Source: Terriglobia bacterium (lineage in GTDB: Bacteria; Acidobacteriota; Terriglobia; JAJPHL01; JAPKYU01). Taken from it: 64,000 nucleotides of DNA. Every line of letters starts with the position of its first letter. The first letter of the stretch is position 1. Where the stretch lies: contig CBDCVK010000006.1 of the NCBI GenBank assembly GCA_965223005.1, positions 64,001 to 128,000 on the forward strand, given 5' to 3'. This document shows, piece by piece, positions 1 to 64,000 of this stretch. The position numbers and the translations under genes were made by a program. The notes under the pieces were generated by a model, which ran no database searches, had not been told where the DNA came from, and saw only the letters and a program-made list of their open reading frames with translations.

Positions 1-1
1 C

Positions 2-1105
2 CGGAGCCTGGAGGGGGTAGCCGGTTGCTGGTTCAAGCGGAACGGCGGCCTCCATCAAAATCCCGATCGGCCTGCTGTGCCCATCAGCTCGCTTCCACCT
101 CCCGCCTATGATCTCGTAGATTTCGATGCTTATGAACGCGTGACGGGCGAACGCAAACTGCTCTATGGCACCAGTGTAGGCTGCCCCTATGCCTGCCATT
201 ACTGCACCGATACGGTCTTTTACAACCGGCGCTTCAACGCCTACAGCGCCCAGCGGGCGGAAGAGGAAATCACAGACCTAGTATCCCGCCACCGTCTGGA
301 TAAGGTAGCTTTGCTGGATTCGAACTTTCTGGTGGATACACGGCGCACCGTGGAAATCGCACGAAGATTGCTCGCATCCGGCTTGCAATTCCAGTGGAGC
401 TTTCAGGCCTCAACAGATCTGCTCTGCCGGCTGACGGATGAGGAAGTCCGCCTGCTGGGCGAAAGCGGCGTGAACCATATCGGGTTCGGCACCGAGTCGG
501 GTTCGGAAGAAGTCCTGCTGAAGATGAACAAGCGTCACCAGCGGATTCCGGACATGTTCGAGACAGCACGCAAATGCCGGCAGGCCGGGATCCGCGTTAC
601 CTTCAACCTCATCGTGGGCTACCCAGGAGAGACCGAGGCCGACCGCCAGGAAACCCTCCGGATTATGGGAGAAATCGGTGGACGCTTCGATAACGTCACT
701 TTCTCGCCGAACGTATTCACGCCCTACCCCGGCATCCCCATCTGGCCGGAACTGCGACGCCTGGGGGTCAAGGAGCCGCAATCTCTGGAAGCCTGGACCG
801 ACATCGCCCTGGGAACCAACCTATTACCCTGGTTGCAGGGCGAGCCGTACAGCCGCGTGAAACGGAGCCTGTCCTTCTTCCTGCTGAACAACGAGGTCAC
901 CAAGGCGGTGCGCCGGACCCGGGCTTCACGCTTTCAACGCCTCCTGCTGCGGGCTTTCCGTCAACCGTTGCGAATGCGGATGAAGTATCAGTTCTTTCGA
1001 TGGCCCTTGGAGCTTTGGCTGGTCCACGCGAAAAACAAGCTGGTCGTGCGCCGTTCCCTGCTGACCGGGCAAGGCCTCGGTTACAGCCTGGAGAAGATTT
1101 GCTAG
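2..1105 (+). CDS. Cobalamin-dependent-type radical SAM protein, 5'-truncated by the window edge
   Basis: Frame open from position 2; GCPYACHYC motif, LLDSNF, GFGTESGSEEVL, GYPGET, PYPG typical of the B12-binding rSAM family. The B12 domain lies outside the window. Confidence 0.85.
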   Translation, partial: RSLEGVAGCWFKRNGGLHQNPDRPAVPISSLPPPAYDLVDFDAYERVTGERKLLYGTSVGCPYACHYCTDTVFYNRRFNAYSAQRAEEEITDLVSRHRLDKVALLDSNFLVDTRRTVEIARRLLASGLQFQWSFQASTDLLCRLTDEEVRLLGESGVNHIGFGTESGSEEVLLKMNKRHQRIPDMFETARKCRQAGIRVTFNLIVGYPGETEADRQETLRIMGEIGGRFDNVTFSPNVFTPYPGIPIWPELRRLGVKEPQSLEAWTDIALGTNLLPWLQGEPYSRVKRSLSFFLLNNEVTKAVRRTRASRFQRLLLRAFRQPLRMRMKYQFFRWPLELWLVHAKNKLVVRRSLLTGQGLGYSLEKIC

Positions 1106-1163
1106 GTGCCGGTTGGAACGCCGAAAGGAGGCAAGACCGGAAGCAGAATAGGGATCGAATCCG

Positions 1164-2606
1164 ATGGTCGATATCCTCCTGACCCATTGCAACCATCTGT
1201 TCTTTGATCCGAAGCAGGTGCGGAAGATGCAGCCCTATCCTCCGCTGCAGACTCTGCTGGCGGCTGCTTTTCTGCGCCAGGAAGGATTCGACGTCGCCCT
1301 CTTTGATTCCACGTGGAGTCCTCCAGAGGAGGGATTTCGATCCGCCATGGCGCGGCATCGCCCGCGCCTGGTGGCTCTGTGCGAGGACAATTTTAACTTC
1401 CTCTCCAAGATGTGTCTGGCGAGGAACCGCGAGCTGGCCTTTTCCATGTGTCGCGCCGCCAAGGAGGCCGGAATCCCGACTCTGGTCAACAGTTCGGATG
1501 CCTCTGATCACGTGGCGGAGTACCTGGACCGGGATCTGGACTTCGTCCTGGTAGGCGAGCTTGAGATCACATTGTTGGAGATTACGCGGCATCTGCTGGG
1601 TCGCTCTTCGCGCCCAATGGAAGAGATTCCCGGCCTAGCCTACCGTCATCCCAGGGAGCGCGAGATCCGTCGCAATGCGCCTCGGCAGCCGATGACCAAC
1701 TTGGACCGACTGCCACTTCCGGCATGGGACTTGGTCGAGATTTCCAAGTACCGCGACGCCTGGGTCAGGGCCCACGGCTATTTCTCCCTCAACATGGTGT
1801 CCAGCCGTGGCTGCCCGTATCGATGCAACTGGTGCGCTAAGCCCATTTACGGCCAGACTTCCCAATTCCAAACACCGGAGCGAGTGGCCGAGGAAATGGG
1901 TTGCTTGAAGTCGACCCTTCGACCTGACCACCTCTGGTTTGCCGACGACATCTTCGCCCTTTCCCCGGGATGGACCTGGCGATTCGCCGAGGAGGTGGAA
2001 AAGCGGCAGGCCCAGATATCCTTTAAGATGCAGTCGCGCTGTGATTTGATGACTCGCGATACGGCGGATGCCCTCCGACGCGCAGGCTGCACCGAAATCT
2101 GGATGGGCGCCGAATCAGGTTCCCAAAAAGTCCTGGACGCGATGGAAAAAGGAATCCGCGTCGAGCAAATTTACGAGGCTTGTGAAAACCTGCGGCGCCA
2201 CGGGATCCGTGCCTGCCTCTTCCTCCAGTTTGGCTATCCGGGCGAAACGTGGCAGGACATTGAAAATACAATTCGGCTGGTCAGAGAAACAAGACCCGAC
2301 GACATTGGGGTCTCGGTTTCCTATCCATTACCGGGAACCAAATTTTTCGATTTCGTTTCGGCCCAGCTTGGCGCCAAGCGAAACTGGTCCGATAGCGACG
2401 GCCTGACGATCATGTTTCGCGGAAGCTATTCTAGCGATTTTTATCGCGTTCTCCGCGATGCGCTACATCTGGAAGTTAACTTACGCAATAGGAGGTGCCA
2501 AAACGGCGACAACCTGCAACGGCTTCAACACTTGTGGTCTCGAGTCAGAAAATTGGAGAAAACTTGCGTTAACCCCAATCCCACACCTTTATGGACCTGT
2601 TGCTGA
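1164..2606 (+). CDS. B12-binding domain radical SAM protein
   Basis: N-terminal PYPPL...DFVLVGELE B12-type domain; SRGCPYRCNWC; WMGAESGSQKVL; GYPGET. Confidence 0.9.
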   Translation: MVDILLTHCNHLFFDPKQVRKMQPYPPLQTLLAAAFLRQEGFDVALFDSTWSPPEEGFRSAMARHRPRLVALCEDNFNFLSKMCLARNRELAFSMCRAAKEAGIPTLVNSSDASDHVAEYLDRDLDFVLVGELEITLLEITRHLLGRSSRPMEEIPGLAYRHPREREIRRNAPRQPMTNLDRLPLPAWDLVEISKYRDAWVRAHGYFSLNMVSSRGCPYRCNWCAKPIYGQTSQFQTPERVAEEMGCLKSTLRPDHLWFADDIFALSPGWTWRFAEEVEKRQAQISFKMQSRCDLMTRDTADALRRAGCTEIWMGAESGSQKVLDAMEKGIRVEQIYEACENLRRHGIRACLFLQFGYPGETWQDIENTIRLVRETRPDDIGVSVSYPLPGTKFFDFVSAQLGAKRNWSDSDGLTIMFRGSYSSDFYRVLRDALHLEVNLRNRRCQNGDNLQRLQHLWSRVRKLEKTCVNPNPTPLWTCC

Positions 2607-3976
2607 CCCACGGCTACTTCCTCTACGAGGATACAAAAGAGCTTCAGATCATGAAGCAGTACGTGACCCTGGGAATCCTCTATCTCTCTTCCCACCTGCG
2701 AGAAAAGGGCTTCGACGTAGAAATTTACGACAGCACATTTGGGTCTCGGCAGGAGCTTTTCCGGATTCTTGAAACTGGGCCGCCTTCGGTGGTGGGAATC
2801 TACGTTAACCTCATGACCCGCCGGAATGTTCTGGACATCGCGGCGGCTGCACGGGCGGCGGGGTGGACCGTGGTCCTGGGAGGCCCCGAACCTTCGAACT
2901 ATCCTGGCGAGTATCTGCAGGCCGGCGCCCACGCCATCGTCGAGGGAGAAGGGGAAGTGACGATGGAGGAGCTATTGCACACCCTGGGTCAGAAGGAGGC
3001 GCTGCAACGGGTAAACCGAATCATATTCCGGCGACGAGATGGATCCGTGGCCCGTACTCCACCCCGAGCCCTTATTCCCAACCTGGATGCACAGCCCTGG
3101 CCTGACCGCGAGCGGGTGGACATGGACCGGTACTTGAAAGTGTGGCGCGAACACCACGGCGCGGGCTCCGTGTCGGTCATCACGGCACGCGGATGCCCTT
3201 ACCACTGCCGCTGGTGCAGCCACTCCACTTTCGGCAAGACCCACAGGCGCCGATCTATCCAAAGTGTAGCGGACGAAGTGGCGTGGGTCCTCGAGCGCTA
3301 TCAACCTGACATGCTGTGGATGGCCGACGATGTCTTTACAATTCATCCCGGCTGGATCCTGGAATACGCCGCGGAGATGAAACGGCGTGGGTTGCGAATC
3401 CCGTTCGAATGCATTACCCGTGCTGACCGGCTGAATCCGCGCATCGCTGAGGCTTTGGCCGAGCTCGGATGCTTCCGCGTCTGGATCGGCTCGGAGAGCG
3501 GGTCGCAGCGGATACTGGATGCCATGCAACGAGGGGTGACGGTAGAACAGGTTCGCGAGTCAGTTCGTCTCTGCCAGCAGCAGGGGATCCAGACGGGTAT
3601 GTTTCTTATGTGGGGCTACAACGGAGAGGAGTTGTCGGACATTGAGGCCACCGTGCAACACGTGAAAAGCTGCCAGCCGGATGTGTTCCTGACAACAGTT
3701 TCCTACCCTATTCAGGGAACTCCTTACTATGACTAGGTGGCGCCGCGTCTGATGCAGGTCCGCGACTGGGCGGAGAGCACGGACCGCGAACTAAAGATCG
3801 CCGGTCGTCATTCCAGGGGCTTTTACCAGTTCGCTGACCAGTTGCTGAAGAGCGAGGTGACCCTACAGAAGTTGGGCAACGCTACAGAGGATTCTGCTGC
3901 TGTGGCCACGCTGCGAAGCCAGATCGAGACCGCCCGCCGTGGGTTACTGGAAGCCTACGGGGAAGTGGAAGCATGA
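2591..3976 (+). pseudogene. B12-binding radical SAM gene interrupted by in-frame TAG at 3734-3736 (pseudogene or base-call error)
   Basis: VVLGGPEPS, IVEGEGE, ARGCPYHCRWC, GSESGSQ. ORFs 2591-3736 and 3737-3976 share a frame and together align colinearly with the 1164-2606 paralog. Confidence 0.8.
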
Positions 3977-4755
3977 GCGTTGCCGAAGCCTTTGATCAGC
4001 TGGCCCCCCGCTACGACGAGACGTGGACACGCTCTGTTGTCGGGCGCCTTCAGCGCGAGGCCGTCTGGAGAGAAATCGCCCCCCTCTTCCTCCCAGGAGC
4101 GCGGGTTTTGGATCTGGGTTGCGGAACGGGGGAGGACGCCTTGCACCTAGCTCGCGGTGGCGTCCGGGTCCATGCCATCGATGTTGCGCCGGGAATGGTC
4201 AAGATGACAAGGCAACGGCTGGAGTCGGACGGGCTTACGGGCCAGATCACGTGCGAAGTCTTGGCTGCCGAGGATCTTTTTCGCCTGAAAACTACAGGCG
4301 TATTTGACGGCGCGATCACAAACTTTGGCGTTCTGAACTGTGTTCGAGATCTCCGATCCTTGGCAGGGGAGCTAGCGCGGCTGGTTCGACCGGGCGGCCG
4401 GCTCGTGCTGTGTCCGATGGGGCGTTTCTACCTGTGGGAGACGATCTGGTATCTGCTGCGTGCCCGACTCGGCAAGGCCTTCCGCCGCCTGCGTCGCGGT
4501 GGCGTCACCGCTTCGGTGGGTTCTGGCCACTTTTTCCCGGTTTTCTACGCTTCGGTGGCCGACATCAGTGCGGCTTTTGAGCCATACTTCCGGCGAGTGG
4601 GTTTCCGGGGAATCGGGGTCTTTGTCCCGCCCCCTTCTGTAAAAGCCTCCCCTGGAGTATTCCGAGCATTGGTGTTGCTAGATCGGCTTTTCGCCGGCTG
4701 GCCGCTTCTGCGGGCCATAGGGGATCATTACCTGCTTATTTTTGTCCGAAGATGA
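3973..4755 (+). CDS. Class I SAM-dependent methyltransferase
   Basis: VLDLGCGTG motif I; FDGAITNFGVLN; LVRPGGRL; ATGA overlap with the upstream gene. Confidence 0.9.
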   Translation: MSVAEAFDQLAPRYDETWTRSVVGRLQREAVWREIAPLFLPGARVLDLGCGTGEDALHLARGGVRVHAIDVAPGMVKMTRQRLESDGLTGQITCEVLAAEDLFRLKTTGVFDGAITNFGVLNCVRDLRSLAGELARLVRPGGRLVLCPMGRFYLWETIWYLLRARLGKAFRRLRRGGVTASVGSGHFFPVFYASVADISAAFEPYFRRVGFRGIGVFVPPPSVKASPGVFRALVLLDRLFAGWPLLRAIGDHYLLIFVRR

Positions 4756-4758
4756 TCC

Positions 4759-5730
4759 ATGGCTGCTACTTCCTACGCAACTTCGCCGGAAGCGGGGACT
4801 CCTGATCTCGGGAGATCTGCATTCTTGAGGCTTCGCTGTCCTGCCTGCCTCCGACCTTCCGTCCGGCTGCAAGAGGTCACAGCCGAAGGGATGGTTTGCC
4901 TCAGCTGCGGCTACGCGCTGCGCAAAACTGAGAACATTCTGCGGGCGCTCCTACCAGGGCGTCAGAAATATTACGAGCATTCCAGGAAAGAATATTCAAA
5001 GATCCGTCGGGCAGAGGGCCGAGGATCCGAGAATCCATCTTACTATCTCGAATTGCCCTATAGGGATTTGACCGGCCGGCGTCGCGACGAGTGGGCCATC
5101 CGCGCGAAGACCTATCGGTACTTTGAAACCCACGTGCTTCCGGCTCAAACTCTGGATATCCTCGACCTGGGTGCCGGGAACGGCTGGACTTCTCACCGGC
5201 TGTCCCGGCGAGGCCATCGGCCGGTGGCCGTGGATATCCTCACAGATCCGATGGACGGCCTAGACGCGGCCCGGCACTATGGCGGCTTTCCCCTGGTGGA
5301 AGCGGAGTTTGACCGACTGCCTTTTGTCGACGGCCAGTTTGATCTGGCCATCTTCAACTCTGCACTGCATTACTCGACCGACTACCATCGGACCCTGCTC
5401 GAGGCGCGGCGCTGCCTGCGACCGACGGGCCGCATCGTCATTCTGGATTCGCCAATCTATAAACAGCGAAAGCATGGGGAGCAGATGCGGCGAGAGCGTC
5501 ACGAGCGATTTGAGGCGCTTTATGGCTTCCGCTCCGACAGCATTCCCAGTCTTGAGTACCTGTACGATTCGCTGCTCAAGCAGTTGTCCAGCGACCTGGG
5601 GCTGAGCTGGCAAATCCACCGGCCCTGGTACGGGTGGGGATGGCACCTCCGCCCCTGGAAGGCGCGCCTTGGGGGGCAGAGGCCGCCCTCCCGGTTCTGG
5701 ATCCTCGTTGGGAGCTTTTCGCAGCCATGA
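4759..5730 (+). CDS. Class I SAM-dependent methyltransferase with N-terminal Zn-ribbon (Trm112-like) segment
   Basis: CPAC...CLSC at the N-terminus; ILDLGAGNG; LPFVDGQFDLAIFNSALHY. Confidence 0.88.
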   Translation: MAATSYATSPEAGTPDLGRSAFLRLRCPACLRPSVRLQEVTAEGMVCLSCGYALRKTENILRALLPGRQKYYEHSRKEYSKIRRAEGRGSENPSYYLELPYRDLTGRRRDEWAIRAKTYRYFETHVLPAQTLDILDLGAGNGWTSHRLSRRGHRPVAVDILTDPMDGLDAARHYGGFPLVEAEFDRLPFVDGQFDLAIFNSALHYSTDYHRTLLEARRCLRPTGRIVILDSPIYKQRKHGEQMRRERHERFEALYGFRSDSIPSLEYLYDSLLKQLSSDLGLSWQIHRPWYGWGWHLRPWKARLGGQRPPSRFWILVGSFSQP

Positions 5731-7187
5731 TCGTCCTTCTGCATCCCCGGGCCACCAGGCCCAAGAACCGGCGCTTCCCCCTCTCCATCCTTGCGGTGGC
5801 GTCGGTCATCGAGGGCAGGGAAGATTACACGATCGTGGATGGTAACGTCGATCCTCACCCCTGGGAGTCCCTAGAACAGATTATGAAAGAAACCCCAGCG
5901 GAGCTTCTGGCGGTTTCTGTGATGCCCGGGCCTCAGATGGGGGCGGCCATCCCGCTTTGTCGCGCGTTTCGCCAAAAGTACCCGTCGGTTCCGATTGTCT
6001 GGGGTGGGTACTTTCCTTCCCTTTATCCCGACGCAACTCTTAATGCCCCGTACGTGGATTTCGCAGTCCGCGGGCAGGGAGAAGACACTTTTCTCGAGCT
6101 GCTCGCTGCCCTGCGCGACAGCTGGGACTTTTCCCGGATTTGCGGCCTCTCCTACAAAGATCGTTGTGGGTTGCACGTCCACAATCCTGAGCGGCCGATA
6201 CGGTCGCCGGAAGATTTTCCCTGGTTCCCCTATCACCGACTGGATACTTCGAAGTACATCCTACCGACGTTTCTCGGTTCGCGCACCGCCGTGCACCAGG
6301 CCAGCATTGGATGTCCGTTCCGTTGCAACTTCTGCGGAGTAGTCCCCGTCTACGGCCGGCAGAAAGTGGAATCCCCGTCGCGCACTGCTGCAGTGCTGGG
6401 ACATCTGAAGGAGCACTACGGGGTGAACGCCATCCAATTTTATGACAACAATTTCTTCCTGCGCGAGGATCACGCTCGAGAGCTAGCGGACCGCCTGACG
6501 CCGCTGCAGATGCGTTGGTGGTGTGAAGGACGCATCGACACGGTGCTCCGATACTCCGACGAAACGCTGCGTACACTCAAACGTGCAGGCGCCACCATGA
6601 TCTTCTTTGGCGCTGAGTCCGGTTCCGATGCCGTGCTCCGGCAAATGAAGAAGCAACTCAAAGCCGAGCAGATCCTGGCTCTGGCCAAAAGGATCCGGGA
6701 ATTTGGGATCGTCCCCGAGTTTTCCTTTGTCTTGGGCAACCCACAGGATCCGGAGCGTGACACCGAGGAGACGATCGCCTTCATCCGGAAGATCAAGCGG
6801 ATCAACACCCAGGCCGAGATCATCGTACAGCACTACATCCCCACGCCTCAACGGGATGAAATGTACGGTGGGGTCGACGGCAAAATCCAATTCCCGACCA
6901 CCCCGGAGCAGTGGGCTACCGAGCGGTGGTACAACTTCGCCACCCGAACTGATCCGCAGCTCGCTTGGCTTCCGGGCCGGATCAAGCAGCGCATCGACGA
7001 TTTCGAACTGGTGGTGACCTCACGCTGGCCAACTATCCAGGATATCCGCCTAAAACACTGGGGGCGGACCTTCCTTCAATTGCTGAGTAGTTGGCGCTAC
7101 AGGCTCGGCGTTTACGGGTACCCGTGGGAGCTCCAGTGGGCGCAGAAACTCGTCCATCTCAGAAAGCCTCGGTTGGAAAGCCTTTGA
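5727..7187 (+). CDS. B12-binding domain radical SAM protein
   Basis: ATG at 5727 (ATGA overlap); FPLSIL, PIVWGGYFPS, VRGQGE, GCPFRCNFC, FFGAESGS. Confidence 0.9.
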   Translation: MIVLLHPRATRPKNRRFPLSILAVASVIEGREDYTIVDGNVDPHPWESLEQIMKETPAELLAVSVMPGPQMGAAIPLCRAFRQKYPSVPIVWGGYFPSLYPDATLNAPYVDFAVRGQGEDTFLELLAALRDSWDFSRICGLSYKDRCGLHVHNPERPIRSPEDFPWFPYHRLDTSKYILPTFLGSRTAVHQASIGCPFRCNFCGVVPVYGRQKVESPSRTAAVLGHLKEHYGVNAIQFYDNNFFLREDHARELADRLTPLQMRWWCEGRIDTVLRYSDETLRTLKRAGATMIFFGAESGSDAVLRQMKKQLKAEQILALAKRIREFGIVPEFSFVLGNPQDPERDTEETIAFIRKIKRINTQAEIIVQHYIPTPQRDEMYGGVDGKIQFPTTPEQWATERWYNFATRTDPQLAWLPGRIKQRIDDFELVVTSRWPTIQDIRLKHWGRTFLQLLSSWRYRLGVYGYPWELQWAQKLVHLRKPRLESL

Positions 7188-7858
7188 AAGTTGCGCCGCT
7201 CGAAGGACACCGGCTCTGGTCTGAAACCTACGATGCCGATCCGAACCCGATGCTGGCGCTGGAATTCCGCATTGTCTCTGGAATGACGGGCAATCTGCTG
7301 GGAAAGCTCTTCCTAGACCTTGGTTGCGGAACGGGACGATGGCTAGCTGAGGCCCGAAGACAAGGTGCCAGGATCCTCGGTGTGGATCTGTGTCGCGACA
7401 TGTTGGTGCAAGCGGAACGCAAAGCGGGGCTTGCAGGTCGAGTAGCGCTGGCCGACGTTCGCCGCCTTCCCGTGCCGGATGGTAGCGCCGACGTGGTCCT
7501 GTGCGCCTTTTGTCTGGCATACCTGGAATCGCTGGCTACGGTGATGCAAGAACTGGCCCGGGCAGTAAAACCGGGGGGAGAGGTCATCACGAGCGACCTG
7601 CATCCGCAGACGCACTGCCGAGGTTGGACGCGCTCGTTTCGGAGCGGTTCTCAGGTTTACGAGATCGAACAACACCATTACACGGCCCGGGAACTTCTCG
7701 ATGCCGGTCACAGGGTGGGCCTGAAGCTGGAGGAGCTAGTGGAAGCTCGTTTTGCTGAGCCAGAGCGGGAGATCTTTCGCCGGGCAGGGAGGGAGCAGCT
7801 TTTCGACGAGCTGAGAGAAATCCCCGCCGTGCTGATCGCCCGGTGGAAGCGCCGGTGA
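7184..7858 (+). CDS. Class I SAM-dependent methyltransferase (BioC/type 11-like)
   Basis: TTG start overlapping the upstream TGA; FLDLGCGTG; ADVRRLP; VKPGG. Confidence 0.85.
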   Translation: MKVAPLEGHRLWSETYDADPNPMLALEFRIVSGMTGNLLGKLFLDLGCGTGRWLAEARRQGARILGVDLCRDMLVQAERKAGLAGRVALADVRRLPVPDGSADVVLCAFCLAYLESLATVMQELARAVKPGGEVITSDLHPQTHCRGWTRSFRSGSQVYEIEQHHYTARELLDAGHRVGLKLEELVEARFAEPEREIFRRAGREQLFDELREIPAVLIARWKRR

Positions 7859-7868
7859 GGAAGCGAGC

Positions 7869-9086
7869 ATGGCCCGACAGCGCTCGTGGATTTTGAGTGG
7901 CGCCAGAGTGGCCCTTGGGCCGGCCCGGGCTAACAAGCGGGAGATTGAAATCCGGGCCGGGAAGATCTGGGCAATTCGGGCGCCGGGGGAACGGCGGCGC
8001 ACGCGAAACACGCCGATCCTGGACCTCCGCGGCCACTTGATCCTCCCCGGGCTGATCAACGCCCACGATCATCTGGAGCTGAACCTTTTCCCCCGCCAGG
8101 GTCGCGGTCCTTATCCGAATGCGGCGGCTTGGGCCCGCCACATCTACCGGCCCGGGGAATCTCCGATCAAGGATCACCTGCGGATACCCAAGGCCACGCG
8201 TCTTGTGTGGGGCGGCCTAAAGAACCTCCTCAGCGGCGTGACCACGGTCTGCCACCATAATCCCCGGGAGAACTCGATCTTGGACCGCAACTTCCCCGTC
8301 CGCGTGGTAAAGCGATTTGGATGGGCGCATTCCCTCGAGTTCAGCCCCGACCTGGCCGAGCGTTTTCGCCGAACCCCGCCCGGTTGGCCTTTCCTGGTGC
8401 ACCTGGGAGAAGCGACGGATAGAGCCGGCAGGTGCGAGGTCTTTCGGCTGGATCAGATGGGGGCCCTCGACCATCGTACAGTACTGGTTCATGCCGTCGC
8501 ACTGGATCGCCAGGGGTGGCGCCTCGTGCAAAGCAAAGCCGCCTCCGTGGTTTGGTGCCCCAGCTCGAATCTGTTCCTGTTGGGCCGCACGCTGACTCCT
8601 GGGGTGCTACGAAGCGGCATTCTTGTGGCCCTGGGCACCGATTCAGCGCTGACGGCGACCGGCGATCTTCTGGACGAACTCCGCGCAGCGCGGAGTGCCA
8701 GTCGTCTGTCGCGCGGCGATCTTTACCGCATGGTAACCGAACAGGCGGCACAGGTCTTGCGTCTGGAAAAGGGAGCGGGCAGAGTGTCAGAGGGAGGCCC
8801 CGCCGACCTTGTGGCCGTCCGCGACCGAGGACGAAGCCCGGCCGCAACACTCTGTGGCCTGGTGAGCCGGGGCCCTGAAATGGTTATGGTCGCCGGTCAG
8901 ATCAAGCTTGTTTCTCCTTCCCTGGCGGTTCAGCTACCGGCTTTCGTTCGTCGCCGCCTCTATCCGCTGGCCGTCCAAGGGAGAGGAAAAGCTCTGGTTG
9001 ACGCCAACGTTCCTGAGCTGCATCGCCGGGCGACTCGAGTGCTGGGTCCCGAAATTCGCGTCGCGGGAAAGCGGGTGCGGGCATGA
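7869..9086 (+). CDS. Metal-dependent amidohydrolase/deaminase
   Basis: PGLINAHDH (HxH), GVTTV, VHLGE, LVHAV, CPSSN, LGTDS, GPADL amidohydrolase motifs. Confidence 0.88.
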   Translation: MARQRSWILSGARVALGPARANKREIEIRAGKIWAIRAPGERRRTRNTPILDLRGHLILPGLINAHDHLELNLFPRQGRGPYPNAAAWARHIYRPGESPIKDHLRIPKATRLVWGGLKNLLSGVTTVCHHNPRENSILDRNFPVRVVKRFGWAHSLEFSPDLAERFRRTPPGWPFLVHLGEATDRAGRCEVFRLDQMGALDHRTVLVHAVALDRQGWRLVQSKAASVVWCPSSNLFLLGRTLTPGVLRSGILVALGTDSALTATGDLLDELRAARSASRLSRGDLYRMVTEQAAQVLRLEKGAGRVSEGGPADLVAVRDRGRSPAATLCGLVSRGPEMVMVAGQIKLVSPSLAVQLPAFVRRRLYPLAVQGRGKALVDANVPELHRRATRVLGPEIRVAGKRVRA

Positions 9087-10099
9087 ATTCCTCCCGGCAG
9101 AACTACGAGATCGAGAAGCTGCCCATTCTCATTCTGTTTCCGCACAGTCGCTGCAATTGCCGTTGCATCATGTGCGACATCTGGAAAATCGAGACTGTCC
9201 GGGAAATCGCCGCCGCCGAGCTAGATCGTCACGCCGGGGACATCGAGGCTCTGGGCGTGGAATGGGTCGTTTTTTCCGGCGGTGAACCGCTCATGCATTC
9301 GGACCTGTTCCGGTTGTGCGAACGCCTCCGGGCGTTGGGAATTCGCACCACGATTCTGACCACCGGCCTTCTGCTCGGTAGGTATTCCCGTCGAATCGTC
9401 GAGCACCTGGACGGCGTAATTGTTTCCCTGGATGGCCCCCCAGAGGTTCACGACCGCATACGTCGTATCCCGCACGCTTTCGACCTCCTGGCGGCAGGCG
9501 TGCGAGCCTTGCGCCGGCTAAGGCCGGAATTCCACGTGGCAGCTCGCTGCACGGTCCAGAAGCAGAACGTCGGCCGTTTAGCGGAAACAGTGAAGGCGGC
9601 GCGTCAGCTCGGCCTGCGATCGATTTCGTTCCTCGCAGCGGATTTGAACTCTACTGCGTTCAATCGGCCGCAGAGCTGGCCAACCGAGCGCCAGGCGGAA
9701 GTCGGCTTGAACACGGAAGAGCTGCTTGTCCTTGAGAAAGAGATAGAGGCGATGATCCGCGATGACGCGGGCTATCTGAAGACCGGATTCATTCTGGAGG
9801 CGCCGGAAAAGTTGCGACGTATCGTCCATCATTTTCGGGCGCACCAGGGTATGGTGGAGCCGGTCGCGCCGCGTTGCAACGCACCATGGGTGTCCGCCGT
9901 TGTGGAATCGGATGGTACAGTTCGCCCCTGTTTCTTTCACCGACCGATTGGTAATCTTGGAGGGCGTTCACTTCGGCAGGTCCTGAACAGCCCAGAGGCC
10001 TTCGAGTTCCGGAGGACCCTGGACATCCCGCGAAATCCTATTTGCCAGCGCTGTGTCTGCTCCCTTTACTTGACATCAAACAAGCCCCTCCCCTCCTGA
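9083..10099 (+). CDS. Radical SAM protein with C-terminal SPASM/twitch-type Cys domain
   Basis: CNCRCIMC; FSGGEPL; SLDG...HDRIR; C-terminal CNAPW...DGTVRPC...CQRCVC. Confidence 0.9.
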   Translation: MNSSRQNYEIEKLPILILFPHSRCNCRCIMCDIWKIETVREIAAAELDRHAGDIEALGVEWVVFSGGEPLMHSDLFRLCERLRALGIRTTILTTGLLLGRYSRRIVEHLDGVIVSLDGPPEVHDRIRRIPHAFDLLAAGVRALRRLRPEFHVAARCTVQKQNVGRLAETVKAARQLGLRSISFLAADLNSTAFNRPQSWPTERQAEVGLNTEELLVLEKEIEAMIRDDAGYLKTGFILEAPEKLRRIVHHFRAHQGMVEPVAPRCNAPWVSAVVESDGTVRPCFFHRPIGNLGGRSLRQVLNSPEAFEFRRTLDIPRNPICQRCVCSLYLTSNKPLPS

Positions 10100-10558
10100 A
10101 TTCGGCTAGACGCTTGCACGGGAAAGCCAAATAACCTGTTGGACTGCCCAAGCGAAATCACTGTAGCGGGGAGTCAAAGTGCAGGCGGTGAGAAGCTCTC
10201 TGGATGCCGGGCAATTTCTCTCTTCCTCGCGCTATCTTGGCGCCTGGGTACAATTGATTACCCATACTTGCTCGGGCAGTTAGTGTTGTCCCAAAGAATC
10301 TGTCACTCTGGCTGGGCTGGTTGCTTTTTCTTCTCGGCGCCCTCTGTGCTTTCTTCTACGCTTAATACTTGCATGACTGAGGGAGAGAGGGCGATGGCAC
10401 CCTTGCCCTTTCCGACGCCTCTACTTGGCGGTGTTGTGTGAGGGCACAAGCCTAGTTTGGCAGGGCGATATGAGACGCACTCCGGCGCGCCTTTAGGTTG
10501 GTTTTGGAACCAAATGGAACCGAGATGGGGTAGGGAAGACCCCGAAGTGTTTGAAAAA

Positions 10559-10634
10559 TGGTGGCCAGGGACGGAATCGAACCGCCGACGCCAGCCTTTT
10601 CAGGGCTGCGCTCTACCGACTGAGCTACCTGGCC
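10559..10634 (-). tRNA. tRNA-Phe (GAA)
   Basis: 76 nt GGCCAGGTAGCTCAGTCGGTAGAGCGCAGCCCTGAAAAGGCTGGCGTCGGCGGTTCGATTCCGTCCCTGGCCACCA; full cloverleaf, encoded CCA. Confidence 0.97.
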
Positions 10635-10649
10635 CAAAGGGGCCCAAGC

Positions 10650-10679
10650 ATTTTATGTGGCGGGTTGGGAGGCTGTCAA
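10650..10679 (-). promoter_or_regulatory. Sigma70-type promoter of tRNA-Phe
   Basis: TTGACA-18 nt-TAAAAT on the minus strand, 15 nt upstream of the tRNA. Confidence 0.75.
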
Positions 10680-10735
10680 ACGGAGGCAGTAACTAGCTTC
10701 GGCCAGCGAGGCTGGCGCCAGCCTTAAAAACGACG

Positions 10736-11542
10736 TTACGTCGGGAAGAATGGGTTCAAAGTGCCGCAAGCGGGACAATCGTAGCGGGGCAAGACCTTGC
10801 CCCGCACGTGCCCCAGTGTGCGCAACCAGGCCGCATCATGGCTGCTGCCGCAGCGGATACAGACGTTGGATTCCGACGGGTCTTCCGAAACTTCCCGACC
10901 GCCCTGACGGCTGAAGTGGAACAGCCAGCCGTAAGTGCTCCAGCGGGTTCCCAGGCGACGGTCGGCGGCCCGGACCAGGGCATTCCAGGCCAGCAGAGTG
11001 ACACGCAGGAAGCGCGGAGGTGCCCAGTTCAAAACCTGCGCCCGACCGCCCCATCGCTGGCCCGGCTGCCGATTCAAAAACGAATAGGAGGAATAGAGCA
11101 AGCGATAGCGCTGGGGCCACAAGCCACCTTCCCGCGCGGCCGCCACCAGCTCCTCCCGACGGAAGCGGTTCACGTGTTCGCGTCCCTTGTCTAGGAAGCG
11201 GAAGAGCGCGGCCGATAGACAGTATCCGTCGGGAACGTTAACCAGCACGATCCCTTCTGGTTTCAAGACGCGGGCCGCTTCGCGCAGAGCGCTTGGCCAA
11301 TTTCGGATGTGCTCCAGGGTGTGGTTGGCGATAATTAGATCGCAGCAAGCATCGGGCAGTGGTAGCGACGCCGCATCTGCTCGCACAAAACCACCCTGAC
11401 GCAGGTGGGGAATTACTGGCGGCGCGCGCAAATCTACACCCACGACGCAGCAGGAGGCAACGGCGTAGGAGAGGCTGCCAGCCCCGCAGCCCAGGTCGAG
11501 CGCCATTTGCTTCGGACCAAGTTGGGCCAGTAGCCGGTTCAC
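10736..11542 (-). CDS. Type 11 methyltransferase with C-terminal Zn-ribbon
   Basis: ALDLGCGAG; ADAASLPL; HTLEH; VLKPEG; C-terminal CIRC...CPAC. Confidence 0.85.
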   Translation of the reverse strand: MNRLLAQLGPKQMALDLGCGAGSLSYAVASCCVVGVDLRAPPVIPHLRQGGFVRADAASLPLPDACCDLIIANHTLEHIRNWPSALREAARVLKPEGIVLVNVPDGYCLSAALFRFLDKGREHVNRFRREELVAAAREGGLWPQRYRLLYSSYSFLNRQPGQRWGGRAQVLNWAPPRFLRVTLLAWNALVRAADRRLGTRWSTYGWLFHFSRQGGREVSEDPSESNVCIRCGSSHDAAWLRTLGHVRGKVLPRYDCPACGTLNPFFPT

Positions 11543-11768
11543 GCGCCGATTCTACGCCAGGTTCCCCTCAGGCGCTGCTGCCTTCGATCCTCCGATAAGC
11601 ACGATTGCCTTTCGCAAGCTTCTTCCTGGCGCATCGGCGGGGCTGTCGGTGCGTCACAAGCGTGTTGGACCTCTCGTACTACCTCAAAATGAGCCTTTCG
11701 GCCTATAGCGTTACTGACCTACGCGTGTCAAAAAAGAAACAGGCTGCCGGTCCTGGAGGTAGGCTGCA

Positions 11769-11984
11769 ATGAAGTTAACTCACGAAGAGGTGCGAGAGTG
11801 GTTTGTGATGCGCGACCATGTGCGGAGGGTAGTGCAGCAGCTGGAAGTGTGTAATCGCTGCTGGCGAGTGCGCGATCAGGCCCACTTGATCCGGATCGCT
11901 GGACTGCATTGTTGCAGCCCGGATGATGAGGAAGGCTGCCTGAGCCCTCGGGCAACGCGCAGAGTCCGAGCTCGGACAGCCTGA
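11769..11984 (+). CDS. Small Cys-rich hypothetical protein (71 aa)
   Basis: Strong SD GGAGGT upstream of the ATG; CNRC, CC and C residues; fills an intergenic gap. Confidence 0.6.
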   Translation: MKLTHEEVREWFVMRDHVRRVVQQLEVCNRCWRVRDQAHLIRIAGLHCCSPDDEEGCLSPRATRRVRARTA

Positions 11985-12115
11985 CTCCTTCCGAGCTGCG
12001 CCCAGTTGCGTCTGCGGCGGCAGGCTACGCACCTCTTTCATTTGGATACTCCCGCGCCGGACGATTCATCGAGAAACAGTTGTGGTAGGAGGCCAGCCAG
12101 ACCAATTGTTTCCGG

Positions 12116-14440
12116 TTAGCGTATCTGCTGGTCCACTTCGGCCAGCCATGCGGGCCGGCTGAGAACCTCGCGGGGTTTGCTTCCGTCGGGGGGCCCGATG
12201 ATGCCATCCCTCTGCATCATATCCAGCAGGCGGGCGGCACGGCCGTAGCCCAGTCGTAGGCGGCGCTGCAAGATGGAGGTGGAGGCCTTCCCCATCTCAA
12301 CGATCATCCGCACCGCTTCGTCGTAGAGTGGGTCATCGCCGGCTCCCGATTCTTCGCCACCCTCGGCCTCTTCTCCCTCTTCGGCCGGGGACGCCAGATA
12401 CTGGTGTTCATAGGTGGGCTTGGACTGGGCCCGCCAGAACTCCACCACGTCGGCGATTTCCTTCTCAGTCACCAGCGGTCCATGCACTCGCAGCAGGCGA
12501 GCCGAGCCTGGCGGCAAGTACAACATGTCGCCGCGGCCCAACAACGCCTCGGCTCCGTTGCTATCAAGGATGGTGCGAGAGTCCACCTTGGTGGCTACCC
12601 GGAACGAGATACGGGCCGGGAAGTTCGCTTTGATCAGGCCGGTGATGACGTCCACACTGGGCCGCTGTGTGGCGAGGATCAGGTGGATGCCGACGGCGCG
12701 AGCCATTTGGGCCAGCCGGGTGATGGATTCTTCCACGTTGCGCGAGTCTATCAGCATCAGGTCAGCCAGCTCGTCAATCACAATGACCACGTAGGGCAGC
12801 GGCCGCTCCGGCTCACCCTTCGGGTCAAACAAGCTGAGCGTCGCGGGACGCTCGAAGAGCCGGTTGTACTGATCGATGTGGCGAACCCCCTTCTCTGCCA
12901 GCAGCTTCAGTCGCCGTTCCATCTCCCGGACGGCATTGCGCAGCGCGTTCGCAGCCTGTTTCGGCTCGGTGATGATCGGCGTCATCAGATGTGGAACGCC
13001 CTCATACAGCCCTAGTTCCAGACGCTTGGGATCCACCAGAATCAGGCGAACCTGGTCGGGAGTGGACTTATAGAGGAAGGAAACAATGAAGGAGTTGATG
13101 GCCACGCTCTTGCCCGTGCCGGTGGAGCCGGCAATCAGTAAGTGCGGCATGGAGGCTAGGTCAGCGATGCGAATGCGCCCGTTAATGTCCTTACCCAGCG
13201 CCATGGTCAGGCGCGATGGTGAGTCGGCGAACTCCGCGGTTTGCAAAATGTCGCGCAGGTAGATGGTGGCACGGTGTGAGTTGGGTACTTCGATACCAAC
13301 CGTAGACTTGCCGGGGATGCGCTCGATCAAGATGGATTCTGCCTGCAGCGCCAGGCACAGGTCATCTACGAGGTTAGTTATTCGGCTGTACTTGACTCCA
13401 GCTTCCGGCTTGAATTCGAACGTGGTGACCACTGGGCCAGGGTTTACCTGAGTGACTGTGCCCGTCACTCCAAACTCTTCGCACTTCATCTTCAGCAGGG
13501 CGGCTAGGTGCTTCAGCCCCTCCTCCTCAATCCCTTCGGCTGGATCGGACTCCCGCAACAACGCCAGCGATGGCATCCGGAAGCCGCCAGCGATTCTTGG
13601 CGCCAGCCCGAGGCGGCGGGGTGGGGAAGCGGACTCGGACGCCGCATTTCCGAGTGTGTCCGGGAGTTCCGCAGAGGATTGCACCGTTGATGCAACCAGC
13701 GGGCGTGAGGCGGGCGGTTGGATTGTGCCGCTAGATGGTACACGGGGGTTCTCAGGCACACCCGACTGAACAGCCACAGGCCGGCCCTTGGCCCGCAACC
13801 TTTCTAGCCGCGCCCGCAGTCTTGCCTTTTGGTGCGCTTCCCGCCAGCTCTGCCAGCGCTCCCGTAGCTGGCTCAGCCGGCCCAGCCAAGCCAAACGAAC
13901 TCGCACCTGCGAGATGGAGAGTGCGGTCAGCAGGTAGAGCGAGCCGACGAAGCTCAGGGCCAGCAGGACCAGCGTACCGGTCAGGTTCAACAGGTGCAGC
14001 GAAGCGGAAGCCAGTAGCGTGCCGGCTAAGCCGCCGGGTGCGATGGCTCCCTGCCAGCGCCAGGACCATCTCCCGAACACTTCGGGTAGCGCCAAGCCGC
14101 CGCATAGCGCCGTGACCAGCAGCAGAGCCCCGGCTGTTCGTGCCCAGCCAGGGCCGGCCGGCTGTCCAACAGGCCTGCGCCAGTTCGCCACCGGGGCGGC
14201 CAGCAGTCCCACCGGGATCAGAAAAGCCACCAATCCCAGAACCTGCAATAGCAGGTCCGCGACGTAGGAACCTACGAGCCCCACCAAGTTCTGCACAGGC
14301 TGGTGGGGCGGGGGCGCCGAGTTCAGGGATGGGTCAAAAGGATGGTAAGAGACGAGCGCCAGCGCCACGAGCAACCCGAAGGCGCCGTAGACGAATGCAA
14401 ACAGTTCTTGAAACCTGCGGCTCTTCCCAGTGTCGGGCAA
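12116..14440 (-). CDS. ftsK: DNA translocase FtsK
   Basis: N-terminal TM domain; MPHLLIAGSTGTGKS; IDELADLM; ATQRPSVDVITG; gamma domain LQRRLRLGYGRAARL. Confidence 0.97.
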   Translation of the reverse strand: MPDTGKSRRFQELFAFVYGAFGLLVALALVSYHPFDPSLNSAPPPHQPVQNLVGLVGSYVADLLLQVLGLVAFLIPVGLLAAPVANWRRPVGQPAGPGWARTAGALLLVTALCGGLALPEVFGRWSWRWQGAIAPGGLAGTLLASASLHLLNLTGTLVLLALSFVGSLYLLTALSISQVRVRLAWLGRLSQLRERWQSWREAHQKARLRARLERLRAKGRPVAVQSGVPENPRVPSSGTIQPPASRPLVASTVQSSAELPDTLGNAASESASPPRRLGLAPRIAGGFRMPSLALLRESDPAEGIEEEGLKHLAALLKMKCEEFGVTGTVTQVNPGPVVTTFEFKPEAGVKYSRITNLVDDLCLALQAESILIERIPGKSTVGIEVPNSHRATIYLRDILQTAEFADSPSRLTMALGKDINGRIRIADLASMPHLLIAGSTGTGKSVAINSFIVSFLYKSTPDQVRLILVDPKRLELGLYEGVPHLMTPIITEPKQAANALRNAVREMERRLKLLAEKGVRHIDQYNRLFERPATLSLFDPKGEPERPLPYVVIVIDELADLMLIDSRNVEESITRLAQMARAVGIHLILATQRPSVDVITGLIKANFPARISFRVATKVDSRTILDSNGAEALLGRGDMLYLPPGSARLLRVHGPLVTEKEIADVVEFWRAQSKPTYEHQYLASPAEEGEEAEGGEESGAGDDPLYDEAVRMIVEMGKASTSILQRRLRLGYGRAARLLDMMQRDGIIGPPDGSKPREVLSRPAWLAEVDQQIR

Positions 14441-15319
14441 CTACGGAGCCGAGGAAAAAATCGCCAGTACTAGAATCATAAGCCCAAAGACCACCCGATA
14501 GTAAATAAAAATCTTTAGGGTCCGCGTCTGCAGGTACCGGATAAAGAACGCAATCACGGCGTACCCCACCAGGGCAGCTACAGCTATTCCCAACAGGAAA
14601 GGCAGGCGCATCTGGTCAGGAACGCCGGTGCTCCACAGCCCCACGCTTTCCTTGACGACTGCACCGGCGATGACAGGGGTAGCCAGCAAGAAGGAGAACC
14701 GCGCCGAAGAGTCGCGCCGGTAGTGGCGAAGAAGGGCGGCGGTGATGGTGATGCCAGACCGGGACACGCCGGGAATCAGCGCCAGCGCCTGTGCCAGGCC
14801 TACCAACAGGGTGTCGCTCAGGCCCAGGTCCTTCAACCCGTGGAGCTGCCGGGCCACGCGCTCCCCGTAGGCCATCAGGAACGCGACCAGTATCAGCGAG
14901 GCGGCCATCACGTAGGGCGAGCGCAGTGTGGTCCTGACGTGGTGTTCGAGGGAGTAGCCCACCACCGCTGCGGGAATGGTCCCCAAGGCCAGCAGCCAGA
15001 GCAGGCGGCGGTCGGCCACCGCCTCGTCATCCTCCGCCGGCGCGCCATCCAGCAAGCCCGTGCGGCGGGCCGGCCCCCGGGCTGGCTCCACCGGCGGTTT
15101 CAGTCCGAGTCCGGCAAACACGATGCGGACCCACAGGCGCCAGAAGTAAACCAGGACGGCCACCAGCGTCCCCAGGTGCAACGCAACGTTAAAGGTGAGT
15201 CCTGGATCGCGCCAGTTGAGCAGCCAGGGGACCAGAGCCAAGTGGGCGGTGCTGGAGACGGGAAGGAACTCGGTGAGGGCCTGAACCACCGCCAGGATCA
15301 CCACCTGATGAATCGGCAT
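14441..15319 (-). CDS. uppP: Undecaprenyl-diphosphatase
   Basis: QALTEFLPVSSTAHL; PGVSRSGITI; ARFSFLLA. Confidence 0.95.
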   Translation of the reverse strand: MPIHQVVILAVVQALTEFLPVSSTAHLALVPWLLNWRDPGLTFNVALHLGTLVAVLVYFWRLWVRIVFAGLGLKPPVEPARGPARRTGLLDGAPAEDDEAVADRRLLWLLALGTIPAAVVGYSLEHHVRTTLRSPYVMAASLILVAFLMAYGERVARQLHGLKDLGLSDTLLVGLAQALALIPGVSRSGITITAALLRHYRRDSSARFSFLLATPVIAGAVVKESVGLWSTGVPDQMRLPFLLGIAVAALVGYAVIAFFIRYLQTRTLKIFIYYRVVFGLMILVLAIFSSAP

Positions 15320-15347
15320 TCGGCAAAAGGGAGTGTAAAGTTAGCAG

Positions 15348-15668
15348 TTACTTGGCGACCAGCCGCCCTATGTAGCTTTCCAGTGCAGCAGGCGTCTCCA
15401 GGAATCTTGCAGCCACCGCCTGTTCGTAGGCGCGAACCACTTGCACTCCGGCGGAGATTGTATCCGATGCCCCCTCCAAGTCTAGTCGTAACACCCCCTC
15501 CGACCTCACTGTCGGCGCCCGTTCAGCAGTAAACAGAATGCCACCCAGGCCGAGGTTCGCCGGCTTGCCTACATACTTCTGCTCGCCGATCGTCAGCGTC
15601 AGAGTGCCCTCTACAGGGTAGCGGATATGTCGACGCCGTTCGGCCCTCCGCGCGCTCTCACCAGACAT
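15348..15668 (-). CDS. PilZ domain protein
   Basis: ERRRHIR (RxxxR) and NLGLGG motifs; GGAGG SD before the ATG at 15668. Confidence 0.75.
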   Translation of the reverse strand: MSGESARRAERRRHIRYPVEGTLTLTIGEQKYVGKPANLGLGGILFTAERAPTVRSEGVLRLDLEGASDTISAGVQVVRAYEQAVAARFLETPAALESYIGRLVAK

Positions 15669-15868
15669 GCCATTGACCTCCATGCCGAGTTCGATCAGGA
15701 GCAATCCTGCGAGGTGTAGGTAGAGACGAAACTTTCTTCCACACACCTCGGAGACTCACACGCCACTCCGCCTCCATCCGCCATCACTCGCCGCCACGGC
15801 GCCAGCGTCCACCCGTGGCCGATGGCCGCGCGAGTGAATAAAGGGTGTAAGGATGTTTGTGTTCGCGG

Positions 15869-17998
15869 TCAAATCCCCGCCGCTTGGTGCAGGCGTCCCG
15901 CAATAAACTTCCCTGCCGCCTCGCTATCGAGCGGCTTGGAGAGAAGATATCCCTGCCCATATTTACATCCCAGTTCCCTGAGTTGCGACAGTTGCTCCGC
16001 CGTTTCGACGCCTTCCGCGACCACATCAATGCCCAAATCACGGGCAAGAGTCATGATGGTGCGGACCACCTCCGGCTTTTCGAGCCCAGTGCGCGTCCCG
16101 CTGACAAAGGAACGGTCGATCTTTAACACATCAATGGGAAGGCGGTGCAGATAACTCAAGGAGGAATAGCCTGTACCAAAATCATCCATGGAGGACTGAA
16201 TCCCCAAGGCTTTCAGTTGCTGGAGCATGATGATCACCGATTCAATATTTTCCATGATCACGCTTTCGGTGATCTCCAGCTTCAAACTTCTCCCGTCCAG
16301 TGAGAACTGTTGCAGGATTTGAGTGATCTGGTCAACGAAATCAGGTTGCGAAAGCTGTTTGCCGGAAAAATTGACGTTCACAGGCACGGCCGTGCCAAAT
16401 CGGACCTGCCAGGCACACATCTGATGGCACGCCTCCTCGAGAGCCCACCGGCCGATGGGAATGATCAATCGGGTTTCTTCCGCGAGCGGGACGAACTCTG
16501 CAGGCGAAACAAAGCCACGTACCGGATGCTCCCAACGCAGAAGAGCCTCCAGTCCGATCACTTTAGCGGTTTCCAGCAACACAATGGGCTGGTAGTGAAG
16601 CCGGAACTCTTTCCGCTCCAGGGCGCGTCGCAGGTCGTGGTCCAGCTGCAAGAGTGCTACCGCACGCACGTGCATGGCCGTGTCAAACATCGAGTAGCAG
16701 GCCCTGCCCAGCGCCTTAGCACGATACATGGCTGTGTCCGTGTCGCGCAGGAACTCTTCTGGGTGGGTGTAACCCGTGGAACTCAGGGCAATTCCAATGC
16801 TCGAGGTGGTAAAGACCTCATGCCCGTCAACCTGGAAAGGGGCCCTCAAATCCTTGTGGACGCGCTCGGCAACACGGGTAGCATCGGTCTCGTCTCTAAT
16901 GTCCTCAAGGAACATTGTGAACTCGTCTCCCCCCAGACGGGCAACCGTATCCCATTGGGAGCGCAGGCACTTCTCCAGCCTTCGAGCCACCGCCCGAAGC
17001 AATTCATCGCCGATATTGTGTCCCAGGCTCTCGTTGACCAGCTTGAAGCGGTCCAGGTCCAGAAAGAGCACGGCGAAAAGGTAATCCGGATGTCGAATCC
17101 GGCGCTTCAGCGCGCGCTCGAGGCGGTCCAGTAGCAAAGCGCGGTTGGCAAGGCCCGTCAGCTCGTCGGAGAACGCATTGCGGACTAATTGCTCCTCGGC
17201 CCGTTTCCGCTCGGTGATATCCACGCGGGCCGTACGCATCCCGGTCACGGCACCTTTCGCATCGCGGATCAAGCTCTGATGGATTTCCACGGTGAGCGGT
17301 GCGCCGTCCCGGCGGATGTCTGTCCGATGAACGATCTCAAGTGGCTGTTCCCCGCGGATCTTTCGGCGAAAGGCCTGTCGAGCTGGTTCACGTTCTTCCG
17401 GTGCTATAAAGTCCCAGGTGTATTTGCCCAGGATTTCTTCGGCTTCGTAGCCGAGCAGAGTGCACTCAGCCCGGTTGACACGGAGCACGATACCCTCACA
17501 GTCAATCTCGTGGTAGGCCACCGGCGCTTCTTCAAACAGGCCCCGGAAACGTTCTTCGCTTACCCGCAGTGCCTCCTCCGTCCTCTCGCCCTCGGTGATT
17601 TCCACCGTCAGCCGCTCTCCCAAGTCACGCAGTTGCCCGATCCCAGCGCCAATTAACACTGCCATGGCCGACCCGGGCCCTCCTCCGTGCTGGAATACCG
17701 CGTCCCAGCCTTCTAGCCCGACAAAATTGAAAAGAAGCGTGTTGAGCGGGAGGCTAAGAAACCCGACAATCAAACCGCCCCGTAATCCCCAGAGCCATGC
17801 CAGCGCAATCACTGGGGCTGTGGCCAGCGCGGCCGTTCCTGGACCAGTCAGCCGGTACAATGGGAAAAACGCGAAAACATAGGCGCCTATAGCAGCCAGG
17901 CTGAATAGCACCCGCCGGAGTGGAGACTGCGCATCAAAGCGCCATGAGCGCCTGCGCTCGCAGGGTACGGTTGCCCGTCTGGGGGAAGACGAGTTCAC
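15869..17998 (-). CDS. Membrane-anchored PAS-GGDEF-EAL c-di-GMP enzyme
   Basis: N-terminal TM helices; PAS/PAC; RLGGDEF; GLEALLRW; DDFGTGYSSL. Confidence 0.95.
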   Translation of the reverse strand: MNSSSPRRATVPCERRRSWRFDAQSPLRRVLFSLAAIGAYVFAFFPLYRLTGPGTAALATAPVIALAWLWGLRGGLIVGFLSLPLNTLLFNFVGLEGWDAVFQHGGGPGSAMAVLIGAGIGQLRDLGERLTVEITEGERTEEALRVSEERFRGLFEEAPVAYHEIDCEGIVLRVNRAECTLLGYEAEEILGKYTWDFIAPEEREPARQAFRRKIRGEQPLEIVHRTDIRRDGAPLTVEIHQSLIRDAKGAVTGMRTARVDITERKRAEEQLVRNAFSDELTGLANRALLLDRLERALKRRIRHPDYLFAVLFLDLDRFKLVNESLGHNIGDELLRAVARRLEKCLRSQWDTVARLGGDEFTMFLEDIRDETDATRVAERVHKDLRAPFQVDGHEVFTTSSIGIALSSTGYTHPEEFLRDTDTAMYRAKALGRACYSMFDTAMHVRAVALLQLDHDLRRALERKEFRLHYQPIVLLETAKVIGLEALLRWEHPVRGFVSPAEFVPLAEETRLIIPIGRWALEEACHQMCAWQVRFGTAVPVNVNFSGKQLSQPDFVDQITQILQQFSLDGRSLKLEITESVIMENIESVIIMLQQLKALGIQSSMDDFGTGYSSLSYLHRLPIDVLKIDRSFVSGTRTGLEKPEVVRTIMTLARDLGIDVVAEGVETAEQLSQLRELGCKYGQGYLLSKPLDSEAAGKFIAGRLHQAAGI

Positions 17999-19001
17999 AA
18001 TGCTCCTGATTGGCCCCAGGAATCCGTTGGTAATGATATCTATGCTCGCGACCGATCATACCCTGAATCCTGAACATGCCCGATTCGAATCCTCGATGAG
18101 TCGTATCGACAGACTAAATAAGCAAGCCCGGCTGCTGATCATGCCCGCTGAATCGGCATCAGCCAAGCGCAGGCTTTCTTCGCTCAGAACTTGCTCAAGG
18201 CGACTTCGATCTGGGAGAACACACCGATATTATTCTCGAGCGACCACAGCAACCGCTCGGCGCGCGCTGCCCATGATGCATCGAAGCTCACCGCACCGGG
18301 GCCAAGCAAAGTTTCGACTGCCTGGCGGGCTTGTTGCTTATGCCGAACCGCCTTTTCCGCGCTGAAGTGGGTTTTGCCCTGCTGTAAGTAGATTTCCACC
18401 AGCGCCGCATGCCGGTAGGCCAGCGCATAGCGCAGCTCAGTGGTGCGCTCGGAGTCCGGATAATCTTCCAGGTAGCGAGTGATCAACCCGATCTCGACTT
18501 CCGGGCAGCCCGGCGTTGATTCCCAATAGTCGCACAGGTTGGTCCGAAGCAGGAGAAAGGCGGCCTCGGCGCCGGCCCGCGTCTTGGGATAGGAGCGCAC
18601 TACCCGCTGCAGTTCCATTACGGTGCCCGTGGGGTTGATGCTGCCTATGGTGCGGGTTTCAATGCGCCAAGACAGCTCTGCTGCGCGCCACCGGGCCTCC
18701 GGCACATAGGGACCGTCTGGGACAACGGATGCCGCCCTCCGGAACAGCCGGGCGGCCGCGATCCAGGTCTGGGCTGAATCTTCCTCTGCCAGTGCCTCAG
18801 CGGCATGGAACAGCAGCCCGGGAGCGCGCGGATTGTTGTCCAGGACCACAAGGCCGATGGCCAGCGTCCAGCCCCGTTCCCCCCTTGGCGCCGTCACTTG
18901 CAGGAATGCGTCTTCGCGTCCCGTCACCGAGACCTGCTCGTCGAGCGCCAGGCGGCCCACGGTCTTGCTCTCCAGGTCTGCTTTTCGGTAGAGGTGCTGA
19001 T

Positions 19002-20440
19002 GAGAGTGTCTCACCTTTAGTTGAAAGTCGAGCGGCGGTTCGCTGACCTGGTTCCGTAGAATCGGGTTGGGAAACTTTCTGGAAAGGGGAACCGCCGTGC
19101 AGAGAAGCTACCACATCCTAGGCCGGAGCGATAGCCGAAGCTCCCGCAAACTGGCTGCCTACCTGGCTCGCCACGGGCAGTTTCTGCTGCCCTGGGTGGA
19201 GTTGATCGAACAATCGCGGTTAGCCGTCGACGAGCTGATCGACGTGGTGGGTAGGGCGGCGATTGAAGCGGTGCTGGAGTTGTCGGCCGCGCAGGTGGCC
19301 GGTCCACGCCGTCAGGGCCGGCGGCGCCGTGGGGTAGGCTGGTATGGGCGCCAGCGGGGACGGGTGCGCCTGAAGGAGAGAAAGCTGGCCGTGCACAGGC
19401 CACGGCTCCGGCGGCCAGGCCGGGGAGCGGGGAAAGAAGTTCCCCTCCCGGCCTACGAAGCCATGCAGGAGGGCGAGGGTCTGGGGGCCCGGATGTTGGA
19501 TATCTTGCTGCGGGGCGTCTCGACCCGGCAGTACCAGCGGGTGTTGCCGGAGATGGCGGACACCGTGGGTGTGTCGCGCTCCACGGTCAGCCGGGAAACG
19601 ATGGAGGCTGCCGCAGCCGAGTTAGAACGTCTGTTGAACCGCCGCTTCGAGGAAGTAGAGTTGCTGATCCTCTACATCGACGGGATGGTGTTTGGCGACC
19701 ATCACGTGATTGCGGCTGTGGGCGTGGATGCGGAAGGGCACAAGCACGTGCTGGGGATTCAGGAGGGGGCTACGGAGAACGCCGCGGCCGTCCAGGACTT
19801 GCTGGAAGGTTTAGTGCGGCGAGGGGTGCAGCCGGCCCAGAAACGGCTGTTTGTGATCGACGGCTCGAAGGCCTTGCGGGCGGCGATCCGCGCCGTGTTC
19901 GGGGCCGAGCAGCCGGTGCAGCGCTGCCGCGCCCACAAGTTGCGCAACGTCCTGGACCGGTTGCCGGAGCCAGAGCGGGACCAGGTGCGGGCGGCGATGC
20001 GGGCCGCCTGGCGGTTGGATCCGAAGACCGGCAGGGCCAAGCTGGAGAAGTTGGCCCAATGGTTGGAGCGAGATTGTCCGGCCGCGGCGGCCAGCTTGCG
20101 GGAGGGTCTGGAGGAATGTTTCACCATCAACCGGCTGGGGCTTCCGGCTTCGCTGCATCGCTGTCTGGCCACCACCAATCTCATCGAGAGTCCGCAGGCG
20201 GGAGTGAGGTTGCGAACTCGCCGGGTGTGCCGCTGGCGGGATGCGGCCATGGTCCAGCGCTGGGTCGCCTCCAGCTTCCTGGCCACGGAGAAAAACTTCC
20301 GCCGCCTGATGGGGTACCAGGACCTGTGGATGTTGAAAGCGATCCTCGAAGGATCAAAGTCGGCCACTCGACGGGAGGTGGCGTAGTATGATGGCTCCGA
20401 ACCGCCGCTACGAACTTTCAACTGAGTTCAGGACACCCTC
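19002..20440 (+). mobile_element. Complete IS256-family insertion sequence (1439 bp)
   Basis: Imperfect ~41-bp terminal IRs (GAGAGTGTC..AGTTGAAAGT..AGCGGCGGTTCG / GAGGGTGTC..AGTTGAAAGT..AGCGGCGGTTCG); 8-bp TSD GTGCTGAT at 18994-19001 and 20441-20448. Confidence 0.95.
19067..20386 (+). CDS. IS256 (Mutator-like) transposase
   Basis: GVSTR, LYIDG, VIDGSKAL, QRCRAHKLRN, TTNLIES motifs. Confidence 0.95.
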   Translation: MGNFLERGTAVQRSYHILGRSDSRSSRKLAAYLARHGQFLLPWVELIEQSRLAVDELIDVVGRAAIEAVLELSAAQVAGPRRQGRRRRGVGWYGRQRGRVRLKERKLAVHRPRLRRPGRGAGKEVPLPAYEAMQEGEGLGARMLDILLRGVSTRQYQRVLPEMADTVGVSRSTVSRETMEAAAAELERLLNRRFEEVELLILYIDGMVFGDHHVIAAVGVDAEGHKHVLGIQEGATENAAAVQDLLEGLVRRGVQPAQKRLFVIDGSKALRAAIRAVFGAEQPVQRCRAHKLRNVLDRLPEPERDQVRAAMRAAWRLDPKTGRAKLEKLAQWLERDCPAAAASLREGLEECFTINRLGLPASLHRCLATTNLIESPQAGVRLRTRRVCRWRDAAMVQRWVASSFLATEKNFRRLMGYQDLWMLKAILEGSKSATRREVA

Positions 20441-20830
20441 GTGCTGATTGCTGATGACTACAGCGTGCTGCTCCACGGCGAAGGCCGCGTATGTAGTCCC
20501 GAGCATCGACACACACAACACCAGAATCTTGCTTCTCATGGAATGCGTCCCGAAGGCTCGAGGAGAATCGCCGTTCTCCAGCATACTGGGCTGCCGCGGA
20601 GGGTGGCAAGTGCAGGCGCGCTCGGAAATGACCGCAGGTGCCATTCGCTATACGCTTTGATCCGATGCTTTCTACCCGTGAGCTGCAGCTTGGCGCCACC
20701 GAGTCTTTCCGGCAAAGGGAATAAAGTGAATCTTCCGGCCGGCATCCTGTGTCAAACTGATGTGCTTGTTTCCGGGTCGATTCCGGGCGTAGCGGTGAGT
20801 ATTGTCGCCCGGAAGAGTCGAAGAAACCCC

Positions 20831-21475
20831 ATGGCGGTTCCGAAGAACCAAGCAGAACTAGCGGCGAAGAGCGCTCCGCAGGTGGATGAGGATGCCAGTC
20901 TGGTGTCTCGAGTGCAGAGCGGGGACACGGATGCATTCGAAGGGCTCGTTCGGCGCCACCAGGGACGCGTCTACCGCACACTGATTGGCATTACCGGCAA
21001 TCGCGAGGACGCCGAGGACAGTACGCAGAACGCTTTCCTGAAGGCGTTTCAGCACATCGGGGAGTTCCAGGCAGCCGCCAAGTTTTCCACCTGGCTGACA
21101 CGTATCGCCATCAACGAGGGGTTGCAGCAGCTGCGCAAACGCAAGAGCATGGAGAGCCTGGATGAGCCGGAGACGGACAGCGATCAGGGGTTTCGCCCGC
21201 GCCAGGTGCAGGCTTGGGAGGACAGTCCCGAACAGGCGTACTCTAAAGCAGAGATGCGTGAGCTGGTGGAGGGAGAACTGATGAAGCTTCCTCTCAAGTA
21301 TCGGTCGGTGGTTATGCTGCGCGACCTGGAACAGCTCTCCACCGAGGAGGCGGGGGCCGCCCTGGGGCTAACCGCTCCAGCCTTGAAGACGCGCCTGCTT
21401 CGCGGTCGCCTGATGCTGCGTGAGGCGCTGGCTCCGCACTTTCAGCGCAAACGCGGGGAGGGTAATCGTGCTTAG
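20831..21475 (+). CDS. ECF sigma factor (sigma-70 group 4)
   Basis: DAEDSTQNAFLKAF...FSTWLTRIAIN (region 2); LP...RSVVMLRDLEQLSTEE...KTRLLRGR (region 4). Confidence 0.93.
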   Translation: MAVPKNQAELAAKSAPQVDEDASLVSRVQSGDTDAFEGLVRRHQGRVYRTLIGITGNREDAEDSTQNAFLKAFQHIGEFQAAAKFSTWLTRIAINEGLQQLRKRKSMESLDEPETDSDQGFRPRQVQAWEDSPEQAYSKAEMRELVEGELMKLPLKYRSVVMLRDLEQLSTEEAGAALGLTAPALKTRLLRGRLMLREALAPHFQRKRGEGNRA

Positions 21476-21707
21476 CTGTCGTGAAGTGATGGCGGAACTG
21501 TCCGTATATCTGGACGAGGATGTGGCCGCTGAATTGCGAAAGGACCTGGAAGCTCATCTGCAACAGTGCCGCACCTGCAGTGTCCTGTACGATTCCACAC
21601 GCAAGACTGTGCGGGTTCTCACCGAAAGCCGGTGCTTCGAGTTGCCCGTGGACCTATCTGCGCGTATCATGGCCAGGATCCGCGAGTCGAAGGAGGAACC
21701 TACATGA
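21468..21707 (+). CDS. Soluble zinc-binding (ZAS, zf-HC2) anti-sigma factor
   Basis: C...LSVYLD...HLQQCRTC (HxxxCxxC); overlaps the sigma stop. Confidence 0.88.
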   Translation: MLSCREVMAELSVYLDEDVAAELRKDLEAHLQQCRTCSVLYDSTRKTVRVLTESRCFELPVDLSARIMARIRESKEEPT

Positions 21708-22258
21708 GTTTCTTGCGCGAAGTGGAGTTGAGCGAGAAATCCTTTGGTCCCTACGCTGTCCTGCAGGAAAAGTTGGGTCTCATTCCTAACATCTTTCGTG
21801 CCCAGAGCATGCGCCCCGATTTCATCGAGGCCGAGGTCCCACTCCTGCTCAGCGTGCTCGCGAAGGAGGGCGCCCTCTCGCGGCAGCAGAAGGAGTCTAT
21901 CGCCCTGGTGTGCTCGGCGGCCCGCCTGAACACATATTGCGTGCTCATGCATGGCGAGATGCTGCGCGCCATGGGCGTCAGCGACCCCGAGCTGGAGCAA
22001 CTGGCCGCGGATCACCACTACGCCGACATCACTGAGGCGGACAAGGCTTTGTTGGATTTCGCCCTCAAGCTGACCCAGGAGCCCTCCAGCGCGAATCGCC
22101 AGGACATTGAGACATTACGTCGGCACGGCTTCACCGATGAGCAGCTTCTGGAAGCGGTGGTGATGACCGGATTTGCCAACTTTTTCAACACGCTCTCACT
22201 GGGGCTGGGTACCGCCCCCGACTTCGAACATCGGCACCTCTCCTCAGCCGGGGTTTGA
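21704..22258 (+). CDS. AhpD/carboxymuconolactone-decarboxylase-like peroxidase-related protein
   Basis: GLIPNIF, LSRQQKESIALVCS..NTYCVLMH, ALLDFALKLT, LRRHGFTDEQLLE. Confidence 0.85.
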   Translation: MSFLREVELSEKSFGPYAVLQEKLGLIPNIFRAQSMRPDFIEAEVPLLLSVLAKEGALSRQQKESIALVCSAARLNTYCVLMHGEMLRAMGVSDPELEQLAADHHYADITEADKALLDFALKLTQEPSSANRQDIETLRRHGFTDEQLLEAVVMTGFANFFNTLSLGLGTAPDFEHRHLSSAGV

Positions 22259-22350
22259 ACTCGACTACAGGTTTGTGTAGCGACACTCCTTGCGGGCAGA
22301 AGAGAGCTGCCCGGCGCGAGGCAGAGCGTCACTTACAGCTCTAGCCCTAC

Positions 22351-24057
22351 TTATACTTCTAGAATGACGGGCAGGATGAGGGGGCGGCGGGCCGTTTGCT
22401 TGTGGATAAAGCGCTTCAGGTCGCTGCGAATCTTCTCCTTGATAACGCCGTAGTCGGCTTTCTCTTCGTTGCTGGAACTCTCCAAGGTGCGCAGCACGAT
22501 CTGCCGCGCTGGCTCCAGGAAGCCATCTGGCTCGCCGATGGCGAAGCCGCGGGTGACGATCTCCGGGGGTGTTTCTACCTTCCCGGTGTGCTTGTCAATG
22601 GCCAGGATAGGCAGCACGATGCCCTGCTCGGAAAGGTGCCGGCGGTCGCGGATCACCACCTCCTCCACCACCTCGTCCACTGAGCCGGAGTCAATGCAAT
22701 GCCGGCCTACCGTGACCCGGCCCGCCTTGCGAGCACCGCGCTCGTCGAACTCCAGAACATCGCCGCTCTCGATCACAAAAGTCTCCTGTAGTCCGCCGGC
22801 CGCCGACTCGGAAGCCCCGGGGCGAGCTGGAGCGCCACGCACCTGCTGAGCCAGTTCGGCGTGCCGGCACAGCTGCCGGTACTCGCCATGGATGGGGATG
22901 AAGAAGCGCGGCTTCACCAGATTTAGCATCAGTTTCAGCTCTTCCTGGCTGCCGTGCCCGGAGACGTGCACCGGGCGCGAGGAGACATCCTCGTAGACCA
23001 CATGGGCGCCCCGCCGGAACAGGTGGTCCATCATGCGAAAGATGGCCTTCTCGTTGCCAGGGATGACGCGCGCGGACAGCACCACGGAATCGCCGGCCTC
23101 AACAACCGCGTGGCGGTGATTGTTCACCGCAGCCCTCGACAGCGCCGACATCGGCTCGCCTTGGCTGCCAGCGATCAAAGCCGCCACTCGGTTGCGGCTG
23201 GTCTGGGACAGGTCCGCCGGCCGGAGCAGTAGGCCGTCGGGGATTTTCAGGTAGCCCATGCGGTGCGCGATCTCCGAGGTGTTCATCATGCTGCGTCCGA
23301 AAAGGGCCAACTTGCGGTCATACTGGGAAGCCAGGTCCACCACCAGTTGAAGCCTGTGCACCGAACTGGAAAAGCAGGAAATCAGTATGCGCCCGGTGGC
23401 ATCGGCAAAAATCTCCTCTAGGCCGCCGCGTACCGCCCGCTCCGAAGGCGTGAACCCGGACCGCTCCACGTTGGTCGAGTCGGAGAACAGCGCCAACACG
23501 CCCTGCTTGCCCCACTCGGCCACGCTGTGCAAGTCAAATAGTTCGTTGTCAGTGGGTGTGGGATCCACCTTGAAATCGCCGCTGTGCACGACCACACCGA
23601 GCGGTGTGCGGATCGCCAGCATCACGCAAGCTATCGTGCTGTGGGTGACGTGGATGAACTGAATCTGGAATGGTCCGATTTCCACGCTTTCGCCAGAACG
23701 CACCTGATGCCGGTCGACCTGCTCGAGCAGCCCATGCTCTTCCAGCCGGCGCTCGAGCATGGCTAGAGTGAATGCCGTTCCGTACACCGGCATATTCATC
23801 TCGGCCAGCAAGAACGGCGTCGCCCCGACGTGGTCCTCGTGGCAGTGGGTGAGAATCAGAGCCCGGACCTGCTGCCGGTTTTCCAGCAAGAAGCTGATGT
23901 CCGGGATTACCAAGTCCACGCCCAGCAATTCGACGTCGGGGAACATCAGGCCGGCGTCAATGACGATCATGTCGTCACCGTAGCGCAGTGCCATCATGTT
24001 CATGCCGAACTCCCCCAGACCGCCAAGGGGGATAACCTGTAGCTTGCGTTCCGCCAT
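22351..24057 (-). CDS. rnj: Ribonuclease J
   Basis: IPLGGLGEFGMNM; THCHEDHVG; GSQGEPMSAL; HVSGH; PIHGEYRQL. Confidence 0.97.
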   Translation of the reverse strand: MAERKLQVIPLGGLGEFGMNMMALRYGDDMIVIDAGLMFPDVELLGVDLVIPDISFLLENRQQVRALILTHCHEDHVGATPFLLAEMNMPVYGTAFTLAMLERRLEEHGLLEQVDRHQVRSGESVEIGPFQIQFIHVTHSTIACVMLAIRTPLGVVVHSGDFKVDPTPTDNELFDLHSVAEWGKQGVLALFSDSTNVERSGFTPSERAVRGGLEEIFADATGRILISCFSSSVHRLQLVVDLASQYDRKLALFGRSMMNTSEIAHRMGYLKIPDGLLLRPADLSQTSRNRVAALIAGSQGEPMSALSRAAVNNHRHAVVEAGDSVVLSARVIPGNEKAIFRMMDHLFRRGAHVVYEDVSSRPVHVSGHGSQEELKLMLNLVKPRFFIPIHGEYRQLCRHAELAQQVRGAPARPGASESAAGGLQETFVIESGDVLEFDERGARKAGRVTVGRHCIDSGSVDEVVEEVVIRDRRHLSEQGIVLPILAIDKHTGKVETPPEIVTRGFAIGEPDGFLEPARQIVLRTLESSSNEEKADYGVIKEKIRSDLKRFIHKQTARRPLILPVILEV

Positions 24058-24204
24058 GGGTTTCATCCTAGCACAGACGAAGGATGCGGACCGGCCGCAT
24101 GGGCCGGCGTGCTACACTGTGCTCCTTTTCCCGCATTCTCCACGCGCCTCAGTAGTGGAGTGTTTGTCCCAGACACTGCCGAGGTCGCGTTGCCGGAGCG
24201 AACG

Positions 24205-25401
24205 GTGAAAGCTGAAGAGTCACAGATTACGCTCGTTCCCCAAGGCTTCCGATTCGCGGCCGTCACGGCCGGGCTGCGCAGCGGCGAAGGCGCAGACCTG
24301 GCCCTGATCATGTCGGAGAGGCCCGCCGCAGCCGCCGGAGTCTTCACCACGAACCTGGTAGCGGCGGCTCCAGTGGTGCTCTCACGGGCGCACTTGCGTG
24401 CCAGCGGCGGTATTGCGCGGGCAATCGTCGCCAACGCGGGCAACGCGAATTGTGCTACGCGCAACGGGCGCCGGGTGGCCGAACGCTCTGCTATGGCCAC
24501 AGCGAGCTTTTTGGGCATTCCCCGCTCAGAGGTGCTGGTCGCGTCGACGGGAGTCATCGGCGTGCCACTAGAAGAGGATCGCATTCCGAATGCGCTGCCG
24601 CGGCTGGTCAAAGAGTTGGCGCCGGAGCGGTTCGCAGAGGTTGCGTCAGCGATCCTGACTACTGATACGCGTCCCAAGCTGGCGTTCCGGCAAGTTCCAG
24701 GGAGGGGAGGACGCAACCCGGTGCGCCTGCTGGGAATGGCCAAGGGTGCGGGAATGATTCACCCCCGGATGGCGACTATGCTGGCGTTTGTGCTGACCGA
24801 CGCAGCGTTACCGACGCCAAAACTACGGCGGCTCACCAGGGCTGCCGTGGCGCGTACCTTCAATCGCATTTCGGTGGATGGGGACACTTCCACCAACGAC
24901 ACCGTGTTCGTGCTGGCCAACGGTAGTGCCGGACCGGTTGCGGAGCAGCGCCTGGCTGAAGCTCTCGAGGCGACTATGGGGGAATTGGCGAAAGCGATCG
25001 CCGCGGACGGAGAAGGGGCACGGCGGCTGGTGCAAGTCCAGGTGCGTGGAGCGCAGACGGAGAGGGAAGCCGAGTTGATCGCCCGCGCGGTCGCCAACTC
25101 TCCCCTGGTCAAGACAGCGATTGCCGGCGGTGACCCGAACTGGGGACGCATCTTGTCCGCCGCTGGCGCCTCCGGCGCGCCGCTCAATCCGGCGCTTGTC
25201 CATGTCTCGCTGAACGGCACGACGGTTTGTCGGCGCGGCCAAGCTGCTCCCTTTGACGAGGAGGCCCTGCAGGCCGGCCTGAGAGCTGCTCGCGAGGTGC
25301 AGATTCACTTGAATGTGGGGCGGGGCCGCGCTCGTGTGTGCTTTTGGACCTGCGACCTCACCGAGCAGTACATCCACATCAACGCCAGCTACCGCACTTG
25401 A
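24205..25401 (+). CDS. argJ: Bifunctional ornithine acetyltransferase/N-acetylglutamate synthase
   Basis: NAGNANCAT; STGVIG; KGAGMIHPRMATML; DGDTSTND; DPNWGRI. Confidence 0.96.
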   Translation: MKAEESQITLVPQGFRFAAVTAGLRSGEGADLALIMSERPAAAAGVFTTNLVAAAPVVLSRAHLRASGGIARAIVANAGNANCATRNGRRVAERSAMATASFLGIPRSEVLVASTGVIGVPLEEDRIPNALPRLVKELAPERFAEVASAILTTDTRPKLAFRQVPGRGGRNPVRLLGMAKGAGMIHPRMATMLAFVLTDAALPTPKLRRLTRAAVARTFNRISVDGDTSTNDTVFVLANGSAGPVAEQRLAEALEATMGELAKAIAADGEGARRLVQVQVRGAQTEREAELIARAVANSPLVKTAIAGGDPNWGRILSAAGASGAPLNPALVHVSLNGTTVCRRGQAAPFDEEALQAGLRAAREVQIHLNVGRGRARVCFWTCDLTEQYIHINASYRT

Positions 25402-25527
25402 TGTGCTTCCTGTTCCGCAGATTGGAACAGATTGAAAATCCAAGCCTGGGACCCGTCAGTTTGTGTTTGGAATGTCATCGGAGGCGGCCGTTTATCGGAG
25501 AAGCTGCGAAATCTGCGGATTGTTTGC

Positions 25528-26328
25528 TTATCGGCGGCTATGTTGCTTCAGCAATTTGTACAGGGTAACGAATTCCTCCAGACTTAGCATCTCCGCGCGA
25601 GTGGTTGAACCTCGTCCTAAGACTTCTAGGGCATCACTGATCCGCTGGGGCGAGTAACGGCCCTTCAGGTTGTTACGCAGTGTCTTGCGTTTCTGCTGAA
25701 AGCAGGCACGCACGAAAGCGAAGAAGCCCTGCCGGTCCTCAAGGCCGAGTTCCACGTCGCGACGCGCTACTGTCATGCGCACGAGTGCCGATTCCACCTT
25801 GGGTGGCGGACGAAAGGCGGTCGGGCGAATGCGAAACAGCAGTTCGGGATGCGTATGGCATTGGGTGGTCACCGAAAGCAAGCCGTAGTCGCGGCTGCCC
25901 GGAACAGCCGTAAGGCGCTCGGCCACTTCCCGCTGGACCATCACCACGATTTCCTCCAGCCTGTCGGCGAACTCAAACAGCCGCATCAGGATGGGGGAGG
26001 TGATGTAGTAGGGAAGATTGCCCACTGCGTGGGCGCGTGTATAGCCCAACTCGGCTACGAGGGAGGGCAGCGGCACTTGCAGGATATCAGCCTCCACGAC
26101 GCGTACCCGGGGATGTCCGGCAAACTTTTTTCGCAGGAAGGCTACTAGGTGCGGATCCACTTCAATAGCGGCCACCCGCCCGGCCCGCTCGGCCAGAAGC
26201 TGGGTCAGGCCACCGCGCCCGGCGCCGATTTCCACCACCAGAAACTCCGGCTGGAGTCGTAGCGCCTCTACGATCCGGCGCTGGACATGGTGGTCGATCA
26301 GAAAATGCTGCCCGAGCCTAGGAGCCAT
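25528..26328 (-). CDS. rsmA: 16S rRNA m6,2A dimethyltransferase KsgA
   Basis: LGQHFL; EIGAGRG; GNLPYYITSPI; FRPPPKVES; RKTLRNNL. Confidence 0.96.
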   Translation of the reverse strand: MAPRLGQHFLIDHHVQRRIVEALRLQPEFLVVEIGAGRGGLTQLLAERAGRVAAIEVDPHLVAFLRKKFAGHPRVRVVEADILQVPLPSLVAELGYTRAHAVGNLPYYITSPILMRLFEFADRLEEIVVMVQREVAERLTAVPGSRDYGLLSVTTQCHTHPELLFRIRPTAFRPPPKVESALVRMTVARRDVELGLEDRQGFFAFVRACFQQKRKTLRNNLKGRYSPQRISDALEVLGRGSTTRAEMLSLEEFVTLYKLLKQHSRR

Positions 26329-26433
26329 GGCTGCTATTTCATCACGGCTGGGTCAAGCCGGAGACACGAGAGTGTGCCCCTCGGACCTGTGGTACAGTGT
26401 CCGGTTCATATGGATCAGTAGGAACGTTACAAG

Positions 26434-27897
26434 ATGCGCATCCTGATGGCGGCGTCGGAGGGGGTGCCGTTTTCCAAAACAGGTGGATTGGCCGATGTGA
26501 TGGGGGCTTTACCCCAGGCTATTGCCCGATTGGGTCACGAGGTGGCGGTGGTTCTGCCCCGCTACCGTACGACACCGCTGGACACGCTGCGCCCTGTGTT
26601 GCCCAGCCTGACAATCCCGTTGGGGCGGAAGCTCCACTTCCCCGCAGTGCTGGCGGGTCCCCCGAAGGACGGTCTTCGCACATTCTTCATTGACTACCCA
26701 CCGTACTTTGACCGATCGGCCCTTTATGGCACCTCGGAAGCCGGCGACTACCCGGACAACGCCGAGCGCTTCGCGCTGTTTTCTCGCGCCGTACTGGAAA
26801 CGGCCAAGTTGCTGTTCCCGACCGATATGGTGCATTGCCACGACTGGCAGACAGGCTTGGTTCCAGTGTTGCTGAAAACGGCCTACGCCGAGGATCCGGC
26901 GTTGAAAAATGCCGCCACCCTGTTTACCCTTCATAACCTGGGCTATCAGGGGCTGTTTCCTGCCGAAGTGCTGGAGCGGATCGGCCTGGGCCGGGACCTG
27001 TTCACCATTGATGGCTTGGAGTTTTTCGGCAAGATGAACTTCCTCAAGGGAGCGTTGCTCTACGCCGACTTCGTGAACACGGTCAGCAAAGCCTACACTG
27101 ACGAGATTCAGACGGCCGACTACGGCTTTGGCCTGCACAGCGTTCTCCGGCTCCGGTCGGCGGCGCTGGCAGGTATCCTGAACGGCGTGGACTACACGAC
27201 CTGGAATCCTGCCACCGACCCCTACATTGCTGCCAGCTATACCCCAGAAGACCTCAGCGGCAAACGCATTTGCAAGAAAGACCTGCTGAAGGAATTTCGG
27301 TTGCCCGCAAGGAACCTGGATCGGCCTCTGATTGGAATCGTATCGCGCTTGACAGCACAGAAAGGGGCCGATCTGGTTGCCGAAGTCGCCGGGGTTCTCG
27401 CCCAGGAGGACTTCTATCTGGTCGTTCTGGGGGCGGGCGACAAGCCATACGAGACCCTTTTTCGTCGCCTGGCGCGGCAGTACCCGCGCAAGATTGCGGT
27501 CCGGATCGCCTACGACAACGTTCTGGCCCACAAGATTGAAGCGGGCGCGGACACGTTCCTGATGCCTTCCCGCTACGAGCCCTGCGGCCTGAGCCAGATT
27601 TACAGCCTCAAGTACGGGACCGTGCCCATCGTTCGTGCCACCGGCGGCCTGGACGACACCATCGAGCCCTACCACTCTCGTACGCGCACCGGCACGGGCT
27701 TCAAATTTCGCATATACTCAGGGCAGGCCCTGCTGGAAACGGTGCGGCGGGCACTTCGCGTCTACCGGAACCGGGCCACGTGGCACCGTCTCATGCGGAA
27801 TGGCATGAGGAAGGACTTTTCCTGGGATGTTTCAGCTAGGGAGTATGTCGCCGTCTACGAGAAGGTTGTCCGCACCGGGCGGGCGGCTGCCGGCTGA
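26434..27897 (+). CDS. glgA: Glycogen synthase
   Basis: KTGGLADV; HCHDWQT; HNLGYQG; PSRYEPCGL; TGGLDDT. Confidence 0.96.
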   Translation: MRILMAASEGVPFSKTGGLADVMGALPQAIARLGHEVAVVLPRYRTTPLDTLRPVLPSLTIPLGRKLHFPAVLAGPPKDGLRTFFIDYPPYFDRSALYGTSEAGDYPDNAERFALFSRAVLETAKLLFPTDMVHCHDWQTGLVPVLLKTAYAEDPALKNAATLFTLHNLGYQGLFPAEVLERIGLGRDLFTIDGLEFFGKMNFLKGALLYADFVNTVSKAYTDEIQTADYGFGLHSVLRLRSAALAGILNGVDYTTWNPATDPYIAASYTPEDLSGKRICKKDLLKEFRLPARNLDRPLIGIVSRLTAQKGADLVAEVAGVLAQEDFYLVVLGAGDKPYETLFRRLARQYPRKIAVRIAYDNVLAHKIEAGADTFLMPSRYEPCGLSQIYSLKYGTVPIVRATGGLDDTIEPYHSRTRTGTGFKFRIYSGQALLETVRRALRVYRNRATWHRLMRNGMRKDFSWDVSAREYVAVYEKVVRTGRAAAG

Positions 27898-27965
27898 ACT
27901 TCCCCTATCGGCAAAACCGGCGCGACTTTTTCCCGGTGCCGGTCATCTAATAGTTCGGAGGAGAA

Positions 27966-28298
27966 ATGGCGCCCAATGTAGTAGAACTAACGGATCAGAA
28001 TTTTGAAACTGAAGTATTGCAAGCCAAAATCCCGGTCCTGGTGGATTTCTGGGCCGAATGGTGTGGGCCCTGCCGGGTTCTGGCGCCCACGGTGGAGGCC
28101 GTGGCCAATGAGTACGTGGGTAAAGTCAAGGTCGCCAAGCTCAATGTGGACGAGAACGTGGCCACAGCTTCGCGTTACAGAATTCAGGGCATCCCCACCT
28201 TGTTGCTGTTCAAGGATGGCGAAATTCGCGAGCAACTGGTAGGCTCCCAGCCCAAGTCGGTGCTGGAAAAAACCCTTAGCCAGCACCTCAATACGTAA
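27966..28298 (+). CDS. trxA: Thioredoxin
   Basis: VDFWAEWCGPC; IPTL. Confidence 0.96.
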   Translation: MAPNVVELTDQNFETEVLQAKIPVLVDFWAEWCGPCRVLAPTVEAVANEYVGKVKVAKLNVDENVATASRYRIQGIPTLLLFKDGEIREQLVGSQPKSVLEKTLSQHLNT

Positions 28299-28410
28299 AA
28301 AGATCGCCAGAGAAATTGGCTGGAGCGTGCGGCTTCCTGTTTCGCGCCGGTGAACGGCGCCGAGGGGGAAGTGCAGGCTGCGCGTGCTATACTGCTGCCC
28401 GGGCCAGATC

Positions 28411-28486
28411 GGGCGTGTAGCTCAGCTGGGAGAGCGCGGCGTTCGCAACGCTGAGGTCAGGGGTTCGAATCCCCTCACGTCCACCA
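28411..28486 (+). tRNA. tRNA-Ala (CGC)
   Basis: 76-nt cloverleaf, anticodon loop TTCGCAA, G3:U70 pair, CCA end; TGcTATACT extended -10 upstream. Confidence 0.97.
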
Positions 28487-28774
28487 TTGCTTTCAATCAC
28501 TTGCGAGCCAAAAGAGGTTCCGAACTGTTGTTCGCGGCAGCACCAGCCAGTTGACTCGAGGAATGCCTAGGGTTCTGGCCGCCGACTTGATGTGTTGACG
28601 CAGGATGTCTTACAATCCCGTCCTGATTGAGTTGGCGTCGGCAGATCATAGTTGGAGTGGATTCGGCGCCATCAGCCTTGGCTTCGGTACGGCGCGCGCT
28701 ATTCTGTGAGTGGAATGTCCATTGGCCTTATTTAACACTAGGCACAAAAACCAGTCGCACAAAAGGAGGTTTCA

Positions 28775-28903
28775 ATGGAATGGCTTATCGTATGTCTGCT
28801 GCTCATTACGGCTGTCACGATTTACTTTCCGACGGTGATCATACGCAAATCCAATCGGATCCTTAAGGTGCTGGATCAGATAGAGGCTAACACTCGCAAA
28901 TAG
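28775..28903 (+). CDS. Small single-TM protein (42 aa), below the ORF-track cutoff
   Basis: AAGGAGGT SD then ATG; MEWLIVCLLLITAVTIYFPTVIIRKSNRILKVLDQIEANTRK*. Confidence 0.7.
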   Translation: MEWLIVCLLLITAVTIYFPTVIIRKSNRILKVLDQIEANTRK

Positions 28904-28955
28904 TTCGTATTTACCCGGCAGCACCTGGCCAGCAGCACTTGGTAGGAAGAGGATA

Positions 28956-29699
28956 GTGGTAAGGGAGGCGGCTGTGACGACTTCAGGCGGTTCCAAGCGT
29001 CGAGTGCTCTACCTGTATCATGCGGCAGCCGGTGGTGATGGGGATCTAAACCAAACCTACCAGCACGACAGCGCGGTCATGGCCGGACCGATCGTGAAAC
29101 AAATCGGAGAGGAAAGTGGCGCCTTCCAGACCACGGCCACCGATGACTGCAGCGTACTCACCGCAGAGAACTTGAACAACTATGACGCGATGTTGTTCTT
29201 TACGAGCGGAGAGCTACCCATTTCCGAAGAGCGGAAACAAGCGCTGCTGGATTTTGTCCACGGGGGCAAAGGACTTGCGGGTGTCCACAGCGCTACCGAC
29301 ACCTTCTACCGGTGGCCAGCGTACGGGGAGCTGATCGGCGGCTATCTCGACGGGCATCCCTGGTTCCAGGAAGTGCGCATAAAGGTGGAGGACCGCAACC
29401 ACCCGGCCACCCGGCACCTGGGCGAGGGGTTCACCATCAACGACGAGATCTACCAGTTCCGAAACTGGTCACGCGACAAGGTGCACGTGCTGCTCAGCTT
29501 GGACACCGATTCGGTGAGTTTAAACAACAAGGACATTCGCCGCGCCGACAAAGACTTCGGCGTGACTTGGACGCGCACATATGGCAAAGGGCGGGTCTTT
29601 TACTCCTCGCTGGGGCACCACCCGGGGGTCTGGGCTGACGAACTTTTCCGTACCCATCTGCTGAACGGCTTGCTGTGGGTCATGAGCGCCGCCGAGTAG
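28956..29699 (+). CDS. ThuA-like domain protein
   Basis: GKGLAGVHSATD; LIGG..DGHP; DEIYQF; WTRTYGKGRVFYSSLGH. Confidence 0.88.
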   Translation: MVREAAVTTSGGSKRRVLYLYHAAAGGDGDLNQTYQHDSAVMAGPIVKQIGEESGAFQTTATDDCSVLTAENLNNYDAMLFFTSGELPISEERKQALLDFVHGGKGLAGVHSATDTFYRWPAYGELIGGYLDGHPWFQEVRIKVEDRNHPATRHLGEGFTINDEIYQFRNWSRDKVHVLLSLDTDSVSLNNKDIRRADKDFGVTWTRTYGKGRVFYSSLGHHPGVWADELFRTHLLNGLLWVMSAAE

Positions 29700-29847
29700 C
29701 GGCAGCTCCGTGCCTGCCTTATTCTGGTGGAACAGGAAATGGCATACTGTTATTTTGTGTTAAGTACTAGTCTGCCCTTCAGGGGAAGATTCTTGAGACG
29801 TCAGGGGATTTTCGATCCCATGAAGTAGGGCAGGACGAAAGGCGAAG

Positions 29848-31140
29848 ATGCGGACCCACCATCGAAGCAGCCAGCTATTTCGGCACGCGCGCGAAGCCAT
29901 CCCCGGCGGCGTGAATACTTCCATCCGGAACATCGATCCACCACTTGTCTTTACAGAAGCACGCGGGGCGGTTCTGCAGGACGCAGATGGGAATCGCTAC
30001 ATTGATTATCACGCCGCCTTCGGGCCAGTCATTCTCGGCCACAACTTCGAGGCGGTGAACTGCCGGGTGGCCGAGGCGATGCAACAGATCGATCTTCTGG
30101 GAACGGGCCTGACCGAATTGGAGATCGAGTTGGCGCATAAGATCTGCCAGCATGTTCCCTCCGCTGAGAAGGTCCTCCTGTGCAACAGCGGTGCCGAGGC
30201 TACCTACCATGCGATCCGGCTGGCCAGGGCGGTGACCGGGCGAAAGAAGATCATCAAGTTCCAAGGCTGTTATCACGGCTGGCACGACAGCGTGGCCATG
30301 AACGTGATTAGCCAGCCCGACAAGCTAGGGAAGAAGGATCCGCTTTCTGCCGGGACCCTGCCTGAAGTCATCGCCAATACCTTGGTTTGCGACTTCAACG
30401 ATCTGGATGGTGTCGAAAAAGCTGTGAAGGAGAACGGCAGGCAAATCGCCGCGATCATCCTGGAGCCGATTCCTCACAACATTGGCTGCGTACTGCCAAA
30501 GCCGGGATTCCTTCAGGGCCTGCGAGAGATCACCCGGCGCGAGGGCATCCTTCTGATCTTTGATGAAGTCATCACCGGGTTCCGCCATAGCCTCGGTGGC
30601 TACCAGAAAATCTGCGGCGTTACACCGGACCTGACGACGCTAGGGAAAGCCATCGCCAACGGCTATCCCATTGCGGCCGTGGCCGGGAAGCGTGAATGGA
30701 TGGACAGATTCAGTACTCATCCGGACGGCGATGTGTACTTTGCGGGCACCTACAATGGCCATCCGATTGGGTGCGCGGCGGCGCTGGCGACCATTGAAAC
30801 CCTTGAAACTCGGAGGGTTCATGAGCACATCTTCCGCTTGGGGGAGAAGATGCGGCTAGGCTTGGAGGAGATCGTGGGGCGGCTCGGGCTGCCGATTACG
30901 GTGGCTGGCTTCGGCTCCGTCTTCCTTCTGTACTTTCTGGAAGGTCCGATCGAAAGCTACACCGACCTGTTGCGCAATGACGGAAATCGTTTCGTCGCCC
31001 ACCGTCAAAAGATGCTCGAGCGCGGGATCTTCGAACTGCCTTTCAACCTGAAGCGAAATCACATCAGCTTCAGCCACGACAAACAACATATCGAACGGAG
31101 TCTGGACGCAACCGAACAGGTGCTCCGGGAGCTCGCCTGA
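29848..31140 (+). CDS. Class III PLP aminotransferase, glutamate-1-semialdehyde aminomutase-like
   Basis: IPGGVN; NSGAEA; KFQGCYHG; FDEVITGFR; PDLTTLGK. FAGTYNGHP differs from canonical HemL QAGTLSGNP. Confidence 0.88.
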   Translation: MRTHHRSSQLFRHAREAIPGGVNTSIRNIDPPLVFTEARGAVLQDADGNRYIDYHAAFGPVILGHNFEAVNCRVAEAMQQIDLLGTGLTELEIELAHKICQHVPSAEKVLLCNSGAEATYHAIRLARAVTGRKKIIKFQGCYHGWHDSVAMNVISQPDKLGKKDPLSAGTLPEVIANTLVCDFNDLDGVEKAVKENGRQIAAIILEPIPHNIGCVLPKPGFLQGLREITRREGILLIFDEVITGFRHSLGGYQKICGVTPDLTTLGKAIANGYPIAAVAGKREWMDRFSTHPDGDVYFAGTYNGHPIGCAAALATIETLETRRVHEHIFRLGEKMRLGLEEIVGRLGLPITVAGFGSVFLLYFLEGPIESYTDLLRNDGNRFVAHRQKMLERGIFELPFNLKRNHISFSHDKQHIERSLDATEQVLRELA

Positions 31141-31250
31141 GTCAAACCCTCCGGCCTGATTCCGTGTGGGCGTCCCAGGGCCAGTGATGTGTCAACAAAC
31201 GGAGGCTACGGGCCGATATACGGCTGGATAGATTTCCGGCGGGCAGTTTT

Positions 31251-32870
31251 CTAGCGGTCCAGCTGTTGCGCCAAAGTTCTCTGGGCGGTCTCCGCCAGTT
31301 CTTTGGCCTTTGGCAGAAGTTCGATCGCCTTCAACACCTGCCGGTCGGTCTCAAGAGCGCTCCGGTCCCCTTCGAGTTTTCCGAAAACCGAAATAAACAG
31401 GTGCTGCTTGATGCGCCGCTGGATGGTCTCCAGGTGTTCCTGAATATCCTCTTCGGTGTAGAGGATCTTCTCCCTGTCCAGAAACCGTCGGAACTCGTCC
31501 AGCACCGACTCGTCTACCTCGAAGTCCCGGGCGATCGTCTCGTGGGAAGCAAGGTAGGACCTGGCGAAGTTAAACAACGCGTATTTCCGCACGAGGGTGC
31601 GCCGGAAGCCCTTCAGGGGCGGCGTCAACATCTTCACATCGGGGGTAATTCCGCCCCCGCCGTAGACGGGGCGGCCGCTGTCAGTCATCCGAATTTGTCG
31701 CCCAGGGCGCTCATTGTCGTCCGATTCGTCTTCGTCCCGATAATAGTAGTAGTCGTAAAGAGTAATACCGGTGAACTCTCGCTGGATCAGGCGACCACTG
31801 GGCGTGTAATACCTAGCGGTGGTCAGGGCCAACCCCGTGTTTTCTCTGAGCGGGTACACGGTTTGCACCAAGCCTTTGCCAAAGCTGGTTTCGCCGACCA
31901 CCAGACCGCGGTCGTGGTCCTGCACCGCGCCCGCCACAATCTCTGCGGCACTGGCGCTCTGGCGGTCGATGAGCACCACCAACGGATACATCGCTCCCCC
32001 GTTGCCTCGCGCAGCTCGGTAGACCTTTTCGCCCGAAGCGCGCCCGCGGTGGCTGACAACCACCTGGCCCCGGCTCAGGAACATGTCGGCGACGCTGACG
32101 CCTTCCGATAGCAACCCGCCCTGGTTGCCCCGCAGGTCCAAGATCAGCCCGTGAAGGTTCTTTTGGTTCAGCTTCCTGAGCGCTTTGGCCAGTTCGCGGC
32201 TGGTGGTCTCACTGAAGTTGGCGATCCTAATAAAGCCGATGCCGGGCCGAATTTCAAAGGCGTGCTCGATGCTGGGGCGGGGAATCTCGGCGCGGGTAAT
32301 GGCAAACTCCAGCGGTGCCGGAGTCCCTTCACGTAACACCAAGACCCGGACGGTGGTCCCCTTGGGTCCCTTCAGCAACTCTGCCACCCCACTGGTGGAC
32401 AGGTTATCGGTGGGTGTGTCGTCCACCTGCGCGATAATGTCGCCGGGCCGCAGACCGGCGTGATAAGCAGGCGAGCCAGCGAACGGCGCTACCACGATGG
32501 TCTTGCCGCCGCGTGGAGCCACTGTCATGCCGACCCCGTAGTACTTGCCGCGCTGCTCTTCTCGCAGTAATTGAAAGCTCTTGGGATCGAAGAAATTCGA
32601 GTGGGGGTCTAGGGTCCGCAACATCCCTTGAATTGCCCCGTGGTAAATTGCCTTCTCAGGATCTACCGCGTCAGCATAGTTTTCCTCCACCGCCGAGTAC
32701 ACCTTGGTGAGCAGCCTGAGGCTGGCCCGGACATTGTCATTGCTGGTGCCCGGAGTCGCTTTGACCTGCCTCCCGTAGACCCCTGCCAACACGGCGCAGG
32801 ACAGAATCACCAGTGGAATCGTCAACACGGATCTCCGCAAGCTGCTCATGAACAGGCTCTCGTTACCCAT
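31251..32870 (-). CDS. ctpA: C-terminal processing protease, S41 family
   Basis: LDPHS; PDZ domain; LDLRGNQGG; SASAAEIVAGAVQD; SFGKGLVQ; YYTPSGRLIQ. Confidence 0.93.
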   Translation of the reverse strand: MGNESLFMSSLRRSVLTIPLVILSCAVLAGVYGRQVKATPGTSNDNVRASLRLLTKVYSAVEENYADAVDPEKAIYHGAIQGMLRTLDPHSNFFDPKSFQLLREEQRGKYYGVGMTVAPRGGKTIVVAPFAGSPAYHAGLRPGDIIAQVDDTPTDNLSTSGVAELLKGPKGTTVRVLVLREGTPAPLEFAITRAEIPRPSIEHAFEIRPGIGFIRIANFSETTSRELAKALRKLNQKNLHGLILDLRGNQGGLLSEGVSVADMFLSRGQVVVSHRGRASGEKVYRAARGNGGAMYPLVVLIDRQSASAAEIVAGAVQDHDRGLVVGETSFGKGLVQTVYPLRENTGLALTTARYYTPSGRLIQREFTGITLYDYYYYRDEDESDDNERPGRQIRMTDSGRPVYGGGGITPDVKMLTPPLKGFRRTLVRKYALFNFARSYLASHETIARDFEVDESVLDEFRRFLDREKILYTEEDIQEHLETIQRRIKQHLFISVFGKLEGDRSALETDRQVLKAIELLPKAKELAETAQRTLAQQLDR

Positions 32871-33020
32871 CAGAGTATACCATGCGCGCCGGCCTTGCAT
32901 ATGGGCTGACCAACCGGTGCGTTCGCTTCCCGGTTCATCAGCCCTGGAGGCGATTCGTCGCGGCCCAGCCAGTCTGGTTTGAGGTTGACGCCCTCCCGAC
33001 TCCAGGAATACTATTTAACT

Positions 33021-33356
33021 ATGGGGTACGTCGGGGTCCCTGAAATGGTCGTCATCTTCATCGTGGCCCTGCTCGTCTTTGGGCCCAGGAAGTTACCCGA
33101 ATTGGGTCGCTCGTTAGGGAGGGGCATCTCAGAATTCCGCCGGGCTTCCGCGGAGTTGCGAAGTTCTCTGGAACGCGAAATGCATAGCATTGAGCAGGAG
33201 ACTAAGTTCGACGAATTTACCCAGATCCCCGCCGAGCAGGAGACGAAGTTCGAGGAATCCAGCGAGACCCCCGCCGAGGTTTCCGCCAATAGCGTCACAG
33301 CAGTGGACGAGAGGAGCTCTCGCTCCGAGGCTTCCAGCGGCGAACGCCAGGATTGA
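33021..33356 (+). CDS. tatA: Twin-arginine translocase TatA/TatB subunit
   Basis: GVPEMVVIFIVALLVFGPRKLPELGRSLGRGISEFR; upstream TTGACG-18-TACTAT promoter. Confidence 0.92.
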   Translation: MGYVGVPEMVVIFIVALLVFGPRKLPELGRSLGRGISEFRRASAELRSSLEREMHSIEQETKFDEFTQIPAEQETKFEESSETPAEVSANSVTAVDERSSRSEASSGERQD

Positions 33357-34351
33357 TGCCGAAGTTCTCGCCTACCTCCGAGGATCCCCGGACCGTGTCC
33401 CAGCAAGAAGCCCCGACTGCCGAGTCGGCTTCCGTTCCCCCTCCAACCGGGCAGGAGCAAGAAGAAACCCGCCCGAGCTCCGATGACCACGGGTCAGAAG
33501 TTTCCGCCCCAATGGATTATGAAACGCCGCCCGAAGCAGGAACTGGCGGCCGGGGGAGCCAACCGCCTCCTCCGGCTGGCGATGGCCCTGACGGCGAGGA
33601 GCCTGCAGAAGAAGAGATGGTCAAGATGTCATTCCTCGACCACCTCGACGAACTGCGCAAGCGCATCATCTATTCCTTGATCGCAGTGGCGGTCGCCTTC
33701 TTCATCTGCTTCAGTTTTGCAAGACGGATCTTCGACCACATGTCGGAGCCACTGCGGGCCACCCTTCGGGACATGGGCATGCAAGAGCAGCTCTACTTCA
33801 TCAAACCCACCGATGCCTTCACGCTCTACCTAAATCTGGCGCTGATTATTGGCCTGTTCCTGGCTTCACCGTTTGTCCTCTACCAGGTGTGGGCCTTCAT
33901 CACGCCCGGCCTCTACCAGCGCGAACGAAGGTACGCAGTTCCCTTTGTTTTCTTCTGCTCCTCTCTGTTTATCGGCGGCGGTCTGTTCGGCTACTACATC
34001 GCCTTCCCGTTTGCCCTCAGGTTTCTGCTTACCTTCGGCGGCGAGCGCCTGGTGCCCTGGATCACGGCCACCGAGTACATGAACACCTTCTGGACGGTCA
34101 TCCTGGGCCTGGGCATCATTTTTGAACTGCCGGTGATGATGTTGTTCCTGGGGCTGCTAGGGATTCTGACTCCGGGCTTTCTGATGCGGAACTTTCGGTA
34201 CGCGGTGCTGTTGATCGTCATAGTGGCAGCAGTGGTCACGCCCACCGCCGACATTATCAACCTGATGATTTTCGCCATGCCCATGATGGCTCTTTACATG
34301 GTCGGAGTGGGCTTGGTATGGCTGGTGACGCGGCGTCGCCGCACGACGTGA
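33356..34351 (+). CDS. tatC: Twin-arginine translocase TatC
   Basis: MSFLDHLDELRKR; YQVWAFITPGLY..ER; FELPV; AAVVTPTAD; long acidic/Pro-rich N-terminal extension. Confidence 0.95.
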   Translation: MPKFSPTSEDPRTVSQQEAPTAESASVPPPTGQEQEETRPSSDDHGSEVSAPMDYETPPEAGTGGRGSQPPPPAGDGPDGEEPAEEEMVKMSFLDHLDELRKRIIYSLIAVAVAFFICFSFARRIFDHMSEPLRATLRDMGMQEQLYFIKPTDAFTLYLNLALIIGLFLASPFVLYQVWAFITPGLYQRERRYAVPFVFFCSSLFIGGGLFGYYIAFPFALRFLLTFGGERLVPWITATEYMNTFWTVILGLGIIFELPVMMLFLGLLGILTPGFLMRNFRYAVLLIVIVAAVVTPTADIINLMIFAMPMMALYMVGVGLVWLVTRRRRTT

Positions 34352-35286
34352 ACTCCTGCCCGGCGCTGCTTTTGGCACTATTGCTGGCCATCACGCCAGT
34401 TGCCTGTGCTTCGGAGAGCCCAGGGAGGCGACCCTCCCGCACAGCTGGTCCGGCGCCGCGCTTTTTCTCCGGCGCCCTCGCCTTGAAGCATGCCACCGAG
34501 CTGGCCAAAATTGGCCCGCGGCCTCCCGGCACCCCCGAGCATGAAAAGGCCCAGCAATACATCCTGACGCGTCTCCAACGCCTTGGAGTGCAACCCGAAG
34601 TGGACGCCTTCACGGCTGCAACTCCGGTCGGCCCCCGCCCAATGAAAAACATCGTGGCCAAATTTCCCGGCAGGAGCAAACGGGTCGTGTTGGTCGCCGG
34701 CCATTACGACACTAAGCTGGAAACGCGATTCCGTTTTGTTGGCGCCAACGATGGCGGTTCCAGCACCGGGCTACTATTGGAACTTGCTCGCGTGCTGAAG
34801 AATTCGCCGCCCGGCTGGTGCGAGGTCTGGCTGGCTTTTCTGGACGGGGAAGAATCCTTAGGCAGGCGTTGGACCCAGGCCGACTCCCTTTACGGGAGCC
34901 GGCGTATGGCCGAACGGCTCCGAGCTGCCGGGGAGCACCGCCGCCTGAGCGCAGTCCTGGTGGTGGACATGGTGGGCGACCGCAACCTGGACTTGCTTCG
35001 CGACTTGAACTCGACCGGCTGGCTCAATGAGCTGGTTCGCGACGTGGCCCAGCAGTTGGGGCAGGCGCAGGCATTCGGTGACCACACCACCGCTGTGGAA
35101 GACGACCACGTGCCGTTCAGTCGCATCGGCTTGCCTGTCGTCGACTTGATTGACATGAACTACGGTCCCAACAATTCCTTCTGGCACTCGGCTGAGGACA
35201 CTCCCGACAAGCTCAGCGCCCGCAGCTTGCAGGCGGTGGGGCGCATTGTGCTGGGCACGATCGCCGCGCTTGAACACAGAGAATAG
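34348..35286 (+). CDS. M28 family peptidase / glutaminyl cyclase-like, probably exported
   Basis: GHYDTK; GANDGGSSTG; DGEE; DMVGD; DDHVPF; WHSAED; hydrophobic N-terminus. Confidence 0.88.
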   Translation: MNSCPALLLALLLAITPVACASESPGRRPSRTAGPAPRFFSGALALKHATELAKIGPRPPGTPEHEKAQQYILTRLQRLGVQPEVDAFTAATPVGPRPMKNIVAKFPGRSKRVVLVAGHYDTKLETRFRFVGANDGGSSTGLLLELARVLKNSPPGWCEVWLAFLDGEESLGRRWTQADSLYGSRRMAERLRAAGEHRRLSAVLVVDMVGDRNLDLLRDLNSTGWLNELVRDVAQQLGQAQAFGDHTTAVEDDHVPFSRIGLPVVDLIDMNYGPNNSFWHSAEDTPDKLSARSLQAVGRIVLGTIAALEHRE

Positions 35287-35343
35287 AGCTCGCTTCCGAC
35301 TGGCCGTTCGTCGGGAGTCGAGAACGGGTACAATTGGGGCTTC

Positions 35344-36297
35344 ATGCTCTGGTTCTGGGTTCTTTTTAACGTCTTTGTCGTCACCATGCTGGTGCTGGAC
35401 CTTGGGGTGTTTCACCGCAAGGCCCACGTCATCGAGCTCCGGGAAGCGCTGCGCTGGAGCGCCTTCTGGATCAGCCTAGCCCTTTCCTTTGCCGTGCTGG
35501 TGCTTTTCTGGCGCGGGGGGAACACCGCGCTCGAGTTTGTCACCGGCTACGTGATTGAGCTGTCCCTGAGCGTGGACAACCTGTTCGTCTTCCTGATGCT
35601 GTTCACCTATTTCCGCGTGCCTCGGGAGCACCAGTATAGGGTGTTGTTCTGGGGCATTGTCGGCGCGCTCGTCATGCGCGCTGCTTTCATTCTCGCCGGG
35701 GTGACACTCATTAGTAAGTTCCATTGGATCATCTACGTGTTTGGGGCGTTCCTGGTCTGGACCGGTTTCAAATTGTTCGGCGCTCACGACCGGCAAGTGA
35801 ATCCGGAAAAGAACCCTGTGTTGCGCCTCTTCCGCCGCTGGTGGCCAATCACCGAGACCTATGTGGGCGGAAAATTCTTCCATCGGGTCGGCCACCGCAC
35901 CTATGCCACGCCGCTGTTTGTGGTATTGCTGGTGGTGGAAACCACCGACATCATGTTTGCTGTGGATTCGGTTCCCGCCGTCCTGGCCATTACCCGCGAT
36001 CCGTTCATTGTTTATACCTCCAACGTCTTCGCCATCCTCGGGCTGCGCGCGCTTTACTTTTCGCTGGCTGGAATGATGACGATGTTTCACTACCTGAGCT
36101 ACGGCCTCGCCGTAATCCTGATGTTTGTCGGGACCAAGATGTTGGTCTCCGGCTTTTTTCACATTCCCATCACCGTGGCCCTCGGCGTGGTCGTGGCGGT
36201 CTTGGGGGGCTCTGTGGGCGCTTCGCTGATCTTTCCCAAGAAGCAAGACGAGAAGCTGGTGGAAGGGGCGCGCCATCCAGTGGAAGCGGATCAGTGA
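35344..36297 (+). CDS. TerC/Alx family membrane protein
   Basis: ELSLSVDNLFVF; QYRVLFWG; ETTDIMFAVDSVPA; SNVFAILGLRALYF. Confidence 0.93.
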   Translation: MLWFWVLFNVFVVTMLVLDLGVFHRKAHVIELREALRWSAFWISLALSFAVLVLFWRGGNTALEFVTGYVIELSLSVDNLFVFLMLFTYFRVPREHQYRVLFWGIVGALVMRAAFILAGVTLISKFHWIIYVFGAFLVWTGFKLFGAHDRQVNPEKNPVLRLFRRWWPITETYVGGKFFHRVGHRTYATPLFVVLLVVETTDIMFAVDSVPAVLAITRDPFIVYTSNVFAILGLRALYFSLAGMMTMFHYLSYGLAVILMFVGTKMLVSGFFHIPITVALGVVVAVLGGSVGASLIFPKKQDEKLVEGARHPVEADQ

Positions 36298-36318
36298 GCT
36301 TTTATCGTGGTGCGCCGA

Positions 36319-37905
36319 TCAGCGGAAAGTGACCTTCGTGCCAGCGCGGCCCGAGGAGTGCTTTTTGAATTTATCGATCTTGTAAGGGAAGTCCGAGCGG
36401 TAATGGGCGCCGCGGCTTTCCTCGCGGGCCAGGGCAGCGGTGGCGATCAATTCCGCCACAACCAGCATGTTACGGTACTCGAAGGCGGAACGGCTGGCCG
36501 GCCCGGTGTCGGCGGCCGCCGCGGTCCCCTCTAGCTGTTCGGTGCGCTGCTGGAGCCTTTCCACCAACAGACGCAGTTCCTTGCCGCAGCGGATGATACC
36601 GGCGTGCTTCCACAACAGCTCGCGCAGTTCGCGGATGCCGGCTTGCGGGTCTGCTGCGAGGGTGGGCAACCTTGGCGTTGGGCCATGGGGAGGCGCCTCC
36701 GGCACCGCATCCGACACCATGGCCTTTCCGGTCCGCGCTCCGAAGACCAAACCCTCCAGGAGCGAGTTGGAGGCCAAACGGTTGGCCCCGTGCACGCCAG
36801 TGCAGGCCACCTCGCCCGCCGCATACAGGCCCGGCAGAGTTGTGCGCCCCTCCAGATCGGTGGCCACGCCGCCCATTGCATAGTGGGCCGCCGGCCGCAC
36901 CGGGGCTGGCTCGGTTGCCAGATCAATGTTGAACTCCAGGCAGGTGGAGTAAATCCGCGGAAAGCGCTTGCGAAGATACTCCGCCTCCATGTGCGTCAGG
37001 TCGAGGAAGGCATATTCGGTGTGGGTGCGCTGCAGCTCGGAAAGGATGTCACGGGAGAGCACGTCGCGCGGCGCCAGCTCGGCGTCCGGGTGATACCGTG
37101 GCATAAAGCGAAGGAACTCAGCGTTCTGCAAGATGGCTCCTTCGCCGCGCAGCGCCTCCGACAGCAGGAAGCGCGGTGCGCCTTTCAGGTAGAGCGCCGT
37201 GGGGTGAAACTGGACGAACTCCATGTCGCTCACCTCGGCGCCGGCACGATAAGCGATCGCCACCCCGTCGCCGGTTGCGACTTCCGGATTGGTGGAGTCA
37301 CGATAAACCTGGCACAGGCCGCCGGTGGCCAGCAGCACCGCGCGGGCCACGATGCTCTTCAGGCTGTTGTCCTGCTGGTCGTACACCACTGCGCCGGCCA
37401 CGCGCCCGCCTTCCACAAGCAGCTCGGTGGTGGAGGAAAAGCTGTGAAAGCAGACTTGCTTGCCAAAGTCTCGGGCGCGGGCGAACAGAGTCCGCACGAT
37501 CTCCCGCCCGGTTGAGTCCCCATGGGCGTGCAAGACCCGTGATCGGCTGTGGGCTCCTTCGCGGCTGAACGCCAGCTTCTTGCCGGCGCGGTCGAACTGC
37601 GTGCCCCACTCAATGAGTTCCCGAATGTAGCGGGGGCCTTCCTCGACGAGCGCGTCTACTGCCGTCTCGGTGCACAGCTCGTCGCCCACCCGCAATGTGT
37701 CCTGGCGGTGCAACCTGACCTCATCCTCGTCGCCGAGCGCGACGGCAACGCCGCCTTGGGCGTACTCGCTGGCTGATTCTGACAGTTGGTCCTTTGCGAG
37801 CACCATCACCCGCCCCGCTGATGCCAGCTCCACTGCAGCTCGCAGACCAGCGACGCCGCACCCGATGACCAGGAAATCGGTGCTTGTCACCGCGGGGAGG
37901 GTCAT
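36319..37905 (-). CDS. nadB: L-aspartate oxidase
   Basis: GCGVAG; AQGGVA; REGAHS; EFVQFHPT; LLSEALRGEG; HGANRLASNSLLE; ESRGAHYR. Confidence 0.95.
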   Translation of the reverse strand: MTLPAVTSTDFLVIGCGVAGLRAAVELASAGRVMVLAKDQLSESASEYAQGGVAVALGDEDEVRLHRQDTLRVGDELCTETAVDALVEEGPRYIRELIEWGTQFDRAGKKLAFSREGAHSRSRVLHAHGDSTGREIVRTLFARARDFGKQVCFHSFSSTTELLVEGGRVAGAVVYDQQDNSLKSIVARAVLLATGGLCQVYRDSTNPEVATGDGVAIAYRAGAEVSDMEFVQFHPTALYLKGAPRFLLSEALRGEGAILQNAEFLRFMPRYHPDAELAPRDVLSRDILSELQRTHTEYAFLDLTHMEAEYLRKRFPRIYSTCLEFNIDLATEPAPVRPAAHYAMGGVATDLEGRTTLPGLYAAGEVACTGVHGANRLASNSLLEGLVFGARTGKAMVSDAVPEAPPHGPTPRLPTLAADPQAGIRELRELLWKHAGIIRCGKELRLLVERLQQRTEQLEGTAAAADTGPASRSAFEYRNMLVVAELIATAALAREESRGAHYRSDFPYKIDKFKKHSSGRAGTKVTFR

Positions 37906-38051
37906 GTCGAGTGGATGATACCACGCCTGACCTGCTCCGATAGCGAGGCGCGCAACGCCGCAATTCGACGCGTCCACCATGCCACGCCGAGAATTTCTAG
38001 CCTGACCGCTTTTCTCGGATGGGATCGGCGTGGTACAAGCAAGCTACGGGC

Positions 38052-39158
38052 ATGAAGATGGCAAAAGCTTCTGGGGCGATCACAGTGCATGCGTCCAGCG
38101 CGCGCTACCAAGTACTGGTCGAGCGCGGCTTGCTGGCGCACGCCGGGCGGCTGCTCGACAAGGTGGCAGGCGGGCGGCCATGGGTGGTCGTCACGGACAA
38201 GGTTGTTTGGAAGAATTGGGGCAGGGCACTCGGTTCCGCGCTGGCCCCGCGAAGCTACGGTCTATTGCGCATTCCTCCTGGGGAACAACAGAAAAACTTT
38301 CGCACTGCCGAACGCCTATGTGAGCAACTCGTGCGGCAGAGGGCGGACCGCAATAGTCTTCTGATCGGCTTCGGCGGCGGCGTGATTGGGGACTTGACGT
38401 CCTTCGTCGCTTCCATTTTTCTGCGCGGGGTTGACTATGTCCACATTCCAACCACGCTACTGGCGCAGATTGACAGCTCGGTGGGTGGAAAAACCGGCGT
38501 GAACCTGCGCGCGGGCAAAAATCTAGTGGGCACCTTCTACCAGCCCCGGCAGGTACTGGCTGACCCGGAAGTGTTGCGCACGCTGCCGGTACGTGAGCTG
38601 CGCGCGGGTTTGTACGAGGCCGTCAAGGCGGGAATCATCCTTGACAAGGGCCTGTTTGAATTTGTTGAGCGGCGCCGCAAGCACCTGTTGAAGAAGAATC
38701 CCGACGAACTGGCCGAGCTGGTGCGGCGCTCGGTCGCGATCAAGGCCTGGGTCGTGGCCCGGGATGAAAAGGAAAGCGGCCTGCGACGCATCTTGAACCT
38801 CGGGCACACTGTCGGCCACGCTCTGGAAGCCGAGACCGGCTATCGCTATTTCCTGCATGGTGAAGCGGTCGCCTGGGGCCTTCGAGCGGCAACCCGGCTC
38901 GCCGAGGAACAGCGGTTGATTGCGAAGGCAGAAGCCGAGCGGATCCACGCCTTGGTGAAGAGCCTGGGGCCTTTGCCGCCGCTGGGTCGCGTGGCGCCGG
39001 CGAGGCTGGCGGCGCGCATGCGGGCGGATAAAAAAACGCATCGGGGTGTGCTGCATTTTATCCTGCCTGAAAAAATCGGGAAGGTACGAATCGTGCCCGG
39101 AATCGAGGCCGACGCAGTGGTGCGAGTCTTGGAACGCCTGCGTAGGGAGCAGGCATGA
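38052..39158 (+). CDS. aroB: 3-dehydroquinate synthase
   Basis: GGGVIGDL; PTTLLAQIDSSVGGKTGVN; KNLVGTFYQP; LNLGHTVGHALE; HGEAV. Confidence 0.96.
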   Translation: MKMAKASGAITVHASSARYQVLVERGLLAHAGRLLDKVAGGRPWVVVTDKVVWKNWGRALGSALAPRSYGLLRIPPGEQQKNFRTAERLCEQLVRQRADRNSLLIGFGGGVIGDLTSFVASIFLRGVDYVHIPTTLLAQIDSSVGGKTGVNLRAGKNLVGTFYQPRQVLADPEVLRTLPVRELRAGLYEAVKAGIILDKGLFEFVERRRKHLLKKNPDELAELVRRSVAIKAWVVARDEKESGLRRILNLGHTVGHALEAETGYRYFLHGEAVAWGLRAATRLAEEQRLIAKAEAERIHALVKSLGPLPPLGRVAPARLAARMRADKKTHRGVLHFILPEKIGKVRIVPGIEADAVVRVLERLRREQA

Positions 39159-39916
39159 AGGGCGCGCCCCCTCGCTCTCCCCATTCGGTGCTGCGGACTC
39201 CAGGGACTGCGCCGGGGGCTGCTTATGTACGTGAGATGTTCGCGCGCGTCGCTCCCCGGTACGATTTCCTCAACCATTTGCTGTCGCTCGAGGCGGACCG
39301 ATGGTGGCGGCGGACAGTAGCCCATCGCTTTCGGCGCACCCTGGAGCGGCCGGGGACGCGCGCGCTCGACCTGTGTTGCGGCACCGCTGATCTTGCCCTG
39401 AGCCTGGCCACAGTGGCGGATCCTTTGGCGTGCATCATCGGCGCCGACTTCTGCCACCCCATGCTGCAACGCGGGCGGACCAAACTGCTCCGCCGCGGCT
39501 TTCTCCCACTGTTAGCCGAAGCCGATGCGCTGGTGCTGCCATTCGCAGACAGCTCATTCCACCTCGTGACCGCGGCGTTCGGTTTTCGCAATCTGGCCAA
39601 CTACGAGGCAGGCCTCCGCGAGATCTTCCGCGTGCTGATGCCCGGCGGAGAAGCCGGCATCCTGGAATTCTCTCAGCCACAGTCGTCGCTTCTTGGACCG
39701 CTGTACAATTTCTACTTCCGCCGCGTGCTGCCTCGCGTCGGGGGTGCCTTCTCCGGAGATGCCGGAGCTTATCAATACCTAGTGAAGTCGGTGGCGGAGT
39801 TTCCCTCGCCCGCGGGTTTTGCCTGCTGGATGAGGGAAGCGGGCTTTGCGGGAGTCACATTCCAAACATTAACGGGCGGGATCGCCTGCCTTCACACCGG
39901 CCAACGGCCGGCTTGA
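39155..39916 (+). CDS. menG: Demethylmenaquinone/ubiquinone C-methyltransferase
   Basis: VAPRYDFLNHLLS; LDLCCGTAD; FGFRN; LEFSQP; AYQYL. Confidence 0.9.
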   Translation: MKGAPPRSPHSVLRTPGTAPGAAYVREMFARVAPRYDFLNHLLSLEADRWWRRTVAHRFRRTLERPGTRALDLCCGTADLALSLATVADPLACIIGADFCHPMLQRGRTKLLRRGFLPLLAEADALVLPFADSSFHLVTAAFGFRNLANYEAGLREIFRVLMPGGEAGILEFSQPQSSLLGPLYNFYFRRVLPRVGGAFSGDAGAYQYLVKSVAEFPSPAGFACWMREAGFAGVTFQTLTGGIACLHTGQRPA

Positions 39917-39957
39917 ATCGTGCCCGGCAGTGGCGTATTCTCCCTGGAAGCAGACCG

Positions 39958-40299
39958 ATGGAAGTACGCTTGGAATACGACGGTCCGTTTGCGGTGGTCC
40001 ATCTCCAGGGGGACTTGCGCCTGTGGGGAAAGCAGGGGATGGCCGATAACATCCGCAAGACCGTACTGGAGGCGGTCAAGAGCAACCAGATCGTGGTGAT
40101 CAACCTGACAGAGGCGCACACCGTGGACAGCCGTGGCATCGGCTGTCTTGCCCGCTGCCTGGCTAGCGCCGTCGCCCAGGGCGGTGAATTGCGCCTGGTG
40201 GTCCCGCCCGGCCGCCTGCGCCGTGTCCTGGAGGATGTTCGCCTTCTCTCCGTTTTTCCCGCTTACGACACCGTCTCCGCTGCCAGCCAAAGCCGCTAG
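39958..40299 (+). CDS. STAS domain protein (anti-sigma antagonist-like)
   Basis: VVHLQGDL; VINL...VDSRGIG. Confidence 0.8.
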   Translation: MEVRLEYDGPFAVVHLQGDLRLWGKQGMADNIRKTVLEAVKSNQIVVINLTEAHTVDSRGIGCLARCLASAVAQGGELRLVVPPGRLRRVLEDVRLLSVFPAYDTVSAASQSR

Positions 40300-40357
40300 C
40301 GTACCGCTCGTCTCTGCTAGCGTACCGCTCGTCTCTGCTAGCGTACCGCTCGTCTCT
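40295..40357. repeat. Perfect 21-bp tandem repeat x3
   Basis: (GCTAGCGTACCGCTCGTCTCT)x3 between two convergent stop codons. Confidence 0.95.
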
Positions 40358-40381
40358 GGTTGTTGCTGGGTGGAGGAATCG

Positions 40382-41008
40382 CTAGCGGGAGGCGTGTTGT
40401 TGGAAATGAGTGGCTAGGCCGGCCACAATCTGGTCCATGCTCTCGCGCAGGCATTCGTTCAGCGCCCGGACGACACCTTCTACAGAACGCTCACCAACCG
40501 GCGCTTCGTGGGAGCCCTCCCCTGACCAGACTCGCGTTCGGGTCTTGACCTCCACCAGTTCGACGCTCAAGCCAACTCGGGCAGACACGCTCCCTGCGGA
40601 ATCCACTTCTTCCAGGTGTTCGACGCGACCGCGCAGCAGGTAGTCGGCGCGAGAGGCGCCCCGCGTACCCGTCACCGAACGGAACATCCCCGAGCGCCGG
40701 AGGTGGGAGATCAGGTTTTGCGTGATCAGGTCCGGAGGCGTGTCTACCCAGCGGTGGTACTCGTAAAAGTCCACGCGGTGAGGGCCGGGCCTGTACATGA
40801 GCCGGTCCTGGGAGAGCGCCTGGCTGGCCCGGAAGCGGGTCACCGCGATCTCCACGCCCGTGGTGGCGGCCGGCGGCGGAACCGGCAGCGACGATTCCAG
40901 CGTGTAGTAGTGGCTCGGGGGAACTTTTCCGCAGCCGACAAACGACAGCAGCAACAACGCCGCTGCGACGCCGGCTAGTGACCTCTGAGCTGCGGGACGG
41001 GCCCTCAT
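40382..41008 (-). CDS. PqiC-like ABC transport auxiliary lipoprotein
   Basis: Lipobox-like FVGC; HYYTL; YEYHRW..P; last gene of the MCE operon. Confidence 0.85.
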   Translation of the reverse strand: MRARPAAQRSLAGVAAALLLLSFVGCGKVPPSHYYTLESSLPVPPPAATTGVEIAVTRFRASQALSQDRLMYRPGPHRVDFYEYHRWVDTPPDLITQNLISHLRRSGMFRSVTGTRGASRADYLLRGRVEHLEEVDSAGSVSARVGLSVELVEVKTRTRVWSGEGSHEAPVGERSVEGVVRALNECLRESMDQIVAGLATHFQQHASR

Positions 41009-41058
41009 TACTCTTGGCTCCTTGACGTTGCCCGCGACCTCACACGATCGCTGGCTGC

Positions 41059-42033
41059 TTATTTCTTGCTCCCGCCGGGCACCTGGCGCTCCGGTTTGGG
41101 GACCACCCGAACGAGGCTGAACGGCCGCTGCTTCAGGGTGTCGGAGAGCTGCCGGAGATTCTGCGACGTCACCCGGATGTTTTCCATAGTCTCATCCAGA
41201 TTGTCGGAATTGGTAGTCATGACGACGTTCAACTTCGTCATCAGCTCGCGCGCCTCCTCCAGCGTCTGGGAAAGCTGAGCCAGCGAAGCCCGCAGGTCGG
41301 GACGGTTCTCGGCCACCACCGCCTGCACCTCAGCAATCAGTTTGTCCACCTTTGCGGTGGTCGCGCGCAGATCGGCCATGAACGGGTCGATCTTGCCGGA
41401 AGCGTTCTCCAGGTTGGTGGCGATTTTATCAATCTTCGGCGACTGACGCTCGATCATCTCGTCGGTCTGCCGCAAAACGCTAGCCAGGTGCGCTCGGTTT
41501 TCCTCGCCGGTGGCATCGTGCAGGTTGATCAGCAGCTGGTCCACTTGCGCCGAGATCTGGTTGACGTTCTTGTGCAGGTCGGCAACCAGGGGCTCCGCCC
41601 GGTCAGCCATTGCGCTCAACTTGCGCATTAGCATCGCCAAGTTCTGCGTCTCCATGGAAGGAATGGTGCTGCCGGGTTGCAGGGTGGAGGGCGCGGTGCC
41701 CGGCTGAATTTCTATGTAGTTCTCGCTCAGCAAGCCCAGTTGGGAAAGGCCCGCCACGCTGTCGGTGGGCAGGGGGACGTCGGCCTCCACGTCCAGGCCA
41801 ATCTCGATGCGGTAGACATCTCCGGAAGAGACCCCCACGGACGTGACGTGGCCCGCCTTCAGGCCACCAAACCGCACCAGGGCTCCCGGCTCCAAGCCGC
41901 CAGCAAATTTGAGGTAGGTTTTGTACCCGACGTATTCTGTTCCCAGCCCCACCCCCGTCATGTAAAAGACCGCCGTCACCAGGATGGCCACCGCGACCAG
42001 CACCATCAGGCCCACTTTTGCTTGGTCGTTCAT
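41059..42033 (-). CDS. mlaD: MCE/MlaD family protein with helical extension
   Basis: KVGL TM anchor; GGLEPGALVRFGGLKAGHV; GLLSENYIEI. Confidence 0.9.
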   Translation of the reverse strand: MNDQAKVGLMVLVAVAILVTAVFYMTGVGLGTEYVGYKTYLKFAGGLEPGALVRFGGLKAGHVTSVGVSSGDVYRIEIGLDVEADVPLPTDSVAGLSQLGLLSENYIEIQPGTAPSTLQPGSTIPSMETQNLAMLMRKLSAMADRAEPLVADLHKNVNQISAQVDQLLINLHDATGEENRAHLASVLRQTDEMIERQSPKIDKIATNLENASGKIDPFMADLRATTAKVDKLIAEVQAVVAENRPDLRASLAQLSQTLEEARELMTKLNVVMTTNSDNLDETMENIRVTSQNLRQLSDTLKQRPFSLVRVVPKPERQVPGGSKK

Positions 42034-42899
42034 ATCGATCCCGCCGAACCAGCGCGTTTTTGCAGCTCGGGCCTCGCGGATTCTGCTGTCTTGCCGTTGC
42101 GGCCGGCGTCGCCCTCTGTGCCGAGCAGCGCTTGGACGTAATCGGAAGCCTCGAGGCTCTCGTCGTCGGGAACGCGGTCCAGGAACTGGCGAACACGGGG
42201 TTGTGTACTGCCCTGGATTTCCTCGCGGGTACCGCTGGCGATAACCCGTCCCTTGTGCACCATAGTGATGCGGTCAGCAATCAGGAAGGCGCTGGCCAGC
42301 TCGTGGGTGACCACTACGATCGTCATGCCGAACGCCTGCTTTAATTTTACGATCAGCTCATCAATGCCAGCGGCAATGATGGGGTCCAGGCCGGCGGAAG
42401 GCTCGTCGAACAGGAGGATCTCCGGATCCATGGCCATGGCGCGGGCGACGGCGGCTCGCTTCTTCATGCCTCCAGAGAGCTGGGACGGCATGTAGTTCTC
42501 AAAGCCCGCCAGCCCCACCTGCTCCAGTTTCATTCGCGTGATGATCTGGATGGTGGACTCTTCCAATTCGGTGTGCTCGCGCAGCGGCAGGGCCACGTTG
42601 TCCCCTACCGTCATGGAATTGAACATCGCTGACCCCTGGAACGACATTCCCATCTTGCGCCGGATCTGATTCAGTTCGCGCTCCGGGAGGCGGCAAAAGT
42701 CGTGTCCCATGATGTAGACGAAACCAGAGGTGGGTGTCTCCAGGCCCACGATGTGCCGCAGCAGCGTGCTCTTGCCCGAGCCGCTGCCGCCTAGGATGAC
42801 CATCGTTTGGCCGCGGTGAACGTCCATGCTGACCCCTTGCAACACCGGTCGCGTCCCGTAGTGGGCCACCAGGTTCTGGACGGAAATAATCGGCTCCAT
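42030..42899 (-). CDS. mlaF: MlaF-type ABC ATPase
   Basis: GGSGSGKS; LSGGMKKR; FDEPSAGLDPI; VTH. Confidence 0.92.
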   Translation of the reverse strand: MEPIISVQNLVAHYGTRPVLQGVSMDVHRGQTMVILGGSGSGKSTLLRHIVGLETPTSGFVYIMGHDFCRLPERELNQIRRKMGMSFQGSAMFNSMTVGDNVALPLREHTELEESTIQIITRMKLEQVGLAGFENYMPSQLSGGMKKRAAVARAMAMDPEILLFDEPSAGLDPIIAAGIDELIVKLKQAFGMTIVVVTHELASAFLIADRITMVHKGRVIASGTREEIQGSTQPRVRQFLDRVPDDESLEASDYVQALLGTEGDAGRNGKTAESARPELQKRAGSAGSI

Positions 42900-42968
42900 G
42901 TGTAACGTTCCAAGTCGGAGGTTCAAAGTCAAGTTCCGACCTTGGGCCTTGGACCTTGAACCAGATCG

Positions 42969-43757
42969 TCAGCCTAGCACATAAAAGAAACCAGTGAAGA
43001 TCACGTCCGCTACGATCACGCTGAAAATCGAAATCACCACCGACGAGGTGGTCGAGCGCCCCACGCCCTCCGGCCCGCCGGTCACGGTGAAACCCTCGTA
43101 GCAGCCGATCTGCACGATGACCATCCCGAACACGACGCTTTTGATCAGCCCCGTAATGATGTCGCGCATCACCAACGCTTCAGCGGTGGCCAGCAGGTAC
43201 TGGCGTAGCCCCATCCCCAGCTCGGAAGTATAGGCGAACGTCGCCCCGCCCAGTATCCCCATCAGGTCGGCGATCATGGTCAGACACGGCATCATCACGA
43301 TCATCGCCAGAAATTTCGGGACCAAAAGGAAGTGAATGGGATTCAAGCCCATGGTGACCAGCGCATCCACTTCCTCGCTGACCTTCATGGTTCCCAATTC
43401 GGCAGCGAACGCCGAACCGGAACGCCCAATGACAATGATCGCGGTCATCAGGGGACCCAATTCGCGGGTTATGGAAACGCCTACCAGGTCCACCACAAGG
43501 TGAAGGGCGCCGATCTTCCTCATCTCATAGGCGCCCTGGAGGGCCATGATGAGGCCAATAAAGAAGCCGATCAGGCAAACCACGGGCACCGCCTGGATGC
43601 CCACCGATACCATCTGGTGAATGGCAGTGCTCCAGCGCAACCTGCTCCCGCGAAAAGGCGCAACGAGAGTCCAGTAGAATCCCGCCTTGGTCTGGCGGGA
43701 AACACCTCCCATATACTCCAGCAAGCGAACCGTATGGGCTCCAATGGCGGAGAGCAT
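42969..43757 (-). CDS. mlaE: MlaE-type ABC permease
   Basis: RELGPLMTA; GRSGSAFAAELGTMKVSEEVDAL; GVGRSTTSSVV. Confidence 0.94.
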   Translation of the reverse strand: MLSAIGAHTVRLLEYMGGVSRQTKAGFYWTLVAPFRGSRLRWSTAIHQMVSVGIQAVPVVCLIGFFIGLIMALQGAYEMRKIGALHLVVDLVGVSITRELGPLMTAIIVIGRSGSAFAAELGTMKVSEEVDALVTMGLNPIHFLLVPKFLAMIVMMPCLTMIADLMGILGGATFAYTSELGMGLRQYLLATAEALVMRDIITGLIKSVVFGMVIVQIGCYEGFTVTGGPEGVGRSTTSSVVISIFSVIVADVIFTGFFYVLG

Positions 43758-43817
43758 GGCGGTGCTCAGGTCGCGAAACGCTTGGGCCGTCTTCCTCGGG
43801 TGGGCGGGGCGCCGGCG

Positions 43818-44156
43818 TTAAGCTTTCAGCGCCTCTTCTACCGTGTCATAGATGTCGAAGACCTTGATCAGTCGGGTCAGTTCCAGCACCTGTCGCGGCG
43901 CCTTGTTGAGTCCGCAGAGCGCAAAACGGATCTGTGCCTTCCGCGCCAGCTGCAACCCTTCGACAAGCGAGGCGACCCCGGAACTGTCAACGTACTTGAC
44001 CCCGGTCAGGTTCAACAGCACGCGGTCTCCGCTCTTCTGGTTCAGCTCGTCCAGAATGGTTTGGCGCACCTGAGGGGAGGAGTACAGGTCAATGTCACCC
44101 ACCACGTCAATCACGGAGGTTCCGCCTTCTTTGCGGACTTTGATCTGAATGCTCAT
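43818..44156 (-). CDS. STAS domain anti-sigma antagonist (RsbV/SpoIIAA-like)
   Basis: GDIDLYSSP; VKYVDSSGVASL; VLELTRL. Confidence 0.92.
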   Translation of the reverse strand: MSIQIKVRKEGGTSVIDVVGDIDLYSSPQVRQTILDELNQKSGDRVLLNLTGVKYVDSSGVASLVEGLQLARKAQIRFALCGLNKAPRQVLELTRLIKVFDIYDTVEEALKA

Positions 44157-44587
44157 TCTGTGACAGCGCCAGTTTCGACGCGCCGGCGCGGGCGCAAAGA
44201 TTTGGCCAAGAACAACTCGTTCCCTTGTTCACTGGGCCGGTAGCGAACTTCGTCCATAACGGAACGGATCAAGTGCGTTCCCAATCCGCCGGGTCGGACT
44301 TCCTCCAGGGGACGTGGCTGTAGGCTGTCCGGTCGCGGCGAGCGTCCCTGGTCCACCAGCAGGAACTCGATCCGGTCCTCCTTGGCGGAGCAGGAGAGGC
44401 CGATTTCCCCGTCTGTGCGGCCTTGGTACGCATGGCGGATGACGTTAGCGCAAGCTTCATCCACGGCCAGGATGATGAACTGCGCTTCGTCCTCAGCAAA
44501 ACCGCAATGCTCCGCCATTTCCCCAACCAGGCAGCGGACTGTGCGCAACAGCCGGGGGTCGCTGGGAAAACGAAGATCCAATCTCAA
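44153..44587 (-). CDS. RsbW/SpoIIAB-like anti-sigma Ser kinase (HATPase_c)
   Basis: LAVDEACANVIRHAY; DQG; GGLGTHLIRSVMDEV; GN; 4-nt overlap with the STAS gene. Confidence 0.92.
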   Translation of the reverse strand: MRLDLRFPSDPRLLRTVRCLVGEMAEHCGFAEDEAQFIILAVDEACANVIRHAYQGRTDGEIGLSCSAKEDRIEFLLVDQGRSPRPDSLQPRPLEEVRPGGLGTHLIRSVMDEVRYRPSEQGNELFLAKSLRPRRRVETGAVTE

Positions 44588-44707
44588 AAGCGCACCCCTA
44601 GATCAGTTGGGAAGAAAAGCGAATGTATACCAAACTTGGCCAAGCGCCAAGGGGAAAAGCAGGCGCGGGCCTGGACGTGGCTTTCGGTCCGGCGCGGAGC
44701 CGACTAA

Positions 44708-44838
44708 CAGGGTGCTGAAGAACTGATCTTGCGGACCGCTTGCTTGCGCGCGCGGCTCGGTAACTACTGGAGAATCAGTCAAGCTGATTGAGAGCCGCGA
44801 CCATTAGCGAGTTGTTTCCCGGGTTTTTCAGCACGCTG
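44708..44838. mobile_element. MITE/REP-like non-autonomous element (131 bp)
   Basis: Terminal IR CAGGGTGCTGAAGAAC ... GTTTTTCAGCACGCTG; internal palindromes CGCGGCTC/GAGCCGCG and AATCAG/CTGATT. Confidence 0.6.
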
Positions 44839-44983
44839 CTGGCTCTGGCAAAGTCAGCCCGGCGTCTTCTCCCAAGGAGCAGATCAACCCCTGGTCCCAA
44901 GGGCAGGTCCCCTCCCGGCCTATGAGGAGATCACGGCCGGGATGACCGTTGGGCCGATCGCCTTCCTGCGTTAGAATGAAAGC

Positions 44984-45345
44984 ATGCGGCATTTCCTTCT
45001 CATCACGTTGCTTGTTTGTTTTTGCGTGCTTTCGAGCCTGGCCCAAGGGGGAGGGGGGACCCTTGGAGCAAGCCCGCGCGAGCATCCGCACCGAGCCATT
45101 CCCTCCTCCTGCGTCTGCGGGGCATCCGCACCGATTCGCCATTCCCTCCTCCTGCGTCTTCCAAACTCTTGAAACACCGGCACGAACAGGCCAAGAAACT
45201 CAGCAGCCAGTTGGTGCAATTGGTCTCGGAGGTGGACGAAGAGTTAAACAAAAGCGGGGCGAACATCCTGTCTGTAAGCACGCTTAAGAAACTCAAGCAG
45301 ATTGAGAAACTGGCGCGCAAGCTCAGAGGGCGAATAAAGCAGTGA
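44984..45345 (+). pseudogene. Small secreted protein gene, frameshifted
   Basis: Signal peptide MRHFLLITLLVCFCVLSSLAQ and helical C-terminus (...LSVSTLKKLKQIEKLARKLRGRIKQ) lie in different frames; G-runs and an imperfect 40-bp duplication lie between. Confidence 0.6.
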
Positions 45346-45504
45346 ACAAGTTCTTGCTCTACCGTCCGAGGCTCGCCGTCACATGGCGCCTTCGAGGACC
45401 GGTATTTCTGCTGACTGCTGGTGACGGCGGCCGTTACCCCTGTGCTGGGGAGCCCGCAACTTGAGGTTGTCTCTGGGCAGGCCACTGCCGGGCAGTGGCG
45501 GGTC

Positions 45505-46797
45505 CTACCGCTTGGCGTCAGCCGCCAGTTTCTTCAAATACTTGAGTTGCTCGGTCCGCGATTTCACCTTGCCATCCAGTAGCGCCGTGAAGAGCGAGTT
45601 GAGGATTCGCCCGTAAGCAGGTGTCTCCGGAGCCACTCCCAGGGCCTGTAATTCCTTTTCAGGAAGTTTTTCTTTCAACGGGCGATGTCGGGAGATGTAG
45701 CCCTTGAGCTTGTCCTGAACCTTCCTCTGGGGGAAATAGAGAAGGACAAACAGGAGTAGTTCAGCGGGCTGCGCAGACAGCAACTGGAATGCTTTCGACG
45801 GGGCGTTGGCCTCCTTGCTGGCCAGTCGGCGTACCAGTTGTTTGCCCCGCGCTTCCAGTTTCATCCAGGGTTCGGTGGCGGCTCGCTTCATCTTCAATCG
45901 TCGGACAAGGGTCGCGTAGTCACGGGAAGAAAGCCTCCGGGTCAGGTAAAAGACGCACGGCCCGTAGAGGCTGGCCCGCAGCCCATGTTCGTCCAGCCAG
46001 CGGGCGGTCTTCTCCATCCGGAGCACCTCTGGTAAGTTGAGTCGCCGGCCGCTCAGTTTCGAGTGGAACACCCGGGTCATTTCTTCCTTGTCCAGCGCCT
46101 TGAGGATTTCGCAGGGGCGTAACTCTTGCGTAATCTCGTACAGCTCCTTGCGCAGCCGCCCCGGCAGGGCGTGCTGCAACAGTTCCCGTTCCTTGGCCCA
46201 GTGGAACTGGGTCGCCGTTTTCGGATCGAGGGCAAAATGGAGGCGAGAGCGGAAGCGCACCAGGCGCAGCAGGCGGGTCGGATCGTCGGCAAACGAGTAG
46301 TTGTGCAAGGATCGGATTTCGCGGCGCTCGATGTCACCAACGCCGTTGTTGGGGTCCAGCACGAGACCCCGGGAGGCCCGGTTGAGCGAGAGCCCGATGG
46401 CGTTCATCGAGAAGTCGCGGCGCCGCAGGTCCATGTGGATATTGCCCGGCGCGATCTTCGGCTCGGCCCCAACTTTGGTGTAACGCTCGGATCGGCACTG
46501 GGCCAATTCCACGGTCACCTCACCGGGAAAGATCAGTTCGGCGGATTGGCGCTGCCGATCCATCTCGCGCACTTCCACGCCTGGCAACTTTTCCACCGCT
46601 CGCAGGAGCTTCAGCGCGTTGCCCTCGACGGCGAAGTCCAGGTCGCGGATCGGATGTCCGCACAGCATGTCCCGCAGTGCGCCCCCAACCAAAAAGAGAT
46701 TGAGGTCCCGCTCTGCTGCTAGATGCTCTAGGCGCTGCACGACGGCTACTTGCTCCGGAGCCAGGCGGCTCTCCATCAGAAACAGGAAGTCAGGCAT
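45505..46797 (-). CDS. CCA-adding enzyme / poly(A) polymerase family nucleotidyltransferase
   Basis: LVGGALRD; DLDF; DLRRRDFSMNA; SFADDPTRLLR. Confidence 0.9.
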   Translation of the reverse strand: MPDFLFLMESRLAPEQVAVVQRLEHLAAERDLNLFLVGGALRDMLCGHPIRDLDFAVEGNALKLLRAVEKLPGVEVREMDRQRQSAELIFPGEVTVELAQCRSERYTKVGAEPKIAPGNIHMDLRRRDFSMNAIGLSLNRASRGLVLDPNNGVGDIERREIRSLHNYSFADDPTRLLRLVRFRSRLHFALDPKTATQFHWAKERELLQHALPGRLRKELYEITQELRPCEILKALDKEEMTRVFHSKLSGRRLNLPEVLRMEKTARWLDEHGLRASLYGPCVFYLTRRLSSRDYATLVRRLKMKRAATEPWMKLEARGKQLVRRLASKEANAPSKAFQLLSAQPAELLLFVLLYFPQRKVQDKLKGYISRHRPLKEKLPEKELQALGVAPETPAYGRILNSLFTALLDGKVKSRTEQLKYLKKLAADAKR

Positions 46798-46833
46798 GAT
46801 CGTCAGTCACCAACCGCCGTCACCAATTCTGGC

Positions 46834-47694
46834 TCAAGCCCTGGGGTGATGGCGCAGGAATACTTGTCGTAGTCGCTCGGACAGCACATGGGTATAGATC
46901 TGAGTAGTAGCAATGTCAGCGTGTCCCAGCATCTGCTGCACGGAGCGCAGGTCGGCGCCGCGCGCCAGCAGGTGTGTCGCGAAACTGTGGCGCAGCAGAT
47001 GGGGGGTCAACCGCTGGCGGATGCCAGCCTGCCGCCCGGCCTGCACCATCATCTTCCAGAATGCCTGGCGCGTCAGACGCGTTCCGCGCCGGCTGACGAA
47101 CAAAAAGGGCGAAGTGCGCCGTCCCAGCAAGGCCTGGCGGGCGCCGCGCTGGTAGGCCTCCACCGCCTCCAGCCCCGAACGTCCCACTGGCACCAGCCGC
47201 TGCTTGTTGCCCTTGCCCGTCACCTGAAGGTAGCCCAGTTGGGCGTGCAGGTCGCCGGTACGCAGCGCAACCAGTTCCGAGACGCGCAAGCCGGTGGAGT
47301 AGAGCAGCTCGAGCATGGCGCGGTCCCGCGCCCCTTCGGGGCTGCCGGGATCGGGGGTTGCCAGCAGGCACTCGACATCTTCCAGGGCTAGATAGCGGGG
47401 CAGGGTCTTCCAGGTCTTGGGCGATTCCAGGTTCAGTGTGGGGTCGGTTTTGAGCACACCGTCGCGCAGTAATTGCCGATAGAAGCCGCGGAGCGTGGCC
47501 AGGTGGCGGGCGATGCTCCGTCCGTCCAGCTTGGCTGCGTACAGCGAGGCCAGATACCGCTGCACGTCAGGCCGAGTGGCTTCTTCGGGGCGCCGACCCC
47601 CGTTTTCCAAGAAAGCGGCGTAGCGGTGCAGATCGCGTTCGTAAGCAGCCGCCGTGTTCAGGGCGAGGCGCTTTTCCACACGGATGTAGTTCAA
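46834..47694 (-). CDS. xerD: Tyrosine recombinase XerD (true start probably slightly upstream)
   Basis: RDRAMLELLYSTGLRVSEL; GKGNKQRLVP; TRQAFW; PHLLRHSFATHLL; LGHADIATTQIYTHV. Confidence 0.93.
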   Translation of the reverse strand: MNYIRVEKRLALNTAAAYERDLHRYAAFLENGGRRPEEATRPDVQRYLASLYAAKLDGRSIARHLATLRGFYRQLLRDGVLKTDPTLNLESPKTWKTLPRYLALEDVECLLATPDPGSPEGARDRAMLELLYSTGLRVSELVALRTGDLHAQLGYLQVTGKGNKQRLVPVGRSGLEAVEAYQRGARQALLGRRTSPFLFVSRRGTRLTRQAFWKMMVQAGRQAGIRQRLTPHLLRHSFATHLLARGADLRSVQQMLGHADIATTQIYTHVLSERLRQVFLRHHPRA

Positions 47695-47744
47695 GAACTC
47701 GGCGATCCGACGCCGGCCCTTGCTCAGGTCAGCCTTCGGTCGAA

Positions 47745-49340
47745 CTACGCCGACTGCCCCGGGCCGGGTTCGGGTGGCCGCCTTCTTTGTTTCGCGATTC
47801 CGTATAACTCGCTGACCTCCTCACAGCGTAACAATCGGGCCATGCCAAAGAATACCAGGATTCCCGCGGCCAGCATGCCGGCCAGCATCATCACCTGCCA
47901 GCTCAGGGGATGTGGCTGCTGGAAGCCGGAGGCCTGCAACATGCTCCAGCAGGCCAGCCCCATAACAGCAGTTGCCACCGACGCCTTGCCCACCGAAAGC
48001 AGGATGGCGCGATGGCCCAGCTCGCCGTAGCGGCGCACGAAAATCCCCAGCAGCAGGGCGAAGTTGAGGAAACCGGCCAGTGAGGTGGCCGCTGCCGGAC
48101 CGCCATTGCGCAGGGGCTCGAGAAACATAAAGTTAAACACCACGTTAGCCACCATGACGATGGCAGCAACCTTCACCGGCGTGCGCATGTCCTGGGTCGA
48201 GTAGAAAGCGGGCACGATGATCTTGGTCGCGGCAAACCAGGGCAGGCCAAAGGCAAAGAACAGCAAGGCCCAGGCAGTTATCTGGGTGGAGCGCTCATCG
48301 AAACGCCCATGCTGGAACAACACCTGGATGATTGGCTCCCGCAAGATCACCAGGCCTACCATCGCTGGGATGGTTATAAAGGAAACAATGCGCAGGGAAA
48401 AGGAAATTGTTTGTCGCAGCGCGTCCATGTTCTTTTCTACTACCTGCTGGGCCATCATCGGCAGGATGGCCGTTGCCACGGCAATGGCGTAGCCACCCAA
48501 CACCAGCTCCATGACCCGGTCGGCGATTTGCAGTGACATCAGGCTGCCCTGGGGCATCAACTTATGGGTCGCAAACACGGTATCCACCACAAAGTTGATC
48601 TGGGCCACGCCAATTCCTACAAACCCGGGCACCATCAGCTGAGCCACTCGACGGATTCCCGGGTGGCGAAAGGAAATTCCGAAACTGAAGCGCATCCCGT
48701 GCCTCCACAGCAAGGGAAGCTGCAGGGCGAGCTGGAGGAGACCACCAAGTACGACTCCAAACGCCAGTGGAATTGCAGGCTGCTCGAAGCGGAGAGCTAC
48801 CAAAGAAAAGCCAATGACACTCAGGTTCAATAGTACCGGGGCCAGCGCCGGAACGGCAAAGATCCGAAAGCTGTTCAGGATGGCCATGGCGAGCGCTGAC
48901 AGGCCGATGAAGAAAATGTAAGGCCACATGATGCGGTTCAGCAGAACCGCCAGCTCGAGGTCCACATTGCCGGTGCCCAGCGTCAACAAGTCCACCAGGG
49001 TGGGAGAGAAAATGACGCCCAGTACCGTAACGACCGCCAGCAACAGCGAGAGCGTCCAGAACATGCGATTGGCAAATTCCCTCCACTCGTGGCTCTCCTT
49101 TTCCTTGAGGAAGGTGGCGAAAACGGGAATAAATGAGGCGCTCATTGAACCTTCCGCCACTAGCCTTCTGAGAAGATTGGGAATCCTGTAGGCAAGGACG
49201 AAGGAATCACTAACCACGGAGGTGCCCAGAATGTAGGCAATTCGCTGGTCGCGGACGTAGCCCAATACGCGGCTGACCAGGGTCAGCGTGCTAATGATCC
49301 CCGCCGACCGTAAAATCTGCTTTGTATCTTTCGAGGACAG
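47745..49340 (-). CDS. murJ: Lipid II flippase MurJ (probable CTG start at 49340)
   Basis: SRVLGYVRD; AYRIPNLLRRLVAEG..SASFIPVF; FYSTQDMRTP; conserved N-terminus extends upstream of the TTG at 49265. Confidence 0.93.
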   Translation of the reverse strand: MSSKDTKQILRSAGIISTLTLVSRVLGYVRDQRIAYILGTSVVSDSFVLAYRIPNLLRRLVAEGSMSASFIPVFATFLKEKESHEWREFANRMFWTLSLLLAVVTVLGVIFSPTLVDLLTLGTGNVDLELAVLLNRIMWPYIFFIGLSALAMAILNSFRIFAVPALAPVLLNLSVIGFSLVALRFEQPAIPLAFGVVLGGLLQLALQLPLLWRHGMRFSFGISFRHPGIRRVAQLMVPGFVGIGVAQINFVVDTVFATHKLMPQGSLMSLQIADRVMELVLGGYAIAVATAILPMMAQQVVEKNMDALRQTISFSLRIVSFITIPAMVGLVILREPIIQVLFQHGRFDERSTQITAWALLFFAFGLPWFAATKIIVPAFYSTQDMRTPVKVAAIVMVANVVFNFMFLEPLRNGGPAAATSLAGFLNFALLLGIFVRRYGELGHRAILLSVGKASVATAVMGLACWSMLQASGFQQPHPLSWQVMMLAGMLAAGILVFFGMARLLRCEEVSELYGIAKQRRRPPEPGPGQSA

Positions 49341-49460
49341 CTACGAAGTCTCCAGAAATGAGTGAGTTACGCCCTGGTCAGCTTGACATCCCACGAACGC
49401 TATACTAGCATAGCCCGACGCCTTGGGGCAAAAGGGCGCGATGAGGTGTCTGGCGCGACC

Positions 49461-49961
49461 TTGAGTCAGTCCACACACAAGCGGGTCTTGGTTCGAAAAA
49501 TGAATAAGGAGGTCGTGCGTGGCTATGTGAATCCCCAAACTTTCCTCAAATCTGAAGGGGTTGAGATACTTTCTGTCACCGGGCAGGTTGTCTCCCTGTC
49601 CTACAAGGAGATCAAGGGTGTCCATTTCGTCCGGGACTTCGAAGGCAATCCCAGCCACCTGGAGCGCAAGGTGTTCACTTCCCGGCCCAAGTTGGACGGC
49701 CTGTGGCTGCGGATGAAATTCAAGGACAACGAAGTGCTGGACGGCATCTTGCCCAACAACCTTTTGCTGGTCGGCGAAAAAGGTTTCACCGTGGTTCCCC
49801 CAGACCCCTATGCGAACAGTCAGCGCATTTATGTCCCAAAGTCTTCGCTGGCTGAACTGACCGTCATGGGAGTGATTGGGAACCCGCTCAGGCACCCGCT
49901 GAGGCAGAAGAAGCGCGCTGCGGTAGCGGCGCAGGCGCAAATCCGACTGTTTACCGAATAG
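49461..49961 (+). CDS. Conserved-looking hypothetical protein
   Basis: Long ORF ahead of lpxD; STHKRVLVRK...KGVHFVRDF...RPKLDGLW; function not recognised. Confidence 0.7.
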   Translation: MSQSTHKRVLVRKMNKEVVRGYVNPQTFLKSEGVEILSVTGQVVSLSYKEIKGVHFVRDFEGNPSHLERKVFTSRPKLDGLWLRMKFKDNEVLDGILPNNLLLVGEKGFTVVPPDPYANSQRIYVPKSSLAELTVMGVIGNPLRHPLRQKKRAAVAAQAQIRLFTE

Positions 49962-50010
49962 CCGTGGCTCGGCCCATTGGCCTCATCCTCGAACTGGAAC
50001 GCTAACTCCC

Positions 50011-51057
50011 ATGAAACTTTCCAAAATTGCTGAACGGCTGAGCTGCGCCCTGGAGGGCGACGGCGAGTTGGAAATCACCGGCGTTGCTGGCATGGAGCAG
50101 GCCGGACCCTCCGAACTGACCTTTCTAGCCAACCCGCGCTATGCGCCCAGGTTGAGCCAGACCCGGGCGGCGGCGGCCGTTGTCTCCCCCGATATAGGGT
50201 CCATCGGGCGGCCGGTGCTCCGCTCGCCCAATCCTTACCTGTGCTTTGCTCGGGCGCTGGAGTTGTTCTACCGCCCGCCACGACCCGTGCCGGGCATTCA
50301 TCCGCAGGCAGCCGTCGCGGCCAGCGCGCGCCTGGGAAAAAACGCCAGCGTGGGTCCTTTCGTCTCCATTGATGAGGACGTGGAGATTGGTGACAACGCC
50401 GTGCTGCACTCCCATGTAGCCGTCTATCGCGGGGCGCGCATTGGAAACGATTTCTATGCCCACAGCCACGCTGTAGTCCGAGAGTATTGCCGGATCGGTG
50501 ACCGGGTCATCTTGCAAAACGGCGTCATCATCGGGTCCGACGGCTACGGGTTTGCCCGCCAGGACGATGGCAGTCACTACAAAATCGTGCAGGCGGGCGT
50601 GGTGATCCTGGAAGATGACGTGGAAGTGCAGGCCCATAGCTGCATTGACCGGGGAACAATGGGCGAGACACGCATCAAGGCCGGCGCCAAGATTGACAAC
50701 CTGGTGCAGGTGGGCCATGCCTGCACAGTCGGCGAGAATAGTCTGCTGTGCGCCCAGGTAGGGTTGGCGGGCAGCACCGAACTGGGCCGCAATGTGCTAC
50801 TGGCCGGTCAGGCTGCTTCTGCCGGCCACCTCAAGATGGGCGACGGCGCCGTGCTGACTGCCAAGTCGGCTGTCCACCGCGATGTCCCCGCAGGGCAGAT
50901 GATTTCCGGCGCGCCCGGCCTGGACAACAAGCTGTGGCTGCGCTGCATCACCGCCTTCAGCCGTCTACCCGAACTGTTCCACACGGTTCGGGACCTGAAG
51001 GGAGAAGTGGAGCGGTTGAGGAAACCCCCCAGGAAAAGTAAACGGAAAAGCGCATGA
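50011..51057 (+). CDS. lpxD: UDP-3-O-acylglucosamine N-acyltransferase
   Basis: LTFLANPRY; NPYLCFA; hexapeptide repeats; GSDGYGFA; KIDNLVQVGH; AQVGLAGS. Confidence 0.95.
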   Translation: MKLSKIAERLSCALEGDGELEITGVAGMEQAGPSELTFLANPRYAPRLSQTRAAAAVVSPDIGSIGRPVLRSPNPYLCFARALELFYRPPRPVPGIHPQAAVAASARLGKNASVGPFVSIDEDVEIGDNAVLHSHVAVYRGARIGNDFYAHSHAVVREYCRIGDRVILQNGVIIGSDGYGFARQDDGSHYKIVQAGVVILEDDVEVQAHSCIDRGTMGETRIKAGAKIDNLVQVGHACTVGENSLLCAQVGLAGSTELGRNVLLAGQAASAGHLKMGDGAVLTAKSAVHRDVPAGQMISGAPGLDNKLWLRCITAFSRLPELFHTVRDLKGEVERLRKPPRKSKRKSA

Positions 51058-52064
51058 AAATCGTCAGCCGCGCCCCCACGCGGGTGGATCTGGCCGGCGG
51101 CACGTTGGACATCTGGCCGCTCTACCTGTTCCACGAGGACGCCCAGACGATCAACTTCGCTACCACGCTCTACGCCACCTGCGTCATCGAGCCTCGGCGC
51201 GACAAGCGGATTCACCTTAAATCCCACGATCTGGGACTCGGCGAGACTTTCGGGAACCTCGCGCAGGTGATCAAGGCCGATCGCTACAAGCTCCCTTTGC
51301 TAGCTCGCCTGATCCGCTTCTTTGCACCGGTCCAAGGTCTGACGCTGACCACCACCTCGGAGGCCCCGGCCGGAGCCGGTATCGCCGGCTCCTCGGCCCT
51401 GAACATAGCCGTGTGCGGGGCGCTCAACCAGTGGACCGGGGCAGGCTTCCCCAAGTCCAAATTGGTGGAGATTGCTCGCAACGTGGAGGCCCAGGTGATC
51501 CGCGTGCCCACCGGGGATCAGGACTTTTATCCGGCGACCTATGGTGGCGTGAACGCCATTCGGCTGACGCCCGGCGGCGTGATCCGGGAACGAGTTCGGG
51601 TGGACAGCGGAGCGCTGCTGCGCCGGCTCGTGCTGGCCTACACCGGGTTCCCACGCGAGTCGGGCATCAACAACTGGGAGGTGATGAAAGCGCACATTGA
51701 TGGTGACAAGCGGGTGATCCGCAACTTCACCCGTATCGCCGAAATTTCGCGGCTGCTTCGGTGGGCGCTGGAGCGGCAGGACTGGGAAGAAGTGGGTCGC
51801 TTGATCCAGGCCGAATGGAACCATCGCAAGAGAAACGCCCCGGGCATCACAACGCCGCTCATTGAGCGCCTGACCCGGGTGGCTTCCCGCCACGGGGCGA
51901 CCGCGGCCAAGGTCTGCGGAGCCGGAGGCGGGGGTTGCGTGCTGTTCTACGTGGAGGACGGCGCTAAGCGACGCGTAGCCCAAGCGCTGGCGAGCCATGG
52001 CGGCCGTATCCTGCCTGTCGGCATCTCGGCCCACGGACTCACCGTCCGGGTGTACCGGACATGA
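51054..52064 (+). CDS. GHMP-family sugar kinase (HddA-like)
   Basis: APTRVDLAGGTLD; PAGAGIAGSS; GDQD; KVCGAGGGG. Confidence 0.88.
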   Translation: MKIVSRAPTRVDLAGGTLDIWPLYLFHEDAQTINFATTLYATCVIEPRRDKRIHLKSHDLGLGETFGNLAQVIKADRYKLPLLARLIRFFAPVQGLTLTTTSEAPAGAGIAGSSALNIAVCGALNQWTGAGFPKSKLVEIARNVEAQVIRVPTGDQDFYPATYGGVNAIRLTPGGVIRERVRVDSGALLRRLVLAYTGFPRESGINNWEVMKAHIDGDKRVIRNFTRIAEISRLLRWALERQDWEEVGRLIQAEWNHRKRNAPGITTPLIERLTRVASRHGATAAKVCGAGGGGCVLFYVEDGAKRRVAQALASHGGRILPVGISAHGLTVRVYRT

Positions 52065-52090
52065 AGCGGCAAGCTACTCGGGTTGAAAGA

Positions 52091-52118
52091 GCAGATTCCT
52101 CGCTTCGCTCGGAATGAC
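52091..52118. repeat. REP-like palindromic motif
   Basis: GCAGATTCCTCGCTTCGCTCGGAATGAC hairpin (ATTCC/GGAAT) in the intergenic region; single copy in the window. Confidence 0.45.
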
Positions 52119-52132
52119 CAGGGAGCACCCTC

Positions 52133-52190
52133 GCCAGAATCGCAGAGACCGGGCCAGAATCGCAGAGACCGCGCCAGGATCGCAGTGACC
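52133..52190. repeat. 20-bp-period tandem repeat x3
   Basis: GCCAGAATCGCAGAGACCG at 52133 and 52153; GCCAGGATCGCAGTGACC at 52173. Confidence 0.85.
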
Positions 52191-52201
52191 ACGGTTGAAC
52201 C

Positions 52202-53088
52202 ATGACCCCTAAGTTTCCCCTTCCGTTTGCTGGCCCGCCGGGTCGTTTGCGGGCGGCCTGGCGCTTCTTTCTGTTCGTTCTCCTGTATGTGCTTTCTGCC
52301 TGGGTGGTGATGGGATTGTTGCTGTTTCCGGCATCCCCGCCTACGGCCAACCTGCAGTTCGTGCTGTTCTCGGTGATCGCGGGCTTGTTCGCGGTGGCGA
52401 TGGCCACATGGTTCATGCTGGGAGCGGTGGAGCACCGACCGCTCAGCTTTGTCGGGCTGGGAGGCGAGCCGGGCTGGTTTTCCCAACTGGCCGGCGGCTT
52501 TCTGCTGGGGCTCGCCATGATAGGGGGTGTCGCATTGCTGCAGTGGGCCACCGGGCACTTGCGGGTGGTTCCAAGCGGGGTTCCGGCAGCGGACGGTGTC
52601 GCCCGCCTGCTGTTGTTTTTCTTCGTTTTTCTGGCCGGCGCAGTGCACGAGGAGCTGCTGGCCCGCGGCTACCCCTTCCAGCGGCTGCTGGAGGTACTTG
52701 GGACGCCAGCGGCGGTATTAGTCCAGGGGGCCATTTTTGCCGCCCTGCATTACAGCAATCCCAGCGCCAGCTTGGTGGGCACGGTTAACACCATGCTGGT
52801 AGGTATCTTGTTCGCCGTCGCCTACCTGCGCACCGGACGACTGTGGCTGCCCATTGGGCTGCATTGGGGCTGGAACTTTTTTGAAGCGGCTTTTGGATTT
52901 CCCGTGAGTGGGATTAGAATAGTATGTGGACCGCTGGTGGCAGAGGTCAGCGGAGCCGAGTTGCTCCACGGCGGTGGGTACGGGCCGGAAGCGTCATTGC
53001 CCGCTACGTTGGTGATTTCGGCGGTCACTGTGGCGCTGATCCTGCGAGGGGGTCAAAGCCAGACGCCAGCGCGCTCGAGCGAAGTTCA

Positions 53089-53092
<4 letters not shown>
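52202..53092 (+). CDS. CPBP/Abi (CAAX) intramembrane metalloprotease
   Basis: HEELLARG; FAALH; LWLPIGLHWGWN; GPEAS. Confidence 0.9.
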
Positions 53093-55153
<2,061 letters not shown>

Positions 55154-55209
55154 AACGAAAAAGTCCCGGACTAAGAGCTCCGGCCTTGGACCCTGAACAG
55201 GGACGGTTT

Positions 55210-56418
55210 ATGCCTAAGCTTTCCATTCGCGACCTCCAGCTGAAAGGGAAGCGCGTCTTCATTCGGGTGGATTTCAACGTCCCCCTGGCGGGTGATCATG
55301 TGGAAGACGACACCCGCATCCGCGAGACTCTGCCCACGCTTCGGCTGGCGATCGAGGGCGGTGCGCGGCTGGTACTGGCCTCGCATCTGGGTCGTCCCAA
55401 GGGCAAAGTGAATCCCAAGTATAGTCTCAAGCCCGCGGCCGGCCGGCTCGCCGAGCTGCTCGGCAAACCTGCCAACTTTGCTCCCGACTGCGTGGGTCAG
55501 GAGGTCGAGCGATTGGCAGGTGCCTTGAAGGACGGCGACGTGTTGCTGCTCGAGAACCTGCGCTTCCACCCCGAGGAGGAAGCCAATGACCCGAAGTTTT
55601 CCCGGCAGCTGGCCGCACTGTGCGACATCTACGTGAACGATGCCTTCGGCAGCGCGCACCGGGCTCACGCGTCCACCGAGGGAATTGCCCGCCACGTGAC
55701 GCCAGCGGCCGCCGGCCTGCTAATGGAGAAGGAGTTGCGGTATCTGACGCAAGCCATCACCGACCCCGCCCGTCCGTATGTGGCGATTCTCGGCGGCGCC
55801 AAAGTGTCCGACAAGATTGAGGTGATTAACAATCTGCTGCAGCTTTGCGACAGCCTGTTGATCGGCGGGGCCATGGCCTACACCTTCCTTCGCGTCAAAG
55901 GACGACCCGTGGGCGGTTCGCTGGTGGAAGCCGACAAGCTGGACCTGGCGCAGCGGGTGCTCGACGAAATCAAGCAGCGTAAGTTCCGCTTCCTGCTTCC
56001 CTCCGATCACGTCACCGCCCAGAAAGCGGAAGCGGGCGCCGAAAAGCACGTGGTGGATGACTCGGCGCCCGGCGGCGTTGCGGAGGGCTGGATGGGGTTG
56101 GACATCGGCCCGGCCACCACCCGTACCTATGCAGCCGAGATTGCCCGCGCCAAAACTGTAGTGTGGAACGGCCCGATGGGTGTGTTTGAGATCGACGATT
56201 TCGCCCAGGGCACTCTGGAAGTGGCTCGGGCAGTGGCCGCCTCTGGGGCGCTCAGTATTGTCGGCGGCGGCGACTCGGTTTCGGCTCTGGCCAAGGCCGG
56301 GCTCACGGAGAAGGTCACCCACGTCTCCACGGGCGGGGGGGCCTCGCTGGAATTTCTCGCCGGGCGAAAGCTGCCCGGCGTGGAAGCCCTCACGGAAGCC
56401 ACCCGCGCCAGCCGGTAG
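55210..56418 (+). CDS. pgk: Phosphoglycerate kinase
   Basis: RVDFNVP; SHLGRP; LLENLRF; GGAKVSDK; WNGPMGVFE; STGGGASLE. Confidence 0.98.
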   Translation: MPKLSIRDLQLKGKRVFIRVDFNVPLAGDHVEDDTRIRETLPTLRLAIEGGARLVLASHLGRPKGKVNPKYSLKPAAGRLAELLGKPANFAPDCVGQEVERLAGALKDGDVLLLENLRFHPEEEANDPKFSRQLAALCDIYVNDAFGSAHRAHASTEGIARHVTPAAAGLLMEKELRYLTQAITDPARPYVAILGGAKVSDKIEVINNLLQLCDSLLIGGAMAYTFLRVKGRPVGGSLVEADKLDLAQRVLDEIKQRKFRFLLPSDHVTAQKAEAGAEKHVVDDSAPGGVAEGWMGLDIGPATTRTYAAEIARAKTVVWNGPMGVFEIDDFAQGTLEVARAVAASGALSIVGGGDSVSALAKAGLTEKVTHVSTGGGASLEFLAGRKLPGVEALTEATRASR

Positions 56419-56513
56419 CAGCCGCCTTTGGGAAGAATGGAAGTGGGCAACAGTCGAGAATTTCTTGCGATGATAGAATGGATAAAGATGGGGGTCTGAA
56501 ATAGGAGAAGGCC

Positions 56514-58925
56514 ATGCCGGTCAACGCCAAACAGGAAATCCAGTCTGGGCACGGTTACGATCTGGAGATCTTACAGAGAATTCAACATCGGGTTCTCTGG
56601 CTCAGCACGCAGATGATCCACCATGCCAATTCCGTGCGCGACAATCCCGGCAAGGTGAAGGTGGGTGGGCATCAAGCCAGTTCCGCGTCCATGGTAAGCC
56701 TGATGACCGCGCTTTACTTTCACACTTTGCGCACCGGTGACCGAGTGTCCGTGAAGCCCCATGCCTCCCCCGTTTATCATGCCATTCAGTTTCTGCTGGG
56801 GAAGTTGCCGGAAGAGAAGCTCAAGGAATTCCGCAGTTTCAAAGGATTGCAGGCCTATCCCAGCCGCACCAAGGATGTGGATGGAGTGGACATTTCTACC
56901 GGCTCGATAGGGCTCGGGGCGGTCACACCCAACTTTGCGGCGCTCACACAGCAGTTTGTTCAGGACCATTTCGGTCGTCCTGGACGAAGTCGCTTTGTTG
57001 CCCTCGTGGGAGATGCCGAATTGGATGAAGGAAATGTCTGGGAAGCTCTCGGGGAAGAGAATCTCCGGCGCCTGGGCCGGGTGCTTTGGATTATTGACCT
57101 CAATCGACAAAGCCTGGATCGGGTCGTACCCAGTGGGAAGGCGCAAAAAATCGAGGAAATGTTCCGCGTCAACGACTGGCATGTGCTGGAACTGAAATAC
57201 GGCCGACGCTTGGAAGAAGCCTTTGCTCGGCCAGCCGGGCAGAAGTTGCGCCTTCGCATTGATTTGATGAGCAACGAGGAGTATCAAAGCCTGCTGCGGC
57301 TCAATGATGGAGAGAAAATCCGACAAAAGTTAGCATGGAGTGACGGAGTCCTCGACGAGGAATTGCTGCGCCTGCTCGAGACTTATCCCGCCCGGGAAAT
57401 GAAGAGTTTGTTATCGGATCTGGCTGGGCATGATTTACAAGAAATCCTGACCGTTCTCGAAGAAGCTGAGCAGATTAACACCGGCCCCGTGGTCATTGTG
57501 GCCTATACCATCAAAGGCTGGAGCTTGCCCATTGCTGGTGACCCACTGAATCATTCCAAGCTGCTGACCCAGCAGCAAATGGAGGAACTCCAGCAGCAAT
57601 TGGAAGTCCCTACGGGGGAGGAGTTTGCAGGCTTCGCTGAGGGAAGCCCGGAGGCGCGCTATGTTCAATCTCACCTGCAGCGCTTGAAATTACAAGCAGA
57701 GGAGTTGAGCGCTCCTGGTCCAGCGGCCCACCCACCAATTCCCGAGACACTGCACTCCACCTACAAGGGGGAGACGTCTACCCAGCAGGCTCTGGGCAGT
57801 CTCCTGCTGGCCTGCAGCCGTATCCCCGAGATTGCCGAACGACTGGTCACCGTCTCACCTGACGTGGCTACCTCTACCAACCTGGGCGGATGGATCAACA
57901 AGATGGGGGTATATTGCCCCCAGGAAATGAACAATTACTTTCGCGAAAATGCGATTCCATTAATGCTAAATTGGGAGCAGAAGCCGCGAGGCCATCATAT
58001 TGAGCTGGGTGTTTCCGAAAATAACCTTTTCCTGCTTCTGAACGCGCTCGGCTTGGCCCAAGAACTCAGCGGAGAAACGTTGCTTCCGATGGGAACCCTC
58101 TATGACCCATTCGTTTGTCGGGGTCTAGATGCTCTCATCTATTCAGCTTACAGCAAATCAAAGTTTATCTTTGCTGCTACGCCTTCGGGAATCACGTTGG
58201 GCCCGGAAGGCGGGTCTCATCAGTCCTTCATCACTCCATCCATCGGCATCGAACTGCCCAATCTGGTTTACTACGAGCCCACTTTTGCCCACGAACTGGA
58301 ATGGATTTTCTTGGCAGCATTGAGAAACCTGTTGGATCGGAAGGAAGGGCAAATTGTTTATTTGCGGCTGTCCACTCGACCTATCGAGCAAGCTCTTTTC
58401 CCGCAAAAAAGGTTGGGCGACGAGACATACGCCAACACTTTGCGTGAACATGTCGTGCGCGGTGGTTATCGGATTGTCGATTACAGTGCCGAGCCCTCCT
58501 ACCAACCTGGAGTGAATGTCGTAAACATTTTCTCCTGCGGGGTCATGATCCCCAATGCCATAGAAGCCAGCCAGTTACTTCGCGAGGAAGACGTCTTTGC
58601 CAATGTGATTAGCGCGACCAGTCCCTGTCTCCTCTATCGCAGCTGGCAACAAGCCAACAAGCACAGGATGAAAAGCTCGACCGCCGGAGTCGGTTTTCAT
58701 CTGGAACGTTTGATCCCTCTGGCGGAACGCCAGGCCCCCGTCGTCACCGTGATGGATGGCCATTCCCACGCGCTTTCCTTTATTGGCAGTGTCTTTGGGA
58801 CCAGAACCATCGGTCTGGGAGTGGAGGAATTTGGCCAGTCGGGTACCCAAAAAGAACTTTACGATTACTATGGAATCAGCACCGGAACCATTGTTGAAGC
58901 GGCCATACAGTCACTGGAAGAGTGA
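56514..58925 (+). CDS. Homodimeric 2-oxoacid (pyruvate) dehydrogenase E1 / transketolase-like TPP enzyme
   Basis: KVGGHQASSAS; KPHASP; STGSIGLG; GDAELDEGN; NRQSLD; EGGSHQS; YLRLSTR. Confidence 0.88.
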   Translation: MPVNAKQEIQSGHGYDLEILQRIQHRVLWLSTQMIHHANSVRDNPGKVKVGGHQASSASMVSLMTALYFHTLRTGDRVSVKPHASPVYHAIQFLLGKLPEEKLKEFRSFKGLQAYPSRTKDVDGVDISTGSIGLGAVTPNFAALTQQFVQDHFGRPGRSRFVALVGDAELDEGNVWEALGEENLRRLGRVLWIIDLNRQSLDRVVPSGKAQKIEEMFRVNDWHVLELKYGRRLEEAFARPAGQKLRLRIDLMSNEEYQSLLRLNDGEKIRQKLAWSDGVLDEELLRLLETYPAREMKSLLSDLAGHDLQEILTVLEEAEQINTGPVVIVAYTIKGWSLPIAGDPLNHSKLLTQQQMEELQQQLEVPTGEEFAGFAEGSPEARYVQSHLQRLKLQAEELSAPGPAAHPPIPETLHSTYKGETSTQQALGSLLLACSRIPEIAERLVTVSPDVATSTNLGGWINKMGVYCPQEMNNYFRENAIPLMLNWEQKPRGHHIELGVSENNLFLLLNALGLAQELSGETLLPMGTLYDPFVCRGLDALIYSAYSKSKFIFAATPSGITLGPEGGSHQSFITPSIGIELPNLVYYEPTFAHELEWIFLAALRNLLDRKEGQIVYLRLSTRPIEQALFPQKRLGDETYANTLREHVVRGGYRIVDYSAEPSYQPGVNVVNIFSCGVMIPNAIEASQLLREEDVFANVISATSPCLLYRSWQQANKHRMKSSTAGVGFHLERLIPLAERQAPVVTVMDGHSHALSFIGSVFGTRTIGLGVEEFGQSGTQKELYDYYGISTGTIVEAAIQSLEE

Positions 58926-59017
58926 AGCAACCTTGGAAAGCTAGGTTGCTACCGAATCATCAGCAAAAGTAGCAGAACTGCCAGCCGGCACTTGGTACCT
59001 GACACCCGAACCTGCCT

Positions 59018-59626
59018 TTAGTCAAAACTCTTGCGCATCATCTCGGCGAAGTTCTCCCCCGACTCGGTCCACAGCAAGCGCTTTTCGACCGGCAGTCGGT
59101 TCTCCAATTGGTGGACGAAGTCCATCAGCTTGCGGAGGTTTTCCTGAAGGCGCCGGCGATAGTCGCCTGTCAGCATGCGCGCCTGGGCATCGGGGATGTC
59201 CTGGTCCGCACGGAAGGGCGTGTCCAGACCAAAATCCACTTCCAGGTGACCGCGCTCGGTTTGTCCGTCCTCAAAATCGGGGCCGTGGCAAAGCAATGTG
59301 ACCGAGCGCGCTGCCCTCCTCCAGGCCGCTGCGCCCCCGTTGGTCTGGAATACCCACAGGTCCCAGAACATGGACGCTTGGTAGGAATAATCGACATGCA
59401 GGAACTCGGCGGCCAGCGCCAGGACGTCGCCAATTTCGGCGCCCTCGCGGAATGTCTGATCCACAACGGGAGGCTCGGTCCAGTTGAGAGGATGGACCCG
59501 CAGAGCCTGCACCCGGGGGCGCAACTCGGAGTAGGGAAATGCCTCCAACAGTACGCGGAAGCGTTCTAGCATCCGCGCCTCTTCTTGCTCCTTTAGCCAG
59601 AGACTTAGGTAGAAACGGTCAGCCAT
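59018..59626 (-). CDS. Hypothetical protein
   Basis: 202-aa ORF with ATG start and normal composition; no motif recognised. Confidence 0.7.
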   Translation of the reverse strand: MADRFYLSLWLKEQEEARMLERFRVLLEAFPYSELRPRVQALRVHPLNWTEPPVVDQTFREGAEIGDVLALAAEFLHVDYSYQASMFWDLWVFQTNGGAAAWRRAARSVTLLCHGPDFEDGQTERGHLEVDFGLDTPFRADQDIPDAQARMLTGDYRRRLQENLRKLMDFVHQLENRLPVEKRLLWTESGENFAEMMRKSFD

Positions 59627-59683
59627 GAGTTTGTTCGGACTGCTCTGCTCGATGACTGTGGGCTACGTCCTCGAGCTGCGCAC

Positions 59684-61519
59684 TTATCCAGGGGTCTCAA
59701 GCGTCAGATCCCACCCGCCTAAGTGATGCAAGCGGGTTGCCGCCGGAACGATTGCTGGTTCCCCTGCTGTTATCCAGCGGGCAACCTCCTTCCGGTGACC
59801 GAGTCGGGGCACCTTCCTGACCCGGCTGATTCCATCCCAGAAGAAGAAGTTTTCAACTCCTCCACTATAGAGGAAGTGCGCTTTGCGAAGGTATTGCTCG
59901 GACGTCAGGGCACGTGGCATCAGGTTAAGAGCCAACCGGCAATTCGTCCCCCTCACCAGCGAAACGAAGTAGTCGATATCCTCGCGATTCTCCCAGGCCG
60001 GTTCGTAGCTGTTCAAACGAATGGAGGACGAGTAGGGAATAATCGTGTCGACCAGCCCCTCGTGGATCCATGTGTGGAGATCCATCCCGTGCAGCCGGTT
60101 CTCTTCCTTTCGGAATACGACAGCTGAGATGGCCACTCGTTGCGACCGCTGCGTCCGTTGAATGACTTCATCCATTTCCTTTCTTAGCTCCCGCATAAAC
60201 TCAGTGAGTGCCGAGCTTCGATAGGAGAGCCAGCGGGGATCGTGCTCGTCCAGTTGGCGAGGGTCCTGGCCATAGCGGGCCGTGAACCCCTCGACCAGAG
60301 GCGCTTCGTAAGCGACGAGCGGGGGCCGGCGGTTGTAGAGGACACACACGCCATCGATGGGATACTCCGCCATTTCTCGAAACAACCGGAGCACATAGCG
60401 GCGAGTCTCCGGAAAGGCATAAGACATTCTTGGCAACCTGGTTCCGTCCCGAGCCACACAAACCAGCTCAGGATGTTCTTTGATAAAACTTCCCCGGATA
60501 TCATCATATGGGGGTGGATGGACAAATCCCGCCGTTCGATAAGCCGCGTGAAATTCGACACCGATCTTCTTTGCGAATTCAGCAGCCACTCGAAGCTGAT
60601 CCGTCCCTTTCTGTCGATAGGCCTGCCAGGTTAAAGCCCACTCGCGGTCAATGACTCGAGGGAAGAAAACCGGAGCATCCTCAAGCGAGCTGGCGTAGTC
60701 CCTGCCAATCTGAGAGAAGTACAAGGTACGGTCGCCGCCTCCCGCTTCCCAGTAGATGCGAGCCACGTCGGTGTGGCGCAGGGGTTCAAGGTATTTGAGA
60801 ATCTCCTCAGTGGATCCGGTGACGTTGGAGAGGTGAGCATCGCTATGCACGAATAGCCGTTTGGTATCCGTTCGGCTCCGGTCCTCTTGCACGGCGCGAA
60901 CCTCTTCTTCAGAAAGAGGGACCAATTTGATATATCCAACCCAGCTATGTTGAACCCTTGGTAATTTAATCTGGCGAATGACGATATCGCGCCCGGTCAA
61001 ATCGGCGGTTTTCCAGTAGATATCATCGATCCAGTTCTCTTGATGATCCGTTTCACCAGGGCGCCCGGTTAGAATGGTATAAGCTGGATCGTCGCCGAGT
61101 TTAACCTGGACTTGTTTAGGGCGTTCAAACGGCTTTCGATAGATCCCGATGTAGATTTCGTACCAACCTGAGCGACCCAAGGAATAGCTCACGTCTGGTG
61201 CGTCGCTCTCCTCGGTAGCTACCAACATCGTCCCCGAAAAAGCGCGGCTTTTGTACTTAAGCATCCGCCAGACGCCCGGTGCTGAACCCTCCGACAAAGC
61301 CGCCGAGGGCTGGCATTTCTCTAGATCCGACAGATAAATCGCTATCCCCTCACCAACGGGTTCCCCCTTACTCCGCCCCGATTCTTGGGCGCGGACGAGA
61401 GGAGGCTGAATTCCGGCTGTGACTCCGGCGAGTCCCGTTGCTTTCAGAAACTGCCGTCGACTAAGTGGAGCCAATCTCGATTGCGGACCCTTTGGCGACC
61501 GCCGATCGGTACGTCGCAT
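59684..61519 (-). CDS. Tat-exported protein with glycoside-hydrolase-like (GHL10/DUF187-type) TIM barrel
   Basis: SRRQFLK twin-arginine signal; HPE...RDG...MSYAFPETR...YPIDGV; W..EGLVD. Confidence 0.7.
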   Translation of the reverse strand: MRRTDRRSPKGPQSRLAPLSRRQFLKATGLAGVTAGIQPPLVRAQESGRSKGEPVGEGIAIYLSDLEKCQPSAALSEGSAPGVWRMLKYKSRAFSGTMLVATEESDAPDVSYSLGRSGWYEIYIGIYRKPFERPKQVQVKLGDDPAYTILTGRPGETDHQENWIDDIYWKTADLTGRDIVIRQIKLPRVQHSWVGYIKLVPLSEEEVRAVQEDRSRTDTKRLFVHSDAHLSNVTGSTEEILKYLEPLRHTDVARIYWEAGGGDRTLYFSQIGRDYASSLEDAPVFFPRVIDREWALTWQAYRQKGTDQLRVAAEFAKKIGVEFHAAYRTAGFVHPPPYDDIRGSFIKEHPELVCVARDGTRLPRMSYAFPETRRYVLRLFREMAEYPIDGVCVLYNRRPPLVAYEAPLVEGFTARYGQDPRQLDEHDPRWLSYRSSALTEFMRELRKEMDEVIQRTQRSQRVAISAVVFRKEENRLHGMDLHTWIHEGLVDTIIPYSSSIRLNSYEPAWENREDIDYFVSLVRGTNCRLALNLMPRALTSEQYLRKAHFLYSGGVENFFFWDGISRVRKVPRLGHRKEVARWITAGEPAIVPAATRLHHLGGWDLTLETPG

Positions 61520-61573
61520 TTTCTACTCCTGTCAGAGGCACCAAAGATGGCCACCAGGCAATCCGCGTTGATT

Positions 61574-61936
61574 CTAGATTGCCTCTAGCTTTTTTAGCAC
61601 GGCGCGCCAGGTGTCCACCGCTAGTACCGCAGCGTGTTTGCTGGCCGTCTCCAGCTTGCCCACCGCCTGCTCGACCGCAGTGGTAGTGATCTGTTCCACC
61701 TCCCCCAGAGGCCGGTCGCTGACCAGCTCTGTGAGCGCCGAGCCACAGGCCATCGCCGCCACGCAACCACGGCACTTGAACCGGATGGCCGCAATCCGCC
61801 CGTCGTGCGCTTTCACCCACAGCTTGAGGATGTCGCCGCAAACCGGGTTAGAGAACTCGACTACGGCGTCGGCATCTTCCAGTTCCCCGGCATTGCGCGG
61901 GTTGCGGAAATGTTCGAGCAGCAGTGGGTGGTGCAT
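61574..61936 (-). CDS. IscU/NifU-N-like Fe-S scaffold protein
   Basis: EHFRNPRNAG; NPVCGD; FKCRGC; third scaffold Cys replaced (KHA). Confidence 0.88.
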   Translation of the reverse strand: MHHPLLLEHFRNPRNAGELEDADAVVEFSNPVCGDILKLWVKAHDGRIAAIRFKCRGCVAAMACGSALTELVSDRPLGEVEQITTTAVEQAVGKLETASKHAAVLAVDTWRAVLKKLEAI

Positions 61937-62007
61937 CCTTGGCTCTCACAGGTACAGGTCCCGCACAGGCCCTTTACAGGCACCCGGTTGCATGGCACAA
62001 TGCGCCA

Positions 62008-63174
62008 GTGCCAGCCATCCGAGAATACTGGCAGGTCCTCAAGAAAATCAATCGCCGTCGGCAGTTGGAGTCGCTATTCCTGTTTGTTACCTCGCGATGC
62101 AACTCTGTCTGCCAGACCTGTTTCTACTGGGACAATCTGAACAAGAACCAGGACCTCAGCTTCGAGCAAATCGAAGGGCTTTCACGCACCGCGCCGCTCT
62201 TCCGTAAGTTGTGGCTCTCAGGCGGTGAGCCGTTCCTGCGCCCGGAGCTAGCCGACATCATCACCATGTTCGCCCGCAACAACGGCGTCGACACCGTGAA
62301 CCTGCCTACCAACGGCCTGCTGCCGCGCAAAATTGATCAGGTGGTGGGCCGGGTGCTGGAGGACAACCCAAACCTTACCATTGACTTGAACTTTTCCCTC
62401 GACGGGTTGGCCAATACCCACGACACTCTCCGTGGCGTCCCGCGCAACTTCCAGCGCACCCTGGAGACAATGGCGCTGATGGAGCGCAACTATCGCGGCG
62501 TGCGCCGTCTTCGCCGCAACGTGGTCTCGGTCATTACGACCGACAATTACCGTGAGCTGGTGGAGCTAGGCCTGAAGCTGCTGGGCGACGGCAACGCCAG
62601 CGGGCATTACTTTGAGATCATCCGCGGCAACCCCCTCGATCCGCGCCTGAAGCACCTTCCACCGGAAGAGCTGCGCGCTCTCCACCAGAGGTTGTTTTCC
62701 ATTCACGAGCAGTACGCGGACCGGCTCTTCGACGGGCTACCGCCAGTGCCTCGCTGGTTCGCTCGGATGTACTACCTGGGCACCGTTAAGTTCCACTTTG
62801 ACGTCCACCAGCAGTGCCACTACGAGCCACACCGCTGGCCTATGCCGTGCACGGCCGGCGCCACGTCGGTGGTGATTGACCACAATGGCGAGTTCCGCGC
62901 CTGCGAGATGCGCGGGTCGCTGGGGCGGGTGCAGGAGTTCGACTGCAATCTGACTCAGGTCCTCGCCTCGCCACAGATGAAGACCGAGGTGGACGAGATC
63001 CCCCGGGCCAACTGCTGGTGCACCCATAGCTGCTTCCTCCACGACAGCATGAAATTCGCCCCACGCGTGCTGCTGTTCAGCCTGCCCTGGCGTTATCTGA
63101 AGGCGCACTTGGGGCGGCTGCCGCAAACCGACGTGCAGGAGCTGGAAAAGTTCCGCATGCCCCTCCCTACCTGA
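62008..63174 (+). CDS. Radical SAM protein with SPASM/twitch domain
   Basis: CNSVCQTC; SGGEPFLR; PTNG; SLDG...HDTLRG; C-terminal PCTAG...ACE...CWCTHSC. Confidence 0.9.
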   Translation: MPAIREYWQVLKKINRRRQLESLFLFVTSRCNSVCQTCFYWDNLNKNQDLSFEQIEGLSRTAPLFRKLWLSGGEPFLRPELADIITMFARNNGVDTVNLPTNGLLPRKIDQVVGRVLEDNPNLTIDLNFSLDGLANTHDTLRGVPRNFQRTLETMALMERNYRGVRRLRRNVVSVITTDNYRELVELGLKLLGDGNASGHYFEIIRGNPLDPRLKHLPPEELRALHQRLFSIHEQYADRLFDGLPPVPRWFARMYYLGTVKFHFDVHQQCHYEPHRWPMPCTAGATSVVIDHNGEFRACEMRGSLGRVQEFDCNLTQVLASPQMKTEVDEIPRANCWCTHSCFLHDSMKFAPRVLLFSLPWRYLKAHLGRLPQTDVQELEKFRMPLPT

Positions 63175-63224
63175 GGCAAGTGAGCAAAAGCTCAGGGCAG
63201 GCCCGCGGCCTCCGCTGAATCCGC

Positions 63225-63617
63225 GTGAGCACAGTCACAGCAGCTCTGATTATGCGCGGCGAAGAGTTCCTGATCTGTCGGCGTCGCGCCGACCAATTCC
63301 TGCCGCTGAAGTGGGAGTTTGCCGGCGGGAAGACTGAGGACGGCGAGGAGCCGGCCGCCGGGCTGCGCCGCGAGCTGCGCGAAGAGCTGGCCTTGGACGC
63401 CGACATCGGTCCTGAGATCTGCCGCTTTTCCTATGAGTATCCCGGTCGCAGCCCCATCCTGCTGGTCTTCTTCCAGGTGAGGGAATTTCGCGGTGAGCCG
63501 CAAAACCGCCAGTTTGCGGAAATCCGCTGGGTGCCCCGAAACGAGCTTCCTGAATTTGACTTTCTCCCCGCCGACCGCGAACTCGTGGAGCAGATCGCCC
63601 GCGGTGGCTTGATGTAA
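63225..63617 (+). CDS. MutT/NudG-like NUDIX hydrolase
   Basis: WEFAGGKTEDGE...LRRELREEL Nudix box; FLPAD. Confidence 0.9.
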   Translation: MSTVTAALIMRGEEFLICRRRADQFLPLKWEFAGGKTEDGEEPAAGLRRELREELALDADIGPEICRFSYEYPGRSPILLVFFQVREFRGEPQNRQFAEIRWVPRNELPEFDFLPADRELVEQIARGGLM

Positions 63618-63741
63618 CGACAGGCCTCCGGGTCACCTTCGAAGAATAAAAAGGAACCCTGAGCCTGCTCCGGTGTCTATCAACTCGAAGGGCAAAACAC
63701 TGTTTCGCTGTTTCGTAGCCACGAAACAGCCCGGAGAAATT

Positions 63742-64000
63742 ATGTTTGAGCTCACTTTGCTAGAGGCTTCGGTGGAAGGCAAGCAACGCGGGGCATGGGC
63801 GTGGGGACTGTCTGTCCTCCTGCAGGTTGTGCTGGTAAGCGCGTTGACTCTGGGGCCCCTGCTGTACCCCGAGGTGCTACCCAGGCGGCTGCTTGTATCG
63901 CTCCTGGCAGCGCCTGCTGGTCCTCCCCCGGCGCCCGCCAAGCCTCCGAGTGACGCAGCACCCAAGAAACGCGTGCAATTTGAGTTTGAGCAAGGAGAGT
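63742..64000 (+). CDS. TonB-family energy transducer, N-terminal part (3'-truncated by the window edge)
   Basis: GGAG SD and ATG; MFELTLLE...SVLLQVVLV TM anchor then Pro-rich linker PAGPPPAPAKPP; frame open to the window end. Confidence 0.65.
   Translation, partial: MFELTLLEASVEGKQRGAWAWGLSVLLQVVLVSALTLGPLLYPEVLPRRLLVSLLAAPAGPPPAPAKPPSDAAPKKRVQFEFEQGE

Follow-up and report, generated by a model that had tools for sequence, protein, structure and literature searches.

Positions 2-10099 of the window, the whole 64,000-nucleotide stretch of DNA analysed here, are filled by nine plus-strand open reading frames (ORFs), as an earlier preliminary description had reported and as the ORF list and Pfam domains bear out. 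Past the left edge, where the operon had been expected to continue, we located the rest of gene B and a further B12-binding radical SAM (B12-rSAM) gene, A. Genes A to J are one operon of ten genes, which lie 3-58 nt apart or overlap by 4-16 nt (Table 1). Five of the products are B12-rSAMs and three are class I methyltransferases; the other two are a deaminase-type amidohydrolase and a BlsE-like rSAM/SPASM enzyme. Domain make-up and catalytic motifs were established for all ten proteins, and CxxxCxxC is found in all six rSAMs. The earlier assignment of enzyme types within the window stands, with Pfam agreeing on the three methyltransferases, the amidohydrolase and the rSAM-SPASM enzyme, while its totals of five rSAMs, four of them cobalamin-type, rise to six and five once A is included. 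The nine earlier gene models likewise hold, except for the starts of G and H and for a supposed gap at 3737-3976, which is the C-terminus of D. Judging from the sequence, the probable start codon of G is ATG 5727 and not GTG 5634, where the longest ORF begins: this ATG shares an ATGA with the F stop codon, and the alignments of most orthologues set in at about residue 30. For H, the longest ORF begins at 7091, but TTG 7184, which overlaps the G stop codon as TTGA, is the most likely start.

Table 1 Genes of the operon, in window coordinates unless stated otherwise; L002 denotes the extended locus.
Gene	Product	Length	Position	Strand	Basis
A	B12-rSAM	529 aa	L002:15973-17562 (window -2027..-438; outside window)		Pfam B12-binding + Radical_SAM
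B	B12-rSAM, 3' part in window	499 aa	2..1105; full ORF L002:17606-19105 (window -394..1105)	+	Pfam
C	B12-binding radical SAM enzyme	480 aa	1164..2606	+	Pfam
D	B12-binding radical SAM enzyme	381 aa as cut	2591..3736	+	Pfam B12-binding + Radical_SAM
D, C-terminal part	Detached C-terminal 79 codons of D, beginning GTG		3737..3976	+	In frame right after TAG
E	Class I SAM methyltransferase	260 aa	3973..4755	+	Pfam Methyltransf_25/11
F	Class I SAM methyltransferase	323 aa	4759..5730	+	Pfam Methyltransf_11
G	B12-binding radical SAM enzyme	486 aa from probable start ATG 5727	5727..7187	+	Pfam B12-binding + Radical_SAM
H	Class I SAM methyltransferase	224 aa from probable start TTG 7184	7184..7858	+	Pfam Methyltransf_11, 81.8 bits
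I	Amidohydrolase, deaminase/chlorohydrolase type	405 aa	7869..9086	+	Pfam Amidohydro_1
J	Radical SAM enzyme with C-terminal SPASM/twitch-type cysteine cluster	338 aa	9083..10099	+	Pfam Radical_SAM + SPASM

By Pfam domains and CxxxCxxC, the class B (cobalamin-binding) architecture is present in A, B, C, D and G, with the B12-binding domain of C scoring below its cut-off (26.7 against 32.1 bits; Radical_SAM, 84 bits). The in-window part of B matches Radical_SAM only, because the window edge cuts the gene, and the full ORF adds the B12-binding domain. The CxxxCxxC motif lies at residue 224 of A and residue 193 of B, and reads CPYRCNWC at residue 217 of C and CPFRCNFC in G. A and B are 42% identical, and their orthologues occupy the same place in other genomes; C and D are the paralogues that they had been taken for (34% identity, E 3e-82). 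In an NCBIfam profile search with the A-J proteins every match falls far under its cut-off, the best matches 3-9 times below. HpnJ (TIGR03471; cut-off 577.6) is the top match of C at 120.6 bits and also matches G (113.0), D (109.8) and B (67.1), and BchE (TIGR02026; cut-off 481.35) is the top match of G at 123.3 bits and also matches D (122.3), C (103.0) and B (68.8). Models of RiPP B12-rSAM methylases give 59-102 bits against cut-offs of 282 (TIGR03975) and 750 (ApyD, NF050148), ApyD being the top match of B at 79.8 bits. The closest PDB match of C and G is the peptide methylase 9CCB, linked to a paper on the MCR glutamine methylase, followed by AprD4 (E 5e-15 for C and 1e-13 for G). Methylation by the B12-rSAMs cannot be assumed, because AprD4, among the closest solved structures, is a dehydratase.

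Among the methyltransferases, E shares an ATGA at its start with the last codons of the D frame, carries motif I as VLDLGCGTG and has CpaM as its best NCBIfam match (71 bits; cut-off 180), and motif I of F reads ILDLGAGNG. Gene I has the features of a cog0402-type deaminase of the amidohydrolase superfamily, namely metal ligands, the HxxE glutamate and a second histidine: H66 and H68 (HxH), H178 and E181 (HxxE), H208 and D258 do not vary among 10 orthologues. Its best PDB matches by sequence are 4DYK/4GBD, 4F0R and TM0936, and its modelled fold (pLDDT 87.8) is closest to 4GBD, at TM 0.75, a structure solved with methylthio-coformycin bound. Gene I thus has the fold and the HxH, HxxE, H and D set in common with MTA/SAH/5'-deoxyadenosine deaminases, but it is only about 20% identical to them and 30-50 residues shorter in the substrate-binding half, it reaches 61.3 of the 522 bits required by the 5'-deoxyadenosine deaminase model (NF005557), and chlorohydrolases and guanine or isocytosine deaminases match its fold equally well.

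Gene J is an rSAM with a SPASM/twitch region (SPASM 46.5 bits; cut-off 21.5), the motif CNCRCIMC at residue 24 and five cysteines (C265, C283, C321, C324 and C326) invariant in 13 orthologues. BlsE (7VOB) is its best PDB match by profile (E 6.5e-22) and also by fold (E 4.8e-17, TMq 0.65, full length, 22% identity), although the BlsE-type cytosylglucuronate decarboxylase model (TIGR04466) gives 63 bits against a cut-off of 400. The fold of J also matches CteB and anSME, and its next structural neighbours are the peptide maturases CteB, SkfB and SuiB.

The A-J genes stay together as a unit both in inheritance and in horizontal spread. Of the 80 best loci in species-representative genomes, 60 carry at least four cassette genes, as do 49 of the 55 loci whose upstream flank is complete; at least five are present in 12 of 14 regions fetched from a phylum sample. 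Recurrence of the same gene order in 60/80 loci of other species is far beyond chance, and the conserved co-occurrence on which the preliminary description had staked its proposal is borne out. In the full-flank loci, E and G are each found in 46/55, C in 44, I in 43, H in 40 and F in 34. A gene J orthologue (E <= 1e-30) is present in 23 of 401 phylum genomes. Most carriers are Acidobacteriota, joined by Chloroflexota, Nitrospirillum and one gammaproteobacterial MAG, and the cassette recurs in many soil bacteria, usually adjoining surface-polysaccharide genes. The literature that we searched, reviews included, holds no description of such a cassette, and with no NCBIfam cut-off reached, the view that this is not a characterised pathway is upheld.

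The neighbours of the cassette are strongly enriched in Wzx/Wzy-type polysaccharide genes and in a pair of HPr-kinase-like (HprK-like) and NTP_transf_5 (NTP5) genes. GT4/Bac_transf, Wzy, Wza or Wzi genes lie within 7 kb in 30/73 loci, a count that rises to 38 when HprK-like/NTP5 genes are included; the other 35 are free of these recurring families within 7 kb, but many of them have short flanks. Among 101 immediate neighbours, 21 are glycan genes, 6 are HprK/NTP5 genes and 45 have no Pfam match. The polysaccharide genes near the cassette are of the types GT4, Bac_transf, MOP flippase, Wzy, Wza and Wzi. For comparison, the base rate of GT4 is 112 matches in 25.9 Mb. The HprK-like and NTP5 genes adjoin the cassette in 16/73 loci, though they are single-copy in this genome, and they follow J on the same strand in six loci (L053, L057, L061, L063, L066 and L070); their HprK_rel_A/B matches reach 40-43 bits against a cut-off of 200. 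NTP_transf_5 is present in 268 of the 401 phylum genomes, so that only its adjacency, and not its co-occurrence, is informative.

In several phyla the cassette lies within polysaccharide loci or immediately next to them, and next to the HprK-like/NTP5 pair. A Wzx/Wzy-dependent locus would combine an initiating transferase, glycosyltransferases, a flippase, a polymerase and export proteins, and genes of such loci accompany the cassette in many relatives, L095 and L066 among them. In the gammaproteobacterial locus L095 the order is GT4, ABC exporter, C, D, E, G, J, MT, GT4, GT4, Wzi, Wzi, Wza, with overlapping stops and starts along the locus, and fused ABC exporters flank the cassette both here and in L099. 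In Chloroflexota, GT4 genes flank the cassette on both sides, and one of them is 47% identical to a GT4 flanking the Acidobacteriota cassette. In the window genome no polysaccharide gene lies next to the cassette, whose neighbours are Mo-oxidoreductase, FtsK, UppP and other housekeeping genes; the polysaccharide locus is on another contig (C10). In relatives the two are contiguous: orthologues of C10 proteins (GT4, HprK-like, NTP5, Wzy, Bac_transf and TIG-like), 35-51% identical, directly adjoin the cassette in L003, L042, L044, L049, L066, L068 and L069.

We propose, with about even confidence, that A-J are an accessory tailoring cassette for a sugar-derived unit of a Wzx/Wzy-type surface polysaccharide (glycoconjugate) pathway; the adjacency of cassette and polysaccharide genes is evidence of linkage and not proof of substrate. 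From the enzyme types we infer a chemistry in which A-J would work in the cytoplasm on a sugar-derived substrate; nucleotide sugars, lipid-linked repeat units and small substituents attached later are all candidates. C, D and G, and likewise A and B in loci that have them, would each cleave SAM to form the 5'-deoxyadenosyl radical and abstract hydrogen from an unactivated carbon, and would next transfer a methyl group from methylcobalamin or perform a ring rearrangement or deoxygenation (proposed for HpnJ, shown for AprD4). The BlsE-like J would act at a sugar carbon, by radical oxidation or decarboxylation, and E, F and H would attach O- or N-methyl groups. I, as a predicted zinc-dependent deaminase-type hydrolase, may deaminate an amino or amidine group of an intermediate, or alternatively the by-products 5'-deoxyadenosine and SAH, which would relieve product inhibition. 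The glycosyltransferases and the kinase/nucleotidyltransferase pair would build the product into the polymer.

Several characterised rSAMs resemble the cassette enzymes, resemblances that hold at the superfamily level only. J resembles BlsE, which acts on a sugar nucleoside, over its full length and BtrN at its C-terminus, and C and G resemble AprD4; GenK and GenD1 presumably also belong with these sugar-tailoring rSAMs of aminoglycoside and nucleoside antibiotic pathways. Unlike those pathways, the cassette has no antibiotic scaffold genes in view beside it and accompanies Wzx/Wzy assembly genes rather than a secondary-metabolite cluster. HpnJ has the same B12-binding plus radical SAM architecture, and HpnJ, of hopanoid cyclitol-ether formation, and the calditol synthase Cds are rSAMs proposed to remodel sugar head groups, acting, like the cassette, beside glycosyltransferases on a sugar moiety (PMC13459092, in excerpt). 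Yet the cassette lacks hopanoid or archaeal lipid genes nearby, and differs from HpnJ/Cds in its 3-5 paralogous B12-rSAMs, its SPASM enzyme, methyltransferases and deaminase, and its polymer-export loci.

The preliminary description had offered a RiPP or protein, a membrane lipid or a glycan as substrate. The choice now narrows, as the context favours a glycan or glycoconjugate and lends no support to the idea of branched-tetraether or hopanoid methylation; the suggested inspection of the flanks yielded glycosyltransferases in relatives, and neither a precursor ORF nor lipid genes. We consider unlikely a RiPP-like system in which the B12-rSAMs C-methylate a peptide or protein encoded elsewhere, J cross-links or epimerises it, the HprK-like/NTP5 pair phospho-glycosylates a serine and the polysaccharide genes build a glycan on the peptide. 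Its appeal lies in the 9CCB match of C and G, in NCBIfam matches to ApyD and RiPP C-methyltransferases that score similarly to the others, in the peptide maturases among the second-rank neighbours of J, and in the fact that Wzy_C domains also occur in protein O-oligosaccharyltransferases. In proteusin and other RiPP clusters (PoyB/C type, ApyD), several B12-rSAMs likewise occur together with a class I methyltransferase, but no precursor peptide, RRE or NHLP-type leader lies near the cassette. A conserved small ORF is absent in or beside the cassette in all loci, and neither the ORF at 10139-10441 nor that at 11775-12041 has a homologue in other loci. By Pfam and sequence, J has no N-terminal RRE and starts straight at the rSAM core; the PqqD/RRE profile finds no match in this genome, whereas the control is positive in 4 of 14 genomes. 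The sole characterised precedent that we found for the kinase/nucleotidyltransferase pair is likewise peptidic: in phospho-glycosylated lasso peptides (paeninodin, pseudomycoidin), where the same domain types are adjacent, HPr-kinase homologues phosphorylate the C-terminal serine of the precursor and the nucleotidyltransferase adds hexoses to the phosphate (PMC8498205, in excerpt). In the cassette loci, however, the pair sits among polysaccharide genes, and the scanned flanks hold no lasso B/C (cyclase/protease), peptidase or YcaO genes.

No more probable than the peptide reading is a self-contained pathway that makes a small diffusible metabolite or cofactor of nucleoside, tetrapyrrole or quinone type, with the polysaccharide adjacency due to shared genomic islands. 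The cassette does sit alone among housekeeping genes in this genome, and its enzymes recall such pathways: BchE is the top match of D and G, J matches NirJ and Ahb enzymes, E matches methyltransferases of quinone and Mg-protoporphyrin synthesis, I is similar to nucleoside and aminofutalosine deaminases, and BlsE comes from a nucleoside-antibiotic pathway. Against this, all family matches lie far under their cut-offs, including those to tetrapyrrole B12-rSAMs of the BchE/BchQ/BchR type, and the other bacteriochlorophyll genes are absent from the cassette and its flanks. Scaffold genes (PKS, NRPS, cyclase, tetrapyrrole or quinone core) are absent from the cassette and none recurs beside it, and several lineages have GT4, HprK-like and NTP5 genes fused to the operon. 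Least probable, in our view, is a role in tailoring membrane lipids, whether the part methylated or cyclised is an alkyl or isoprenoid chain (branched tetraethers, hopanoids) or the aglycone of a glycolipid. Lipid modification by B12-rSAMs is known from the literature, examples being the GDGT ring synthase, Gmm, HpnP and HpnR; GT4 includes glycolipid synthases (weak NCBIfam matches), and the fused ABC exporters of L095 and L099 would fit this role. But the matches to HpnJ, HpnR and a ladderane-type lipid B12-rSAM, at 60-120 bits, are far under cut-off, and squalene/hopene, fatty-acid, ether-lipid or Tes/Mss-type genes are not among the flank families. The patchy distribution, extending beyond the phylum to Nitrospirillum and Chloroflexota, and neighbours that serve polymer export rather than membrane-lipid synthesis (Wzy, Wza, Wzi, Bac_transf and MOP flippases) also argue against a lipid substrate.

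Gene D is ended by an in-frame premature TAG (3734-3736). In all 14 gene D orthologues examined, the frame stays open past this codon and reaches about 460 aa, and tblastn finds the 3737-3976 segment in 72 loci as a continuous D C-terminus; we therefore reject its reading as a 237-nt gap. Because D is cut by this stop codon, the function of the cassette may be impaired in this strain. Contigs of three other studies have GAG at this site; position 3734 is T in run X1 and G in X3, X7 and X8.

Nine plus-strand ORFs occupy positions 2-10099 of the window, and a Pfam scan assigns them the same domains as the preliminary description had, namely radical SAM (rSAM) enzymes, class I methyltransferases and an amidohydrolase. 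The operon was also correctly expected to run past the left window edge: in the DNA upstream (L002), gene B is completed to a 499-aa rSAM with a cobalamin-binding domain (B12-rSAM), and a further B12-rSAM, A, lies 5′ of it, separated by a 450-nt gap from a preceding, unrelated molybdopterin oxidoreductase. Counting the full B and the additional A, the operon comprises genes A-J and encodes six rSAMs, one more than originally counted. The CxxxCxxC motif is found in all six, methyltransferase motif I is seen in E and F, and identities between B12-rSAMs are 42% for A/B, 34% for C/D and 32% for A/G. Neighbouring cassette genes either overlap slightly or are separated by 3-58 nt; the likeliest start of G is ATG 5727, whose ATGA overlaps the F stop, and that of H is TTG 7184, whose TTGA overlaps the G stop.

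Genes of the cassette and the separate polysaccharide locus of the source genome (G000; assembly of 3.24 Mb in 10 contigs, 96% complete; the window is C6:64001-128000); locations without a prefix are window positions
Feature	Location	Strand	Length	Assignment
A	L002:15973-17562		529 aa	B12-rSAM, 5′ of B
B	2-1105	+		Pfam Radical_SAM alone; gene cut by window edge
C	1164-2606	+		Pfam B12-binding and Radical_SAM
D	2591-3736	+		Pfam B12-binding and Radical_SAM
E	3973-4755	+		Class I methyltransferase domain
F	4759-5730	+		Class I methyltransferase domain
G	5634-7187 (longest ORF)	+		Pfam B12-binding and Radical_SAM
H	7091-7858 (longest ORF)	+		Class I methyltransferase domain
I	7869-9086	+		Pfam Amidohydro_1
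J	9083-10099	+		Pfam Radical_SAM and SPASM
Polysaccharide locus	G000:C10:74000-86000 (L122, L123)			GT-C-like protein, HprK-like, NTP_transf_5, two GT4s, Wzz, Bac_transf, Wzy_C, TIG-like protein

An Rfam scan of 7.2 kb around the operon start returned no riboswitch or other RNA, and promoter and terminator scans of both operon ends gave no boundary-marking signal above shuffled controls. A fourth class I methyltransferase (10736-11542, minus strand) converges on the operon end and shares 30-33% identity with F and H; it was rejected as a cassette member, having only paralogue-level matches (F, H) at other loci. Genes for MacB/FtsX-type ABC transporters are located 4-8 kb 5′ of the cassette (L002:8091-11920 and, in another extracted locus, L003:844-3346), and their presence in both the source genome and its closest Bryobacteraceae relative may be coincidence.

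Of 401 sampled genomes of the phylum, 23, the source genome counted, carry a J orthologue. Among 14 regions extracted out of the 22 other J-positive ones, 12 contain a single block of five to ten cassette genes, another is truncated at the end of its contig and the last carries only J and a G-like gene. A J profile run against species-representative genomes yielded 529 relatives, the best 80 of which share 47-66% identity. At least four cassette genes are found at 60 of these 80 loci, and at 49 of the 55 whose flank 5′ of J extends 9.9 kb or more, so that the proposed operon is, as 12/14 regions and 60/80 loci attest, a conserved co-occurring unit. Across the 55 full-flank loci, E and G are each present at 46, D at 45, C at 44, I at 43, H at 40, F at 34, B at 31 and A at 25, the last two counts being too low owing to the 10-kb flank limit; the minimal cassette is C-D-E-G-J. 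Of the 80 loci, 63 are labelled Acidobacteriota in their records and one is unclassified. Chloroflexota account for eight of the 16 others and Nitrospirillum isolates for two, with single loci from Verrucomicrobiia, Latescibacterota, Caldithrix, a gammaproteobacterial MAG, Cyclobacteriaceae and Entotheonella, a distribution that points to horizontal spread. The J family itself is large: of 8,000 candidates scored, at least 7,993 protein clusters match at E <= 1e-40. A homology search with I gave one true relative, the Leptospira and Pseudaminobacter matches being unrelated housekeeping amidohydrolases, and a recurrent upstream ORF (“unk116”) proved to be the cut C-terminus of A, not a separate gene.

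All cassette proteins score under the NCBIfam cut-offs: the best matches are HpnJ (C), BchE (D and G), ApyD (B), ScmE (J) and a TRZ/ATZ hydrolase (I), each 3-9 times under threshold. Relatives of J carry generic source names only. Sequence searches of the PDB retrieve 9CCB and AprD4 for the B12-rSAMs, BlsE for J, and adenosine/MTA/SAH-type deaminases and chlorohydrolases for I. B12-dependent rSAMs are known from the biosynthesis of antibiotics, cofactors, lipids and peptides. The literature searched, including the accessible parts of the 2026 reviews PMC12931638 and PMC13459092, describes neither such a cassette nor B12-rSAMs in polysaccharide assembly. The suggestion that the pathway is uncharacterised agrees with the sub-threshold family scores and with this literature: the feature is real, conserved and uncharacterised, and consists of known kinds of enzymes in a context undescribed in the literature searched.

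Structural models give further clues to J and I. The closest fold to the predicted J structure (pLDDT 89.4) is that of BlsE, which matches over the whole length of J (E 4.8e-17, TMq 0.65); RiPP maturases, which are longer, come next in the ranking. J itself begins directly with the rSAM core. The I model (pLDDT 87.8) has a deaminase/chlorohydrolase fold with its top TM-score to an MTA deaminase structure, and I retains the complete deaminase catalytic set. Its fold search returned a flat ranking of deaminases and chlorohydrolases in which no single substrate is favoured. As I is missing from some cassettes, for example in Chloroflexota, it is an accessory step, which might tailor the product or clear the 5′-deoxyadenosine and SAH that nine SAM-consuming enzymes would make in quantity.

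To characterize the genomic context, we clustered 473 flanking ORFs from 73 loci and scanned the cluster representatives for families. Recurrent neighbours are HPr-kinase-C-like proteins (14 loci), NTP_transf_5 (12), GT4/Bac_transf (10 and 9), Wzy_C (4 and 4), Wzi (6) and Wza-type exporters (6), alongside lineage-restricted cytochromes c, response regulators and a TIG-domain protein. A polysaccharide gene lies within 7 kb of the cassette at 30 of the 73 loci, or at 38 when HPr-kinase-like (HprK-like) and NTP_transf_5 genes are included. The 101 immediate neighbours comprise 21 polysaccharide genes (six GT4, three Wzy_C, three Bac_transf, three MurJ/MOP flippase, two Wzi, two GT87, one GDP-mannose-dehydratase-like and one PIG-L), six HprK-like or NTP_transf_5 genes and 45 without a Pfam match; the GT4 base rate, estimated from five of the genomes, is 112 domains per 25.9 Mb. 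In six loci an HprK-like/NTP_transf_5 pair, or NTP_transf_5 alone, follows J on the same strand. NTP_transf_5 is present in 268 of 401 phylum genomes, a tally that takes in two genomes flagged as unpublished (G152 and G049), on which nothing else here depends, so its co-occurrence with the cassette is not discriminating.

In the gammaproteobacterial MAG, the genes run GT4, ABC exporter, C, D, E, G, J, methyltransferase, GT4, GT4, Wzi, Wzi, Wza, and stops overlap starts along the series. Chloroflexota carry GT4 genes on both sides of the cassette, one of them 47% identical to a GT4 flanking it in Acidobacteriota; the best matches to this cross-phylum GT4 in the source genome reach only 37-38% and are located elsewhere. 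At another locus (L066) the order G-H-I-J, GT4, HprK, NTP5, GT4, then Wzz and Wzy, makes the cassette and polysaccharide blocks contiguous. In Candidatus Entotheonella palauensis (L116:6752-11508), J stands beside genes for a GT9 glycosyltransferase, an HprK-like protein (34.5% identical to that of the source genome), NTP_transf_5 and a methyltransferase, and a B12-binding gene 3′ of J is cut by the contig end.

The cassette of the source genome itself is surrounded by housekeeping genes, among them one for FtsK, whose relatives place the organism in Acidobacteriota, class Terriglobia. A GT4 match at 26434-27897 is a glycogen/starch synthase and was not assigned to an EPS locus. A Mutator-family transposase gene (19067-20386) lies 9 kb downstream of J amid RNase J, ArgJ, KsgA and GlgA. 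The single HprK-like and NTP_transf_5 copies of this genome sit in a polysaccharide locus on another contig (C10), whose proteins have orthologues of 35-51% identity directly adjoining the cassette in other genomes; because the searched database contains duplicate loci, locus counts for these orthologues are upper bounds. The C10 locus is syntenic with loci flanking the cassette in relatives, and includes three small ORFs (L122:17847-19022) with no family match and no homologue at other loci.

The cassette is best described as an rSAM-rich accessory unit of surface-polysaccharide loci. Its setting in several phyla, the fusion of operons and the resemblance to BlsE, AprD4 and HpnJ suggest that it tailors a surface glycan or glycoconjugate, a reading that has in our judgement an even chance of being correct; we infer all of the proposed chemistry. 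A stand-alone metabolite or cofactor would accord with the isolated position of the cassette in the source genome, and is improbable. Action on a peptide or protein is likewise unlikely. It would fit the maturases that have the fold of J, the top-ranking solved structure for C and G, which a literature listing links to a protein methylase, and the only characterised HPr-kinase-homologue/nucleotidyltransferase pair found, which modifies a peptide serine according to the accessible portion of PMC8498205; a search for literature on PF14907 or the HprK-related kinase found nothing related. Against it, no precursor ORF, RRE or PqqD match was found in the source genome. Small ORFs upstream of A and those at 10139-10441 and 11775-12041 were rejected as precursor genes, having no Pfam or NCBIfam match and no homologue at other loci. 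An NHLP-leader search of this genome returned no match, but as its control was positive in 0 of 14 genomes, this weighs neither for nor against a peptide. Action on a lipid, to which sub-threshold family matches alone would point, is more doubtful still.

Within the surface-glycan reading, a specific and tentative proposal, which we think possible but would not expect to hold in full, is that this is the first multi-enzyme cassette in which cobalamin-dependent rSAM chemistry tailors a bacterial exopolysaccharide. The BlsE-like enzyme, together with three to five B12-rSAMs, would rework the carbon skeleton of a repeat-unit sugar (by C-methylation, decarboxylation or ring contraction) and the HPr-kinase-like/nucleotidyltransferase pair would install the product via a phospho-linkage. 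The resulting surface polymer would be unusually alkylated, resist degradation and be widespread among soil Acidobacteriota. The cassette is common, being found across soil Acidobacteriota and spread to other phyla. If surface-glycan tailoring is true, it would bring new radical chemistry to glycobiology, offer enzymology five paralogous B12-rSAMs with one common substrate, and shed light on what acidobacterial extracellular polymers in soil are made of and why they persist. Cultured carriers, namely the Nitrospirillum isolates of loci L089 and L119 (N. iridis or N. amazonense) and the Acidobacteriaceae isolate of L115, make the question directly testable.

Several loci depart from the intact arrangement. 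On a Bryobacteraceae chromosome (L051:7698-9992) the cassette is reduced to J and a shortened I (286 aa), directly 3′ of a Mu-type transposase gene and with HprK-like and Wzi genes downstream, and it looks disrupted by a mobile element. In the genome with the most similar full-length cassette (G280), an IS200-type transposase (L026:17098-17739) lies between J and the NTP_transf_5/HprK-like pair. In a further phylum genome (G335), B matches as two adjacent tblastn pieces (L027:8836-10252) and may be frameshifted or interrupted. A MAG labelled Verrucomicrobiia (L071) shares its cassette and downstream genes (cytochrome c, cupredoxin, an unknown 350-aa protein, Wza and Wzi) with Acidoferrales-type MAGs (L077, L105, L106), which suggests recent transfer or a binning error.

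The window itself carries a variant in D. The apparent 237-nt gap 3′ of this gene is coding, not intergenic: D stops after 381 aa at an in-frame TAG (3734-3736), beyond which the frame runs on for 79 codons that encode the conserved D C-terminus and might be translated from a restart, and all 14 orthologues examined pass this position, reaching about 460 aa. In contigs from four public runs, position 3734 is T in the run most like the window and G (GAG, Glu) in three others from three other studies, so the stop is a strain-level variant and not a feature of the system. Position 3881 is G in the window and T in all four runs, the most similar one included; this may be an Ala to Ser difference or an assembly error in the window.
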